Source: Heptranchias perlo
Lineage: Eukaryota
DNA length: 64,000 nt
NCBI RefSeq assembly: GCF_035084215.1
Contig: NC_090345.1
Span: 20,460,001-20,524,000 of the forward strand
Direction of reading: 5' to 3'
Below the pieces are notes generated by a model. The model searched no databases. It was not told the DNA's origin and saw only the letters and a program-made list of their open reading frames with translations. Position 1 is the first letter of the stretch. Every line of letters starts with the position of its first letter. The position numbers and the translations under genes were made by a program. Below, one piece after another: positions 1-64,000 of this stretch.

Positions 1-156
1 TGACTGCCAAACAACCAAAAATTAACTTTTAAAAATGTAAAGTCTCATATTACTCCTTATTTTAATAGTAATTTTTGGTCATTAAAAAAACATTCTTTTA
101 AATTAAAACATTTTTTAAAAATTTTTTTACTTTTCCCTTCTGTCTCCTTAATTTAA

Positions 157-403
157 ATGATGTGGAGATGCCGGTGATGGACTGGGGTTGACAATTGTAA
201 ACAATTTTACAACACCAAGTTATAGTCCAGCAATTTTATTTTAAATTCACAAGCTTTCGGAGGCTTCCTCCTTCGTCAGGTGAACGATGTGAAAAACTAT
301 CTTTTTCACATCGTTCACCTGACGAAGGAGGAAACCTCCGAAAGCTTGTGAATTTAAAATAAAATTGCTGGACTATAACTTGGTGTTGTAAAATTGTTTA
401 CAA
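157..403. mobile_element. Penelope-type fold-back (inverted terminal repeat) insertion with hammerhead motifs
   Basis: ~100-bp inverted arms plus a ~38-nt one-sided tail; 12-bp TSD TCCTTAATTTAA (145-156 and 404-415). Confidence 0.8.
314..352 (+). ncRNA. Minimal type I hammerhead ribozyme motif (mirror copy on the minus strand at 246-284)
   Basis: TTCAC-CTGACGA-A-GGAGG(AAA)CCTCC-GAAA-GC-TT-GTGAA: stem I, core, stem II and a palindromic stem III. Confidence 0.7.
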
Positions 404-835
404 TCCTTAATTTAACTATTTCTTTGGCTTTTTATATAAAAATATATACTTTTTTATTTACAATAATATCCAGAATAACTAACTTTAAATGAATGAAGTC
501 TCCTGGCCTGCTTCAGCAATGACGCCTGAACCTGTGGGCATGACGTCTCTTCCTGTCAGATTTTGTGGGCGTGTTTTCTATTCGCACAGATTTCTTCCAT
601 GCTCGTCAACTCATGGTGCTTAGAGGCTGAGTTGATAGCGCACAATTTTTTAAAAGTTCAAAATCAAGCAAGTTGACGCCACAGAGCCCGCAGTAAGTAC
701 ATTCGTTAATTTAATTCGCAGGAGCTGCGGCGAGCATTGCCTTGCCGCTCTGCGCGAGTTCTGGCCCAATATAAAACTGGCACAGTTCATCAAATACAAA
801 CATTTCAAATAGAAAATGATAGCTATAAATTCTAC

Positions 836-938
836 CTGATCTGTTGTTCTTCCCAAGCTATGTTCTTTGTTTGTTGGATGTTCTTTGCTGAGGTTTGTCA
901 TCATAGACTTGTCACCCAAAAGACTCTTTGCACCTTTG
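836..938 (-). CDS. EFCAB6-like coding exon 13 (KGAKSLLGDK...GRTTDQ)
   Basis: Within ORF 650..958; acceptor cttaatag, donor GTAGAA, 103 nt, phase 2 to 0; weaker splice sites than the other exons. Confidence 0.6.
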
Positions 939-3900
939 CTATTAAGCAACCAATACAAATGTCACTTATTACTTGATTTGTGACTGAATTTAAAAAGTTA
1001 GTGATAATCATATTCAGTTATACAATATTTTCAACATAGGAATTGATAAAATATTACTGTTTATCATCTTTTATTTCTTTCCCACCAATTTTTATCCTTT
1101 CCTGTGACCATTAGCTCTTTGCCAATGGTGCCAGTCGCCATTTGGGACCTCATGCAAAAGGCTGTTCTTCAAGTTTGAGCCCAAAGTTAGTGTTGGCAGA
1201 CAGTAGGGAGCATCCTTACCTGATAGTCACGCTCATGCACTTGCATCAAAGGTTGCTGGATAGCAGTCAGGAGTGGGAAACCTTAATAATTTTCCCCTCC
1301 CAACCCAGGGTTGTTAAGGCTGATTGTAGCAGACCTACCATCACTCAGGCTGAAATTAGATAATTCAGTACAGACTGGGGATTAAACCTGGGATTTCCAG
1401 GTCTTGCAGCTACCCAGTACCTTAACCGTCTTTTTTTTTTATTCGTTCATGGGATGTGGGCGTCGCTGGCAAGGCCAGCATTTATTGCCCATCCCTAATT
1501 GCCCCTGAGAAGGTGGTGGTGAGCCGCCTTCTTGAACCGCTGCAGTCCGTGTGGTGAAGGTTCTCCCACAGTGCTGTTAGGAAGGGAGTTCCAGGATTTT
1601 GACCCAGCGATGATGAAGGAACGGCGATATATTTCCAAGTTGGGATGGTGTGTGACTTGGAGGGGAACGTGCAGGTGGTGTTGTTCCCATGTGCCTGCTA
1701 CTCTTGTCCTTCTAGGTGGTAGAGGTCGCGGGTTTCAGAGGTGCTGTCGAAATCTGAGCTATCAGCAAAGTTCGCTAAGTGCACAATTCTGGTCTCCATA
1801 TTATTAATAGGATATAGAGGCACTGGAGAGGGTGCAAAAAAGATTCACGAGGATGATATCAGAACCATGGGGTTATACTTACCAGAAAAAGTTGAACAGG
1901 CTGGGGCTCTTTTCTCTAGAAAACAGAAGGCTGGGAGGTGACTTGATAGAGTAATGAAAGAGTTTGATAAGATAGATGTAGAGAAGATATTTCCACTTGG
2001 GGGGGGGGAGAACAAAACTAGGGACCATAAATATAAGATAGTCACTAACAAATCCAATAGGGAATTCAGGGAAACTTCTTCACCCAGAGAGTGGTAAGAA
2101 TGTGGAACTCGCTACCACAAGGAGTAGTTGAGGCAAATAGCATTGAAGCATTTAAGGGGAAGCTAGATAAGCACATGAGGGAGAAGGGAATAGAAGGATA
2201 TGTTGATAGGGTTGGATGAAGAGGGGTGGGAGGAGGTTTGTGTGGAGCATAAACATCGGCATAGACCAGTTGGGCCAAATGGCCAGTTTCTGTGCTGTAG
2301 TTTCTATGTAACTATGTAACTATGCTTCTTTAACATGGACTATTCAAAGTAGAATTCATACAATGGGAACAGTAAAATACCAAAGGAAAGACCGAATAAC
2401 ACATGAGTGGTGAAGTCATCAGTGAGTTATGATAGCCTTCAAAATGAGTTAAATAAATTATGTTTTATGAGTGATCACTCTCATATCACCCTACATATTT
2501 ATCACTATCAACAAAATAGTGACAACTGTATGGGACAAAATTCCACTCTTACTTCTTCAGCTTAGTACAAAAAACTGTAAGTTTGACTCTACATAATGTG
2601 CCACAATATGAATCAACTCCTCTGCAGTCTCACGTGGAGTATTTTATAACACACTCAACTGTGATTCCATGAGTTTATCACATCTAAAATATGAAACCAT
2701 ATGTTGTGTAACCTACTGCATCTAGTTTTAATGATGAGAATGCGTCTTTTAGATCTTTAATGTGTGAGAGTGGTAACAATTAAAATGCACATCTAGACTG
2801 ATTTCTGTATCTACCAACTTCTCTGCAGTACGGCAAGTCGGTACTACAGTGTAGCCATCATATTATGGGAGGTGACTCATTACATTTGAAAGAAAAATCT
2901 GGTGACATTTAGTGAAATTTATGGAACATTTTTCCCTGAGACACGTATATAGATGATCCATATGTTAACAATCATAACAAGATTATAAGGCATTTGAACA
3001 ATGGTTACATTAATTCAATAAACCAGCAATGCAAAAATTAAGACATTATTCAAAACAATCTAATTCTGATTTTATACTGTATTTCTTTTTAATTTAGATC
3101 CTGTAGACTACAATGGATTTTATGGAATGCTGAAATTCAGTGAATTTTACAGATCTGTGGACATCCACCAGTCTGTGCTATATACAACCACATATATATA
3201 CATTTATAAACCTAATTGTCACAGGGCTGCCTTGTTATTAGAGATACACTAATCATGGTTTATATTAAAAATGTGCCAGGGCTCAATATTCCATCCACAT
3301 TTATATTCTCTATTGTTTTAGTAAGACATTTTGGAAAAAAGTTTTTTTCACTAATTCTCAGTCAAAACAAAGTAAGTCAATCATAATTAAGTCAATCAAC
3401 ATTTTAAAGTATTGTAAAATAGAAGTTAGTAATAATTTTACTGAGTTGGACTTTCACTAAACCACACTGCAGTAGCACTATCTTGTTTATAATACTGCTC
3501 CTCGATTCTCAATTTGTCATCTAAGGTAAAAAGTAAAACTTAAAATCAATAACAAGCAGCAGTATTCATATTGATGAATTTTTACTTCTTGGTTACACAA
3601 CATGGCTATCAACTTCCCAGCATTGGATTATTTTTCAGCCAAAATGGTGTAAGGGCTTCTCATCTGCACAGCTAGTAGAATAAAATCTGCACTGGGAGAA
3701 CTTGAAGCCAGCTAATTGCTAAAAAAAATGGACAGCCTTGCCAATTCAGAGCAAGGCGGGTCATTTTGGAAGAATTGACTGGTGGCTGTTAGGAACTACA
3801 TTGTCTGAGGGTGTTCTCTATCATTGTTCTTTTCAACTCAAAAATGTCTCATCATACGCCATGGTCTCAAAATGGCTCCATCTGACCTACTCCCCAGCAG

Positions 3901-6900
3901 CACAATACAGCGAAGACCTACTTACCAGCTGTCAAACATGGACATGAATTCAAGGTATTTTACATTGCCTCGAGCATCAAGTGGTATCCTGTCCTTCAGA
4001 TAACTCAGTTCTTCATCAGACATGTTAATGCCAAACCTTGCAGGATAGACAAAAATCAGATAATATCCATAACCCTGCATTATTGATATAACTTTACCCT
4101 GTTTACAAAAAAGATAATTTCAGTAGAATACTGCAAACAATGTTAAGTGTTTACAAGTATAATGTGCTACTGTCTAGCGCAGAAATTCAGCTGCAATAGG
4201 ATTATTTCTCCTACCCGTAGGCTAAGAAAATATCAAAATAATTAGCTCACCCTCTGTTGGTCTATTCTACAACATTTCAGAACAGTTTGGCTGACACATA
4301 AAATTATTTTTTTGTTTCAACATAATGTGGAAAGTATGTGCTGAAATCGTTAGCATGCTGAAAAAATGTTTCCGTCCCTAGTATGGGAATCTCATTAAAT
4401 ATCAGCCCAGAATTCAAAAAATATATATACTTTTGAGGGCTAATTTTTCTGTGGGAAACATCTCCAATCCTCTCAGGAATGTCCCCTTTTGTCACTGAGC
4501 CCAACCACATTACCCCACGGCCAGCTGGTACTGTGATTCAATCAAAGGAGAAGAAGTAGAGAAGTTCTCCTGATGATGCAAAAAACAATTTAACAAACTG
4601 GATTTCTCCACAACACGTGGTTTTAAAATGACATTTTATGGCATGGTCATTTTGTTTAAAACCAATTTCAAAGAAGGTATTATTTTCCTTAAAGCTCCTA
4701 CACAATTTTTTTTTGTTAAACCTTTATCATTTGAACTTTGAAATCATTCTGAATGTAATTTCGATCAGCAAAATGGCACTAGTGATTATAATGAGAGCTT
4801 GTGCCTAATTGAAGCAAATTGCTGGTATCAGAAATTGTACGTGCAATATTGAAGTTTTTAACCCAGAAATTTCCTTGGAATCAATTCGTGTTTTAGGAAA
4901 AAACAACCAAATATGGTGGGAATATTTTATTTTGAACTGTTTTATTATATTGTTATTACAATGATGTCTATTATCCACATACTCAGTGGCTTCTTTACTG
5001 CTTGATGCCTTTATTTCTGACTTCTTCTTACAAACAAGCTCAAGACCCTGTTTCTCAGTGACAGTTCGAACTGTTGTGTAGTTAACAAAAGATGCAGCTG
5101 ACCTTACATTTCAGTTATTTAACAGTACATTTTTAGGTTTTTGTAAATCTGCTAATCATACCAATATTGTTACATCTGCCTTCCTTTTAAAAAAAAGTAC
5201 TACCCCCTACATATCTGTGTGACCTTTATGTTTTCCAAATTGCCTGCCCTATGGACTCTTTGAATGAGACTGCAATTATTGAATTCATGGCTATTATTTT
5301 ATTCTGTTGGCTTGTGTGCACTACAAATTGGTTTGAGTCTATCCAGATTGATTTTACCTAAGACTGTTAAGCTGTCTCTCTGTCTTGTGCAGGGATTTTC
5401 AATTATTATCAGGTGTAAATCTGTAACAAGTAGTTTGCCTGCCCAATAACTGTGCGTGAATCGGAACTATTTATTTGCTTTAAGTTGCCTTGCTCAGGTG
5501 TATGCAAAATGGAATTTGCAATATTGTGATAACCAACGGATTTCACCATTGCATGTGTAGACCCCTTTCCACGAACCTTGTCACTACCATTAGTTCAAAA
5601 AGAAATTCTGCATTATTAAATATGTTATTGGCAACCTAATATTACAGATGGTTGACTGTATTGCCAATAATCTTATAAAGACTGTAAATCATCCATGAGA
5701 GAATGTAAAAATTTACCTGCTTTTTAGGATTGCCCAGAAAGCTTGTTGGCTGATCAAATCTAGTTTCTGGTTGTCAATTTTACTGCAAAGCAAGATAATA
5801 CCAAAATGTTATCTGTTTGTAATGGTACATGTTGTATATGTTTATAATGGCACATGTAATGTACGTGAAATTGTGCAGATTTATGATGTCATGTTGCTTA
5901 GCTGGTAACGGTCTCACCTCTGAGTCAGAAGGTTGTAATCTGGACTGACACTTCATTGCAGTATTGACAGACTGACAAGAGTGCTGCATTGTCAGAGGTT
6001 CCATATGTTGGATGAAATGTTAAATTAACCTCTGTATGCCTGTTCAAGTGGATGTAAAAGATCCTATGACACTATTCATAGAAGTGCAGGGAGTTTCCTG
6101 CTGTCCTGGCCAACATTCATTCCTCAACCAACACCAACAAAACAAATTAGCTGGTCATTTAACTCATTGCTGTTTTTGGGATCTTGGTGTGTGCAGATTG
6201 CCTGCAATATTTGTATACAACAACAGTGAATGTAATTAAAGTAATTAATTGGCTGTGAAGCACTTTGGGATGTGTTGACGATGTTATATGTGCGATATAA
6301 ATTCTTTCTTACTTATGAATTAGTGATAATTATCAGGGGCATAAAATTAAATATATCACTTACTGAAAAACCCCCAAAAGGGAAAGGAACTCAGAATGTA
6401 AGAGATTCATTAGCTTTGCCTCTAAAGCAGTTACTGAGGATCGAGAGCCAAAGCTTCTGAGTTTGTTAAATCTGTATAGGACAATGAAGAACTATTAAAA
6501 ATATCAAACTAAGGACAGAATTCATCTTGAAATCATTTTATAGGCATTATAGCATAAATGTACTGCATTATTTCTAAAATCAAAACAATCACTGCAGCAT
6601 CAGTTCTCTACTACAGGTATTAAATGAAGAAACAATGAAAAAAAAGTTCCTTTTTGCCTGAGTCTTCAGCTGCCTCACCTATGATTTTCATCAGTTATAA
6701 TCCTGTGAGGCACTCCGTTTTCACTTCTATCTTGAAAATTGTGAAGAAATTCCACGTAGCTTATATTTGATGTATCTTCTTGAAGACCACAACGTACAAG
6801 GAAAACATTTAGCTGGTCTTCTTTAAGTCGAAGTTTGAATTTTTTCAGGACACGTAGAAAGTTTTCTCTCGTTACCTTGATGTAAAATAGAATCCTAGAA

Positions 6901-9900
6901 GTGGTTTAATTGGCTTTAGGTGCTAACACTCTTTTAGCATAATGTCAATCCTTGCTTTTATTAATTGGTGCTTACCAAGGTGACTGACAACATCTTAGTG
7001 AATAAACTTCAAACCAGTAAGTATCACCATTTATTCTGTAATGTACAGTTTACCATTGAATGTATAGTTCCTACCCACCCACCAATGTAATTGTATAAAT
7101 GTTTCTGTATTTTAATATGTTACTGGCCAATGTTACTGGTTGACTTCAACAGAAAGTAATATCAGGCAGAGTGTAAAGCAGTCAACCGTTCCAATCCTGT
7201 TGGTTTTCTGCTGAGCGAGATAGGTTAAAATTACCTACGTAGCTTTTGGAAATGACTTGCATACAAGTACTTAACTTTTAAAAACTCCTAACAGGGGCCA
7301 TTGTTTTGATGCAGTTCACTTTTTGAAAAGACTTAAACTCCGCTGCTCAGCCTTTTTAATGCTACTGAGAACAATGCCATTGACAATGTCCATCTCTCTA
7401 AAAATAAGTTGCACAATGGATCAGACACAATACAGATGTTTCCCTCCAGTGCCCTGACATTCACCCTCATCCTAGGCTTTTGCAAAAGACATCAACAGCA
7501 CCATTAGACCATTACCATTACCCCACTTATCAGACTCTTTGGGGGGAATTTTAACTCCCCTATGACGGGCGGGAGAGGGTCGGGAGTGTGGGGGGGGTTA
7601 AATCGTCAAATTTGCGAAACCCGGCCCCAACACGCCGCGAGCGCACCTGTTTCTGTTTTAACCGCGGTGGATATCGGGGCGTGAAGTAATCCGCTCTGGA
7701 GAGGGGGGTCCGTCGTTATAATGTTTAAATGCGGCTCCTTTACTGAGATTTTGGTAGCAATTTGAAATTAACACCTCCTGCATAGGTTTCCCAGGATTTG
7801 AGAAACTCGTCAGTAAAACGGAGGCGAGATTGAGCGACACTTCATCGGGATGGTCAGGAATCCCGATATGAATAAAGGCTCAGTGCTCACAGTTGCTTTC
7901 TCAGTTCTCTCTGCGAAACGGTTTGGTGAGAGTACTTGCTGTGAGAGATTTATAGGTACAGTGTGAAGGTGTTCACACAGAGAACATCAGAATAGGTGGT
8001 GTCATGGCTGCTTTTGATTGGACATCAGATAAGGACGACAATCAGCATCCACAGCAGCAAGGGCATGCTGTGGTGGGAACTGCAGGTGGACAAAAGAGAG
8101 GTGGACAACAGAGAGAGGTGGACGATAGAGAGGGGAGCAACAGAGTGGTCGAGTTTGCAGGAAGCACTACCCATGTAACAGGGTGTACAGATAAAGGCTC
8201 AGCTTCCTTGACCTCTCAGAAGAGTCAGATTATCACGTCAGGTGATCGCAGACATCTGCAGCCTCCTAAAAGACGACCAGCTCCCTGCTGGACCTGCATT
8301 ACCAGTAATTGAGTCGCCCTCAATTTTTTTGCCTCTGGTTCCTTCCAGGGTGCTACTGGAGAGAGTCTCGCAGTCAGCTGCACATAAATGCATAAGGCAG
8401 GTGACTGATGGATTATTTGCCAGGGCTGGGAGGTATGTAAACTTTCTCTGTGATGACAATAGCCAGAATGAGCGGGCACTTGCATTTGCGTCTCTGGCTG
8501 GCTCCCCACAGGTACAAGGTGCCATTGACTGTACACACGTGGCAATCCAAGCACCACCGGATCAACCAGGAGCATTCGTTAACCACAAGGGATTTCATTC
8601 CATCAATGCTCAGCTGGTGTGCAGCCACAAGAAAAGGATCATGCAGGTCTGCGCCAGATTCCCTGGGAGCTGCCATGATACTTTCATACTGCGTCAGTCC
8701 AACATCCCCGACCTGTTTGTAGCTGGAATCAGCCTTAACAGGTGGCTGCTAGGCGACACAGGATTCCCGCTTCAAACCTGATTGATGACACCTCTGAGGG
8801 GTAGAGACAGGCTGCTCTGATCCCTGCTCTGGCTGTTGAGATGCTCTTGGCCGATGACCTCTGGGTGTTGGAGCCCGTGAGGGCCCCGCCAAAGACTGCT
8901 CCACCTGCGCCTGTGCAGGGGCAGACTCGGCTTTTGGGAGATGAGGCAGCATGTCGGGTACTGGTTGAGGGATTGCCAACAGGTGAGACGTGGGAGCGCT
9001 TTGAGTGGAGTTCCCACTTCCATTTCCCCTTTCGCCATCATCCCTCTCCTAGGCCACAGCTAAGGTATCTGTCATCCTGTTTAAGGCGCCAGACATGTTG
9101 GCATCCAAAGTCTGTAAGGTCATGGCTTGCATGGACTGATTTGATTGCCGCGATTGAAGTTCCACAGAGGAGACCACTCTATCCTTGGAAGACATCTTCA
9201 CAATTACCTGCGACATCAATCCACAAATACTTGAGCTGGACTCCTCCATCCTCTGTGCTATTGTGGACAGTGTGTCTGGCACGACTGCCAGAACTTTGCA
9301 AATTTGCTGCTGATCCTCTATCAGTCTCCTTTTCACCGATGCCTCCCAGGGTTCAGCATCCATGTCCAGCTGAACAGAGCTTGAAGAGGAGTACACCCTA
9401 CCACCCGGACTCTCCACAGCTGTCCCTGCCACCATTCTCTGCTTGTGCACACTTGTGAACTGTGATTTACCAGGCATGATCCCAACTAACTCTCTAACAG
9501 GACCCACCGAAGTGCTCGTATCTGCGCTGGTGCCTGGTAAGCATATGTCCTGTGATGGTGCACCCTCAGAACGAACCAGCTCCTCTGAGGAAATGTCATA
9601 GGAATGTAAAAATGTTGAAATTCAGCATGATTAAAGTGACCATATTTTATTTGGTGCTGAAATCAAGTCAACGTGACTTAGTCTTGTATGAGATGCGGGT
9701 CGGAGATATTTAGCGCTGTCACCATGGGGCAGTGCAGTTCGAGTCTCGCCATTTCCGAAGCTCAGGGGCAATGATATCCCACTTATCTCCATGGCCTCTT
9801 GCTCTGCAGATGTCAATGGTACGGTCTGTGGTAGAACACCTCCAGTCCACTCACTCGCCCTTGTATTTTTCGTCCCCTTCTCCTGCAAGGGGGCATGACA

Positions 9901-12900
9901 GACCTATGAATGTCTGTAAGGCATGTGTGCATCCGATGGATGCAGTGCATTCAGGGTGACAATCAGGCAGATGTATCACGAGTGGCACTGGCATGCATTT
10001 GAGGATATGTTGACAGTGCCATTTGAGGACGTGTGCTGAGATTCAGGTGAGCTGACTGAGGTGGTATCACATTACATAAGGATTGGGGTGAGTGGCAGTG
10101 ATGGATGGAGAAAGGGGGAGGTGAGGAAGTCCATAGAAAGGGAACAATGGGTGCTGCTGAAACTTAAGTGGCTGTGAGGAGTGATGTGATGGAGTATGCT
10201 TGATAAGACAGAGTGAAAGGGGGGGTGCACTACAGGATGTAGGTGAATCTGCAACTGTGATCACCTTTCCTGACCAGGTTAGGTCATTAAACCGCTTCCT
10301 GCACTGGATCCAGGTACGGAGCACCACACTCCTGCTGCTGACCTCCTCAGCCACCTCTAGCCATGCCTTCTTCGTCACAGCAGCAGGTTTCTTCTTGCTA
10401 TTGCTGGGGAATAGGACCTCCTTCCTAACCCTCATTGTACCCAGTTGTACATCAAATGACACCTCGTTGAACTGGGGCACAGCCTTTTGCCTTCCTGACT
10501 CTCTCTCCTGCAATGCACCCAACTCCATCTTTGCATTGGCCCTTTAAATAGTCAAGGCGAAATTGCATCATGCAGGTGAGCATCACACCCGCTCATGTGC
10601 ACTGGAGACACGAAACCCGGAAGTAAAATGATAATGAAGCATCCCTGTTGAAATCGGACATTCCCTCGCGTCCCACGATCTTCCGCATTTCACGACCTCT
10701 ATCGCACCGCCCGCCCCGCTCAGATCCTGCCATAGCGATAATATCGACCTCTTTGACTTTGTGGGCTGTTGAAGCTGAATCAGTAATTTAGTGTCTAATT
10801 TCTGGATTAATTACATTGGGAACTGAGTCAAGGCACCAAAGAATTATTTTCTTCTGTCCTACATTAACTGTTAGAACTTTATCCCTTCCATCTAGGCTTG
10901 ATTCCAACCCAGTTTCCATTATGTCACTCAATACCTTATTTTAGTAATATAAATATTTTCTTTTCAAAACTGGGATTTCTTTAAATAGTATCAAAAGTGT
11001 ACTGTCTTCATGATAATCTCATATGTAAGTGATATGACAATTAGCTTCAATACATGCCATATGCTTTCAAGCAAATGAAAAAATGTTTAGCAAACACTTT
11101 CTTATAAAGAAAGTGCCCCTTAATTGTCTCCACTATATAACTCTATGAAGTTATTTTGTTAAGACTACAGTCTGTTCCAATGTTACTTGAAAATTGGCCT
11201 TCTGACCTATTGGCACTTTCCCCAAAGAACTGAAAAAGAGCCTGGACAAAAGCAAACTTGTTTTGTACATTGGAACATTGAGGTTTTTTGGCTCCTGCTC
11301 CCCAATACTGACGTACATAATTCCTACTGAATAGAACACTACAACAAACAGACACAGAAGTAGAAAATAGTCTGAGAATAGAATGTAACTTCAAGCAATC
11401 AGTACAGTTTTACCAACATTTAATGTGAACAGGTCCTGAGAACACTAAATTACCTTTCCAGAATTATCTTGATCATAGTAATAGAAATCAGTCATCATAT
11501 TCTTGAAACCCTCTCTAAATTTTTCCTTTAACCAGTTTTCTATGTCCAATGTCAGTTTTCTCTCCTTTTCTGCTTTTGTTTGGCTTCTTCCTGAGGATCC
11601 TGCATTTGAATGTGGAAAATTATCCACTACTGTAATAGAAAACAAAATCCAGCTTGGGAAAAAAGCTGAATCCCTTAAATTTGGTGCATACATAGTACAT
11701 ACTGAAATTCATGCAAAATCTGTTTACCTATAACATAAAGTGCCACAATTTTTAAATGGCAAAAATTGTATGGAGGGTTATTAATTTATCATGCAATTTG
11801 ATTTAGTTGTGCATGGGCTGGATGCCAAATGAAGGGCTGCTCATTTAATATTTTTTTGGATGTCATGTCAAGTCCCACTAACCAAGCAAAGTTCCTCAGT
11901 CTCCAAGTGCACGTGTGCATACTCGCACATACACACAAACAAAAATGGGACAAAGTCAGTTGCAATTTTGAGGTACTTGAGTATGATTTTATAGCATGCA
12001 TTTTTTGTTTTCCTTCTAATTCGCATTTGGGGATATAGGGGGAGATTTTTACTCTCTGTGCCCGGCAGAAATGGAATGGTTACTGAGTTAAAATGGAGGT
12101 GGTGATCTTCCTGCTCTGTTGCCATTTTTTCCGGGGCCTTCCACTGAGTGGCTCACTCCACCAGTCACCTGCCCAATGGTTAAAATACACCCTGTGGTCC
12201 CATGAAGGACAAAGAAAACATCTAAACGTACTTAGCTGATCTTCTAATAAGCTGAATCTGGTTATCTTGCCAAGTGCTGACGAGCCTGATTTCCATCCTT
12301 CCCCATGATCACTTTTATTTTGGAAACCCAATGCTCTCATTAAGCTGTCAACTTTAACAATTCCAAGATCATCTGGGTCATACCTGGAGGTGGGACGGGT
12401 AAAGGATAAAAGAACTCAGAAGAAGCTTAACAAGAAAAGGAAATATGGAATATGTTGTACACGGAATCAAAGTGTCAGAGTTCGAGCCCTTTGTATTTGT
12501 TGTGGGGAGCAGCTGCTTTCTTTTTGAGCAATGGTGGCCTAAAGTAGTTTACACTGCTAATGTATTGTCATGTAAAAACATACTTATCATGGAAGAATAA
12601 ACCCAATGGTGGCAAGACCTCCTCTATATATTGGTTTTTGCTTAGATATGCCACTGTATATCTACAAACAGCACAATTGGGGCTTCTTCTGAACAAAGAA
12701 GCTGTGATCAAGAATTAACTATTAACTAATAGGATGCAAGATTCAGCCCATCACCAATGTGCTGCACAATCACATTAGCTTTTGTACTATTTTGACCCTT
12801 TATATGAAGATTTTTACTTTAAAAACTTTCCAAAAATATTGGGGAAAGCTAAGGTCTGTATTTTCACTGATGTTACCAATTAACTACACAGCTGTATTGA

Positions 12901-15900
12901 GATATCTAAGGGTACACTTATGCTGCCACTACTGATCTGAGACCAATAGCTGGAGTATTGGTTCCAGCCAAGCACTACCTTGTTTATACGGCCTGATCCT
13001 GGAATTTTTCTGTCTGGGAATGAGCTCTGTTCATTCTTGCTTACACACTAGGCAGAGCTCCCCACCCAGTGGTTCAAATTTAAATGTTTAGAGAGTGCAG
13101 GCACAAGCACATTCTCTGATCATTCAAAACAACTCAGGATAATGTTAAAAAGCAGGAACAAGGTCCAACAGACCGCTCAAGTACTTGCTAAACTGGGCTT
13201 GATACTGCATTGGAATTATATGGACCCACACCACTTCTCTCAGATTGGGACCTCACTGCAACACTTCCATTGTTACAAAGCAGTTTCCAAGAAAACCCCT
13301 TTGCAGTGAAATCAGTATTCAGTTAAATGTAATGTTATGTTGCTTTCTTTCATTTGTAAACAATTTTACAACACCAAGTTATAGTCCAGCAATTTTATTT
13401 TAAATTCACAAGCTTTCGGAGGCTTCCTCCTTCCTCAGGTTCACCTGAGGAAGGAGGAAGCCTCCGAAAGCTTGTAAATTTAAAATAAAATTGCTGGACT
13501 ATAACTTGGTGTTGTAAAATTGTTTACAATTGTCAACCCCAGTCCATCACCGGCATCTCCACATCATGGCTTTCTTTCATAGCAGTGCATGATTAGTTAA
13601 TTTGACTTGTGATTGTTTCCTAGCTGTAAGCACCAACCTGAGGTGAACAGAGTTAAACATATTGAGCTCAGTTTTCTTCTCGGTGAAAAGGTACCAACTC
13701 TATTTGCATGAGCCAATGAAGTGTTCACATCCAAGAGAACACACATCAGATCAATGTGTCACATACATGATTTTTCCCCCTTCACCTTGAATGCAAGGAG
13801 CTAAAAACTTTAATAAGCAGAAACGAACATTTGGTTTGCAATCTCTAAAAGTTTTATTTTTTTAAATGGAAAAAGTATTCAACAATATTCATATGACATT
13901 CCTTTGTCTACCATCTTAATGGAGGCGTTAGTCTGTGTATTTTAAATGCGTTTACACCTCCTCTAAAATACGAGACAAAGCAACATCACATAAGTCTGCT
14001 AATAATGCCAATAATAATTTCTGGGTTTTAATCACATTGTAGGGAAGAATTAGCCAGGTCCTGTGGAATCACAATCATGCCATAAAACCATTTGCTACAA
14101 AGCACTTGAATATTAATATTACAGTCAATAATAATATTCTGTACCTTTTCAACAGTTTTCTGAATTCATCATGTTCCATTTCTATTCCTAGTTTATGTAA
14201 AACATTTTGAAATATGATTGGAAGCATTCTGCCATTATCCATCTTTGTAAAAAGATCTCTCAGTTCCAGTGGCCTGGAATTAAGACAAAATGGGAGTGTT
14301 ATGCAAATTTACACATTTGTACATTAAAATAACATTTTTTTAAAATTAGAGCAAAATGTGCCAGGGTGCTGAAACACACAGCAAACCAAGATGGTGGGAT
14401 ACAGGGTTGACCTTTCATTTCTGCTGAGTTTCCATACTGAGCTGCACTATGGTCCAAAGACCTAGCACATCAGAAGGAGAACCATTGCATGGCCCCATTA
14501 CACACCTCCTAGCCATCAGCTAAACACTGGCATTGGCAGAGGCCTTGGAGCAGGTCATCCATCCTCTCAGCTTCAAAAATGCAGGGATTAAAAAGAACTC
14601 TGTGGGGGGGAAAAGGGACTTAAATAGAGGAATTACCCAAAGTGCAGATTCTGCCCCTATCAAGTTTTAATATCACTGGAGTTTGAATTTAATGCATTTA
14701 ATGTCTCCTCTTCTTTATAAGAAAGAACGTTCTATAAAATGAGCATTTGTACTTTATTGATGTATCACATTGCATTGTGAAAAATACTGATTGCTTTTAG
14801 CAATATTGCTGGCTTGTGCATATATCCTATGAACCTATTTCAATGATACTGAATTTCTACAGTGTGATCAATGGATGCAAATGATTATATTTGCAACATT
14901 TTTTGCATAATAAAAGCCACCTTCTGCATGTTTATGAAACCACAATTCAATTGACCCACAGGGCAGAATATCATCACATGCTCTGGACCAATTTGTTGCT
15001 TTGTTTCTGTCCACATCCAATTATTCCTGTCCTCTGGCTTCCAATAAACTTACACTAACCCTGGAAGTAGAATTTAAGTAATCTTTTGAGTCCCGGCAGC
15101 TATTGCAAGAGCACAAAGGAAGGAGGCAATGGCATTGACAAGGGAGAAAATGCCATTTGGTAAACATCACTGTCCAGTTCCTAAGGATTTCACATGGTGT
15201 GAGTTCAACATCCCGTATTACTGCGCCGTGTCACTTTACGGTATAGTATAAGCTGCCTACATTTCTATGACAGAACTCCTTGGATAAAGTTATAATTATG
15301 CAGTCTTACCACTTGTTGGGTGTAAAAGTTATACAAACATACCAACTAAACATCCCACTGCCATTTAAAAGTAGACAACACTAAAAGTAGAGCTCACCAT
15401 TAATGAAGCATACTTTTTAAAAAACAATAGACTTAAAGTATTTCCTTAAAATTTAAAGCAAATAATTAAAAAGCTTCATTTTCTGTTTGTTATATGTACA
15501 TGCATGCTAGCATTAAACTTAAATTTACTGTCTTTGATAATATAATTTCCATTGGTTTTGACCAGTGTATGTCTAATGTTGATAGTGCTGGTTAATTTTA
15601 AAATTACAGTGGAGTTACAGAGGGAGAAATTCAACTTTCGGCCCTCCGTTTTGCACCCATATAATGGGAGTTAGGCCTCCGAATTTCGTGTTGCCACCTG
15701 TCGCGTCTGATCTGGACCAGGTGTCGTCCAGGGTGCCTGCCTGAAATAGGGGTTAGGCTCCTTACATATGCAAAACAGGGCCCAAGGAGCGATCACTCCA
15801 CCGATTTTACACCTGATTTTGGCGCTAGTCGAATTTCTCCCCCAAAGATCCTGAATAAGGGCTATGACTAATTTGTTAGTAGAGATCTGCCTGTACATGT

Positions 15901-18900
15901 AATACCCACACTGTCACAAGTCTTGTATTTATATCAGTATATAACTCAAAGACATAGATATTACCTCTCCCTAACTATTGCTTTCAATTGTATATGAACT
16001 TGCATTGCACTCATCCATTTGCTTTCATGGGGTCTTTTTATAGGATCCATCCAAGCTGGATAACCCTTTGGTTCTTGTTCTTTGAAGTGCGAATAAAAGT
16101 TTTCAAAAGTAATGATGAGGTTTTCGTTAAGTTTAAGTCTGTAATGAGACAAGTGATAAATATTGAACAGTACTCATCAGTAAAAAAGTTGAACAATATG
16201 TTAGTAGGTCATGTAATGGACTGGGACACTACTATTTGAATTAAAATTCTGGCTTATGTTCACATCTTAGGCTTTCACTAGAGGGTAAATTGACAATATT
16301 GTCTGTACAAGTATAACAGGCAGTGTGTGAATCAGAGATGAGGTATGTTAACAAAAGAAAGGTGCAAATCAACAGAGTATCCACATTGAGTTGCAGCTCT
16401 TAGAACTACCTGTGTAACTGTTCCAAAAAAAAGATATTTCTTAAACATTTGTTACGATGGTAGTCTAAATTTTTATCTTTACTTTCTCACTATAAATATA
16501 ACAAATACATTTTAAAACCACCATGTTGGGGAGAAATTGAAACAAGGAGATTCTCCCTCTTAGTGGGAGATGTCAACATTGATAAAGAAAAATACAAATT
16601 AGCTCCATGAAAAATTATGGAAATATATATGGTTGTTTTCCATAACAATAACAGCAACTTGCAATAATATAACGCCTTTAACATAGTAAAATGTCCCAAG
16701 GCGCTTCACAGCAGCATTATCAAACAAAATTTGACACCGAGCCACATAAGGAGGTATTAGGACAGGTGACCAAAAGCTTGGTCAAAGAGGTAGGTTTTAA
16801 GGTGCATCTTAAAGTTTCTTAATTCAATCCCACAAGCAGAACTTTTAAGATGGTAACCAAGGTGCCTTCCACATTTCCAACAGCCCAAACTAAAATTAAG
16901 TTTAATATAGTAAAAAAGTAAATTATACTGGTATCATATTTTGTATCACACATGATATAGATAAAAAATAATAAGCCGTTGAATATAGAATTTATCCCAC
17001 TTATTATCAATATCTACGCAATTCATTTGAGTAATCCTATCTCCTCACTAGTAAAATAAAACCTGTATGTAACAGCCCACTATTCAGTATCCTCTACTAA
17101 ATAAAATGTCCAGCATCTAGAGTACATTTTAGCACATACCTGAGTAACAGATGATGGAACAGCTTTGTAGCAATGAATCTTCTCAGAAATCTAGTTAGAA
17201 CTATCAACAATACTTCCCTGAAGTATAGAAAAGTGAGAAAAAAATTGTGATTTGAACTGATTATGTTCATAAACAATCATTCTCAGTCTAATGCTTAATT
17301 CTACTGGATTACAGGGGCATGATTTTGACCTCAAGCCGGGAAGGGAGCCGGTGTTGGGGGGGGGGGGAAGACAATTTTTGGGTGCGAAACCCAGAAGGTA
17401 AGTTGGCAGGTTGCAATCGCGACCTGAATGAAGTCAACAAATTTTATTTCTGGGCTTCGCGCCCGGCAGCAAGCCTGATGAACAGGCTCGCTGGCTGTCG
17501 GGCAGGTAGGCCTGTGGGAGCAGGCTGCAGCCGGGGATCGGAGGGAGGGAGGGATCATGGGCCAGGGAGGACATCAGAGGGCTGGGGAGAAGATCCTGGG
17601 CCAGGAGTTGGGCATTGGGGGGCCGGGGAGGACATCAGAGGGCCGGGGAGAAGATTATGGGCCAGGATTTGGAGATTGGGGGGCCGGGGAGGACATTGGG
17701 GAGTCGGGAGATGGAGATCGGAGGGCCAGGGAGGACATCAGGGGGCCGGTCAGAAGATCCGGGGGCCGGGGAGGACATCGGGGGGGGGGGGGGGGCAGGG
17801 AGATGATTGCAGGCCGGGAGGTGGAGATGGGGGGTCTCTGCCGGGACTTGGAGATTTGAGGTCGCTCAAAGAGGTTAGAGATCGGAGGTCGGGTGAAGTC
17901 GGAGGTAGGTGGGAGGTCAACATCTTGTGGGGGGGGGGGGGGGGTGTGTCCACCATCAGGGTGGGAGGGGGGTGGCCAATCGCGGGGCTCCTGTCAGCCA
18001 GTTGAGCTTGTTGGGCCTGGATGAAGCACTCGCCTCATGGATTCGGCCGTTCCTGCCTGGTTTCACCTGACGTGCATTGGAAGCGATGGGCAACCCGAGG
18101 AAGGTAAGGTTAAATTCATTTAGGTTTTCCAATACACAAAGAATTAAGTACCTCAAGTATTTTAATGAAGTACATTGCCCCTTTAAGTATCGGCCTGCCG
18201 GCTTTAATTGGGGTGGGACTTCCTGGTGTCTGTTGTGCACATGCATCCAAAACTGCTTGGGTTAAACCTGGAAGCAGGTAAGTTGGAGCCGGATTGCGGT
18301 CCTGCTCCAAAAGGCTGCTATTTTAGCCTTCCACCTGCCCCCAACCCATCCATTCTTGGGATTAAAATTGCCCCCACATCTCTGTACTAAGCCAGCCGTT
18401 ATTGCGTGTTTGCTTACATCTGTCCTATTCAAATGAATATATGATGTATGTTTTTAATTAACTGAAAAATCTTAACGAGCAGGCAAGAATTATCTGAATA
18501 ACTAAAACTCAATAAATTTAAGAGAACCCTTCTTACTCTAACCCCTGAGAAACAATTTAATGTAGATAAACTGCACTGGCGTGGTGTGCTACTGAGTCAT
18601 ACAGATCAGCAATGTAGCCATGTACAAAGAATTGGAAAGGGATATGGGGAAAATTCCTGGACTTCAAGCGAGGGAAAAAGGGGGAACCTATGCTATGCTA
18701 GAAAATTTGAAGAGGAGCACATTCCTCCTGTGGTTGCATCTATGATTCAGATGAAGACCTCGGTTCAGCATGTACAAAATTCATTTTTCACCAAAGTGAG
18801 CATTTAACCAAGAGTATTTATTTAACATTTTTGATCATTTGCTCAGTACTTGCAAACCCTGGTCAATCCTGGTCTGTATTGAGTTAGTTGATATCAGCCA

Positions 18901-21900
18901 GTGCAGTGATGGGGACACCACTAATGGGCTCAATGATCTGGGCTAAGAAAAAAACTCAGCCAGTGGCCCCAGTCCTGATCGTTATCTCGTGATCGCTGTG
19001 GGAAAATGCGAGCTTGTGGCCACTGGTTGAGAACAGGATCGGGCTTGGCTATGATATTCCCCATGGTAAAAAAGCTACTGGCACTCAAGGATAGATTTTC
19101 CAATACAAGTGCAGTTTACTCCTGAGAAGTTGGAAGTGGGTGCAAAGCTCACCCAAAGTGTGATGTGCTGATTGCATGCTATTTTCTGTGCTTAGCTCAT
19201 TATCATAATTATTCATAGCTCCAGATGCAGATTTGGATGTGTGAAGGGAGGTAACCTGGTGATGGAACCAATGATCTCTGCCGAAGTTGCTGATCAGGTT
19301 CACCCAATGTACACCTGTTAATAAGGCAACGCCGATCAGAGAATCTGTGTTTCGCTGTGTTTGCTCTTTCATTAAGAACGGCCACTTGCCCCGTGACCTG
19401 CACTTACAAAGCCTGACAATCCTACCTGGGCAATGCAGATGAGGCCTGTCTTTGCTGCCTCTGCTTCACAAGGGAGGCTGTCACTGAACTATGTCATCTC
19501 ATCGAGGCTGACCTGTAGACAACTTCTCGACAGGGACAGCTCTTCCTGTGGGTATGAGGGTCAGTGCTGTACTATTGGGGAGGAAAAAGCATAAAGTGCA
19601 GAACTATCTAAATAAAACTGACAGTTGTATTGAGGTTCATGCTGGTTGTCTCCAAAAATCTGGCAGATTTCTTTGCCATGAAAAGCAGTGGACTGTACAT
19701 TAGACACATGCATTTCAGCATATGATTTTCTTATGACTTCCCAGCCAGTGATTCTCCACACAGCCTGTGAAACCTCACAAAATTTACCTTTAGCTATAGG
19801 AAATGAAATCTGACTTACATTGTTAAAATTATACCACACTAATGCTTGCCTAAGTTTTAAAATAATCTAGATCACAATAAGGAAAAAGACTTTGTGCTTC
19901 ACCTTGTCAAATGACCTCTGCCAGTAGGATCATTTGCCTGAAAAAGCTGCTTTAGAGTGTAGAATCCACCAGATCTGATCTTTTCATGCAGAAGATATTG
20001 AAGCTGGAAAACCAGTGAGGGAAGGTACATCAGATCCAACAAAATGTCACATGTAAACTTTATTCTGTAGTATACTGTTACAATTCAAGTTTTCTCCCAA
20101 CATTATTTACGCATGTTCACAGAAGAAAACAGTTCTATAAGCAAACCCACATCATCTATGATCTGAAACTTGCTATCTTCCACATACCATAAATGGGATA
20201 GTGTGAAACAGGACTAACAATTACACTTTTAACACAGTGTTAAGCATTGGAGCCCACTTTGCCCTCCTGTCCACTCTGAAAAGCAGAAAACACCACCTTA
20301 TCATAATGTACCATTCAGGCTAAAACTAATAGTTAGACTGATTTACTATGAATGCGATTACAGCAAAGTACAGCAAATAACCAGCAGTATAATATTTGAT
20401 CTGCACAATGATTAAGCTATTGCAAAATGAAATAATAGAGTCCAGAATCTTAGTGTCCTTTTCAAAACGTCATGTTGTAAATCATGCGATAGTACATATC
20501 TGTTCATGTGTGTTGTGTGGTTTTATGGCTTTTGCATTTTGTTGCTTAATCAGTAACTGTTGAAAATTTGTGACTGTTACCTGAAAATTGAACACTTACT
20601 CTAGCTATCAAATTTTTGATTAAAAACAATATACATCAAAACATATAATGCTTTATTTTTGACTAGGTTCAGCCAATTGTTTTGAGTTTATATAACTTGA
20701 ATTCACATACAGGTACAAAATATGCAAACCTGACATAAGCAAATTCCTGGGAAAAATAAGCAAATTTCTGTAAATTACCAATCTGTTCCTAGTATAGTCC
20801 AAGCTGATACAGTTAGCCCTGTTGCCCCCAAAAATATACCTTCATTTTGACTGTCCCAAATTATTCCAAATAATATTTCACTGTATTTAGGGACAATTAT
20901 GCAGCCTTAATAATAGCCCTGCCTTTATATTCAAAAGGTCACCATGGCTTTGAACCAGAAGGATGCCTGCCACTTGAACCCACCTGCTGTCAGAATCTCT
21001 TCTGAGCTTTACAGCCCGCTGGAGTGCCTTAAGATAGCTGCACGTTGCACCTTTGAGTAGGAACAGCTGAGATCTCTGTTCTACACCTAGCAGTGCAAAT
21101 GCTGCTTTTGGCCTCTGTAATCCTAAACTGCAGAGGGGAAAGAAATCAGTCAGATCCCCTGCTCTTGACCGCTACCCAGTGATCCCAACCGGAAGTAAAT
21201 GTAACAAAGCTGGAAATCTGAACGAAGAATAGAAAATCTTGGTCTGCCATTGCCAAGGCCACAATTTTTTTATCTCTCAATAGGTGGGATTAGATTTACT
21301 GAGTGTGGAGGTGAATCAGATTTTCTGTGGAAGGAAAGATGATTAAGCGTAACAAGAGCAAGAGCACAGTAAATTAAGTACATTATTGAAAAGAAAATCT
21401 ATCCTGAGATTCTAATAAAACTGTAATGAATATTTACAAAGAATCTCTATTGTCATGTTAGTTATTAATTAAGAGCTCATCATCAGATTGTCACAAATAT
21501 TATAAAAGGTATCAAAAGTGTTAGAAACTCATCCATCTATCATGAATATGTAACCAGTTCAGCTCAGTAAGAAATTCATTTGTAAACTATTTGAACAGCA
21601 AGGAGCATTTAAATCAGCAGGAAACTTATAATGAACATCCTTTTTTCTTCTGTTGCTTTCAGTTCACTTGCAAAGAAGAGCACAATGATACCATTATACG
21701 TCTGAGATCCTTGACTGAAAAACCATATGAATGAAGTTCTGTGCTTTCTGACACCCCTAACTTTAAGATTCCCTTTGCAGTTCAAATGTTTTAAGCGCAA
21801 GGTCTTTTGTTTGAATAATGCTCATACTTTCTAAATTAAATAAGATTTTGCCACCATTCTTAATTAAATTCTGACTTTTTTCCCACCGTAAGAACAGTAG

Positions 21901-24900
21901 AATGACCACTGGTTTCCTCTAAAATTCTCCACATGGCGGCCCATCACCAGCAATCTGGTTTTATTCAGGGCAGGGAACAAACTGCCAGTTATAGTATCAC
22001 TACACAGTGCATAGTTAAGGTAGTGCTTTTAATTTTAAAAAATGAAAAATTATAACTAAGTTTTTAAAAAAACCTGTAAATGAAATGAATGTAAAAGAAT
22101 AGAACCATGTTTCAATATTAAAAGCCTAACATGTGCCCAAATGAAAGGATGCTAGGGTTGCAGAGCTCAGGCTGCAGGACCTCTGCTTTGTGAGCTTTAC
22201 GCTCACACAGGTTAGGAACAACCATTCCAGCTGCATCTCCTGCAGTTGATCTGGTTATATATTTAGTGTGAGGTCCTGGCCTGGATTGGGCCTGCTGCCT
22301 ACAGCATGCTCAATTGTGGGCAGGAAATCCATTGCAGCTGCAGCCCCTTTACAGGCTACACCTGGCACTTGAAGTGGAGGCCATTTTGTTGGACTTGAGA
22401 AACACAGACAGCAAGTGGATCAATGGAAAGCAATGGTGCTGTGCCAATTAAGAACGCCAGCATTTAGTGCCACAGCTCTGGAGCTGCTGCATCAGGAAGT
22501 TAGCCAAATTAGAATTGCTGTGTCTGTCACTCTCCCCAAAGGAGAACCATCTAGACTCATGAGAGGAGATGCCCTAAAGAGTTGATGCAGTGCCCCACAT
22601 TCAGAGGGCCATGGGGGAAATAAGGAAGAAGTTTGCCATCCTCATAAAGCTGGTGAAGGTAAGATTGTCCAGCACTTTTCTACAAAAAATAAATAAGCAA
22701 AGCATGTATGTGACAGAGTTTCCTTTCAACCTGTTACATCTTGACTGGGTCCACATGAAAGCATTCGTACAACTTACAGCTCTTGGTAGTTTCACAAGCA
22801 TACCCATATTGCAGCGAAGCAAACTTTCTAATTGCAACTTCAAACTAGAACTATTGTCACACTAACATTTGCAAAGATGAGTTCACAAAGTAAGCTATAT
22901 AAAAAAAGAAAGACTTACATTTATATAACGCCTTTTATGATCTCAGGATGACCCAAAGTGCTTAACAGCCAATGAACTACTTTTTTGAAATGTAGCCACT
23001 TGTAATGTAGGAAGCGCAGCAGCCAATTTGCCCAGAGCAAGGTTCCACAAACAGCAATGTGATAATGACCAGATAATCTGTTTTTAGGTGTTGGATGAGG
23101 GATAAATATTGGCCAGGACACGAGTGAGTGAGTGAGTGAGTGAGCTTCTAGTTCTAATACCTGAAAACTGCTTGCAAGACAAAGTAATACACAACAAGAG
23201 GACGCAGATCCACACAGGAGCAATGTTCAAGAACTTTCTTCCCCTAAATACATTTGGGAAGGCTGCCCTGGAAGTCCTGAGGCTTGAAATTATAGATGAT
23301 GTAGGGCAGGGTAAAGCTAATGGCCTCCCCAAAGCCAAGGGAGCACCATCCTTTACCTAGTCCTGTTTCTCCACTCACTTGGTGCTCAAGTGGGCAGGAC
23401 CACTCAACCCCTATGCACCATATATGGCTGCATAAGTTGCAAGGCTATTTCATGGCCCAGCACAAGGATTAACAGGGTAACTTCAAGCCCAAGTCAGCTA
23501 CCACTGACACCCGACAGCCATCTGCCTCATTTATTCATGCTCTGCAGAAGCACCTAAAAGGAACATTAGGTTAGGTAGTCGAAGACACATATTATATACT
23601 GTGACCAAGGGTAAGCACTGGGGTGAAACACACTAGATGCATGCACTCATCAATTTTACAGTTAAATTTGGGTTGTACTTGATTTGAAATCTGTCCAGAA
23701 AATTTTCTTTTGTAGAATGAAGTAGCAGCAGATCAAGAATAGGCATCAACAGTAGTTGAATTAATGCAGAGGACAATGTTGGTGAACGTATATTGGGCCA
23801 CTGCATATGACTCTTTGTGTACAGACTGGCTCAGGCATTTAGGTGAAGGTCTCATCCAGCACATCCAGCCTATGACTCTCGTTGTCTTGCTTTTTCAGTG
23901 GGAATCTCTTCCAGGTCATTGGAACCCAGCCTCATTTCAATATAATTTGCACATATTAAAATGAAACTGTCACAAAGAATATGCAAAAACACTGTGGACC
24001 AGCCTAAAAGCTTAACCAGAAGATTCACTGTTGTGTTATTTGGATGAGGATCTCGTGAGATGGATCTCTGCCTGATTTTCTGGTCCCTACTTGCCCAGTC
24101 CATGCCGACCAACCATTTTCCCTACTGTTCCTTTAAGCACACCTGTGCCTATATTTGATGGGTACAGGGCAAAATTCTAAATTCAGTGTTACCATTAGAT
24201 TTTGTTAAGTAATATTCAAACTTAACATTGATTACATGTCTTATTGCAGTTTGCCCCAACCATTCAAAATTTTCATTTCTTATTGCCTGTAATCTTTCTT
24301 AAACATCTATTTGAGTATTACATCAGGCAATAGCAGCACACTAAATATAATGCAATAAGAAATTATATATAATCTTAAAAAATACAGCTCCTAGATCCCT
24401 CACCTCATCAATCTGCAGTCTCATCTGGGTCCCTGGCCTTGACGAAATAATTGTCTGCATGTCATGATCAGCCATTCTGGGCTCACTGGCCCACGGCTTT
24501 TCTAATAAACACAAAATCACTATCGTTATCACCTACAAGTGTCAATTCCTTCAATGTAGTTTCTGATAAATAAAGTTAGATTGTTCAATTTCGTTATAAA
24601 TTTTAATTTCTATAAATATGGCTATGCTCTGTTGTGTAACTATTTTCTTAATTAGTTGTCATTTTCATCAAGCATTTGCAAATATCTGCTAAGTTTTTTT
24701 TATTTGCCTTTGCTCAACCTTTCATTTATTTTTTATCCTGATTATAAGATTCCCCTGTAAATCATCAATTCTTGATCCAAAGGGTGCTTAGGCAACTAAC
24801 CTTACTGCCAGCAGCCATTATAGGTGTAAAAGAATGGCTCCGGGTGACTCAATCACCAATTTTTCTCTCCTTCCCAATGTGAAAGAGCTAAACCCGCACT

Positions 24901-26765
24901 TTGTGGCAGAGGCGTAGCCATGGGTGGGCCTGGGTGAGCCATGGGTGGGCCTGGGTGAGCCATGAATGGGTCTGGATGAGCCATGGGTGGACCTGGGTGG
25001 GCCATGGCCAACCTGATCAGCACTCAGGTGCACCCAAATTTGTGTAAATGCCACACAGGCAAAAGGCAGCAGCAGCAGAGGAGTCTAGCGTGGACGCCCC
25101 CAAGTTAGCAGTCAGACACGAGCAGAGCAACTAAGTCCAGCTTTAAAACACACACTTTTAAGGAGATCAGCCACCAGAAAAGATGATCAGAATAATGGTA
25201 AGAGACAGATAACACAAGCTGATGGGGGTGAACCTCTAAATGTACTGTCATGTGTGTCTGTCTCTAAAATATTTCAACACCGCATCCTTTGGGATAACTG
25301 GGAGGGAGCAGCATTCAAATCAAAGTTAGGACTTGAATTATTTGTACGATATAATATAAATAATTTGCGGTTATGTCAGACCTTTGGTTATTGCCCATCC
25401 ACCATAAGTTGCGGCCCATCAAAATTTCCATTCCTAGCTACGTCACTGCTTCATGACACCAAGGTACAAACTTACAATGTAAAATTCTATGACACCGCAT
25501 GTTTGGCTATCAACTCATTGCAGAATATAATTTTAGAAGAATATGAGTGGTACAGTGGTGCTGTGTTTTAGGGCACTAATGTTCAGTGCCGTACAGGAAC
25601 AGCGGACACAGGTTCATATTTAATGGTCGGAAAATTGTATGCAGCGTGAGCCCAATTTCTGATGAGGGGCTTTTGGTGGGTGAGGCTCTTTACTGGCACT
25701 GCAGATGTGGAAGATCAGCCATCTGATACCAAAGTTATACTTCTACCTTTCATGTTGATATACAGCCGAGACTGTTTCGTATCCACACAAATGTGTTAAT
25801 GTAACTGCACCCTTATATTTTCAGAGCTATTTAGGGGATGGTAACTTCAGGGACAGAAGTTTTGTAATGAGTAGAATAATAAAGCTATATGCTGCAGTGC
25901 TTCCTTCTCCCTGGAGTCTGGTTTATAGACTCCCATTATAGTGCATGCATTAAGTTCCCTCTCACTGAAATTAGTAGGAGTAAACGCTGGAAAGCTCAAC
26001 CTACTGATGACCACTCTGCATGTTTTGAATACACTAGTGTTCCTGCTTTATTCAGTTGGAAAGAAAGTGCCAGCTAAACTCAGATTGAAGAATATCAGCC
26101 AACACCAGCAGAGGATCTTAATAGCATTACATTATAAACTTGTTTTGCAAATAGATAATGCCTAGTGGCCTGTGCAGCTCAGGAAAAGGTGAGTTGGGGC
26201 ATCTCCCTGTGCAGGAAGCAATGTTTCCTTGGAGCATTTCAAAAGTAGACATTACAGTCCGAATTTCAATGCTTTCTTTACCAATATTTTCTGAGAGATT
26301 ATCCCCTCCAACTCATGCATTCTTCTAGTTAAATATGGTATATAGTTCAAAGACTTAAGGGGCACAGCTGAGCATATTCACTTCACTGAACTGATGCACA
26401 TTTAATCCAGTGTACCTATGATTATGCATTTAATATCGTCACTTACTGAGATTTATCCAACGATCCAGCTTTCTCCAGTTGTCCAGTTGTTCCATTCTGT
26501 GCTCTTTGAATGCATTTTCTAAAGCAGACCTGTATTCACCTCTTTTGAAAGAACCATTTTGACTAAATTTTGATGTTATCCCATTATCTGTAAATTCCTG
26601 AGAAGCAGACCTTTCACTACTCGGTCCTCTGTTTGAAAGCCTGGAAACTCCCTGAACTGAGATAGTTTCAGGATTGCCCAGCCTAGACAAAGGATGTTGT
26701 ACTTCAGGAAGCCAGGATGGTAATCCTAAGTGTGAAGCTGGCCTCGTAATGCTAACCTGAGCCAT
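836..26765 (-). CDS. Multi-EF-hand protein, EFCAB6-like (5' part; gene continues past the left edge of the window)
   Basis: Coding exons in transcript order: 26765-26447, 24501-24404, 20003-19903, 17217-17140, 16138-15965, 14273-14145, 12383-12232, 11629-11454, 6875-6679, 6471-6364, 5782-5717, 4036-3926, 938-836. All are AG/GT-bounded and phases join into one 1812-nt open frame (604 codons). Repeated EF-hand-like loops: NDPTGRGHLTRE, YDPDDLGIVKVD, DQDNSGKVTREN, IDNQKLDLISQQ, PLDARGNVKYLEF. The family call rests on recalled similarity to EFCAB6 repeats; orthology is not established. Confidence 0.8.
1431..1750 (-). mobile_element. LINE 3' fragment (abundant chondrichthyan repeat)
   Basis: Poly-T followed by ATTCGTTCATGGGATGTGGGCGTCGCTGGC..., recognised from memory as a common shark repeat. 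Confidence 0.6.
1770..2325 (+). mobile_element. CR1 LINE 3' end
   Basis: Decayed ORF2 C-terminus (FFTQRVVRMWNSLP-like), 3' UTR and (CTATGTAA)n tail. Confidence 0.85.
3926..4036 (-). CDS. EFCAB6-like coding exon 12 (FGINMSDEEL...YLEFMSMFDS)
   Basis: Acceptor cctgcaag, donor GTAAGT, 111 nt; EF-hand-like helix-loop-helix. Confidence 0.82.
5717..5782 (-). CDS. EFCAB6-like coding exon 11 (KIDNQKLDLISQQAFWAILKS)
   Basis: Acceptor ctttgcag, donor GTAAAT, 66 nt. Confidence 0.78.
5895..6310 (+). mobile_element. Deu-domain SINE (SacSINE1/AmnSINE-like) with tRNA-like head and L2-type tail
   Basis: GATGTAAAAGATCC...GTCCTGGCCAACATT...CCTCAACC core; related pieces at 22905-23120, 29815-30190, 41850-41990, 42465-42765, 61155-61305. 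Confidence 0.7.
6364..6471 (-). CDS. EFCAB6-like coding exon 10 (FNKLRS...SLLGVF)
   Basis: Acceptor ctatacag, donor GTAAGT, 108 nt. Confidence 0.8.
6679..6875 (-). CDS. EFCAB6-like coding exon 9 (VTRENFLRVL...TDENH)
   Basis: Acceptor acatcaag, donor GTGAGG, 197 nt open; completes the EF-hand DQDNSGK|VTRENF. Confidence 0.82.
8004..8800 (+). pseudogene. Harbinger DDE transposase (HARBI1-like), frameshifted and C-terminally truncated
   Basis: GAIDCTHVAI, GFHSINAQLVC, RFPGSCHD and WLLGDTGFPL motifs; stop at 8779-8781 and loss of the region with the catalytic E. Confidence 0.88.
8800..10528 (-). pseudogene. Harbinger Myb/SANT DNA-binding protein gene (spliced, decayed)
   Basis: ORF 10067..10528 has KKAWLEVAEEVSSRSVVLRTWIQCRKRFNDL; downstream segments at 9631-9888 and 9049-9507 (coiled-coil-like). 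Confidence 0.8.
11454..11629 (-). CDS. EFCAB6-like coding exon 8 (VDNFPH...YDQDNSGK)
   Basis: Within ORF 11445..11693; acceptor tattacag, donor GTAATT, 176 nt; first half of a near-canonical EF-hand loop. Confidence 0.82.
12232..12383 (-). CDS. EFCAB6-like coding exon 7 (YDPDDLGIV...LLEDQL)
   Basis: Acceptor acctccag, donor GTACGT, 152 nt, phase 2 to 1. Confidence 0.78.
13354..13568. mobile_element. Penelope-type fold-back insertion with hammerhead motifs
   Basis: Same family as 157-403, nearly loopless; TSD GCTTTCTTTCAT (13342-13353 and 13569-13580). Confidence 0.8.
14145..14273 (-). CDS. EFCAB6-like coding exon 6 (PLELRDLF...EFRKLLK)
   Basis: Acceptor aattccag, donor GTACAG, 129 nt, phase 2 to 2. 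Confidence 0.8.
15620..15843. mobile_element. Short MITE (Harbinger-like)
   Basis: TIRs GAGGGAGAAATTC ... GAATTTCTCCCCC. Confidence 0.55.
15965..16138 (-). CDS. EFCAB6-like coding exon 5 (LKLNENLIITFENF...IVRE)
   Basis: Within ORF 15961..16152; acceptor cattacag, donor GTAA, 174 nt. Confidence 0.8.
16645..16815 (-). mobile_element. L2 LINE 3' end
   Basis: AAC-rich tail followed by CTTGCA...TCCCAAGGCGCTTCACAG; same family as 27225-27720 and 56395-57060. Confidence 0.7.
17140..17217 (-). CDS. EFCAB6-like coding exon 4 (EVLLIVLTRFL...HLLL)
   Basis: Acceptor tacttcag, donor GTATGT, 78 nt, phase 2 to 2. Confidence 0.8.
17314..18375. mobile_element. Harbinger-type non-autonomous element with a G-rich internal tandem repeat
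   Basis: TIRs GGGGCATGATTTTGACC ... GGGATTAAAATTGCCCCC; 3-bp TSD ACA (17311-17313 and 18376-18378). Confidence 0.7.
19903..20003 (-). CDS. EFCAB6-like coding exon 3 (LQYLLHEK...NDPTGRGHLT)
   Basis: Acceptor ttttccag, donor GTGAAG, 101 nt, phase 0 to 2; EF-hand-like loop. Confidence 0.8.
22905..23143 (-). mobile_element. Deu-SINE 3' half followed by (GAGT)n
   Basis: Reverse complement of the 6100-6310 type sequence. Confidence 0.65.
24404..24501 (-). CDS. EFCAB6-like coding exon 2 (KPWASEPR...RLQIDE)
   Basis: Acceptor tttattag, donor GTGAGG, 98 nt, phase 1 to 0. Confidence 0.75.
24916..25006. repeat. 21-bp minisatellite (GCCATGGGTGGGCCTGGGTGA), about 4 copies
   Basis: Visible direct tandem repeat. 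Confidence 0.85.
26447..26765 (-). CDS. EFCAB6-like coding exon 1 (MAQVSITRP...DRWINL)
   Basis: Within ORF 26439..26834; acceptor ttgttcag before 26780, ATG 26765, donor GTAAGT, ends phase 1. Confidence 0.75.
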
Positions 26766-27224
26766 TTTGGTTATCTTTATCTGAACAAATACAAGATCAC
26801 CATGATCAGAAAAACATTTCACTCCTTGCGGCAAATGGGAACTCTAGTTACAGCAACAACTTTGTGTTGCTACAGGCAACCTCAATTCTATACCTCTGAA
26901 AGGAATTAGCTGCAGGGGAGCTCTGACTGAATGGCTGTCTCTTAAAGGGTTCCACTAAATTAAACATAGTTCTGCTATTATTGAATTAATGGTGTGCCAT
27001 TAACAAAGAAGTCAGTAGTTTGGGGCTCTGTCACAACATTGACATTCTTTGAACAAAAGCATTTGTTTATTAATTATTCATCCCTTTTGTATTTGAGTAC
27101 TATTATTTCTGCTATTTTTATGAATGCATGAATCTACACTATAGTAATGATTTTAAGACCATCTTTAATTGTCCCTTCTGATGTATTTCCCTATCGTTAA
27201 TATTACTCTTGAAAGACCAGCACA

Positions 27225-27720
27225 GTATCTCTTAATACAAAACTCTGCTGCCTGTATCCTATCCCACACCAAGTCCCGCTCATCCATCACCTCTGGTTGC
27301 TTGCCGACCTACATTGGCTCCTGGCCACCCAATGCCTCAGATTTAATTCCCTCTATGGCCTTGCCCTTCCTTATCTCTGCAACTTACTCCAGCCCTGCAA
27401 CTCTCCAAGAACTCTGCTTTCCTCTAACGCTCGCTTCTTGTGCACCCCACTCCCTTTGCCGCATAATTGGCGACTATGCCTTCAGCTGTCTAGGGCCTGC
27501 TCTCTAAAATTCCCTCCCTAAACCTCTTTACCATCCCACCTCCACCTCTTCCTTTAAGAACCTTCTTAAAACCTAACTCTTTGGCCAAGCGGTTGGTCAC
27601 CATTCCTAATATTTCTTTCTTTGGCCTGTTGTCCATTTTTCTCTGATTACATTTATGTGAAGTGCCTTGGGACATTTTTCTATGTTAATGACGCTAAATA
27701 AATGCAAATATTATTGCTGC
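27225..27720 (+). mobile_element. L2 LINE 3' fragment
   Basis: LIQNSAA..L and LADLHWL (L2 ORF2 C-terminal motifs) plus an L2 3' tail. Confidence 0.8.
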
Positions 27721-28568
27721 TTAACTATTGTGACAATTTTTTTTCAAAATGCCAGTTCATTGTCTTAACACTGTTCTAATTGAGGATATTCAAATTTTCA
27801 CAGTTTCAGGAAAGCACAATTTATACATTCATGTCATTGGCTTCCCTTTTTCATCCTGGCTTTTGGCTCTGTATCTTGCAGGAACCTAAGCATAAAAATC
27901 AGAAGTAACCAAATGTGATTCCCAGGATTGACCACTGGTATAAAAATTGATTATCTTCATGACAATTCATAGCAGGAAGAACATGTCTTAAAATTTCAGC
28001 TTGTTTAGCTCCTATCTATATGTTAAGAAAAAAACCTTTTTGCAACAAATATGGGGAAGGCTTAAGGTGACTAGTTTTCAAATGTGCAAACTAGGACATA
28101 CCAGTTTGAGGGTGTATTTAGACTAGTTTCAGACCAGCAGCTACGATTTGATTTTCAGCCAGGCAGAACCCCATTTATATTGTCTGGCTAAAACTCAAGT
28201 TCTGCTGCCCAGACGGGAACTGTGTGTGTATTTTTACACAAATGCACTGAACTCCTTACCTAACAGTTACATTTTAAATGTTTAAACAGTGCAGGTGGCA
28301 GTGTCTATATTGTCTAATGGGATAAATTATTGCAGGTTGGTACAAAAAGTGTTCAGGTGGTCCTGGGCCTTTACACCCAGTTTGATGTTTCACTGGAGTT
28401 GGACTCCATACAGTGTCAAACTGAGGCAATGTGATACTATCCCCTCCTAGGAATCTCATACTGCTTTGTTCTGGAGTTAGGTCAGTGCCTGACTCTGGAT
28501 TTGAACTATAACTTTAATATCAGTGCGAAGTGAAAACTAAAGTTAAACTGTAAACACATCTTCAGCAG

Positions 28569-28855
28569 CATAAGAACATAAGAAATAGAAGCAGGAGTAG
28601 GCCAATCGGCCCCTCGAGCCTGCTCTGCCATTCAATAAAATCATGGCTGATCTGATCCTAACCTCAAATTTAAATTCATGTCCAATTTCCTGCCCACTCC
28701 CCATAACCCCTAATTCCCTTTACTTCTAGGAAACTGTCTATTTCTGTTTTAAATTTATTTAATGATGTAGCTTCCTGGGGCAGCAAATTCCACAGACCTA
28801 CTACCCTCTGAGTGAAGAAGTTTCTCCTCATCTCAGTTTTGAAAGAGCAGCCCCT
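28569..28855 (-). mobile_element. CR1 LINE 3' end
   Basis: CATAAGAACATAAGAA tail; [15 protein letters not shown] motif in ORF 28676..28900. Confidence 0.85.
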
Positions 28856-29039
28856 TAAACTCAAGGAGAAACCCAGGAGAAAGACAATCTGAAAAATCAA
28901 TTTGAAGACAAATTCCTGGGGAAAAATTATTTTATTTGACAGGCTATCAACGTGAAAATAATCCCCTCTCCAACTTTTCTTCCCATTCAGAGAGAGATGA
29001 CCATCTTTAAGTTACAGGTAAATTATTTTGAAACTATGT

Positions 29040-29216
29040 TGGGGAACTTTTTTCTTTTAAGGGAAAAGTGGATAAATAGTTGGAGCAGGGGAAGATATAG
29101 GTCTACAAGGAAAGAGCAGGACAGTTGGATTACTTTTGGTTTGCTCTTGCAAAGAGCCAGCATAGATAAAATGGGATGTAAGGCCCCCTTCTGTGCTTTA
29201 AACATCCAAGGTTCTA
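29040..29216 (+). mobile_element. Decayed CR1 3' UTR
   Basis: TTTAAGGGAAAAGTGGATAAA...GCTCTTGCAAAGAGCCAGCATAGA. Confidence 0.6.
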
Positions 29217-29814
29217 AGTAAATTATCTGGGCAGCAGGAGAAGCTAACTAAACTAGGACGGTTCTAGCCAAAACAAAGACGTCTGATCAACTTACTACAT
29301 CTATTAGTGTAAATGTTATCAAAAATCAGTCTGCTTCACAAATGTTACACGGTGCTGCTTCACAGTTAGGCTCGTTCTGTAAAATTAAGACCTGGTTTCT
29401 GGGTGTGACCGAGGCAACCTCATCAACGGTTAATAAGGAAGCAGCTCAGTTGATCTTTAAATATGGTAACTAGGGCAAATTCCATTCACCAGGGCTATAA
29501 TTATTTTCTGTGTTTACATTTGGTCTGGTAGGTTAGAGTACAGAGTAATTATAGGCACAAAGGCCTACACTAACCTTGTATGCAAATTTCACCATCTGAA
29601 TAAGAGCTGCCACCTCAGCAGATTGCAGAAATGTCCCTCTGAGTTTTTTTTGCATTTAATTCTTTTAAAGATATACTGTACACTTATTCAATATAAAACT
29701 GTTTTATTCTGATAGGTTATTAAATGAACACAAGATTTATACTGCAATTGTTTTATCTTAAAAATAATTTCCCCTAGTTTTAAAAAAAACCTTGGAAAGA
29801 TTTGAATTTGTTTG

Positions 29815-30190
29815 GTACCTTATCACATCTTTCAAATATCCCAAATGGTGCACGTACAATGAATTACTTTGTGTAGGTAAATGTGATAGCCAATTTGTAT
29901 ATAACAAGACCAAACAAGCAGCTGCTAGATGAATGACCAGCTAGCCTGTTTCGAATGATGTTGGTTGAGGGAGAAATGTTGGCCAAGATACCAGGAGAAC
30001 GCCTTGCTCGTCTTTAAATAGTGCCATGGAATCTTTAACATCAGAACCTTAGGAATAGGCAGATAGGGCCTCGATTTAACATCTGATTTGAAGCCAGCAC
30101 TTCTGACAGTGCAACAGTCAGACACCACTGTACTGAAGTGTCAGTATAGCTTATGTGCTCAAGTTCTGGAGTGGGACCTGAACCTAAGAT
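29815..30190 (-). mobile_element. Deu-domain SINE
   Basis: Reverse-complement Deu core (GTTGAGGGAGAAATGTTGGCCAAGATACCAGGAGAAC...). Confidence 0.7.
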
Positions 30191-32375
30191 GCATTCCCTA
30201 TTCCCAGCAGAAAGGGCAGAGAAGTATCTCTGCCAATCCCTTCAAGTATGCTATGAGATGTTTGAGAACAACTCGCAGTGGTTTCTTCCCTCAATCTTTT
30301 CACCCTCTCTTCAGGGAATCACCAAGTTATTATTTGCTGTCTGCTTCTGAGATAGAAAACCAACGATGTGAGTTGACACCACTCCACCTAGCATGCCAAT
30401 ATACAACTATGAAATCATCTGTGAAAGCAATTATCCAGAAGATGACTCTGTGGTCTGAATGAAAATAAAGATGATAATCTAAGGATTATGTACAGGTGAT
30501 GATGGTGTTGGTCAGGGTATGATGGACCACACAACACTGTTTGAAACAGTTCACCTACTGTTTTCTTATAAGCATTGGAAGAGAAAAGGCCATTTGGTCC
30601 ATCAACCCAGCTCTGCCTGCAGCTTTTCATTATAGAAGTTGCATATCCTCCTCCTGGCTGCCTTGTTTTTCTCAGATGGCACTGGGGTAGCTATCTCTCT
30701 ATGAAATAACAAATGGAAATACTGTTGAGACGCAGGAAACACACTGAATAAAGAGATTTTCCCAAAAAAATTAAAGCAAGAAGTAGTCTGACACTTACCT
30801 TCAACTTCGAAGCCTCACTCTGAAGAATGGCCTATGTTCTGTGCCTTTATAGTGCTCTGTCCTAGTTTCCTAGAAACCCTATTTGTTATGCTGAATTTAA
30901 GTTCTGGCATAGGCAAATGAGCACCTCAGGAAACTTCAGTGCATAAATTCCAGTCGATGCGACCGGCATAGGAAACAGCGTAAATATCGGCATCATTTCA
31001 GTGTAAATAAGATCAAGGAAATTCTGGGCCATTCACTTCCAAGTGTGACTTGGAGATTAACAAGAATGCTGGTGCATACAGCTAATTTTCCCCATTTTTT
31101 CCCGCTCTTTTCTATAATTCCAAAGAAGTTATCATATGTAACATGAGAGTCAGAAAAGAAAAAAAGACATTTGAACCATCTGAGTTCATCCCTCCAATAA
31201 GTCTCCCATTATGGCACTTAATATGAAATCTCCATTAAATTTGCTCCAGTTATCCACCTTCCTGATATAACCACATGAATATTTGTCAGATAAAGCCTTG
31301 TACCAGGCATTGCCTTCTGCTAGTACCAATCTCTTTCTGTCTGACATAAATTACCCTCACAACCCAAGATAGACTGAATTCAATTTATATTTTTATTTTG
31401 TAGTTGTCTTCATTCCCGTACTGAAACATACATGTAAAGCCAAAATCTGGGGACTTTTGATTATCTGCCAATTTCCATTATCCATTACAATGACTAAATA
31501 GTTGTACTTAGGATAACCCCCAAATCTTTGGCTCTATTGTCTTGCTTAGTAGATAGCTCCCAGTTATACTGTTTAGGACAGCCAGAACACAAGCAAGAAA
31601 TAATTTTTACAAATTATGTTACAAAGAACCAGCCAAAATCTATACTGATGTGAACTCTACATTTCAGCTATTTTGAATATATGAAACCTACGAAAAGCCT
31701 AAGATCGCAATGGTTTCAGTGATATAAGGTACAAGATACATTAAGAATGCACTTAAGACCTGAATACAGTGCTACCTTAACTGGAACTAACCAGTAGGGG
31801 GTGCTCAATGCTGCAATACATATTCCAAGTGAGACCAAAACGGTGGCTCTGGTATATGTCAGCTTCACAAGTAGTATTAAACGCATCAGTTGTTACATTG
31901 TGATGGCAATCATGCTTTTCATAAACTACTACACTCTGGAATTTAAAGTGCTGCTGTTTGGCGGCTAGTTTATTTATAAATCCCAATTCAAAGCTATTCT
32001 GTTTGAGAGCATAAGAAGTTGCTAAAAGAGGTTATTGTGTTTATGAGCAAACCTTGTTCATGTATAGACTTCTCCAATAATTAAGAGCAAACAATTTTGC
32101 TTGAAAACAAAATGTACTGCACCAAGCTTCTTCCTTGTAAATAAAAATGTAATTGAAAATCTTCATTTTATAGGTGCTGGTTGCTTGACAAAACATTGAT
32201 AGCAAGATATGGAATGCAAAGCAATGAGGTTCAGATCAGTGTTATACAAATCAGGCTCCCATTGTAGGGGGGAAATTGTGGCTTCAGAAAACAACTAGAT
32301 GCTCAAAATGAGATTCTTTTATTGGGAATATGTTGCTTAATGGCCATGAGCATATTTATCACCATAAATTATCTA

Positions 32376-32624
32376 TTGTAAACAATTTTACAACACCAAG
32401 TTATAGTCCAGCAATTTTATTTTAAATTCACAAGCTTTCGGAGGCTACCTCCTTCGTCAGGTGAACGATGTGAAATGATGAACAATGGTGAACAATGATG
32501 TCACCTGACGAAGGAGGTAGCCTCCGAAAGCTTGTGAATTTAAAATAAAATTGCTGGACTATAACTTGGTGTTGTAAAATTGTTTACAATTGTCAACCCC
32601 AGTCCATCACCGGCATCTCCACAT
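32376..32624. mobile_element. Penelope-type fold-back insertion with hammerhead motifs
   Basis: Same family; TSD CATAAATTATCTA (32363-32375 and 32625-32637). Confidence 0.8.
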
Positions 32625-35251
32625 CATAAATTATCTAGGTATTCAATCTTTTTTGAAGATCATCAATTCAATTTATAACATAAATCCATCAATACAATGT
32701 TTTGTGAAAAATTATTTCATTGACAGTATTATTTTCTCAAATAGAACACATGCCCAGACACACAAGAACATTCCCAGCATGTCCATTAAGAGGAAACTAG
32801 AGTCTGATTAAGTCTCATGGCCACACACTCAACTCATTTGTTGTGCCAGCCACTGAGATTTGCCAGGCCTTTTTGTTATCTGTAAGGCTGTTTTTTGTAA
32901 AGGCTGAAGCATACGTGAACAATATTAATAGCCTTTGCAAAGGCAACAAACATTTTTATTCCCATATTCGGCCACTTACCTTTAAGTGGCTGCATCCTTT
33001 TAAATTTAACGATCACCCATTGTAAGGAACCCGCAATGCCAACACAGGCCCAAAACATGCTGGGAGCTTGCCTAATGTGTCTAAAATCAGGTGGGGTCAA
33101 CACACTAATAGCCAGGCAGATCCAAATAATGTCTGATTGGAGAATCCCCCATGGTTAAAGGTTCCATTAGCAAGAATGGCATTATTTTGAAGAAGGAGCC
33201 CAAAGATTAGTAATGGGAAGTATCACAAGTTTAGTGAGAGGTGTTGGGGTGGAGGACAGAAATAAGGTTTATGAATACAATAAAGGCACAAAATAAATGA
33301 TCCTCACTATGTTCATTTTCAAGAGCAACCAAGTATCAGATGAGAAATTTAATGAAATATTTGTTATTAAGGTAAAGATTGAGGTTTCAATGGGATAACA
33401 CCCTTCCCCAAATCAGACTTCAGTTGCTACCAACATTTATTGCGGTGATTTTCCCCACCACAGTACAGCTCTGTTATGTCAGCTGGCTACAAGATGGTCT
33501 AGTTATTTGAGAAGTATTATCATGTTCTTCCAATAAACTTCAAAAGCTAAGCTATCCCCTTTAGAATGTAGGCAGATTTCAGATAATGAAAATTCAGCCT
33601 CAGCACTTGTAGATTCCTGGAGCAAATTTCCAATATCGAGAATGTTTCTCTAAATTTGTTGATGAGATTAGGGAAATTTAATGTTGGGGCCAAAGTAAGG
33701 AGAAGACAAAGCCAAGTGAAATAGTTGTATTAGATTCTACTGTTACAAGGATAGATATGAAAAGGAAAATAGGACTGTACATTTCTAGCCAAGGGTGGGA
33801 AACCAATTGGTGGGTTCAGATGAGTGTTGCACATTGATGTAAATGATGGAGAGAGTAACAATGAAGATAGTAAAAGAGAGCTAGAAATCTTTAATGAGGG
33901 AGCTTAGACTCAAGAACCCCAATTTCGGAGTACATCCACGGTCTTGGGAAGTGGGCGCAGCATGAATAGCTTCCGTCTGATTGGTTGAGTGCTGGCCTAG
34001 CCAGGATATCCATAATTGGTTTCAAGTTTCAGTCTGTCACTCTTAAAACGATTCACTATAAATAATGCAGCTACACGATGCATACACGTGTTATCTGAGA
34101 CACCATGACACTTGCGTACGTCTCCACTACAATTTCAACTTTGCACCTCAGTTTCTCTGTTTTCAGGCGAAGGCTGCACATAACAAAAGGACACCACCCC
34201 CACCCCCAATCTTTGGCCAAGGCAGCATAAGGCAAAGTTGCTATTGGAGCAGTCAGAGGCCAATCACCAATTCAGGATTAGTACTTTCCTTCGCAAGCTC
34301 CTCCTTACTCACTCATTCAATGCCCCCAAAGCAGATAGGCAAGAGCAATACCATGATTCATTGTGTTGTGTTAATGCTGCCTTGATGACCTATGTCCCAT
34401 TTTAGATTTCACTAGGTGCATCCCAAGAACCAGAGCCACAGCCCATTGAGCCAGGTATGGCCAGTGTTCAGTGTCAACACACTCTTACCTGCACAAACAC
34501 TCCCTCAAGAAAGTAGAGTTCTCCCTCATGCCCAAGAGGCTGGCAATGATATATAGCATCCAATTACCTTATTTATGTCTGCCGCAAGGGGAGCAGCAGG
34601 TTATAGTCCACATCACCGAGCCATACAGCATTCTGCATGCTCCTGTGCTGATCCTCACAAACAAACCAATCCTTCATAGAGTGGCAGCCTTTGCGGTTCA
34701 TGAAGATGTAACTATTGTATGCAAAAGTCCAAATGGCAAAATGGATACCATCAATGGTATGCTCTGGGGGATCCTGCTATGTTTTGGGGAATCTTGCCAT
34801 TTGGAAAAGATACTGTAGCATCCTTTCATGCTGTTGCCAATTCTCTGCGAGGAAAGGCATTAGTGACTTGGAAATTCCATCTGCAAGCTGAAAATTGACT
34901 AATGTTGCTTATATCCCTCGTGGCACTCTGGAATGAATTTGAAGCATAAAAGCTTAGTGTTGTGGTGACCCTGGCAGTGGTGGGCACATGGATGTGTTTT
35001 GCTGGAGTTCCTGTTCTAGCATGCAATACAACTCCGCCACTGCCTCTCTTGTGAATTGTAGTCTACAAAGGCCAAGTTCCTCTGACAAGTTCAGGTGAGT
35101 ACACCTTTACCTGTAGACCCACAATGGAGAGTAACATCAGGCGTGGCCTATCCGCATCTGGTGCAATCTTATCTGTCTGGCAACATTCCTTTACTCCTCC
35201 TCTTCCTCCAAACAAAGTGGAAAATAGCAGTGCCAACAGTCACCAAAAGTG

Positions 35252-35428
35252 AAAAAGCAAAATACTATAGATGCTGAAAATTGTAATAAAAACAGAAAAT
35301 GCTAGAAACATCAGGAGGTCAGGCAGCAGTGAGTTCTGATGAAAGGTCATCTTCCTGAAACGTTAGCTCTGTTTCTCTCTCCACAGATGCTACCTGATCT
35401 GCTGAGTTAAAAACAGAAAATGCTGGAA
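35252..35428 (+). mobile_element. Second hammerhead-bearing Penelope-derived short element
   Basis: 14-bp TSD AGTCACCAAAAGTG (35238-35251 and 35429-35442); hammerhead motif at 35331-35369. Confidence 0.65.
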
Positions 35429-35469
35429 AGTCACCAAAAGTGGTCTGATAAAAATAGCTGACCAAACAG

Positions 35470-35882
35470 AAACTTGCAGAATCCTCCAAAAATCAACTAA
35501 GTCTCATATAATTTTAAAAGTTTTTGGTCATATAAAAAAAATTGAATTTAAAAATTGAATTTTTAAAAAACTTTTCCCTTCTCTAATTCAATTATTTCTT
35601 TGGCTCTTTATTAAAAAATTAATATTTTGTTTACAATGGCTTTTAGAGTACTAACTTTAAATGAATGAAGTCTGCTTGCGGACATGACTTTTCTTGACAG
35701 AATTTGTGGGCGTGTCTTCCATTCTCTCAGACATTTCCGTGCGAATCAACTTACCCTGTTCAGAGGCTAGGTTGATAGCGCACAATTATTTAGAAGTTCA
35801 AAATCACACACGTCTATGCCACAGAACCCCCAGTAAGTACATTCGTAAATTTATTTCACAGGAGCTGCACAAATTCTGGGCC
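35470..35882. mobile_element. Second copy of the 1-767 repeat
   Basis: Shared blocks AACTTTAAATGAATGAAGTC, TTGATAGCGCACAATT, CAGTAAGTACATTCG. Confidence 0.65.
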
Positions 35883-35899
35883 ATTGATTTAGATAAAAC

Positions 35900-36990
35900 A
35901 ATCAGTTGAAAGAAAGCAATATGTAGTAGTAAATGAGAAAATATCAAGCTGGTAGTCAGTTTTTAGCTATGTATCACAAGGAGTGGTGTTGGAACCATTG
36001 CTGTTTGTCATCTGAATTAAAGAGACTGCAGTGAGTTCAACAGTGTCTAAATTTGTATATGATGCCAAAATGTCAGCAATGGTAAATGAGGGCCAGTGTA
36101 CACAAATGCAGAATGATTTGGATATACTGGGTTTGTGGGGAGAAAAGTGTCAGATGCAGTTTAAAGCAAGTAAATGTAAAGTTATGCAATTTAACAAAAT
36201 GGGTAATGGGACCAATGTAGTCAGTGGGTACTTACTGGATATCAGGATGTGGAGATGCCGGTGATGGACTGGGGTGGACAAATGTAAGGAGTCTTACAAC
36301 ACCAGGTTATAGTCCAACAGCTTTATTTGAAATCTCAAGCTTTCGGAGGCTTCCTCCTTAGTCAGGTGCAGAAGAGCAAATCTTAATTTGGTGGACAGGT
36401 CAGCCTAATGTTCCCATGCAGTAAAGAAAGAAGACACTGGCCTTTATAACAAACAGATAATTCAAAAAGGACAATTTAAAAATTGTATGGGGCCTTAGGA
36501 AGACCATGTTAACTCTGTTACATTTTAGTTCCTTTACTCCCTATGGAATATTACATCATTTGAGGGTTCAGCGGAGGATTACAAGAATGTCAAAACTTCA
36601 AGGATAACCAATTGTGTGTGGGAAGTCATTTGATAGAAGTTTAATATTACAAAAGGGCTGATTTGTTGAACCATACTTTTTTTTTTTTGCTGCCATGTAG
36701 CGAATTCCTGAACTAGGGCGTGCAGATTCAAGACAAAGAACTAAAATACTGTGCGTAGCAATTCAGATAGAATTTCTTTAGAAACAGAGCAGTCAACATG
36801 TGGAACAAACTACCTGAACAGATGGTTGACCGGCAACTTTAAGAGGTTTCAAAAAGGAGAAGAAAACAACTTTGTGGCATCTGAAAGGTCTCTTGGTTAT
36901 TAAATTATAAAACGTATCTTACAGGAAACAAAGGAGATAATTGAATGGGCACAGTAAATAGTTCAATGGCTTTCTGCCTGAAATACTATA
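35900..36990 (+). mobile_element. Old, decayed CR1 RT fragment
   Basis: [13 protein letters not shown]-like and KF.DDAK / MQFKASKCKVM remnants. Confidence 0.7.
36246..36368 (-). mobile_element. Solo arm of a diverged subfamily of the fold-back element
   Basis: Homologous to 159-282; lies inside a decayed CR1; hammerhead core mutated (CTGACTA). Confidence 0.7.
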
Positions 36991-38251
36991 GGTTACTATG
37001 ATTGATAAACACAGATATCATCAGGGTTAGTTTTACTGGCAAGATCTAATTATGACACACATTAGTCACATATTTTGTACTATATTTAACCTGCAAGTAG
37101 ATTGCAATCTTATTGCCTGATGACTCAGTGCATCTGAATAAAATGTAAACCATTTTGATCTGAGGCAAAATCTGCCTCTTCACCTGTGCTTGAGACCTAG
37201 CAATATATCAAAAACTAATTTTCTCATCTACAAAATGATTTTTGGCAAGAGCTTCCAGTGTATATCTTAAACCAAAGGCATTGCATATACAGTGCACATT
37301 TAAAGCATTTCAAAATGTAACAGGAACCGCTGTTTTAAAAGTAACAAAGATTAATTTGAATTTTTTAAAATTATTTTTTCTTTGAAGAATGAGTATTGGC
37401 ATCAGGTCTGAAACCTAAGCCTCACCAAGGGGAGAGATGTGTCAAGGGAAGCTGCTTTAGTGGTCCAGTTGTTCAAAGTGTGCATAATGGAGAAACATCA
37501 ACTTCATCATAGAGAAAGAAAACAGCCAAAAAGAGCCATGCATCATTTGATATAATGATATTCACCTTGTAATGTGTTATTGTCTTAAAAAGTTTGGTAA
37601 TAAAATGAAATTTGCCCAATGCTTTTATGAAGATTGCATTCTACAGCTCAGCTCTCACACCTGTGATCAGGAACTCCTGAAAAGCCAATGCTCCTAATTA
37701 GGTCACCGGCACTTGCTCTTCAAAAATATTCATAAAACAAAATTGGTAGCAATTATCCACTCCTGTTAAAAACTTGTAATGCCTTCGAAGAGGGAACCAC
37801 TATTTTTTTTTAAAAAAAGCAAACCCAGCTCCAGCTCCAGACATTGACCTGTAGCACTTCTTTGTGATGTACTAGGAAATGGACCCCCCCTATATGCTGT
37901 CAGCATTAAGCACTCCCAGTTCAGGTATTGCCCAAGTTAAGATGCTGAGAAGAATGTGCTTTGTTATCCCAGAGTACTTAAACTGTAATCTTAGAAGAGC
38001 ACCTCTACTGAACTGGTGTGGGAAGTGGAAACAGCAGCCAGCCTGTAGGATGTCCAATGCTAATAGTAACAAATGCAACCCAAAAAGATAGTCTTTTAAC
38101 CCTCAGTACCACCCAAGCTCGAAGTATATTTCTTCGAATCAGTTTCTCTAGTGTTAACTAAAACTAGGTTTAGTTTGAATTTTTCAGAAATGTAAGACAA
38201 TCCTCAGCATTGTAGTGGTTTGGAAGAAATTGGAGATAATTGTTCATACCT

Positions 38252-38257
38252 TTTATT
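38252..38257 (-). terminator. Candidate PRDX3 polyadenylation signal
   Basis: AATAAA on the minus strand about 440 nt after the stop codon. Confidence 0.45.
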
Positions 38258-38697
38258 TAGAAGCATATATGTGCAGACTTTAGAAGTATATATTTAAATG
38301 TAGTTGAAGACATTATCATTTAAACAATCAACTTTAAACTTAACTTCCTTTAAAAGAAATCACTGCAGTAGAAATGCAATTCATTCATTGGTACACGGTT
38401 AGCTCCATCTCAAATTTAGTTGATCACGCTATTTGGCTAGATCATATTCTCCTGGTTTACTTCAGGGTAAATTGCTTTTTAACCAACGAGTGAGTATTCA
38501 GTAGAATAGTATCCATCTTCACATGATAAACAAAATTCACTGGACAAACATTTCAAATTTAGCATCCTAGACCTACTGTGAACTTTAATCTGACATCCGA
38601 CACTATTCTCTGACAAAGAAAACAGCCACCTCTAAATACTTATTCTGAATAGTTGAAACTTTGAACTGTACAAAAGTAATAGGTAGCAAATTAGATT

Positions 38698-38751
38698 CTA
38701 CTTATTGACTTTTGCAAAGTACTCCTTGGAATCTTCTGGGGAAGGTTTGAT
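38698..38751 (-). CDS. PRDX3: PRDX3 exon 7 coding part ([17 protein letters not shown])
   Basis: Acceptor ttttacag, TAG at 38700-38698. Confidence 0.95.
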   Translation of the reverse strand: MKPSPEDSKEYFAKVNK

Positions 38752-41700
38752 CTGTAAAATAAATCATGAACAGAATTATTACATTTGTAGGTAAAACATG
38801 CTTCTGCAATAAAACTCTAGGAATATTACAGGTTGTAACCCAAGCATGGAGAAGTTAGAAGTGCAGAAAGTTCAAGTGCTTTAGAAATGCTTTGTGAATG
38901 ACGATTTATTTATAAAATGCAGAAGCTATTACTATTCTGCATCAGTCAATGAGTTAAAATTGCAATCTCATTTCTAGCCAAAATCAGAAGAGTGAAAAAA
39001 GGGAGCGGGGAAATTGAAGATATACATGTAAATTAGTCAAACAGCACAGTGGTGCAACATACAAGAGTGGGTCCCTTAGAGGCTGAGACAGGAGAAATTA
39101 TAATGGGGAATAAGGAAATGGCAGAGATGTTAAACAAATGTTTTGTATCTGTCTTCACAGTAGAAGACACAAAAACCATACCGGAAATAGTGGGGAACGA
39201 AGGGTCTAATGAGAGTGAGGAACTTAAAGTAGTTAATATTAGTGAAGAAAAAGTACTGGAGAAATTAATGGGACTGAAAGCCAACAAATCCCCTGGACCT
39301 GATGGCCTACATTCTAGCGTTCTAAAAAGAGGCGGCTGCAGAGATAGTGGATGCATTGGTTGTGATCTTCCAAAGTTCCCTTGATTCTAGAACGGTCTCC
39401 GTGGATTGGAAGGTAGCAAATGTAACACCACTAGTCAAGAAAAGAGGGAGAGAGAAAACATTGAACTACAGGCCAGTCAGCCTGACATCAGTAGTCAGGA
39501 AAATGCTAGAATCTATTATTAAGGACATAGTAACAGGGCACTTAGAAAATCATAATAAGATTAGGCAGAGTCAACATTGTTTTATGAAAGGGAAATAGTG
39601 TTTGACAAATCTACTGGAGTTTTCCTGAGGACGTAACTAGCAAGATAGATAAAGGGGAACCAGTGGATGTAGTATATTTACATTTTCAAAAGGCATTCGA
39701 TATGGTGCCACACAAGAGGTTGTTACACAAAATAAGGGCTTATGGGGTTTGGGGTAATATAGTAGCATGGATGGAGGATTGATTAACGGACTGAAAACAG
39801 AGAGTAGGAATAAATGGATCATTTTCAGGTTAGCAGGCTGTAACTAGTGGGGTGCCGCAAGGATCAGTGCTTGGACCTCAGCTATTTACAATCTTTATTA
39901 ATGACAGATGAAGGGACCGAGTGTAATGTATCAAAGTTTGGTGGGAAAGAAGGCTGTGAGGAGGACACAGAGTCTGCAAAGGGATATAGACAGGTTAAGT
40001 GGGTGGGGAAGAAGGTGGCAGGTGGAGTATAATGTAGGGAAATGTGAGGTTATTCACTTTAGTAGGAAGAATAGAAAAATGGAGAAAAACTATTAAATGT
40101 TGGTGTTCAGAGGGATTTGGGTGTCCTTGTACACAAAACAAAGTTAACATACAGGTACAGCAAGCAATTAGGAAGGCAAATAGTGGGAGATAAGGAGATC
40201 CCCTCTATTTTGAGTGGGAGGCAAGAGAGTGCATTTATTATGGGTTATGGTGAGAAATTTTGGGGGAGGGGGGGAAATGCATAGATAGAGATAGTAAGAT
40301 AGACCGTATTTACTGGGGAGTGGGGGACAACCCTATTGTAGAGGGAATGCATCTTCGGCTGTGCTAGGAGCTGGAAAGACAGTTGGATGTCAGAGGTTAG
40401 TGGGCCCACATTAAAAAAACACCACATCTTCCTACTCACTAATAACAGGAAACCCGCCAGGTGAATTTAAAAGGCTTGAAATATATGCAGACACTTGAAG
40501 TGACAACAGGAAAATATAGATTCTGTAATTGATGCAAAACTTTGTTTGAATTACTTTACAACCGAAATGATGTGGTCTAGTTTCTACAAGTTTTTTTTTA
40601 ATAAAATTCATTAAGTTGATAAATGGAGTAGTGCAATTTTACATACTGTTGGAGAGTCAGGGGTCCAATTGGCTGGGCAAACCTCTCCATGGGTTTCCAC
40701 AAACTGGAATGCCTTTACTAAGCGTAGCGTCTCTTCAACACTGCGACCTACAGGCAGATCATTGATGCCCATGTGCTTGACAATTCCGTTAACATCAATA
40801 ATGAAAAGACCTCTGGTAAAATTAGAACATTTTAAAGTGAGAAAATACAATTTTGAAAATTACACTACAAGCATTAATCCATAAATCATATTTCACGATC
40901 ATGTGAAGAGGTGAAATAGTTACATTCTTCAAATGCACTTAAACTGAAACAAAAAAACGTAACTGTTTAAAAATATGCCTGATAAGTTTCCAGTGGTGGG
41001 GGGAAAAGACATGAATGTTCAAAATTGAGGAGTTAGCAGGGCCCTAGGTGGTACCGTGTTGGCATGTGCTTGTTCCATCTCCAAATCTGGAGTTCAAACT
41101 GATGAAATGAAATCTTTTTCTACAACTGCTTTAAGTGTCCTCTGTGAAATAACTGGATGGTCTTATTCAAGAATAAAGCTGCCTGTAATTTAGTACAAAG
41201 GGAGAAAACGTTGGCAAGTTTAGGTCACAGAATGACTGATATAGGAAATAGAAAGTTGCAGCCACGCAGTTGAGGGTGTTCAAGTTTACTGGTTGAGGCA
41301 TACGATTGCTGCAAAGCAGAAGCAGCTTTGCTCTGCAACTGGCCAGGTTAAACGTTGACATACGGAAACATTCCACATTCCTCTTTTACATGAAGGATAA
41401 AGAGCTTCATAATCAAGTGGAAACAGTTGCTCCCTATCTACTCTATCGAAACCCTTCATAATCCAGAAGCTGCTCTAAGCCCGCAAAAGCTCAAGTCTAA
41501 ATGGCTTCAGATGCGGCACATCTGGGACTTGGCTTCATCCCTCCTTATTTCTGGGACTCAGGTGCATCTCTGCCTTTTCCCTCTCTGTGCTAAAACTTTG
41601 TATCGTGGCACCTGCACCTGAAGACCACTCTTGCTAGCAAAACTTGCCTCATCCTCTACAGCCTCTCTCATTTACCAATTGGTGAATTAACCCTCAGTTT

Positions 41701-44700
41701 CCCACCTCTGTTGTACTGTTGCAATAAGTGAGTCTGTTCAGCCAATCTCAGAGAAACGTTGCCCTCGAATGTTTGAATTAAAAATTAATTGGGTCAGTGG
41801 AAAGGGAAGGAAAAATCTTGTGCATGTGGCTCACAATAATTTGTACTTTCAGATGTAAGCCTTGTCTCAGTAATAGCACTCTCGCCTGTGAGTGCATAAA
41901 CCAGGCAGACACTTCAGAGCAGTAGAGAGTGCTGCACGGTCGATGAACATGAAAGGCACTATATAAATGCAAGGTCATTCTTTCTTTGTCACTGTTCCGC
42001 TGAAAATAGCCACCAGGCATTAATACAGTACTGGAATTATTTGCGCCAAAAAGCAGTTTTGAGGTAAAAAGGGTACCTGGATATTTCACCTTCCTCTAGG
42101 GAGTAAAACCATAATGTGCAAAAGTGAGAATTGCATCTTTCGATTCCAAGTAGGAACAAATCACAGAAAATTGTGAACAATTTTGGCAGTCCAGAAATAA
42201 GTGTCAGTTATAAATTTTATCAATTTTCCCCACAAATTTCTAATGCAATTTGGCACTAGTAAGAATGTATTTGTTCTGACAATTTATGGAGTGAAGTAGA
42301 GGTGGGGGAAAAGACTGCAAACCAGCCTGAGTCAGCTGCTTTTGTCTAAGACCTAGCAAATAATTACATCTTGGCTCTAGAAGCCTGTAGGCAAACAAAT
42401 TTACAAATTCAAAATGTGCCACACTCTAATTTAGCACATAGTACGTGGGAGAAATGAACAAAAAACACTTTGATTTACATAGTGCCTTTTATATCCTTAG
42501 GAAATCCCAATACCCTTTACAGCCAACAGATTACTTTTGAAGTGTGATCATTGTTATTATGCAGGCAAATGCACAAACAATTTGCTCACAGTAAGGTTCT
42601 ACAAATAGCAAATGAATCGGTGACTAGATAATCTGTTTCTGATGATGTTGGTTAAGAGAAGAAAGCCATAAAGATCTTACGTCTACTTCAACTGGCAGAC
42701 TTAACACCTCATCCAAAAGACAGTACCTGTGACAATGCAGCACTCCCTCAGTACTGCAATGAAGCAAGCAAAAGCAAAAATTTTCCAGATGCTTGGAACA
42801 GAGGGCACAGCCCAGATTCACAGAATGCAAACTGGGTGATTGGAATAACATTTTGAGGTTAGCAACCGCAAAGTACTACTTAAATTTATAGACAAGAATA
42901 ATACATTATAAATATGTTTTACAATTAGTATCCAAGTATATCAGATAGCTTGAGAATATAGATTTCAAGGATGTCGTTACTTTTTGATCCATATGCAGAG
43001 CAACTGATTTAAGGTGACTGAATAGACTAAATTTCATTTTTATCACATGATATTCTGTATTTTCATTCATTTATCATTAGGGCCACTGGGGTTTACGGTG
43101 AACGAAGAAGTCAAATTCCATTTTTATTTTATGGAACTTTATGATTTTTACTGGTGTTTTAGGGCATGCATTCCACCATAAAAACTGCAATCCAGTGTCT
43201 TTGTCCATACATTTTAGGATGTGTAAAGGTGCTCTCTATCCCAACCTGGATCTAATTAGTATAACATAATTCCACTACCACGGAGGATGACAAGACTGAT
43301 GCTGGAGCTTTATTTCAGTTCTGCCTAACCTGCTACACTACATAATCCACTCCTTATAACACCGAACCTCTTACCTCAGGGCAATACCAGGGTTTTCCAG
43401 TAGCACTCCGTAATCCCGAGAGATATCCTTTGTTAAATCAGACAACAGTGGTATATTCATGTGCCCTAGACCCCCACTCTGGAATAAAAGAATAAACAGA
43501 GGAAAATTACCCAAAGACAGAAATTAATTAAAAGATTTTACAGGTAAAAGAAAAAAAAAGACTCCCAGACATTGAATTTGATTTTTTTTAAAAACCTTAT
43601 TAAAAGTAGAAATAATCTTTTTGAGAACTTCTGATAATTTCTGTACCCACTTTCTACAATCAGAAAATAGATATGCAAAAATCTTCACTCCTAAAATAGT
43701 TACTAATGGACAAAGTCACATTCTATGGATCTTAACTTCTTATAGTCACCATCTAAAATATTCTGTTTTTGTAGTTATGGTTTGATAAAACACTCCTTTA
43801 TTTTCAACACTGGAAGATGAATTTCATATTCAAAAGGTTTAAAACAGGAATAATTGGTTAGCAGTTATCTTCTTCAAATACTAACTTTATAGAACTACTG
43901 CACCCAAGCCTAACTGAAATCCCAAAGTTTCTAAAAGGCAAACAAACCACAAATACAACAAGCTTTAAAAATCTTTATGCTTGCTTCCATACCTTTTTTG
44001 GAGTGTTGATCCAGGCAAGATGGGAGAAATGAGAGTCTACAGAAACACCAATTACTTCACAGTTTACATCATGGAACTCATTTGCTTTGTTACTAAATGC
44101 AATGATCTCAGTTGGACAAACAAAGGTACTGGAAAAAGGAATAATTTTTTTTAAATAAACTGATTCATATGACCATACAGCCTGTTTTTAAACTTATAAT
44201 AACCAGAACAGCAAAACGATAAAACCTGATTAAAAGAAAATCCATCAGTGGCTTGGGTTCGAGCAAATTCTTAAAATGGTTGAAACACAACTGCATTTGC
44301 TGCAATGTAGAAGATAAATCAACAGGATAGTATCCTATTTTTAAAAATGGTATATAAGAACAGGTACTGCCCACATCTTTGTGCACGTAGCAAAATCTAG
44401 TGTTGGGAGAAAAGGAAAGTGGGTCATTTGAGGGGAATAGGGGAGTGAGAATGACTGAATGAAAACATCCAGATATTTTAACAAGTCTCCAAATGATCTT
44501 TAGAAACTACACACATGGGCACCTTCCAGCATTTTCATGTTCAATTTTAGGGATTTAAATCACTCGTTTGCTTTTATGAACCTTAAAATATTATGCACAT
44601 TTAGTATAGCAATTCATTTGTACCCCTTAGAAACTAATTAACAGATCGGCACTCACATTTTTGAGTTGTCGCTTTACCACAGAACAAAGTAATGCTGTTC

Positions 44701-47700
44701 AAATCTTGAACCCAGTGGCTGTTTGAAAGGGAGTTATTTAGTAAACAGGGTTAAACAATCTAAAAGCTATTTTGAAAGCACACATGTATAGTTCTCAGCA
44801 ACTTCACCTTCAAAAGTATCCAAGTGTTTGATGTGAGAAAGCCTTTATGATGGTTCAAGTATGAATAATAATTCAGGAAAAAAAAAGCAAAGATCAGAAA
44901 GGGCTGTAGCGTTACCAACATCCCAGAATCTGCCTGATGTAGCTATCTGACTATTTTTAATATAGTAATTATGATACCTCTTCCCAAATATTGCAAAACA
45001 AGGTACTGAGTTGAAGCTAGGAGCAAATTCCTGAGTGTGTAATAAGCCAGTAACTCTCAGCATCTTAAATAGTATTTAACTTTGCAAGAATATAAAATCC
45101 TTTATTTTCAGTGGCTACACTGTATAAAGCACAGCAGTGGTACACATCAGAAACTACAACTGCAGTGCTTCAATCCCTATAAGAATATACAGATAACAGC
45201 AAGGAAATCTAAAATATTCTTTAAGTACATTTCCAGTGCCTACAAAAGCAGACATATGTTATTGTCCACAAGGTGAGATTCAGAATAAGATAAAGCAAAG
45301 TTGAAGATCAGAGCAGAAAGCAAGAGAAACAGAAGTAAAAAGCAGAGAAAGCAAATAACAGCAATAGCAAACAAAAAAAAAAATCTATTGCACAACTTTA
45401 TATCTATAAATAATTATGGAACAAAGGAAGCTTTCTATATATGTCAGGGTGCACACATATGCATATAGAAAAATACACATCATATTGATGCTCATATATA
45501 TTGCTCTGTATCAAGTATCAAAGAGACCCATTCCCCAATTTAAATCGCACACATCACACCCAGCTTAAATTGATTTTTTGCTTAACAAAGTCCAACCTAT
45601 ATACAAGTTAATACAGTGGATTAGGTTCCTGTAGATTAGGTTCCAAGATACCAGAGCACAACAGCAGCATTTGTTCCCTAAAAGATGTACTCCACCCATC
45701 ACTTGTTAACATTTTCAAAGCTGATAACAGGACTTCAGATGTGCAGGGCCTCCTCCTACTTATTAGTTTCCTCCAGCTTAACTCTGAGCAGCAGAGGATA
45801 ATTTCTACACTGAAATATATATATTTTTTAAACTTTGCTCAGAAAATATTTGCAACAAAATACTGTTGGTATACATTAAAATTCAGTATTAGAGTATGCT
45901 CTCGCAACAATTATCAAAAAGGAAATTTTGAAAGTTATGCAGGGCACTTGCAAACAAAAAAAAAATGGAGACAAGAACTTTTTCCTCTTGCATCCAAGCT
46001 TTAAGCAAAATGCACATGCCAAGATTACTTACAAATCTAGAGGGTAGAAGAAAAGGACCAGATATTTTCCCTTGTAGTCATCCAAGCTGATCTCTTTGAA
46101 CTCACCATTGACCACAGCAGTGCCCTTGAAAAATGGAGCAGGTTGGGTAACAGCAGGAGCAAAGTTTGCATAAGCTGAAAGAAAAAGTACAGGTGCCAAT
46201 TATTATCTATTAGAGGATTACATTCCTTGTACTAGTCCCACAACCACACACAAAGAACATTTTCATGGATATTAATTTGCCTTCAGTCTGCCTACACGAT
46301 GAGTATTTTTAACTGGATACATAGAAACTCCAAGTTGCATTCTCAGTAGCAATAGTAAAATAAGATTCTTAGAAAAAAGTACTAAGCACTCTAAACAGAG
46401 AGCCTTAACAGAATGTAATATTTTACAAACCGTACTAGAGATTTTAAAAAAAATTGAATGCTAGTAAAATCCAAAACATATGAGCACAAAATATGTTTTG
46501 CATCTTTAAAATATTTTGCTATGCCCACAAGCTAGATCCTGCTCATTCAGGAAATGGCCATTTTGCAATAAATTAGATTGGAATCCCATCAGTAGTACCA
46601 CTTAATTTGATCAATAAAAGTCACTAGTGACAAATCTGAAACAATATTTCAATAAAGTGAAAATTCCCTTTATGGCAGAATAGTAAAAGGCTTAAAATAA
46701 AACCTAAAAAGTGCATCATAGTAAATTGCTCACTGGTGATGCCGTTATACTGCAACTATCACCTTCATACTAGTATGATACTGAGAATAATGCAAACAAG
46801 CAGTCCTGTCCTGCACGTACAAATTGAAAAAAAACAGCTTAGCACATGTTCTTAAAGGCACGCTCAGAGCCCTGGTGGTGGCATCCAGTGCAGGTGAAAA
46901 TTTTAACATCAGTAAAAAAGCAGACTTTTAAAGTAAAGCAGGATCTTCTCACATTTAGATTTGGTAGGAGGGGTCTGCAGTCATAGTTGATAAATCATTG
47001 AAAATGCAATACGGCCACTGAGAAGGAAAATAGGGTTTGTATTGCTAGGACAGTACATTATAAATCTAAGGATACTATAGTTAGGCTATATACAGCTTCA
47101 CTTGGGAGTAGTGTGTTCAGTTTTGATTCCCACTGTCACGATTGAGATGCTGGAGGCAGTACAGAGGAGGGTAACCAAAATTATACCTAGACATCGGGCA
47201 CTTAGTTATCCAATAGGCTCAAGCAGCTGGGGCTATTTTTAATAGAGGAGAACAGGCTTAGAGGAGATATGATTGCGGTTTTAAAATGATGAAGGAAAGA
47301 GATTCTGACCAGTTGAACAAGTTATTTGAAAATGGATAGGGATGAGAAAAATTAAGGCATGTGCACAAAATATATAGGCAAAGAGTTAGATTAGATGTTA
47401 AGAGTACAACATCTCAAGTTATAAAAATAACTGAGGTAGCTGACAATAGAAAGGCTTGAGTTACCATGGTCTCCTGAGAGCTTGTTTGATTTTATTTCCC
47501 AGAATATTTCCTAAATTGGCCAGTTTTTTTCCTCCCGTTTTGTTTCTTCTAGAAGATTGCAGTAAGGGTGGTAGCGTCTTTGGTGTCTGTGGCTGCAACG
47601 TGCCTGCATGCGGCAAGCTCTTTGAAAATTCTTACCTGTATTATCTGAGCAATTTGTTATCCTAATGCAATTTTAGAAAATTGTTTAAGTCCAAAGACCA

Positions 47701-49315
47701 TGCACCTCCTGAAACACGTGTTTAGACTATTGTAGCATGTAAAAATTAAAAAGTTATTAATATTATTAATGTTATTTAAAACACTGGTTAGGCCACAGCT
47801 GGAGTACTGTGTGCAGTTCTGGTCGCCACACTACAGGAAGGATGTGATCGCTTTGGAGAGGGTGCAGAGGAGATTCACCAGGATGTTACCAGGGATGGAG
47901 CGCTTCAGCTATGAAGAGAGACTGGGAAGATTGGGTTTGTTTTCCTTGGAGCAGAGGAGGCTGAGGGGGGACATGATTGAGGTGTACAAAATTATGAGGG
48001 GCACAGATAGGATGGATACTAAGGAGCTTTTTCCCTTCGTTGAGGGTTCTATAACAAGGGGACATAGATTCAAGGTAAAAGGCGGGAGGTTTAGAGGGGA
48101 TTTGAGAAAGAACTTTTTCACCCAGAGGGTGGTTGGAGTCTGGAACTCACTGCCTGAAAGGGTTGTGGAGGCAGGAACCCTCACAACATTCAAGAAGCAT
48201 TTGGATGAGCACTTGAAATGCCATAGCATACAAGGCTACGGACCAAATGCTGGAATATGGGATTAGACAGGGCTTGATGGCCGGCGCGGACACGATGGGC
48301 CGAAGGGCCTCTATCCGTGCTGTATAACTCTATTTAAGTTATTAATGGGGACGGGGTTGGCTCTAAAATTCACTTAAGACTTGTTTCTGGTTCAGTAACC
48401 TCTAATCCCGGCTATCTGTGAAGAGGCTGGACTTCCTTCAATGTTTTCAGTCAAAATAGTTATGGAACTCCTTTAGAATATAACACATATTTCCCACAGC
48501 ACTTACTTGTACTGAAGCTGAGTTTATGATTTGTGAACGGTGTTGAAATACGACAGTTTGCTGCATTTTTCTGAATGCAGCGCGCCCGGAGAGCTGCAGA
48601 AACTCCCCTGGTGTTTAAACATGCTCGGTAAAGCTGCAAAGCAAGAAGAGACAATAAATCGCTACAGTTGAAAGAACGCTGTTAATTCGCATTTTAATCG
48701 AAGTTTGCTCCAGACGATTATTAATGTGACTCCCAAGCAGATGAATTTAAGTATTAAAATGATTTAAATTCCGACCAATTTTAAATCATTTAACCTGCAA
48801 AAACGTTGGAAAAAACAGCCCTGACCTTTAACAACTATGTTCCAAAGACGATTACTTAACAGACCTGTCAACTCTCATTTTGATTTAAAATACTATGACC
48901 TATCCTGATACACCTCGGTGAAAAATTCAGCCACATCTCCACGACTTTAAAGAAGTGTGGGAGAAATCAGTCTCACTGATCATAAATCAGTCTCACTGAT
49001 CATAAATCAGTCACCCTATGCTGACAACTCTGTAACATCCTTAAGAACAAAATTAAACGTTAACTGAAAGCCACGGTCCCCATAGCAAGGACTAAGTCGG
49101 TTGTAAAGCAATGTTCTTCTGAAGTTGGTTTAATTCTTGATATATAGAAACTGTCAAGACCACAAGCAGCCGCGGAATATTTTATTTTAAACGATAACGT
49201 TCCCCAGTTCTGATTAAACTACCATTCTTCCCCCAGCTGTAACGAGAATTCAATATCGCCAATAAAACCCACGCCTCCTCCTCACCCGAGTCACCGCTAC
49301 CACTGCCGCCGCCAT
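38698..49315 (-). CDS. PRDX3: Peroxiredoxin-3 (mitochondrial thioredoxin-dependent peroxide reductase), 252 aa
   Basis: Exons 49315-49286, 48633-48507, 46174-46033, 44128-43993, 43478-43375, 40812-40647, 38751-38698 (759 nt including TAG). Has an Arg-rich presequence, [15 protein letters not shown] (peroxidatic Cys), [12 protein letters not shown] (resolving Cys) and C-terminal KEYF. Confidence 0.97.
39060..40183 (+). mobile_element. CR1 LINE ORF2 (RT) fragment in PRDX3 intron 6
   Basis: [40 protein letters not shown] motifs with frameshifts. Confidence 0.9.
40647..40812 (-). CDS. PRDX3: PRDX3 exon 6 (GLFIID...[14 protein letters not shown])
   Basis: 166 nt, within ORF 40611..40850, carries the resolving Cys. 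Confidence 0.97.
43375..43478 (-). CDS. PRDX3: PRDX3 exon 5 ([14 protein letters not shown]...GIAL)
   Basis: 104 nt, canonical splice sites. Confidence 0.96.
43993..44128 (-). CDS. PRDX3: PRDX3 exon 4 (TFVCPTEI...AWINTPKK)
   Basis: 136 nt, carries the peroxidatic Cys. Confidence 0.96.
46033..46174 (-). CDS. PRDX3: PRDX3 exon 3 ([17 protein letters not shown]...FFYPLD)
   Basis: 142 nt, canonical splice sites. Confidence 0.96.
46975..47400 (+). mobile_element. Old CR1 fragment in PRDX3 intron 2
   Basis: [16 protein letters not shown] and RLRGDMI remnants. Confidence 0.7.
47762..48335 (+). mobile_element. Young 5'-truncated CR1 insertion in PRDX3 intron 2
   Basis: Uninterrupted 165-aa ORF2 C-terminus (47769..48266), 3' UTR, TSD AAGTTATTAAT (47751-47761 and 48336-48346). 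Confidence 0.9.
48507..48633 (-). CDS. PRDX3: PRDX3 exon 2 (mitochondrial presequence LYRACL...KLSFST)
   Basis: Acceptor ctttgcag, donor GTAAGT, 127 nt; phases fit exons 1 and 3. Confidence 0.88.
48964..49012. repeat. 20-bp tandem duplication AAATCAGTCTCACTGATCAT, about 2.5 copies
   Basis: Visible direct repeat. Confidence 0.8.
49286..49315 (-). CDS. PRDX3: PRDX3 exon 1 ([10 protein letters not shown])
   Basis: aagATGGCGGCG start context, donor GTGAGG. Confidence 0.85.
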
Positions 49316-49573
49316 CTTACAACAACCAGAGGCCGGCTTCGCGGCAACGCTCAGTAAAACTGCAAGGATCGGTTTATATTTTTTTAAAAATGAGACACAA
49401 ATTATCTACAAGAAAAAAAAAACATAACTGCAATAAAGAAACTAATTTTAAACGCGCGAAAGGAATAACAGATATAATGATCCGCCTCCGTCTTGCCGGA
49501 GGTGATGGTGTTCGGTGCTCACGTCAGTTCCTCTTGTTTACAATGTGACACCAAATGGTTGGGTTGGACCAAG
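49316..49573. promoter_or_regulatory. Bidirectional PRDX3/LSM1 promoter
   Basis: 258 bp between divergent ATGs with locally raised CpG; E2F-like TTCGCGCG (minus strand, ~49453-49460), CRE-like TCACGTCA 49519-49526, YY1-like CCGCCATCTT overlapping the PRDX3 ATG. Confidence 0.8.
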
Positions 49574-49619
49574 ATGAACTACATGCCCGGCACAGCCAGC
49601 CTGATAGAAGACATAGACA
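49574..49619 (+). CDS. LSM1: LSM1 exon 1
   Basis: MNYMPGTASLIEDID, donor GTAAGG. Confidence 0.95.
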
Positions 49620-52600
49620 GTAAGGGATTGTATTTACACCGCTCTTATTTTTTCGGCCTTATCAATTTTTAGCTCCTAGCTGTAGGTTTACATAAACGAG
49701 TAATGGTAGCCTCATCTTCACTGTGATTCGACTGTTCAAAATATATGGTTGTATTCCCCCGCCCAGGACAAGGACATTGGTTATCTGAAAAGAACATAAT
49801 AGCACTTGTAGTGTGTACTATTGAAGAGAGGAAAATCCTCCCAGAGTCATATAACAGATATCTAATAAATTGATTGAAGTTGGGAAAGAAATATTTGAAA
49901 CCTTTTCACCGGGATTTAATTTCTATCGAGGATAATTTGCTTTCAGAATGGCAAGGTGGTCCCGACCAGAACTTGGTCTCATTGGTTTAAAGTTAGAATT
50001 TTTCACTAAAACTATGTACTTGTTGAAGTTTTCAGAAGGAGTCAAGTTGCTTACTGAAAATTATAGTAATAAGAGCAGGGGAATGGGACTAACTAGATTG
50101 CTCTTACTAAGATAGATAGATTCCTGATTAACAAGGGAGTCAAAGGTTATAGTAGGTAGACAGGAAAGTAGGGTTGAGGTCACAAACAGATTAGCCATTA
50201 TCTTATCAAATGGTAAAGCAGGCTCGAGGGGCCAAATGGCCTACTCCTGCTCTTAATTCATATGTTCGTGAGAGTTGGCACAGGCTCGATGGACCAAATG
50301 GCCTCCTTCTGTGCTGTAACCATTCTATGATTCTATGGTTATATACCTACTGCCCAGCAATAAGATGCTAAATAGCTTTATAAATAAATTGTATATTTAT
50401 AAAATTTTCATCTTGTCTGCTACAACCTCGATAAAAAAAATTCTTCCATGTTATGCAAAATCACTGCAGGATCAATAAGAATAAAGGAACAAATTGATTA
50501 CATTATTAATATGTTATATGCACTGAACTAGTGTGAACATGCATATACAAATCCTTAAAACCATTGAAGTACACTACATGATGAACTTTTTGCTGCTCAT
50601 GTCAAAGCTGGGAATGGAACACTTCAATCTTTTACACCTACTGTCAGCATCAAGCAGTCCCAGATCAGTTGTAGTGCAGAAAAGATGGATAGTACAGGTA
50701 GTTTTTCTCTACTAGAGAGGAGCCAGTTCTAGATGCCTGGTTCATCACCCTTCAGCTTCCCTCCATAATGTAAACTAGCTGATCTACAGTAAACTGTTTT
50801 GTAGACACACAAAAATGTGAGCTTATGAATGTGCCATTGGGCTCTGGCCATGTTTGATTATAGTGTAATGGGAACATAAAGACATTTGGACTCTGGGACT
50901 TATTAACAGCATAGACCATTACTGCTATAGGGACTGGTTCCTTACTGTGAATTGTAAAAAGGGGAGAGCAACCCATGCATATCACCCTCTTGAAAAAGAT
51001 TTTTCAAAATCTTGTAAAATATAAATGCGCTTTAAAGCTCCTTGTGCACTGTTGTATACACAATGTCTAAATCTGTAAGATGTCCAGCCACTTCAATTTA
51101 AAATAGTAAGATATTCCTTCACTGTTTGACATCTAGTCTTGTTGCATTTCTATAAGCATTACAAAGTATAAAAATATTCAGTATCATATCTAACTTAAGC
51201 TACTAATGGCAATATTTTAAATAATGCCAAGCCATGGATCTATTATGAAATTTCTAACACTAAAAGTGTCTAATTTGAATTAAATCTTTTGAAACTGAAA
51301 GTATTGCTAGAATTAATGTCTTTAGTATTTTCTAACTGCACGACCATGGTTTTTTTTTAAAGGGTCAATCACTTTGGAGAGCAGGGAAGTCATTTTAGTT
51401 TGCAGTTTATTTTTATGTCAGAAGCTTGCTGAATCTTCCTTGTGAAAAAAGGATATTTTGTTAATATAAGTGGTAGGTCCATTGTTTGGTTATTTGTTAC
51501 TGTGGGAGTGAGGATTATCTTCCATTCCAGTCCTGGATGCTTATGCTGGTGTTACAAAGCAATTTTAAATAAAATCTCAGTACCAACTACACCTTGGTGG
51601 TAACTGGATAGTCCTTAGCAATAATTATTTTTTTAATTACTTGTAGTGCTGTGATTGGCTTCTAGGACATGGAAGGATACTTATCTTTGCTCCCACATAA
51701 GAGGAACTTACATTTGAACCACCACCTACTCAGTGATCTTTTCTGGCTGGGAGATCTGCCATTAGAGGTGATTTCTTCTAACAGGTAGAAGAATAAATAT
51801 GCTTCAGATCTTTATCCAGTAACCCCTGCTGTAATGTGTGCAACTGTACATATATGTGTGTGTATGTGTGTGTATGTATACGCGCGTGTGTATGTATACG
51901 CGCGTGTGTATGTATACGCGCGTGTGTATGTATACGCGCGTGTGTATGTATACGCGCGTGTGTATGTATACGCGCGTGTGTATGTATACGCGCGTGTGTA
52001 TATGTACTTGTGTCTATGCATGTGTGTGTATGTGTATAATTATATATGTGTATATATGTGTGTGCGTGCGTATATATGTGTGTGCGTGCGTATATATATA
52101 TATGGTGCGTGTATACATGTATGCCTAGAATGCCAGAGCTGTCCTATCCTTCCACCACCAATGCCATCATAACGCCTACTAACCTTCACTGTCTAGGTTT
52201 ATACCTGAAGAATGGTTACTAAGGCAAGTTGTGGAGGGTGCTGCCATACATGGAACCAAATTCCAACACAATTAACCAATTTGAGCCAAGAAAATTGGGG
52301 GAAACAATACGTAGTTTCCTCCCCCAAAAAGGACGTAGAACTACAAAGACGCGATGGAATAGTCTGGCTGCCTAGAAACCCACTTGCAAAATGTCAATCC
52401 TGCCAATGTTAGGAAGAGACTAGATCGATAAATAGATTTTTCTTCAAGTTCACATTCTCCACACACCACTGCAGTGAGCCATTGCCAGGAAACATTTTCC
52501 TGGGGGGAAATTAAGGTGAGAAATGACTTTCCTTTTAAGGATTGAATGATGTGACGATGTTATAATAGGGAGAGGATTTACCACCCCCCCCCCCCACACC

Positions 52601-55600
52601 CCAAATGACCCCTGTACTGTCAGCTGACATACACCCTGGTGTTGTCACTGAGATATCAATTTTGTTCCCAGTGCCATGTTCATGCCATCTTTTTCACCCA
52701 CTCATCTGTGATTTTCTTTGTTTGCTTAGTCATTTTAAATTGTACTTTCTTGTTTGTCTCTCTTTTTTAAATTCTCCGATCTACAAATGTTCTTGATCGG
52801 AACAAGGCATAATTAATTATATGTCTAATCTGTCAGATTTAGCTGATTATGTACATTATAACAGATTTGCACTGTAAATATTGTGCTAATTTTTTCACAA
52901 GCTTTTCCTTAGGCTGATTGGCATGATCATTGCTTGCTATGTCTGACTGCTGCTCAGAAGATGGCAGAATGCCTAAGTTGCCTATTGTTTTTGCTGCATA
53001 CGCGTAGGGATTGTTTAAGGCATCTACAACCTATGATCCACCAGGAGTTGAAAACAAATTCTGGTCCATCCAATTCTGCCCAGTCACTGATTACATGCTT
53101 GGCACTGACTGCACTGACTGAATTCACTAACTCTGTTGGTACCTGCTCACTTCAAAAAGAATAAGCATAAAAGGCACAATGGTGACTCAGATTCTCCTAA
53201 CCAATATTAAGAAATCCTTTGTAAAGGAGAATTGCTAATACTTCACCAATGCCGGTAGTATTCTGACTCGTGCATCCTCTTCTATTTCTTCTGGCATTAA
53301 TCTGGTTCAATGACTTCAGCGCCGACTCTTTCTACCCATCCTATGCTTTTATTCCTAGTTCAAATAAGCTCAGCATTGGTACCAGCCAGTATTGATTTTT
53401 TTTTACATTTGTCAGCTCCCCCTTGGTAGCTTAACCTTTATCAGCTGTTTCTATCTCTTTTCCCCCCCCCCCTCCCCCGCCTCTGGTGAACTGGAGAACT
53501 CTCTGTACTGATGCATTAGGGAGTTTCTTCTTTAAAGATTTAGTGTTACCCTTTCTGCAGAGTCCAGACAGTGTGATTCTAAACAGAAACTATTAACAGG
53601 GGCCGCCTTAGACTAGACAGACCGATGTTGTATCTTCTCCAATGAGTTCACTACAGCTAATTCAGGATTTGCAGCCCTTGCAGTCTCTTTGCGATAGTGC
53701 TGCACTTAATCCCCCAAAGACTGTTTAGAGAGATCATGAGTAGTAGGATAGAAACTGCCCTCTCACATTGGGTGTAACTTTGACTTTGTGCGATAGTGTA
53801 AAATGGATAGCGAATCAGCAGCCTGTTTTACATCTCTCCCGATTTTTTTTATTTCCATTGATGTTATTAAGAGCATCGGTGCAACATTTAGATCCTTTCC
53901 CTCTGTAACCTATTAGAGAGAATGGATCTAACTGTTGCTTAGATGCTTTGAAGAATGGAGAAGATCACAGCAGGATCTGGATTTGTAGAATCATAAGACT
54001 TTGCTTAAGTCAGGATATCCTGACATCAATCATTACAGCTACAGTCTAATCTTAAATCCTTGAATGAATCACCTAATGAGCAAACCCTACTTCTAATGGG
54101 AAATAAAATACATATTGCATCTAAACAACATCAAGCTGCTGTTAGTGCAATGGACTATACTATTCGATGCATAACTCAGTCACATTTTCCATTTCGTTTG
54201 GAACAGTTTACAGAGTTCCATGTGGAATTTCAATAGCAATTACTATTCTTTCCCTTTAATGGAAAAAGTTGTTCGGCAGTTGTTTGAAGTCCACAAGCAC
54301 GAGGAACAACACCTCCAGGCTCTCCCAATAATGGCTTTAGGAGGTAACTGCCCTGTTTGTAGTGCAAATGGAGACAATTCCAGCAGTCTTTATAGTGCTG
54401 TAGACAGAGTTGAAGTCAACATTTACTTCAAGAAGCCAGTTATGCACAATGGGGTCCTTGACCAAGGGGCTCCTGACTCAGTATAACACGTTCTTCACAA
54501 AAATAATAATAATGAACAAGCTATGCTTCCTTATGTCAGTGGGTTGTCTTACTTGACTTAAGCAAAATAGCTTCTAACTATTCTCCTGCATTCTTTTGCA
54601 CCTGACGAAAGCTTGCCCTCACAGATGTCTGTTTAAAAACCTGACTGGCTGCCTGCACCTCTGACCCTATGTTCACAGCACAAGAGGAAGGCCTATGCCA
54701 GACAGTCCCTGTCAATATTATAGCCTAGCTCATTAGCATTTTAACTACCTTTCATCTCGGTGCCTTTTTTTTAAAACATGTGTGAATATACTTTGCATTA
54801 AGGCAAAACCCTTAAATGTAACTTTTGATTTGAGAAAATGCCACAACCCCTTGACTGCTTAATGACATCACAAGTCAACTGGCCCATTCATTTTTTTTGC
54901 CACTTGTGGTGACTGGCTAAAAATACAAATACCCAGATAAAATTATCATCATCATCCCCCTCTTTAAAATTTGGAATAAGATTTGATTTAATAAAATGGG
55001 GAGCCCGAGATCTGCAGCCGCATTTAGATGCCAGATCGAGAGCACAGCGACACTCTTTCTTCTTTTCAGCCTCACCCTGGGACCGTTTCTTCTTGTGTTG
55101 AAACAACAACAACTTGCATTTATATAGCATGTAGAAAAACATTTATATTTAACATAGAAAAACATACCAAGACACTTTACAGAGGTGTAATGAAAAATAA
55201 ATTATTGCTGAGCCAAAGAAGGAGATATTAGCAACTGCTGGGGTGTATAGTAGGAGTCAAAAACAGTTGTAGGAATATTTAGTCAGCAGGCTGGTTCTGT
55301 AGTTGCATGACCCACAAGGTCATTTCACAGATCATGAAACATTTTCAAATCGGCAGCCTTGTCAAGTCACATTCCATGTGAACATACTTACTGCCACAAC
55401 TGTAGTGCATGAAGATAGAGAGGTCTCCCTGGGCTGTGAGATACTTCTTTCAAATGTATCTGCATTTAGGTTTGCTCTACACATGAAGGAAGCCCCTCAA
55501 AAAATGTTGTCTTGCAGCACGCTGCTGGTGCTTTGATCCACATGACAATAGTTGCAAACAAAAGAATTATTCTTCTGCTTATTTACTCAACTTGAGTTAA

Positions 55601-58600
55601 AGGGTCACAAGTGTTTGGTAAACTTTTTTATTCAGGATAGAGAAAAGCCAAACAGTTGTGAATCATTTTCATCACAATGGCCATTGTGTAAATGTAATTC
55701 ACCATCATTTATTTTGTCGTATTTATAAATTAAAAGATGCCAAACAATTTTCATAAAGGCAATGCTTCTTTAATATACAGAACTAGAAAGTTTTGCAATC
55801 AACCTAGCAGCAAAAATGACAACACCTACTGAAATGGGCCCTGTGTTCAATCCTCGGTTAAAAATTCCAAAGGGATACTTTAAATGTTATTGTCAAAATG
55901 AGTGCTCTGTTTTTTTTGTATTTGACCTGTGCTGGGCTGAATAGATAAGAGGAGGAATATATCTGCGAATCAGTCCATTAAATGAACATTGACAGCAGCC
56001 TATATTTTACAGTACTTTGGAAGAATATATGCTTAGGATTGTAAATTGTTTGGCCATTATTATAAGTTTAATGAAGGAGCTTGTTAAAAGCTGAAAAGTT
56101 TTTACTGTTAATATTTTAAATAAATACCTAACAAGATTATGCATTTTTAGAAAAAGCATTTTCTAGAAATCAGATTAAATCTGTACATACAGATTAACAG
56201 CTTCAGTTACAGGGTTTAGAAAAGTAATTTTGGCTTTTGTGAAATATTATTTGTCTTTGCAGATATTTCTTTGTCTTAATAGTCACCCAGACGTATAAAT
56301 TATACTGTGTGAACGTTACTGTATGAATGCTTAGCACATTCATATGAAATTCTTTTGTCCATTATTTTAAGTGATATTAATTCATTTAACATAAACAACA
56401 GCAGCAATTTGCATTTATCAAGCACCTTTACCATAGAAAAATGTCCCAATATGCTTCACAGTTGTAATCAGACAAAAATGAACATCAAGACAAGGAGATA
56501 TTAGGAGGGGTGGCCAAAAGCTTGGTCAGAAAGGTGCGTTTTAAGGAGGGCCTTAAAGGACGAGAGGCGGAGGGGTGCAGGGAGGGAATTCCAGAGGGTG
56601 GGGCCAAAGTCAGCTGAAGGCACTGCTGTCAGTGGTAGGGTGAATGGGCGGGGTTATGCACAAAAGGCAGAATTAAAGGAATGGAGAGTTCGGGGTGGGG
56701 CGGGGTTGTAGGACTGGGGGAGGTTACAGAGATAGATAGGGGCAAAGCCATGAAGGAGGATGAGAATTTTAAATTTGACATGTTTGGAGTCCGGTAGTCA
56801 ATGTAAGTCAGCAAGGACGGGGTAATAGGTGAGCAGGACTTGATGTGGGATAGGATACGAGCAACAACGTTTTGGATGAACTAAAGTTTAGAGAAAGTGG
56901 AGGATGGAAGATCAGCCAGGAAAGAATTGGAATAGTTGAGTTTGAAGGTGACAAAGGCATTGATGAGGGTTTCAGTGGAAGATTGGCAGAGGTGGAGGTG
57001 GATGATGTTACGGAGGTGGAAATAGGCGTTCTTTGTGATGATGAGAATATGGGGTTGAAAGCTCACTGGTTAATGCCTCAGGTGAGATAGCAGACAAAGG
57101 AATTTCAGACAACATGTGCTAACCTTTGCACAGTGTAATTTCAAGGCTTCAGTGTCTCTCTAATGATGGTTTATTCACAGACTTCAGAAACAGATTCCAG
57201 AGTGTGTCTGATTAAGTTTCAGTTGGTGTCTTTATCCACCAGCTTCTGCTTCTGTTGTATTCTCCAACAAGACCCTTGCTGTTTATTGTGGTTTAGGGAT
57301 GAAACTTTAAAGGCTCCCAAAGTGCAGTTGTGCATTTGTGGTGAAGTACAGTGTGAAATTAACAATAGTTCATGCCTATCAGTTTTCAAGAATGTTGTTT
57401 TAGAGGACCATATGGTTAATTATACTGTCTAAAATATTTATTTTCCTTCACAGAAAAACATTTAGTAGTACTTCGGGATGGAAGAACATTAATAGGATAT
57501 TTGAGGAGTGTAGATCAATTTGGTGAGTATTGTATCGGCAGCAAAAAAAAGTGTTTAAACTGTGTGGTGTTTCAATCACTTTTGATAATAGAAAGTTGTA
57601 GGTCATGTGGTTAAAACGCTTATATATCTCCTTAGACAATTGAAAGAACATGATGTTCCTGTGGTAATGGCTTTGAATCAGTACAGTAATTGCTGAACTC
57701 TAGAGCAAGGAGGAGTTGAATTATGAAAACATCCATCACTAGAAGTAAAGACTTTGTTCCCCCAAATTCGGATTGTGTATATAATAGATTTGTTTGTATA
57801 TTGAATGCAGGAGCAATGCAGATGGGAGTCACACTATCGGTACCCCTGTGATTAACCAGAATGTCCTTTTTAATTTTTTTTAAGCATTCTGTAAGTGACA
57901 TAGTAGCAGAACACAGCTTGAGGCAACTGAAAAGAACAGCTAACTTAAGCAATTGATACTTGTGGTCGCAGGGAGCAGGGAGAGAATTGGGTTGTCAACT
58001 TCCAAGCCAGAAGTTTCCAATGATCTGACATGTGCTCCAACAAATGTGGTTGAACAAGGTCAACTATTCAGCTTTTAACTATAAGGGGAAGAATTCCAGA
58101 CGACAGTACAGACAGGAGAAGCAGTATGTAAAGCTTTACTGCTGGTATTTCTGTGCAAACGTTTTGAAGATTGTGGTTTAAACCATATTGAATGCAAGAT
58201 TAATTGTCTCTCGAACTTGTCCATTTGGGGCACATCGCCCAAGTAGGCCTTGTAGAAGACTGAAGTACACTACTGGAAAGTAAAGCTGAGCTTTGTTCAG
58301 TCGTCTCACTCAAGCAATTATGACCATCTTCGTTATTTGGCTCTTCAACAGTTGCTCAAATGTAATTACCAAACAACTGAGGAAAGCTTACTACTCTTGT
58401 ATAATTCAGATGGATGAGAAATATTTTGGACCAACTTTTTCAGCTAATTTACTCACCTGTTCTTTTGGGCCCTGAATATAACCCATAATTTCTTCACCAA
58501 CTGCCCAATTCTGTCTATGTTTGCCCAGAGTAACTCAGTCACATCATGTTTTCAGCAGGGGAGTTCGCCACTCTAGAGGAATATTGTCAGTAAAAAGAGC

Positions 58601-60660
58601 ATTTTTGATGACATGCTCCATATTGAAATTGAAAATGAAAATGGACCCAAGCAGACTTCCCTGAAGGTTCCCTGTGTAGGTGTTATGAAGTGAGGACAAA
58701 TGTCATTCTGGCTTGAGCCTTTGCTTTTATCATTTGAGGAAGTTGCACAATAGTTCAACAGTTTATAACATACTCTGCAAGAGTCAGTCTTTATACATCC
58801 TATTGAATGCTCTGCAAATGCTCAGGTTTGCTGCTCAGACTTTAAATTAAGTGTAGAGAATCGCTCTATTTCTAGATTATGAAATTGAGAATGCTACCAG
58901 TTGATTTGCTCTGAAACAAATTGTTAAGGAGGTAGCAGATTGTTCTGCGATAGCTTCTAATTCACTATGATTTTGACACAATCAGCAGTAGAGGTGGTGA
59001 TCTGTAGTTGTTGGAGTTTGATTAGCATGATGTTTATTGCTTTCCATTCGAATGAGGGAACGTGGTTGAGAAAAGTAGTTGAAACAGATGAGCAATTGGA
59101 GTTTTAAGAACCAGATCATTATTCAGCATATTGGGTTGATTTCTGGATGGAAAGTTTGATACTGAGCTGTGATTTCAGCTGACCTTTCAGCAAATATGTC
59201 AAAATCTCTCATGTACAGTGGAATGGTATGTGACTACATCCTTCTCAAGAGGAGAAATAGTGGGGTTAGACCCTTTGTCTCATACAAGTTGACCATGTGA
59301 CACTAGCCACTGTAGTTTACCTGAGAATCGTGCAGTTTGGAGTTGACCTTGGATTTTAACTCAGGTAAATATGAGAGCTGCTCTTGTATTGGAATTTGGC
59401 ACAAGTTAGCTTCATTTGATCTCTTGGGTGCCTGATCTTCCCCATCTACAAATGTAATGCTACATTAAATAACATGGTGTAATTCAATTATATACTATTA
59501 ATACAAGCAATTGGGGAGGGGGTGCATTTTCTCAATGATACTTTTCCTTTTGGAAAAAGCACCAGTGGTTAAGATATGACTAGTAGATTTCTGGAATATT
59601 AGATCTAGTAGAAACATTGCAACAGTTCTGACAATTGTTTACCTGCTTGTTTCAACAGTTAGGTAACTTTTCAGGAGTTAAGTATATTTTACAATATATA
59701 CAAAATGAATAAATTATTTACTTGTCGTCCTGCTTTTATAATCAGAATTGTACAATTCTGATTATAAAAGCAGGAGGACAAGTAAATAATTTATTCATTT
59801 TGTATATATTGTAAAAGTTCAAAACATCTCAGTATAAAGTGTTGTGGTGATATATCAAACAGGCCCTGTGATGTAAATGAATGAAGCTAATTCTAGTGAC
59901 ATTTTCATCCTAACGGATCTAAATTAGTACTGTTAAAACATTTTAAGAGAATCATGTTGGGGAAAGGCAGGAGTGATCCAGCTCTGGAATTGCAGTGCAA
60001 TTGTAACTTAAAAAATAAACAATTTTATTGATAACCATGCAGTGCTTTTCTTCATGCATTGATTTATAATCTCTTTTATGAGCAGAGTCTTTGCTAGACA
60101 GTAAAGCAATTATGCTTTCCCCCCTTACTATGTTGCAGCTAATTTGGTTCTGCATCGGACAGTGGAACGAATCCATGTAGGAAGGAAATACGGTGACATT
60201 CCCAGAGGGATTTTCGTTGTCCGAGGAGAAAATGTGGTGCTTCTCGGGGAAATAGTAAGTTAATTAAATCCTAATTTCTTACTTCATTCTTGTTGAACCA
60301 GTATCAATACCTGAAGAATTGGTGAATAACTTCAGATGCATACTCAGTGTTGCACAATTTAATTAGTCGTTATGAGATTAAGATTATGCCACACTTTTCT
60401 TCTAGTTCATTTAGTAGTGTAATTGTCTCACTGTGTTTAAATCTGCTTCTGTGTTTGAGTACCTTTAATGACTGATGTTACCCTTATAGGATCTGGAAAG
60501 GGAGACTGATACTCCCTTGCAGAAAGTGTCTATTGAGGAGATTCTGGAAGCTCAAAGAGTTCAGCAGCATGAAAAACAAGAAGCAGAGAAGGCAAAAAGT
60601 GAAGCGTTAAAAGAGCGAGGATTATCTATCCCTCGTACAGATACCCTTGATGAATACTAA
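49574..60660 (+). CDS. LSM1: Sm-like protein LSm1 (cytoplasmic LSm1-7 mRNA decapping/decay ring), 133 aa
   Basis: Exons 49574-49619, 57454-57522, 60139-60254, 60490-60660 (402 nt). Translation MNYMPGTASLIEDIDKKHLVVLRDGRTLIGYLRSVDQFANLVLHRTVERIHVG...RGENVVLLGEID...DTLDEY*. Confidence 0.97.
50075..50337 (+). mobile_element. Nested CR1 3' UTR fragments
   Basis: Two 3' termini (GGCCTACTCCTGCTC... and GGCCTCCTTCTGTGCTGTAACCATTCTATGATTCTATG). Confidence 0.7.
51845..52123. repeat. Alternating purine-pyrimidine satellite with 7 copies of an 18-bp unit (TGTGTATGTATACGCGCG)
   Basis: Visible directly; accounts for the repetitive ORFs at 51812-52172. Confidence 0.95.
56395..57060 (-). mobile_element. 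L2 LINE 3' fragment in LSM1 intron 1
   Basis: AYFHLRNI...TETLINAFVT..LNYSNS motif (ORF 56881..57066) and an L2 tail. Confidence 0.85.
57454..57522 (+). CDS. LSM1: LSM1 exon 2
   Basis: KHLVVLRDGRTLIGYLRSVDQF (Sm1 motif), 69 nt. Confidence 0.96.
59687..59816. repeat. 130-bp near-perfect loopless palindrome in LSM1 intron 2
   Basis: 65-bp arms centred on TGT|ACA (59751/59752), one mismatch (59727/59776). Confidence 0.95.
60139..60254 (+). CDS. LSM1: LSM1 exon 3
   Basis: NLVLHRTVERIH...RGENVVLLGEI (Sm2 motif), 116 nt. Confidence 0.96.
60490..60660 (+). CDS. LSM1: LSM1 exon 4 coding part
   Basis: DLERET...DTLDEY*, TAA 60658-60660. Confidence 0.96.
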   Translation, partial: DLERETDTPLQKVSIEEILEAQRVQQHEKQEAEKAKSEALKERGLSIPRTDTLDEY

Positions 60661-60931
60661 AAAAGAAATCACTTTTAAATGTACAATACCAGACTTTGAC
60701 ACACACACCACCTTTTTTAAGTGACTGGAATTACTAGATTTCCCTGCTGAAATGGGATAGATTGTATCTATAAGATGAATGAACAACATATGTAAAAAAA
60801 AGTTTTAAAAACTATTTTACAACAGTGATTATGGACTAGCTGTGCTTTTTTTAAAGACAAAGCATCAGAAAGAATGAATTGAGTTAATTTACAGGTTCTC
60901 GGTGTCCAATCTATTGGCCTGAAAATGTAAC

Positions 60932-61130
60932 AATAAAAGATCTTCACCATGATGCAGCTTTAGTTGCAAGTGATGGGTCCTCTATTCAGCAAAGGGATGG
61001 GGCGTACCAATCAATGCATTATTTGTAGGTAGGTTTTTCTTACATAGATTAAGTTGCTGTGTATTTACCGAAAATAAAAATCTCCCTGTAGGGTGGAAAG
61101 TTGAAATGTTATCATTTATTGCTTAATAAA
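60932..61130 (+). terminator. Candidate LSM1 polyadenylation signals
   Basis: AATAAA at 60932, 61073 and 61125. Confidence 0.5.
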
Positions 61131-62889
61131 TTATATAGTTTCAACTCATCCCTTTGCTATTTGTGAGACCTTGTGTACAGATTAGCTGCATTGTTTGCAT
61201 ACCATACAACAGTGACCACTCTTCAAAAGTAATTAATTGGCTGTAAAGTGCTTTGGTACATCATGAAGGTTGTGAAAAGTGCTATATAGATGCAAGTTCT
61301 TTCTTAATAAACTAATATATAGTAATCTCTTACTATAATATTTGCTGATATCCTCTCATCTGTGTCATAATTCACACTGTTCCTGGTTTCTTGCTAATGG
61401 GGAAACAGAATGAAAATATTCCTTTACATACAAAAATTGTGTTACTTCCAATAGTAACACTCTACAGAGGGTCAGCCTTTTTTGGTGTAGTTTTGTGAAG
61501 ATGGGAAGTTTCGTTATCTCTATCCTATTTTTTATTTACTGCATTACTTGCAAACTGAACAACCAAAAAATTAATTTGCTGAAACCCTTCCAAGGTTACT
61601 TTGTAATATCTTAGTTGAGCATTAGTATTTACTTTACGATGTTTTTATAGTGACCTAATGGTGAAGGAATGCCTTCTGTACAATTAATATAAAATATATA
61701 TTGCTCCATAAATAATGTATATGGCTCCAAGAGCAGCACCAGGCATACCTTAGAATGGGGTACCAAAATTGACGTTACCACACAAGTGTTTACTTAGTCC
61801 GCCTTTACAGAGATTGTAGAAGCATATGTGTAAAAGTTATGAATATCCAGTTCTGATCACAAGAGGATACTATTATGTCTTTGGGTTATACCATTATATA
61901 GGTAAGATATAGGGCAGTGTAAGCCAATTAGAGCTTGAGTGACAAAGATAGGAAGCAGAGTAATGCAGAAAGAGAGGGAATAATGCAAATTTGAGTCAGA
62001 AGGAGAAACAGTGGCAATATGAGGTGAAAGAGGAGCAGCTGTTCCATAATGAGATTGATGAGAGGGAGGAAAAGAATCACCATGCTCTGGAAATGGCAGA
62101 GAAATGCATGTCAGCAGCAAGTCTGGTAAATGGGGTCACAGAACTCTGGGCCCACCATTTTATTAAATCTTATTCCAAATTTTAAAGTGGCGACAATAAT
62201 AGTTGACAATGATAGTTTTATCCCTGCATTTAAATTGTTAGCTGGTCACCACAAAATGGAACAGGCCAGCTGACTTGCGGTGCCATTAAGCAGAAAACAG
62301 CTTGCGGCATTTTCTCATTGTGAAACATCTCTGAGCTTATAATTTAACACCTGGAGCATACAGACAGAAATTTAAGAATCCGAAGGGCCAGCAGAAACTG
62401 TCTATCTATAAACAGAGGGAGATAAAACACAGGCAGGCATTCATTAAAGCAAAAGCTGTGAAGGTTTTCACTGAGACTAAGGTTAGAAAAGCTGGAGCAC
62501 AGTTAGAAGTTATCTTGTTTAAGTTAAGTAAGATGACGCACTACTGTGGCATGTTCTTTATTTGGTATTATTATGCAAGGATATGCTGTATGATTGAGTT
62601 AAATGTGCCTGATCATAACTGCTCTGTGTATTCATCAATAAAGCAGCTTAGAAATCCCTATCTGGCCTTATCTCATAAGTGTTTGCCTTCGGAGAAATTA
62701 AAGCACACATGTGAAAGACGTGAATATCCAGTTCAGATCATATTATTATGCCCCTGGGTCACAATATTATACAAGTAGATATAGGGCAGTGTGAGTCAAC
62801 TCCCATAAAAGTAAGGCGAGCAGCTGATGCCACTGAACCCAAGAAGGTATCTAAATCAAGACCCGAATTTGTAAGAGATTTTAGTGCAA

Positions 62890-63265
62890 TGGAATAAAAC
62901 ACTTTCCATTTCAGCCATTCATTGTCAGTCTTGAGCACCCTCTGGTCAGGTATAGCACAGCTAGATGCAGAGTAAAGCTTCCTCTGCTGTGAGCCAACAA
63001 TATGCCTCAGCCCCAGACTCAGAAGAGGACCTTTTCCTGGACCAGTGTGGATTTTTTCCCCTTTCCCATAGCAATGTTTGAGTGACATTGCTAATTTGTG
63101 TAGAATTTTGTGCTTTAGGTCCATTCCCACTAGGAACTGGATTGAGACTATCCAAATCCATTTCACGTATGACCATTCCAGCCAGTAGACATAGACTTTC
63201 ATCCCATCGGTTTGGGCTGCCCATTTGAACTCAATTCCCTGATGTGCGAAGCCAGAGTCTAACAC
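62890..63265 (-). mobile_element. LF-SINE-like tRNA-derived SINE (boundaries approximate)
   Basis: Minus strand reads GGTCATACGTGAAATGGATTTGGATAGTCTCAATCCAGTTCCTAGTGG, resembling the LF-SINE core as I recall it; a weaker copy lies at ~41030-41170. Confidence 0.55.
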
Positions 63266-64000
63266 ATTCTTTTGTTAAAAGAGTAATTTCAGATCTTAAA
63301 TCTGCTGTAGGTAAGAGAATAAGTAATCTCTTAATCAGATAACAGAACATAAAGAGGGAGTGGAGATTGAAGGAAATTAATATTGCAGCAGGATTTATTG
63401 GCACTGAACATAATAGAATATGTCAGTTGTACTCTAGCTTTCTTGAGTGCTTTGTATAGTAGTGCCCTTTTGCATTGTCCAGTTAGATAAATATATAGTC
63501 TGTGCTGTGATATTAACCAGGCTTACATGAGCAAAATGAAGGATAGAAGCAACAATACCATGGTAACATGCATTTATAATATTTACAAAGAAAATTAATT
63601 TAGTTTGTATATGAAAATGTCTAATTAGCATAATCTGTTCTGTTGTCCCCCTGAGTTTTGTAAACATAGGAATTACATTTTTGAGTTATTAACAAAAGTG
63701 CAAAAATCTTCTCTCGTGCTCCTAAACTTTGGCCCATTGCACAGGCAATGTTAAATCCTAGACGTTATGGAAATATGGCATATTTACATAGGTGCAAAAC
63801 AAGATGCAAATAATTAAGTGTCATAGAAACGTCAAAAAGAAGTAATGGATTAAGGTGTTAGTATAATAGGACTGTGTGTGTAATATATCAAAGATGATAA
63901 GAACTAAACATGATTAGATGTGGTTAGGTGAGTTGTGGTAGGTAAAGCCATAGAATATTTGAATTTTAAACCAGTTCTATGACTATGTAAAATGGGGTAC

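Follow-up and report, generated by a model that had tools for sequence, protein, structure and literature searches.

Insertions of EN+ Penelope-like elements (PLEs), as portrayed in the portions of Craig et al. (2021, PMC8557442) and Arkhipova et al. (2013, PMC3846280) available to us, comprise an inverted 5′-truncated copy and a one-sided tail of 30–40 bp. They resemble the insertion described here in their head-to-head inverted pLTRs with an optional tail at one end, in the target site duplication (TSD) around the unit, in the partial tandems found in the family and in the TATA- and Inr-like motifs of the pLTR. Unlike those insertions, as far as the same portions describe them, the unit here is a leader of only 95–140 nt, present in thousands of copies, and its ends track a TATA box. 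Nor are the two-haplotype pairs that we report predicted by the self-priming idea as put forward in the available part of PMC3846280.

For the minimal hammerhead ribozymes of metazoan PLEs, the accessible text of Cervera and de la Peña (2014, PMC4209133) notes low activity in vitro and also reports dual motifs 100–700 bp apart on opposite strands. The motif in our insert bears the marks listed there for PLE minimal hammerheads, whereas the copies here are very uniform and the motif is sequestered in a fold-back stub; the cleavage–circularisation model of that work predicts ends at the cut site, but such ends are rare here. For the Poseidon element PAc of Anolis, the available part of Frangieh et al. 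(2024, PMC11167929) reports that both strands are nicked and extended, that two internal RT starts define the tail, that uncut RNA serves as template, and that the protein is predicted to act as a dimer. The distal start of PAc lies 85–92 nt after the cut, compared with 94 nt here, and its use of uncut RNA in vitro agrees with the rarity of cut-site starts in our counts. In PAc the hammerhead overlaps the ORF start and the RT starts lie inside the ORF; unlike this member of the Poseidon clade, the element here has a Neptune-type linker and a tail that ends at the start codon. Inverted inserts and 5′ ends are not addressed in the part of the PAc work available. The non-LTR retrozymes in the accessible text of Li et al. 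(2026, 10.64898/2026.07.22.740005) are likewise short, non-coding, derived from PLE pLTRs and equipped with a type I hammerhead, but they are head-to-tail tandems with two same-strand ribozymes; our insert, being head-to-head, does not consist of head-to-tail units with a ribozyme each.

EN+ PLEs are already known to form inverted copies with a tail and a TSD and to carry hammerheads on opposite strands (PMC8557442, PMC3846280 and PMC4209133, as far as available). The origin of the inverted pLTRs and one-sided tail, and the role of the hammerhead, are given as open questions in the portions of PMC8557442, PMC3846280 and PMC11167929 at hand. What we add is the tail asymmetry (94/98), mirror-image target motifs, TATA-tracking ends, two-haplotype pairs and the rarity of cut-site starts. 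A literature search, confined to main texts and with few subscription journals among them, listed no paper describing fold-back PLE inserts that are leader-only, track a TATA box or stem from two templates, although the supplements of PMC11167929 and PMC4209133 may contain examples; with the same incomplete journal coverage, it listed none on strict tail asymmetry or a symmetric target.

A head-to-head insert in an EFCAB6-like intron

The window analysed here is a stretch of 64,000 nucleotides from Heptranchias perlo (contig NC_090345.1, positions 20,460,001 to 20,524,000), and close to its left edge lies a 247-base insert, the parts of which are given in Table 1. Inverted-repeat analysis resolves the insert into two head-to-head arms of 103 nt each, 99% complementary with a single mismatch; base 404 is compatible with both arm 2 and the right TSD, and arm 2 runs from 302 to 404 if that base is counted. 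Tail bases 158–157 are the first two letters of the start codon of the autonomous ORF described below, and a tail of this kind is a PLE feature in the available parts of PMC11167929 and PMC8557442. The original prediction, which was made from the DNA letters, had described an inverted repeat of ~100 bp with a one-sided tail and a 12-bp TSD, all of which was confirmed at the sequence level. The hammerhead that it placed in each arm is likewise there, with stem I, CUGACGA, the extra A, a 5-bp stem II, GAAA and GCUU all present, and recent activity is borne out by near-identical intact parent ORFs at several loci, the single arm mismatch and the perfect TSD. The arms belong to subfamily B of two defined below. 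The insert has no TATA box, and with neither promoter nor ORF this stub was likely dead on arrival.

The position within an intron of an EFCAB6-like gene, also proposed earlier, stands: the insert lies between two tblastn matches on the minus strand, one at 937–716 and the other about 1 kb to the left of the window, and shark EFCAB6-like proteins map exon by exon on that strand from 26.7 kb in the window to beyond its left edge.

Table 1. Coordinates of the insert and its parts, of related copies in the window, and of a second EN+ element elsewhere in the genome (window positions unless a contig is named)
Feature	Position	Strand	Remarks
TSD, left copy, 12 nt	145–156		full match to the left target motif TGNC directly before
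PLE tail, 37 nt	157–193	−	on the left side only
Arm 1 (tailed)	194–296	−	leader of the autonomous element, subfamily B, beginning just after predicted +1
Arm 1 minimal type I hammerhead motif	246–284	−	sequence, fold and covariation; predicted cut between 251 and 250
Spacer, 5 nt	297–301		junction of both arm 5′ ends; private, absent from the other 29 best copies
Arm 2 (tail-less)	302–403	+	second copy of the same leader; ends at the upstream 3′ end site
Arm 2 minimal type I hammerhead motif	314–352	+	sequence and fold; predicted cut between 347 and 348
TSD, right copy, 12 nt	404–415		perfect duplicate of 145–156
EFCAB6-like exon match	716–937	−	just upstream (gene direction) of the host intron; tblastn, match overruns the exon end
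Second fold-back copy	13354–13567		shorter arms, own 12-nt TSD, different EFCAB6-like intron
Third fold-back copy	32376–32627		reiterated leader pieces at junction, own TSD
Older single tailed arm	36243–36368	−	more diverged, about 85–89% identical
Second EN+ PLE, sites	C4:141.42–141.85 Mb; C1:0.92–1.02 Mb and 198.07–198.27 Mb		contig C4 is 141.86 Mb long
Second EN+ PLE, further sites	C20:48–56 kb; starts of C5, C25 and C29		

The hammerhead and the fold of the insert

On its own, each hammerhead 47-mer folds into stems I and II at −13.6 kcal/mol (z scores −2.5 and −1.9). For the insert in its entirety, the predicted structure is a single hairpin of −184.2 kcal/mol (z −29.9), which none of 200 shuffles equalled. 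A scan with the Rfam models, a check that had been proposed, returned no hammerhead family at E ≤ 10; the matches it did give were to generic hairpin models, none of which reached its gathering score. Among 274 arms, collected by a search that itself required the hammerhead core, the extra A is present in 272, G–C at 10.1 in 267 and GCUU in 273, and the marks of the minimal PLE hammerhead are all found: the core, the extra nucleotide at 9/10.1, G10.1–C11.1 and the palindromic 15.2–16.2. Pair 5 of stem II is G–C in 207 of these arms, A–U in 38, G–U in 24 and A–C in five, and stem I shows wobble swaps, which amounts to one compensatory change and several wobbles among copies that probably reflect few events. 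The expected stem covariation is to that extent upheld. Because the stems are kept over the 274 arms and the PLE marks are present, the hammerhead is, as judged from these alignments, likely to be under selection in the parent.

The further proposal that the insert might act as a switch between self-cleavage and long dsRNA did not survive. The hammerhead fold costs +62 kcal/mol on the plus strand and +65 kcal/mol on the minus strand, and the antisense arm is transcribed first in both directions. According to these folding models, the hammerheads of the stub would be passengers, buried in a 100-bp hairpin when the host gene reads through. An effect of the intronic insert as long dsRNA is plausible by analogy, because inverted Penelope copies yield siRNAs in Drosophila according to the available part of PMC3681739.

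For the isolated subfamily B leader (157–296, minus strand), an alternative structure is also predicted, with an ensemble frequency of 0.04, that engages the core and stem I of the hammerhead in pairing with bases upstream. If this fold were real, an off conformer could exist in the parent RNA rather than in the stub.

The parent element

Some tails in the genome extend by a few constant bases, and a search with this extension led to 745 places, including 3.08-kb tandem units with an intact ORF of 902 aa. The arm is identical to the stretch directly before the ATG of this ORF, and two full-length homologues start at the same alignment position. The 902-aa protein matches RVT_1 (E 3e-10) and, C-terminally, GIY-YIG (E 3e-4, with a score of 21.3 bits that falls slightly short of the cut-off of 22.6), and it aligns with homologues carrying PF01541; it is a single ORF with RT and C-terminal GIY-YIG endonuclease, as in EN+ PLEs. 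Its closest named homologues are shark proteins, with 80–96% identity over parts of the query. An alignment places CX4CXXC in the RT–EN linker, which fits the CX2–5CXXC pattern that marks Neptune, Nematis being similar (PMC8557442, in the part available); by this motif the parent would be a Neptune-type PLE. The 3.08-kb tandem units have one hammerhead each, and the inverted 5′-truncated copy with a one-sided tail is found in 94/98 short pairs and in the long pairs L221–L225. The Penelope origin proposed at the outset is therefore secure, the arm being the leader of an intact RT+GIY-YIG element; such an autonomous partner sharing the terminus had been suggested as a search target, as had the copy number, which is reported below for the arm core. 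A genome search with the GIY-YIG family had also led to a telomere-associated PLE, which we rejected as the partner because it has no nucleotide match to the arm.

At locus L114 (C2:21,272,900–21,276,700) there are ten 404-bp head-to-tail units of the same family, each with the TATA box, leader, hammerhead, tail and first ~140 nt of the ORF. This retrozyme-like array is a candidate non-autonomous template.

Copies in the genome

A 32-nt core of the arm has 47,045 exact matches genome-wide. Among the first 100 matches listed, which come only from the first 5.5 Mb of contig C1, there are 21 head-to-head close pairs (three being duplicates of one insertion) and no tail-to-tail pair; scaling from 21 pairs per 100 cores gives a rough figure of ~10,000 short fold-backs in the genome. 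Six of the 100 matches were removed as near a locus edge or duplicate in context, leaving 94 arms for analysis. The C1 sample includes 65 short arms; for 47 of them there is a partner in inverted orientation, while the other 18 stand alone, nine of these with a TSD. The loci examined yielded 98 distinct close pairs, a sample biased towards copies resembling the query insert. Subfamily B is also found with head-to-head, ORF-bearing arms of up to 2.6 kb, with a near full unit in L226, and because of these we read the insert as the short end of a continuum up to ORF-bearing copies, not as a separate family.

This reading has to be set against the original prediction, namely that the insert belongs to a non-coding family of fold-back mini-elements, transcribed and reinserted as a unit and working as a cleavage/dsRNA switch. 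Many near-identical 245-bp copies with TSDs exist in the genome, and a few junction types recur among pairs, as such a family would have it. However, 28 of the 30 best whole-insert matches have distinct junctions, each match with its own TSD or flank, the junction of the window's insert was not found in any other of these 30, and 94 pairs contain 87 distinct inner sequences. Together with the variable arm lengths, this leaves no fixed internal structure shared by descent, and the continuum to kilobase-long ORF-bearing arms, the missing TATA box of the stub, and the 62–65 kcal/mol that separate the ribozyme fold from the hairpin, with the antisense arm always first, weigh in the same direction. 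The idea of a unit that moves as such is largely refuted, and we consider it very unlikely. A MITE or Foldback DNA transposon would also be short, with long inverted arms, a TSD and a high copy number, but the ends here are asymmetric (94/98), sizes vary, the TSD is 10–15 nt, and the arm runs unbroken into the RT+GIY-YIG ORF. The check for a DNA-transposon match that had been proposed accordingly came out against a MITE, given the RT+GIY-YIG partner, and this explanation is hardly credible.

3′ ends, target sites and double priming

The 94 arms end in three ways at their 3′ side: 49 are tail-less, 41 are tailed and four run into the ORF. There are two fixed 3′ ends, 37 nt apart, one for each side of the insert. 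Pairs combine one tailed and one tail-less end in 94 of 98 cases; one pair has two tail-less ends and three involve the ORF. A TSD of 10–15 nt flanks 92 of the 94 tailed/tail-less pairs, with a mode of 12 nt (50 pairs). Where the TSD is 12 nt long (47 sites), TGNC scores 1.57 of 3 in the left flank against a background of 0.68, and its reverse complement, GNCA, scores 1.57 in the right flank against 0.71, the motif being post hoc in that it was derived from the same data as were scored. The motif blurs if the sites are anchored on the element end (1.83 vs 1.39 of 6), and the lack of A at −1 of the target is an artefact of maximal TSD calling. From this geometry we infer that each TSD end is a 3′ OH extended by antisense cDNA, which implies that priming took place twice, at nicks 12 nt apart. 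The anole PLE behaves in a matching way: in the available part of PMC11167929, both strands are nicked and extended and two internal starts define the tail. Double priming of both strands is very probable.

In two groups of insertions (L004, L022, L146, L159 and L220; L073, L134 and L194), the same position of other host repeats was hit independently, with identical TSD flanks at different loci; these are target hot spots.

Junctions and the number of templates

Both hammerhead cores are present in 67 of the 94 pairs. N7, where C or G marks the subfamily, differs between the arms of seven of these, compared with the 40% discordance expected under random pairing, while the background of core mismatches is 18 in 4,410 positions (0.4% per site, biased low by selection). 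In one of the seven, L302, the junction is a clean palindrome and yet three linked markers differ between the arms. From the discordant pairs we conclude that two RNAs supplied the cDNAs of some inserts at least. The remaining pairs agree at N7 (60/67), with 61/67 agreeing for the stem II/loop haplotype; such concordance lies far above random, so that most pairs may come from one RNA, from one source locus or from fold-back, and concordant pairs do not decide between one and two templates. The junctions themselves are of several types: short overlaps, slipped repeats of the leader end and host-derived filler, with several perfect palindromes. Overlaps, slipped repeats and filler would fit end-joining.

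At L236, L292, L143 and L196, the arms are separated by 40–200 nt of host-like filler, some of it repeated by slippage.

5′ ends track the TATA box

Subfamilies A and B are distinguished by the stretch that separates a TATAAAT box from the hammerhead. The 5′ ends of the arms form a pile-up 30 nt (A) or 29 nt (B) after the first T of TATAAAT, at a point 10 nt (A) or 18 nt (B) before the hammerhead core. The pile-up of subfamily B falls on the A of TCATTTT, which we take to resemble the Inr consensus. In all, 34 of 80 assignable arms end within −2 to +8 of TATA+29/30. The rate of 5′ ends per nt is 0.05 at the pile, 0.004 downstream, 0.019 in the next 18 nt upstream and 0.001 farther upstream, with arms ending at least 225 nt upstream censored, since differences in T-run length break the alignment there. 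Across the 10–11 nt upstream of the pile, the number of exact matches in the whole genome drops from 9,760 to 6,186 in subfamily A and from 3,964 to 1,757 in subfamily B, with mutation accounting for part of each drop, and 518 subfamily B arms begin exactly at the pile-up A behind two non-template bases. Single arms, with no partner and their own TSD, also start at this position; therefore the pile is not produced by arm-to-arm joining. In an unrelated telomeric PLE (33% amino acid identity), a TATA box also stands ~30 nt before hammerhead stem I. We consider it probable that the 5′ pile-up reflects run-off at a capped 5′ end, that is, at the predicted start.

Some observations do not fit easily with this. 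A cap-templated extra G was not seen among single or filler-joined arms (3/11), and 12/94 arms end 3–20 nt past the predicted +1. None of 24 leader copies that run into the ORF ends within −2 to +8 of the predicted +1, when about six of the 15 at risk would be expected to (P 3e-4), so that either copies of the tandem type were made on a different template (read-through RNA) or something else causes the pile. The TATA-less, internal promoter of D. virilis Penelope, in the part of PMC2377424 available, also counts against a TATA-directed start. A 3′ splice site as the cause of the pile was rejected: neither position is preceded by an AG, and the junctions do not share a constant upstream exon.

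Arms that start at the ribozyme cut number 109 genome-wide, as against 150 starting two bases downstream and 31 four bases upstream, and as against the 518 subfamily B arms at the predicted +1. The counts are raw with respect to flank composition, so that there may be a small excess at the cut; the 109 arms are well under 1% of arm cores. Since cut-site starts are this rare, cut RNA would rarely be the template. The possibility that many arms start at the cut had been suggested by 7/94 arms ending 10–19 nt upstream of the anchor, and was rejected on the genome-wide count. Of 30 inspected arms that start at the cut, at least five are stem I microhomology joins.

A model of the insertion and its rivals

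The insert is almost certainly a by-product of PLE insertion. Our preferred model is of leader copies double-primed in one insertion event and running off at the predicted start, and we give it, as a whole, a probability of roughly two in three. A symmetric (dimeric) RNP would nick both strands, leaving 3′ overhangs staggered by 12 nt; one strand end would then prime at the AUG, the end of the tail, and the other 37 nt upstream. The template would be uncleaved, promoter-initiated RNA, both cDNAs would run off at the predicted transcription start (the cap), and the two cDNA 3′ ends would be joined by microhomology or by end-joining with filler.

The same parent could have given rise to the inverted arm by self-priming or fold-back of one strand, as has been proposed for rotifer PLEs. 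Head-to-head junction palindromes are read in that way in the available part of PMC3846280, several junctions here are perfect palindromes, and most pairs share the N7 marker (60/67) and the stem II/loop haplotype (61/67). Against this stand the seven of 67 pairs with different markers, which include the perfect-palindrome junctions of L302 and L303, and the long host-derived filler at L236, L292, L143 and L196, which resembles end-joining; moreover, self-priming alone explains neither why the second 3′ end is so exact nor why a TSD flanks each side. We regard it as an improbable account of the population. Alternatively, double priming may be right while the 5′ pile marks not a cap but a stop of the RT, at structure or a homopolymer, or else the end of a few short master copies. 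The pile lies just past hammerhead stem I, at short runs of A or T, the ORF-preceding copies that end there are 0/24, the extra G is lacking, and short promoter-bearing tandem arrays exist as potential masters (L114). However, the distance of the pile from the hammerhead varies (10 nt in subfamily A, 18 nt in B) whereas its distance from the TATA box stays at 30/29 nt, and longer T runs further upstream are passed. An RT stopping at structure is expected to do so on its 3′ side, whereas the pile lies after the structure. This, too, seems unlikely, and double priming with run-off at the predicted start remains the reading that we prefer.

As for what the fold-backs record, the chances are about even that they are a fossil record of an asymmetric dimer that primes both strands of a symmetric 12-nt cut at two coupled template sites and is able to draw on two different RNAs, in which it is mostly the capped leader that is copied, a run-off that may be likened to a ‘strong-stop’. 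If true, a single step would account for both the inverted pLTR and the one-sided tail, DNA alone would suffice to place the transcription start, and it would follow that RNA cut by the hammerhead almost never serves as template; host introns would be seeded with 100-bp hairpins against the element's own leader. The insert itself is ordinary PLE insertion debris, and it is the population of copies that is useful. With intact ORFs, two variants of the promoter and arms in the tens of thousands, this young family provides in vivo counts on insertion, and these fit double priming, speak in some cases against pure self-priming, and speak against cut RNA as the template.

Other elements

The unrelated telomeric PLE mentioned above is a second EN+ element (loci L041–L060), in which a 754-aa ORF1 overlaps a 744-aa RT+GIY-YIG ORF; its linker motif is C-rich, it carries a hammerhead, and degenerate CCCTAA-like repeats make up its 3′ region. 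Its tandem arrays, of 7.5–9 kb, lie close to the ends of contigs among TTAGGG tracts, and it looks like a telomere-associated, endonuclease-bearing PLE. Telomere attachment has been described for EN− clades (PMC8557442, in the part available), and our literature search returned nothing further on telomere-associated endonuclease-bearing PLEs; this element is possibly more interesting than the fold-back insert. Beside it, at L052:3656–4860 (C20, about 57.6–58.9 kb), five hammerhead motifs of another sequence type stand at a spacing of 293 bp and form a retrozyme-like tandem.

Within the window, a DDE_Tnp_4 fragment at 8212–8778 on the plus strand (E 7e-19) faces a Myb/SANT-like ORF at 10070–10543 on the minus strand (E 3e-6). 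The pair lies inside an intron of the EFCAB6-like gene and is presumably a Harbinger-type DNA transposon.
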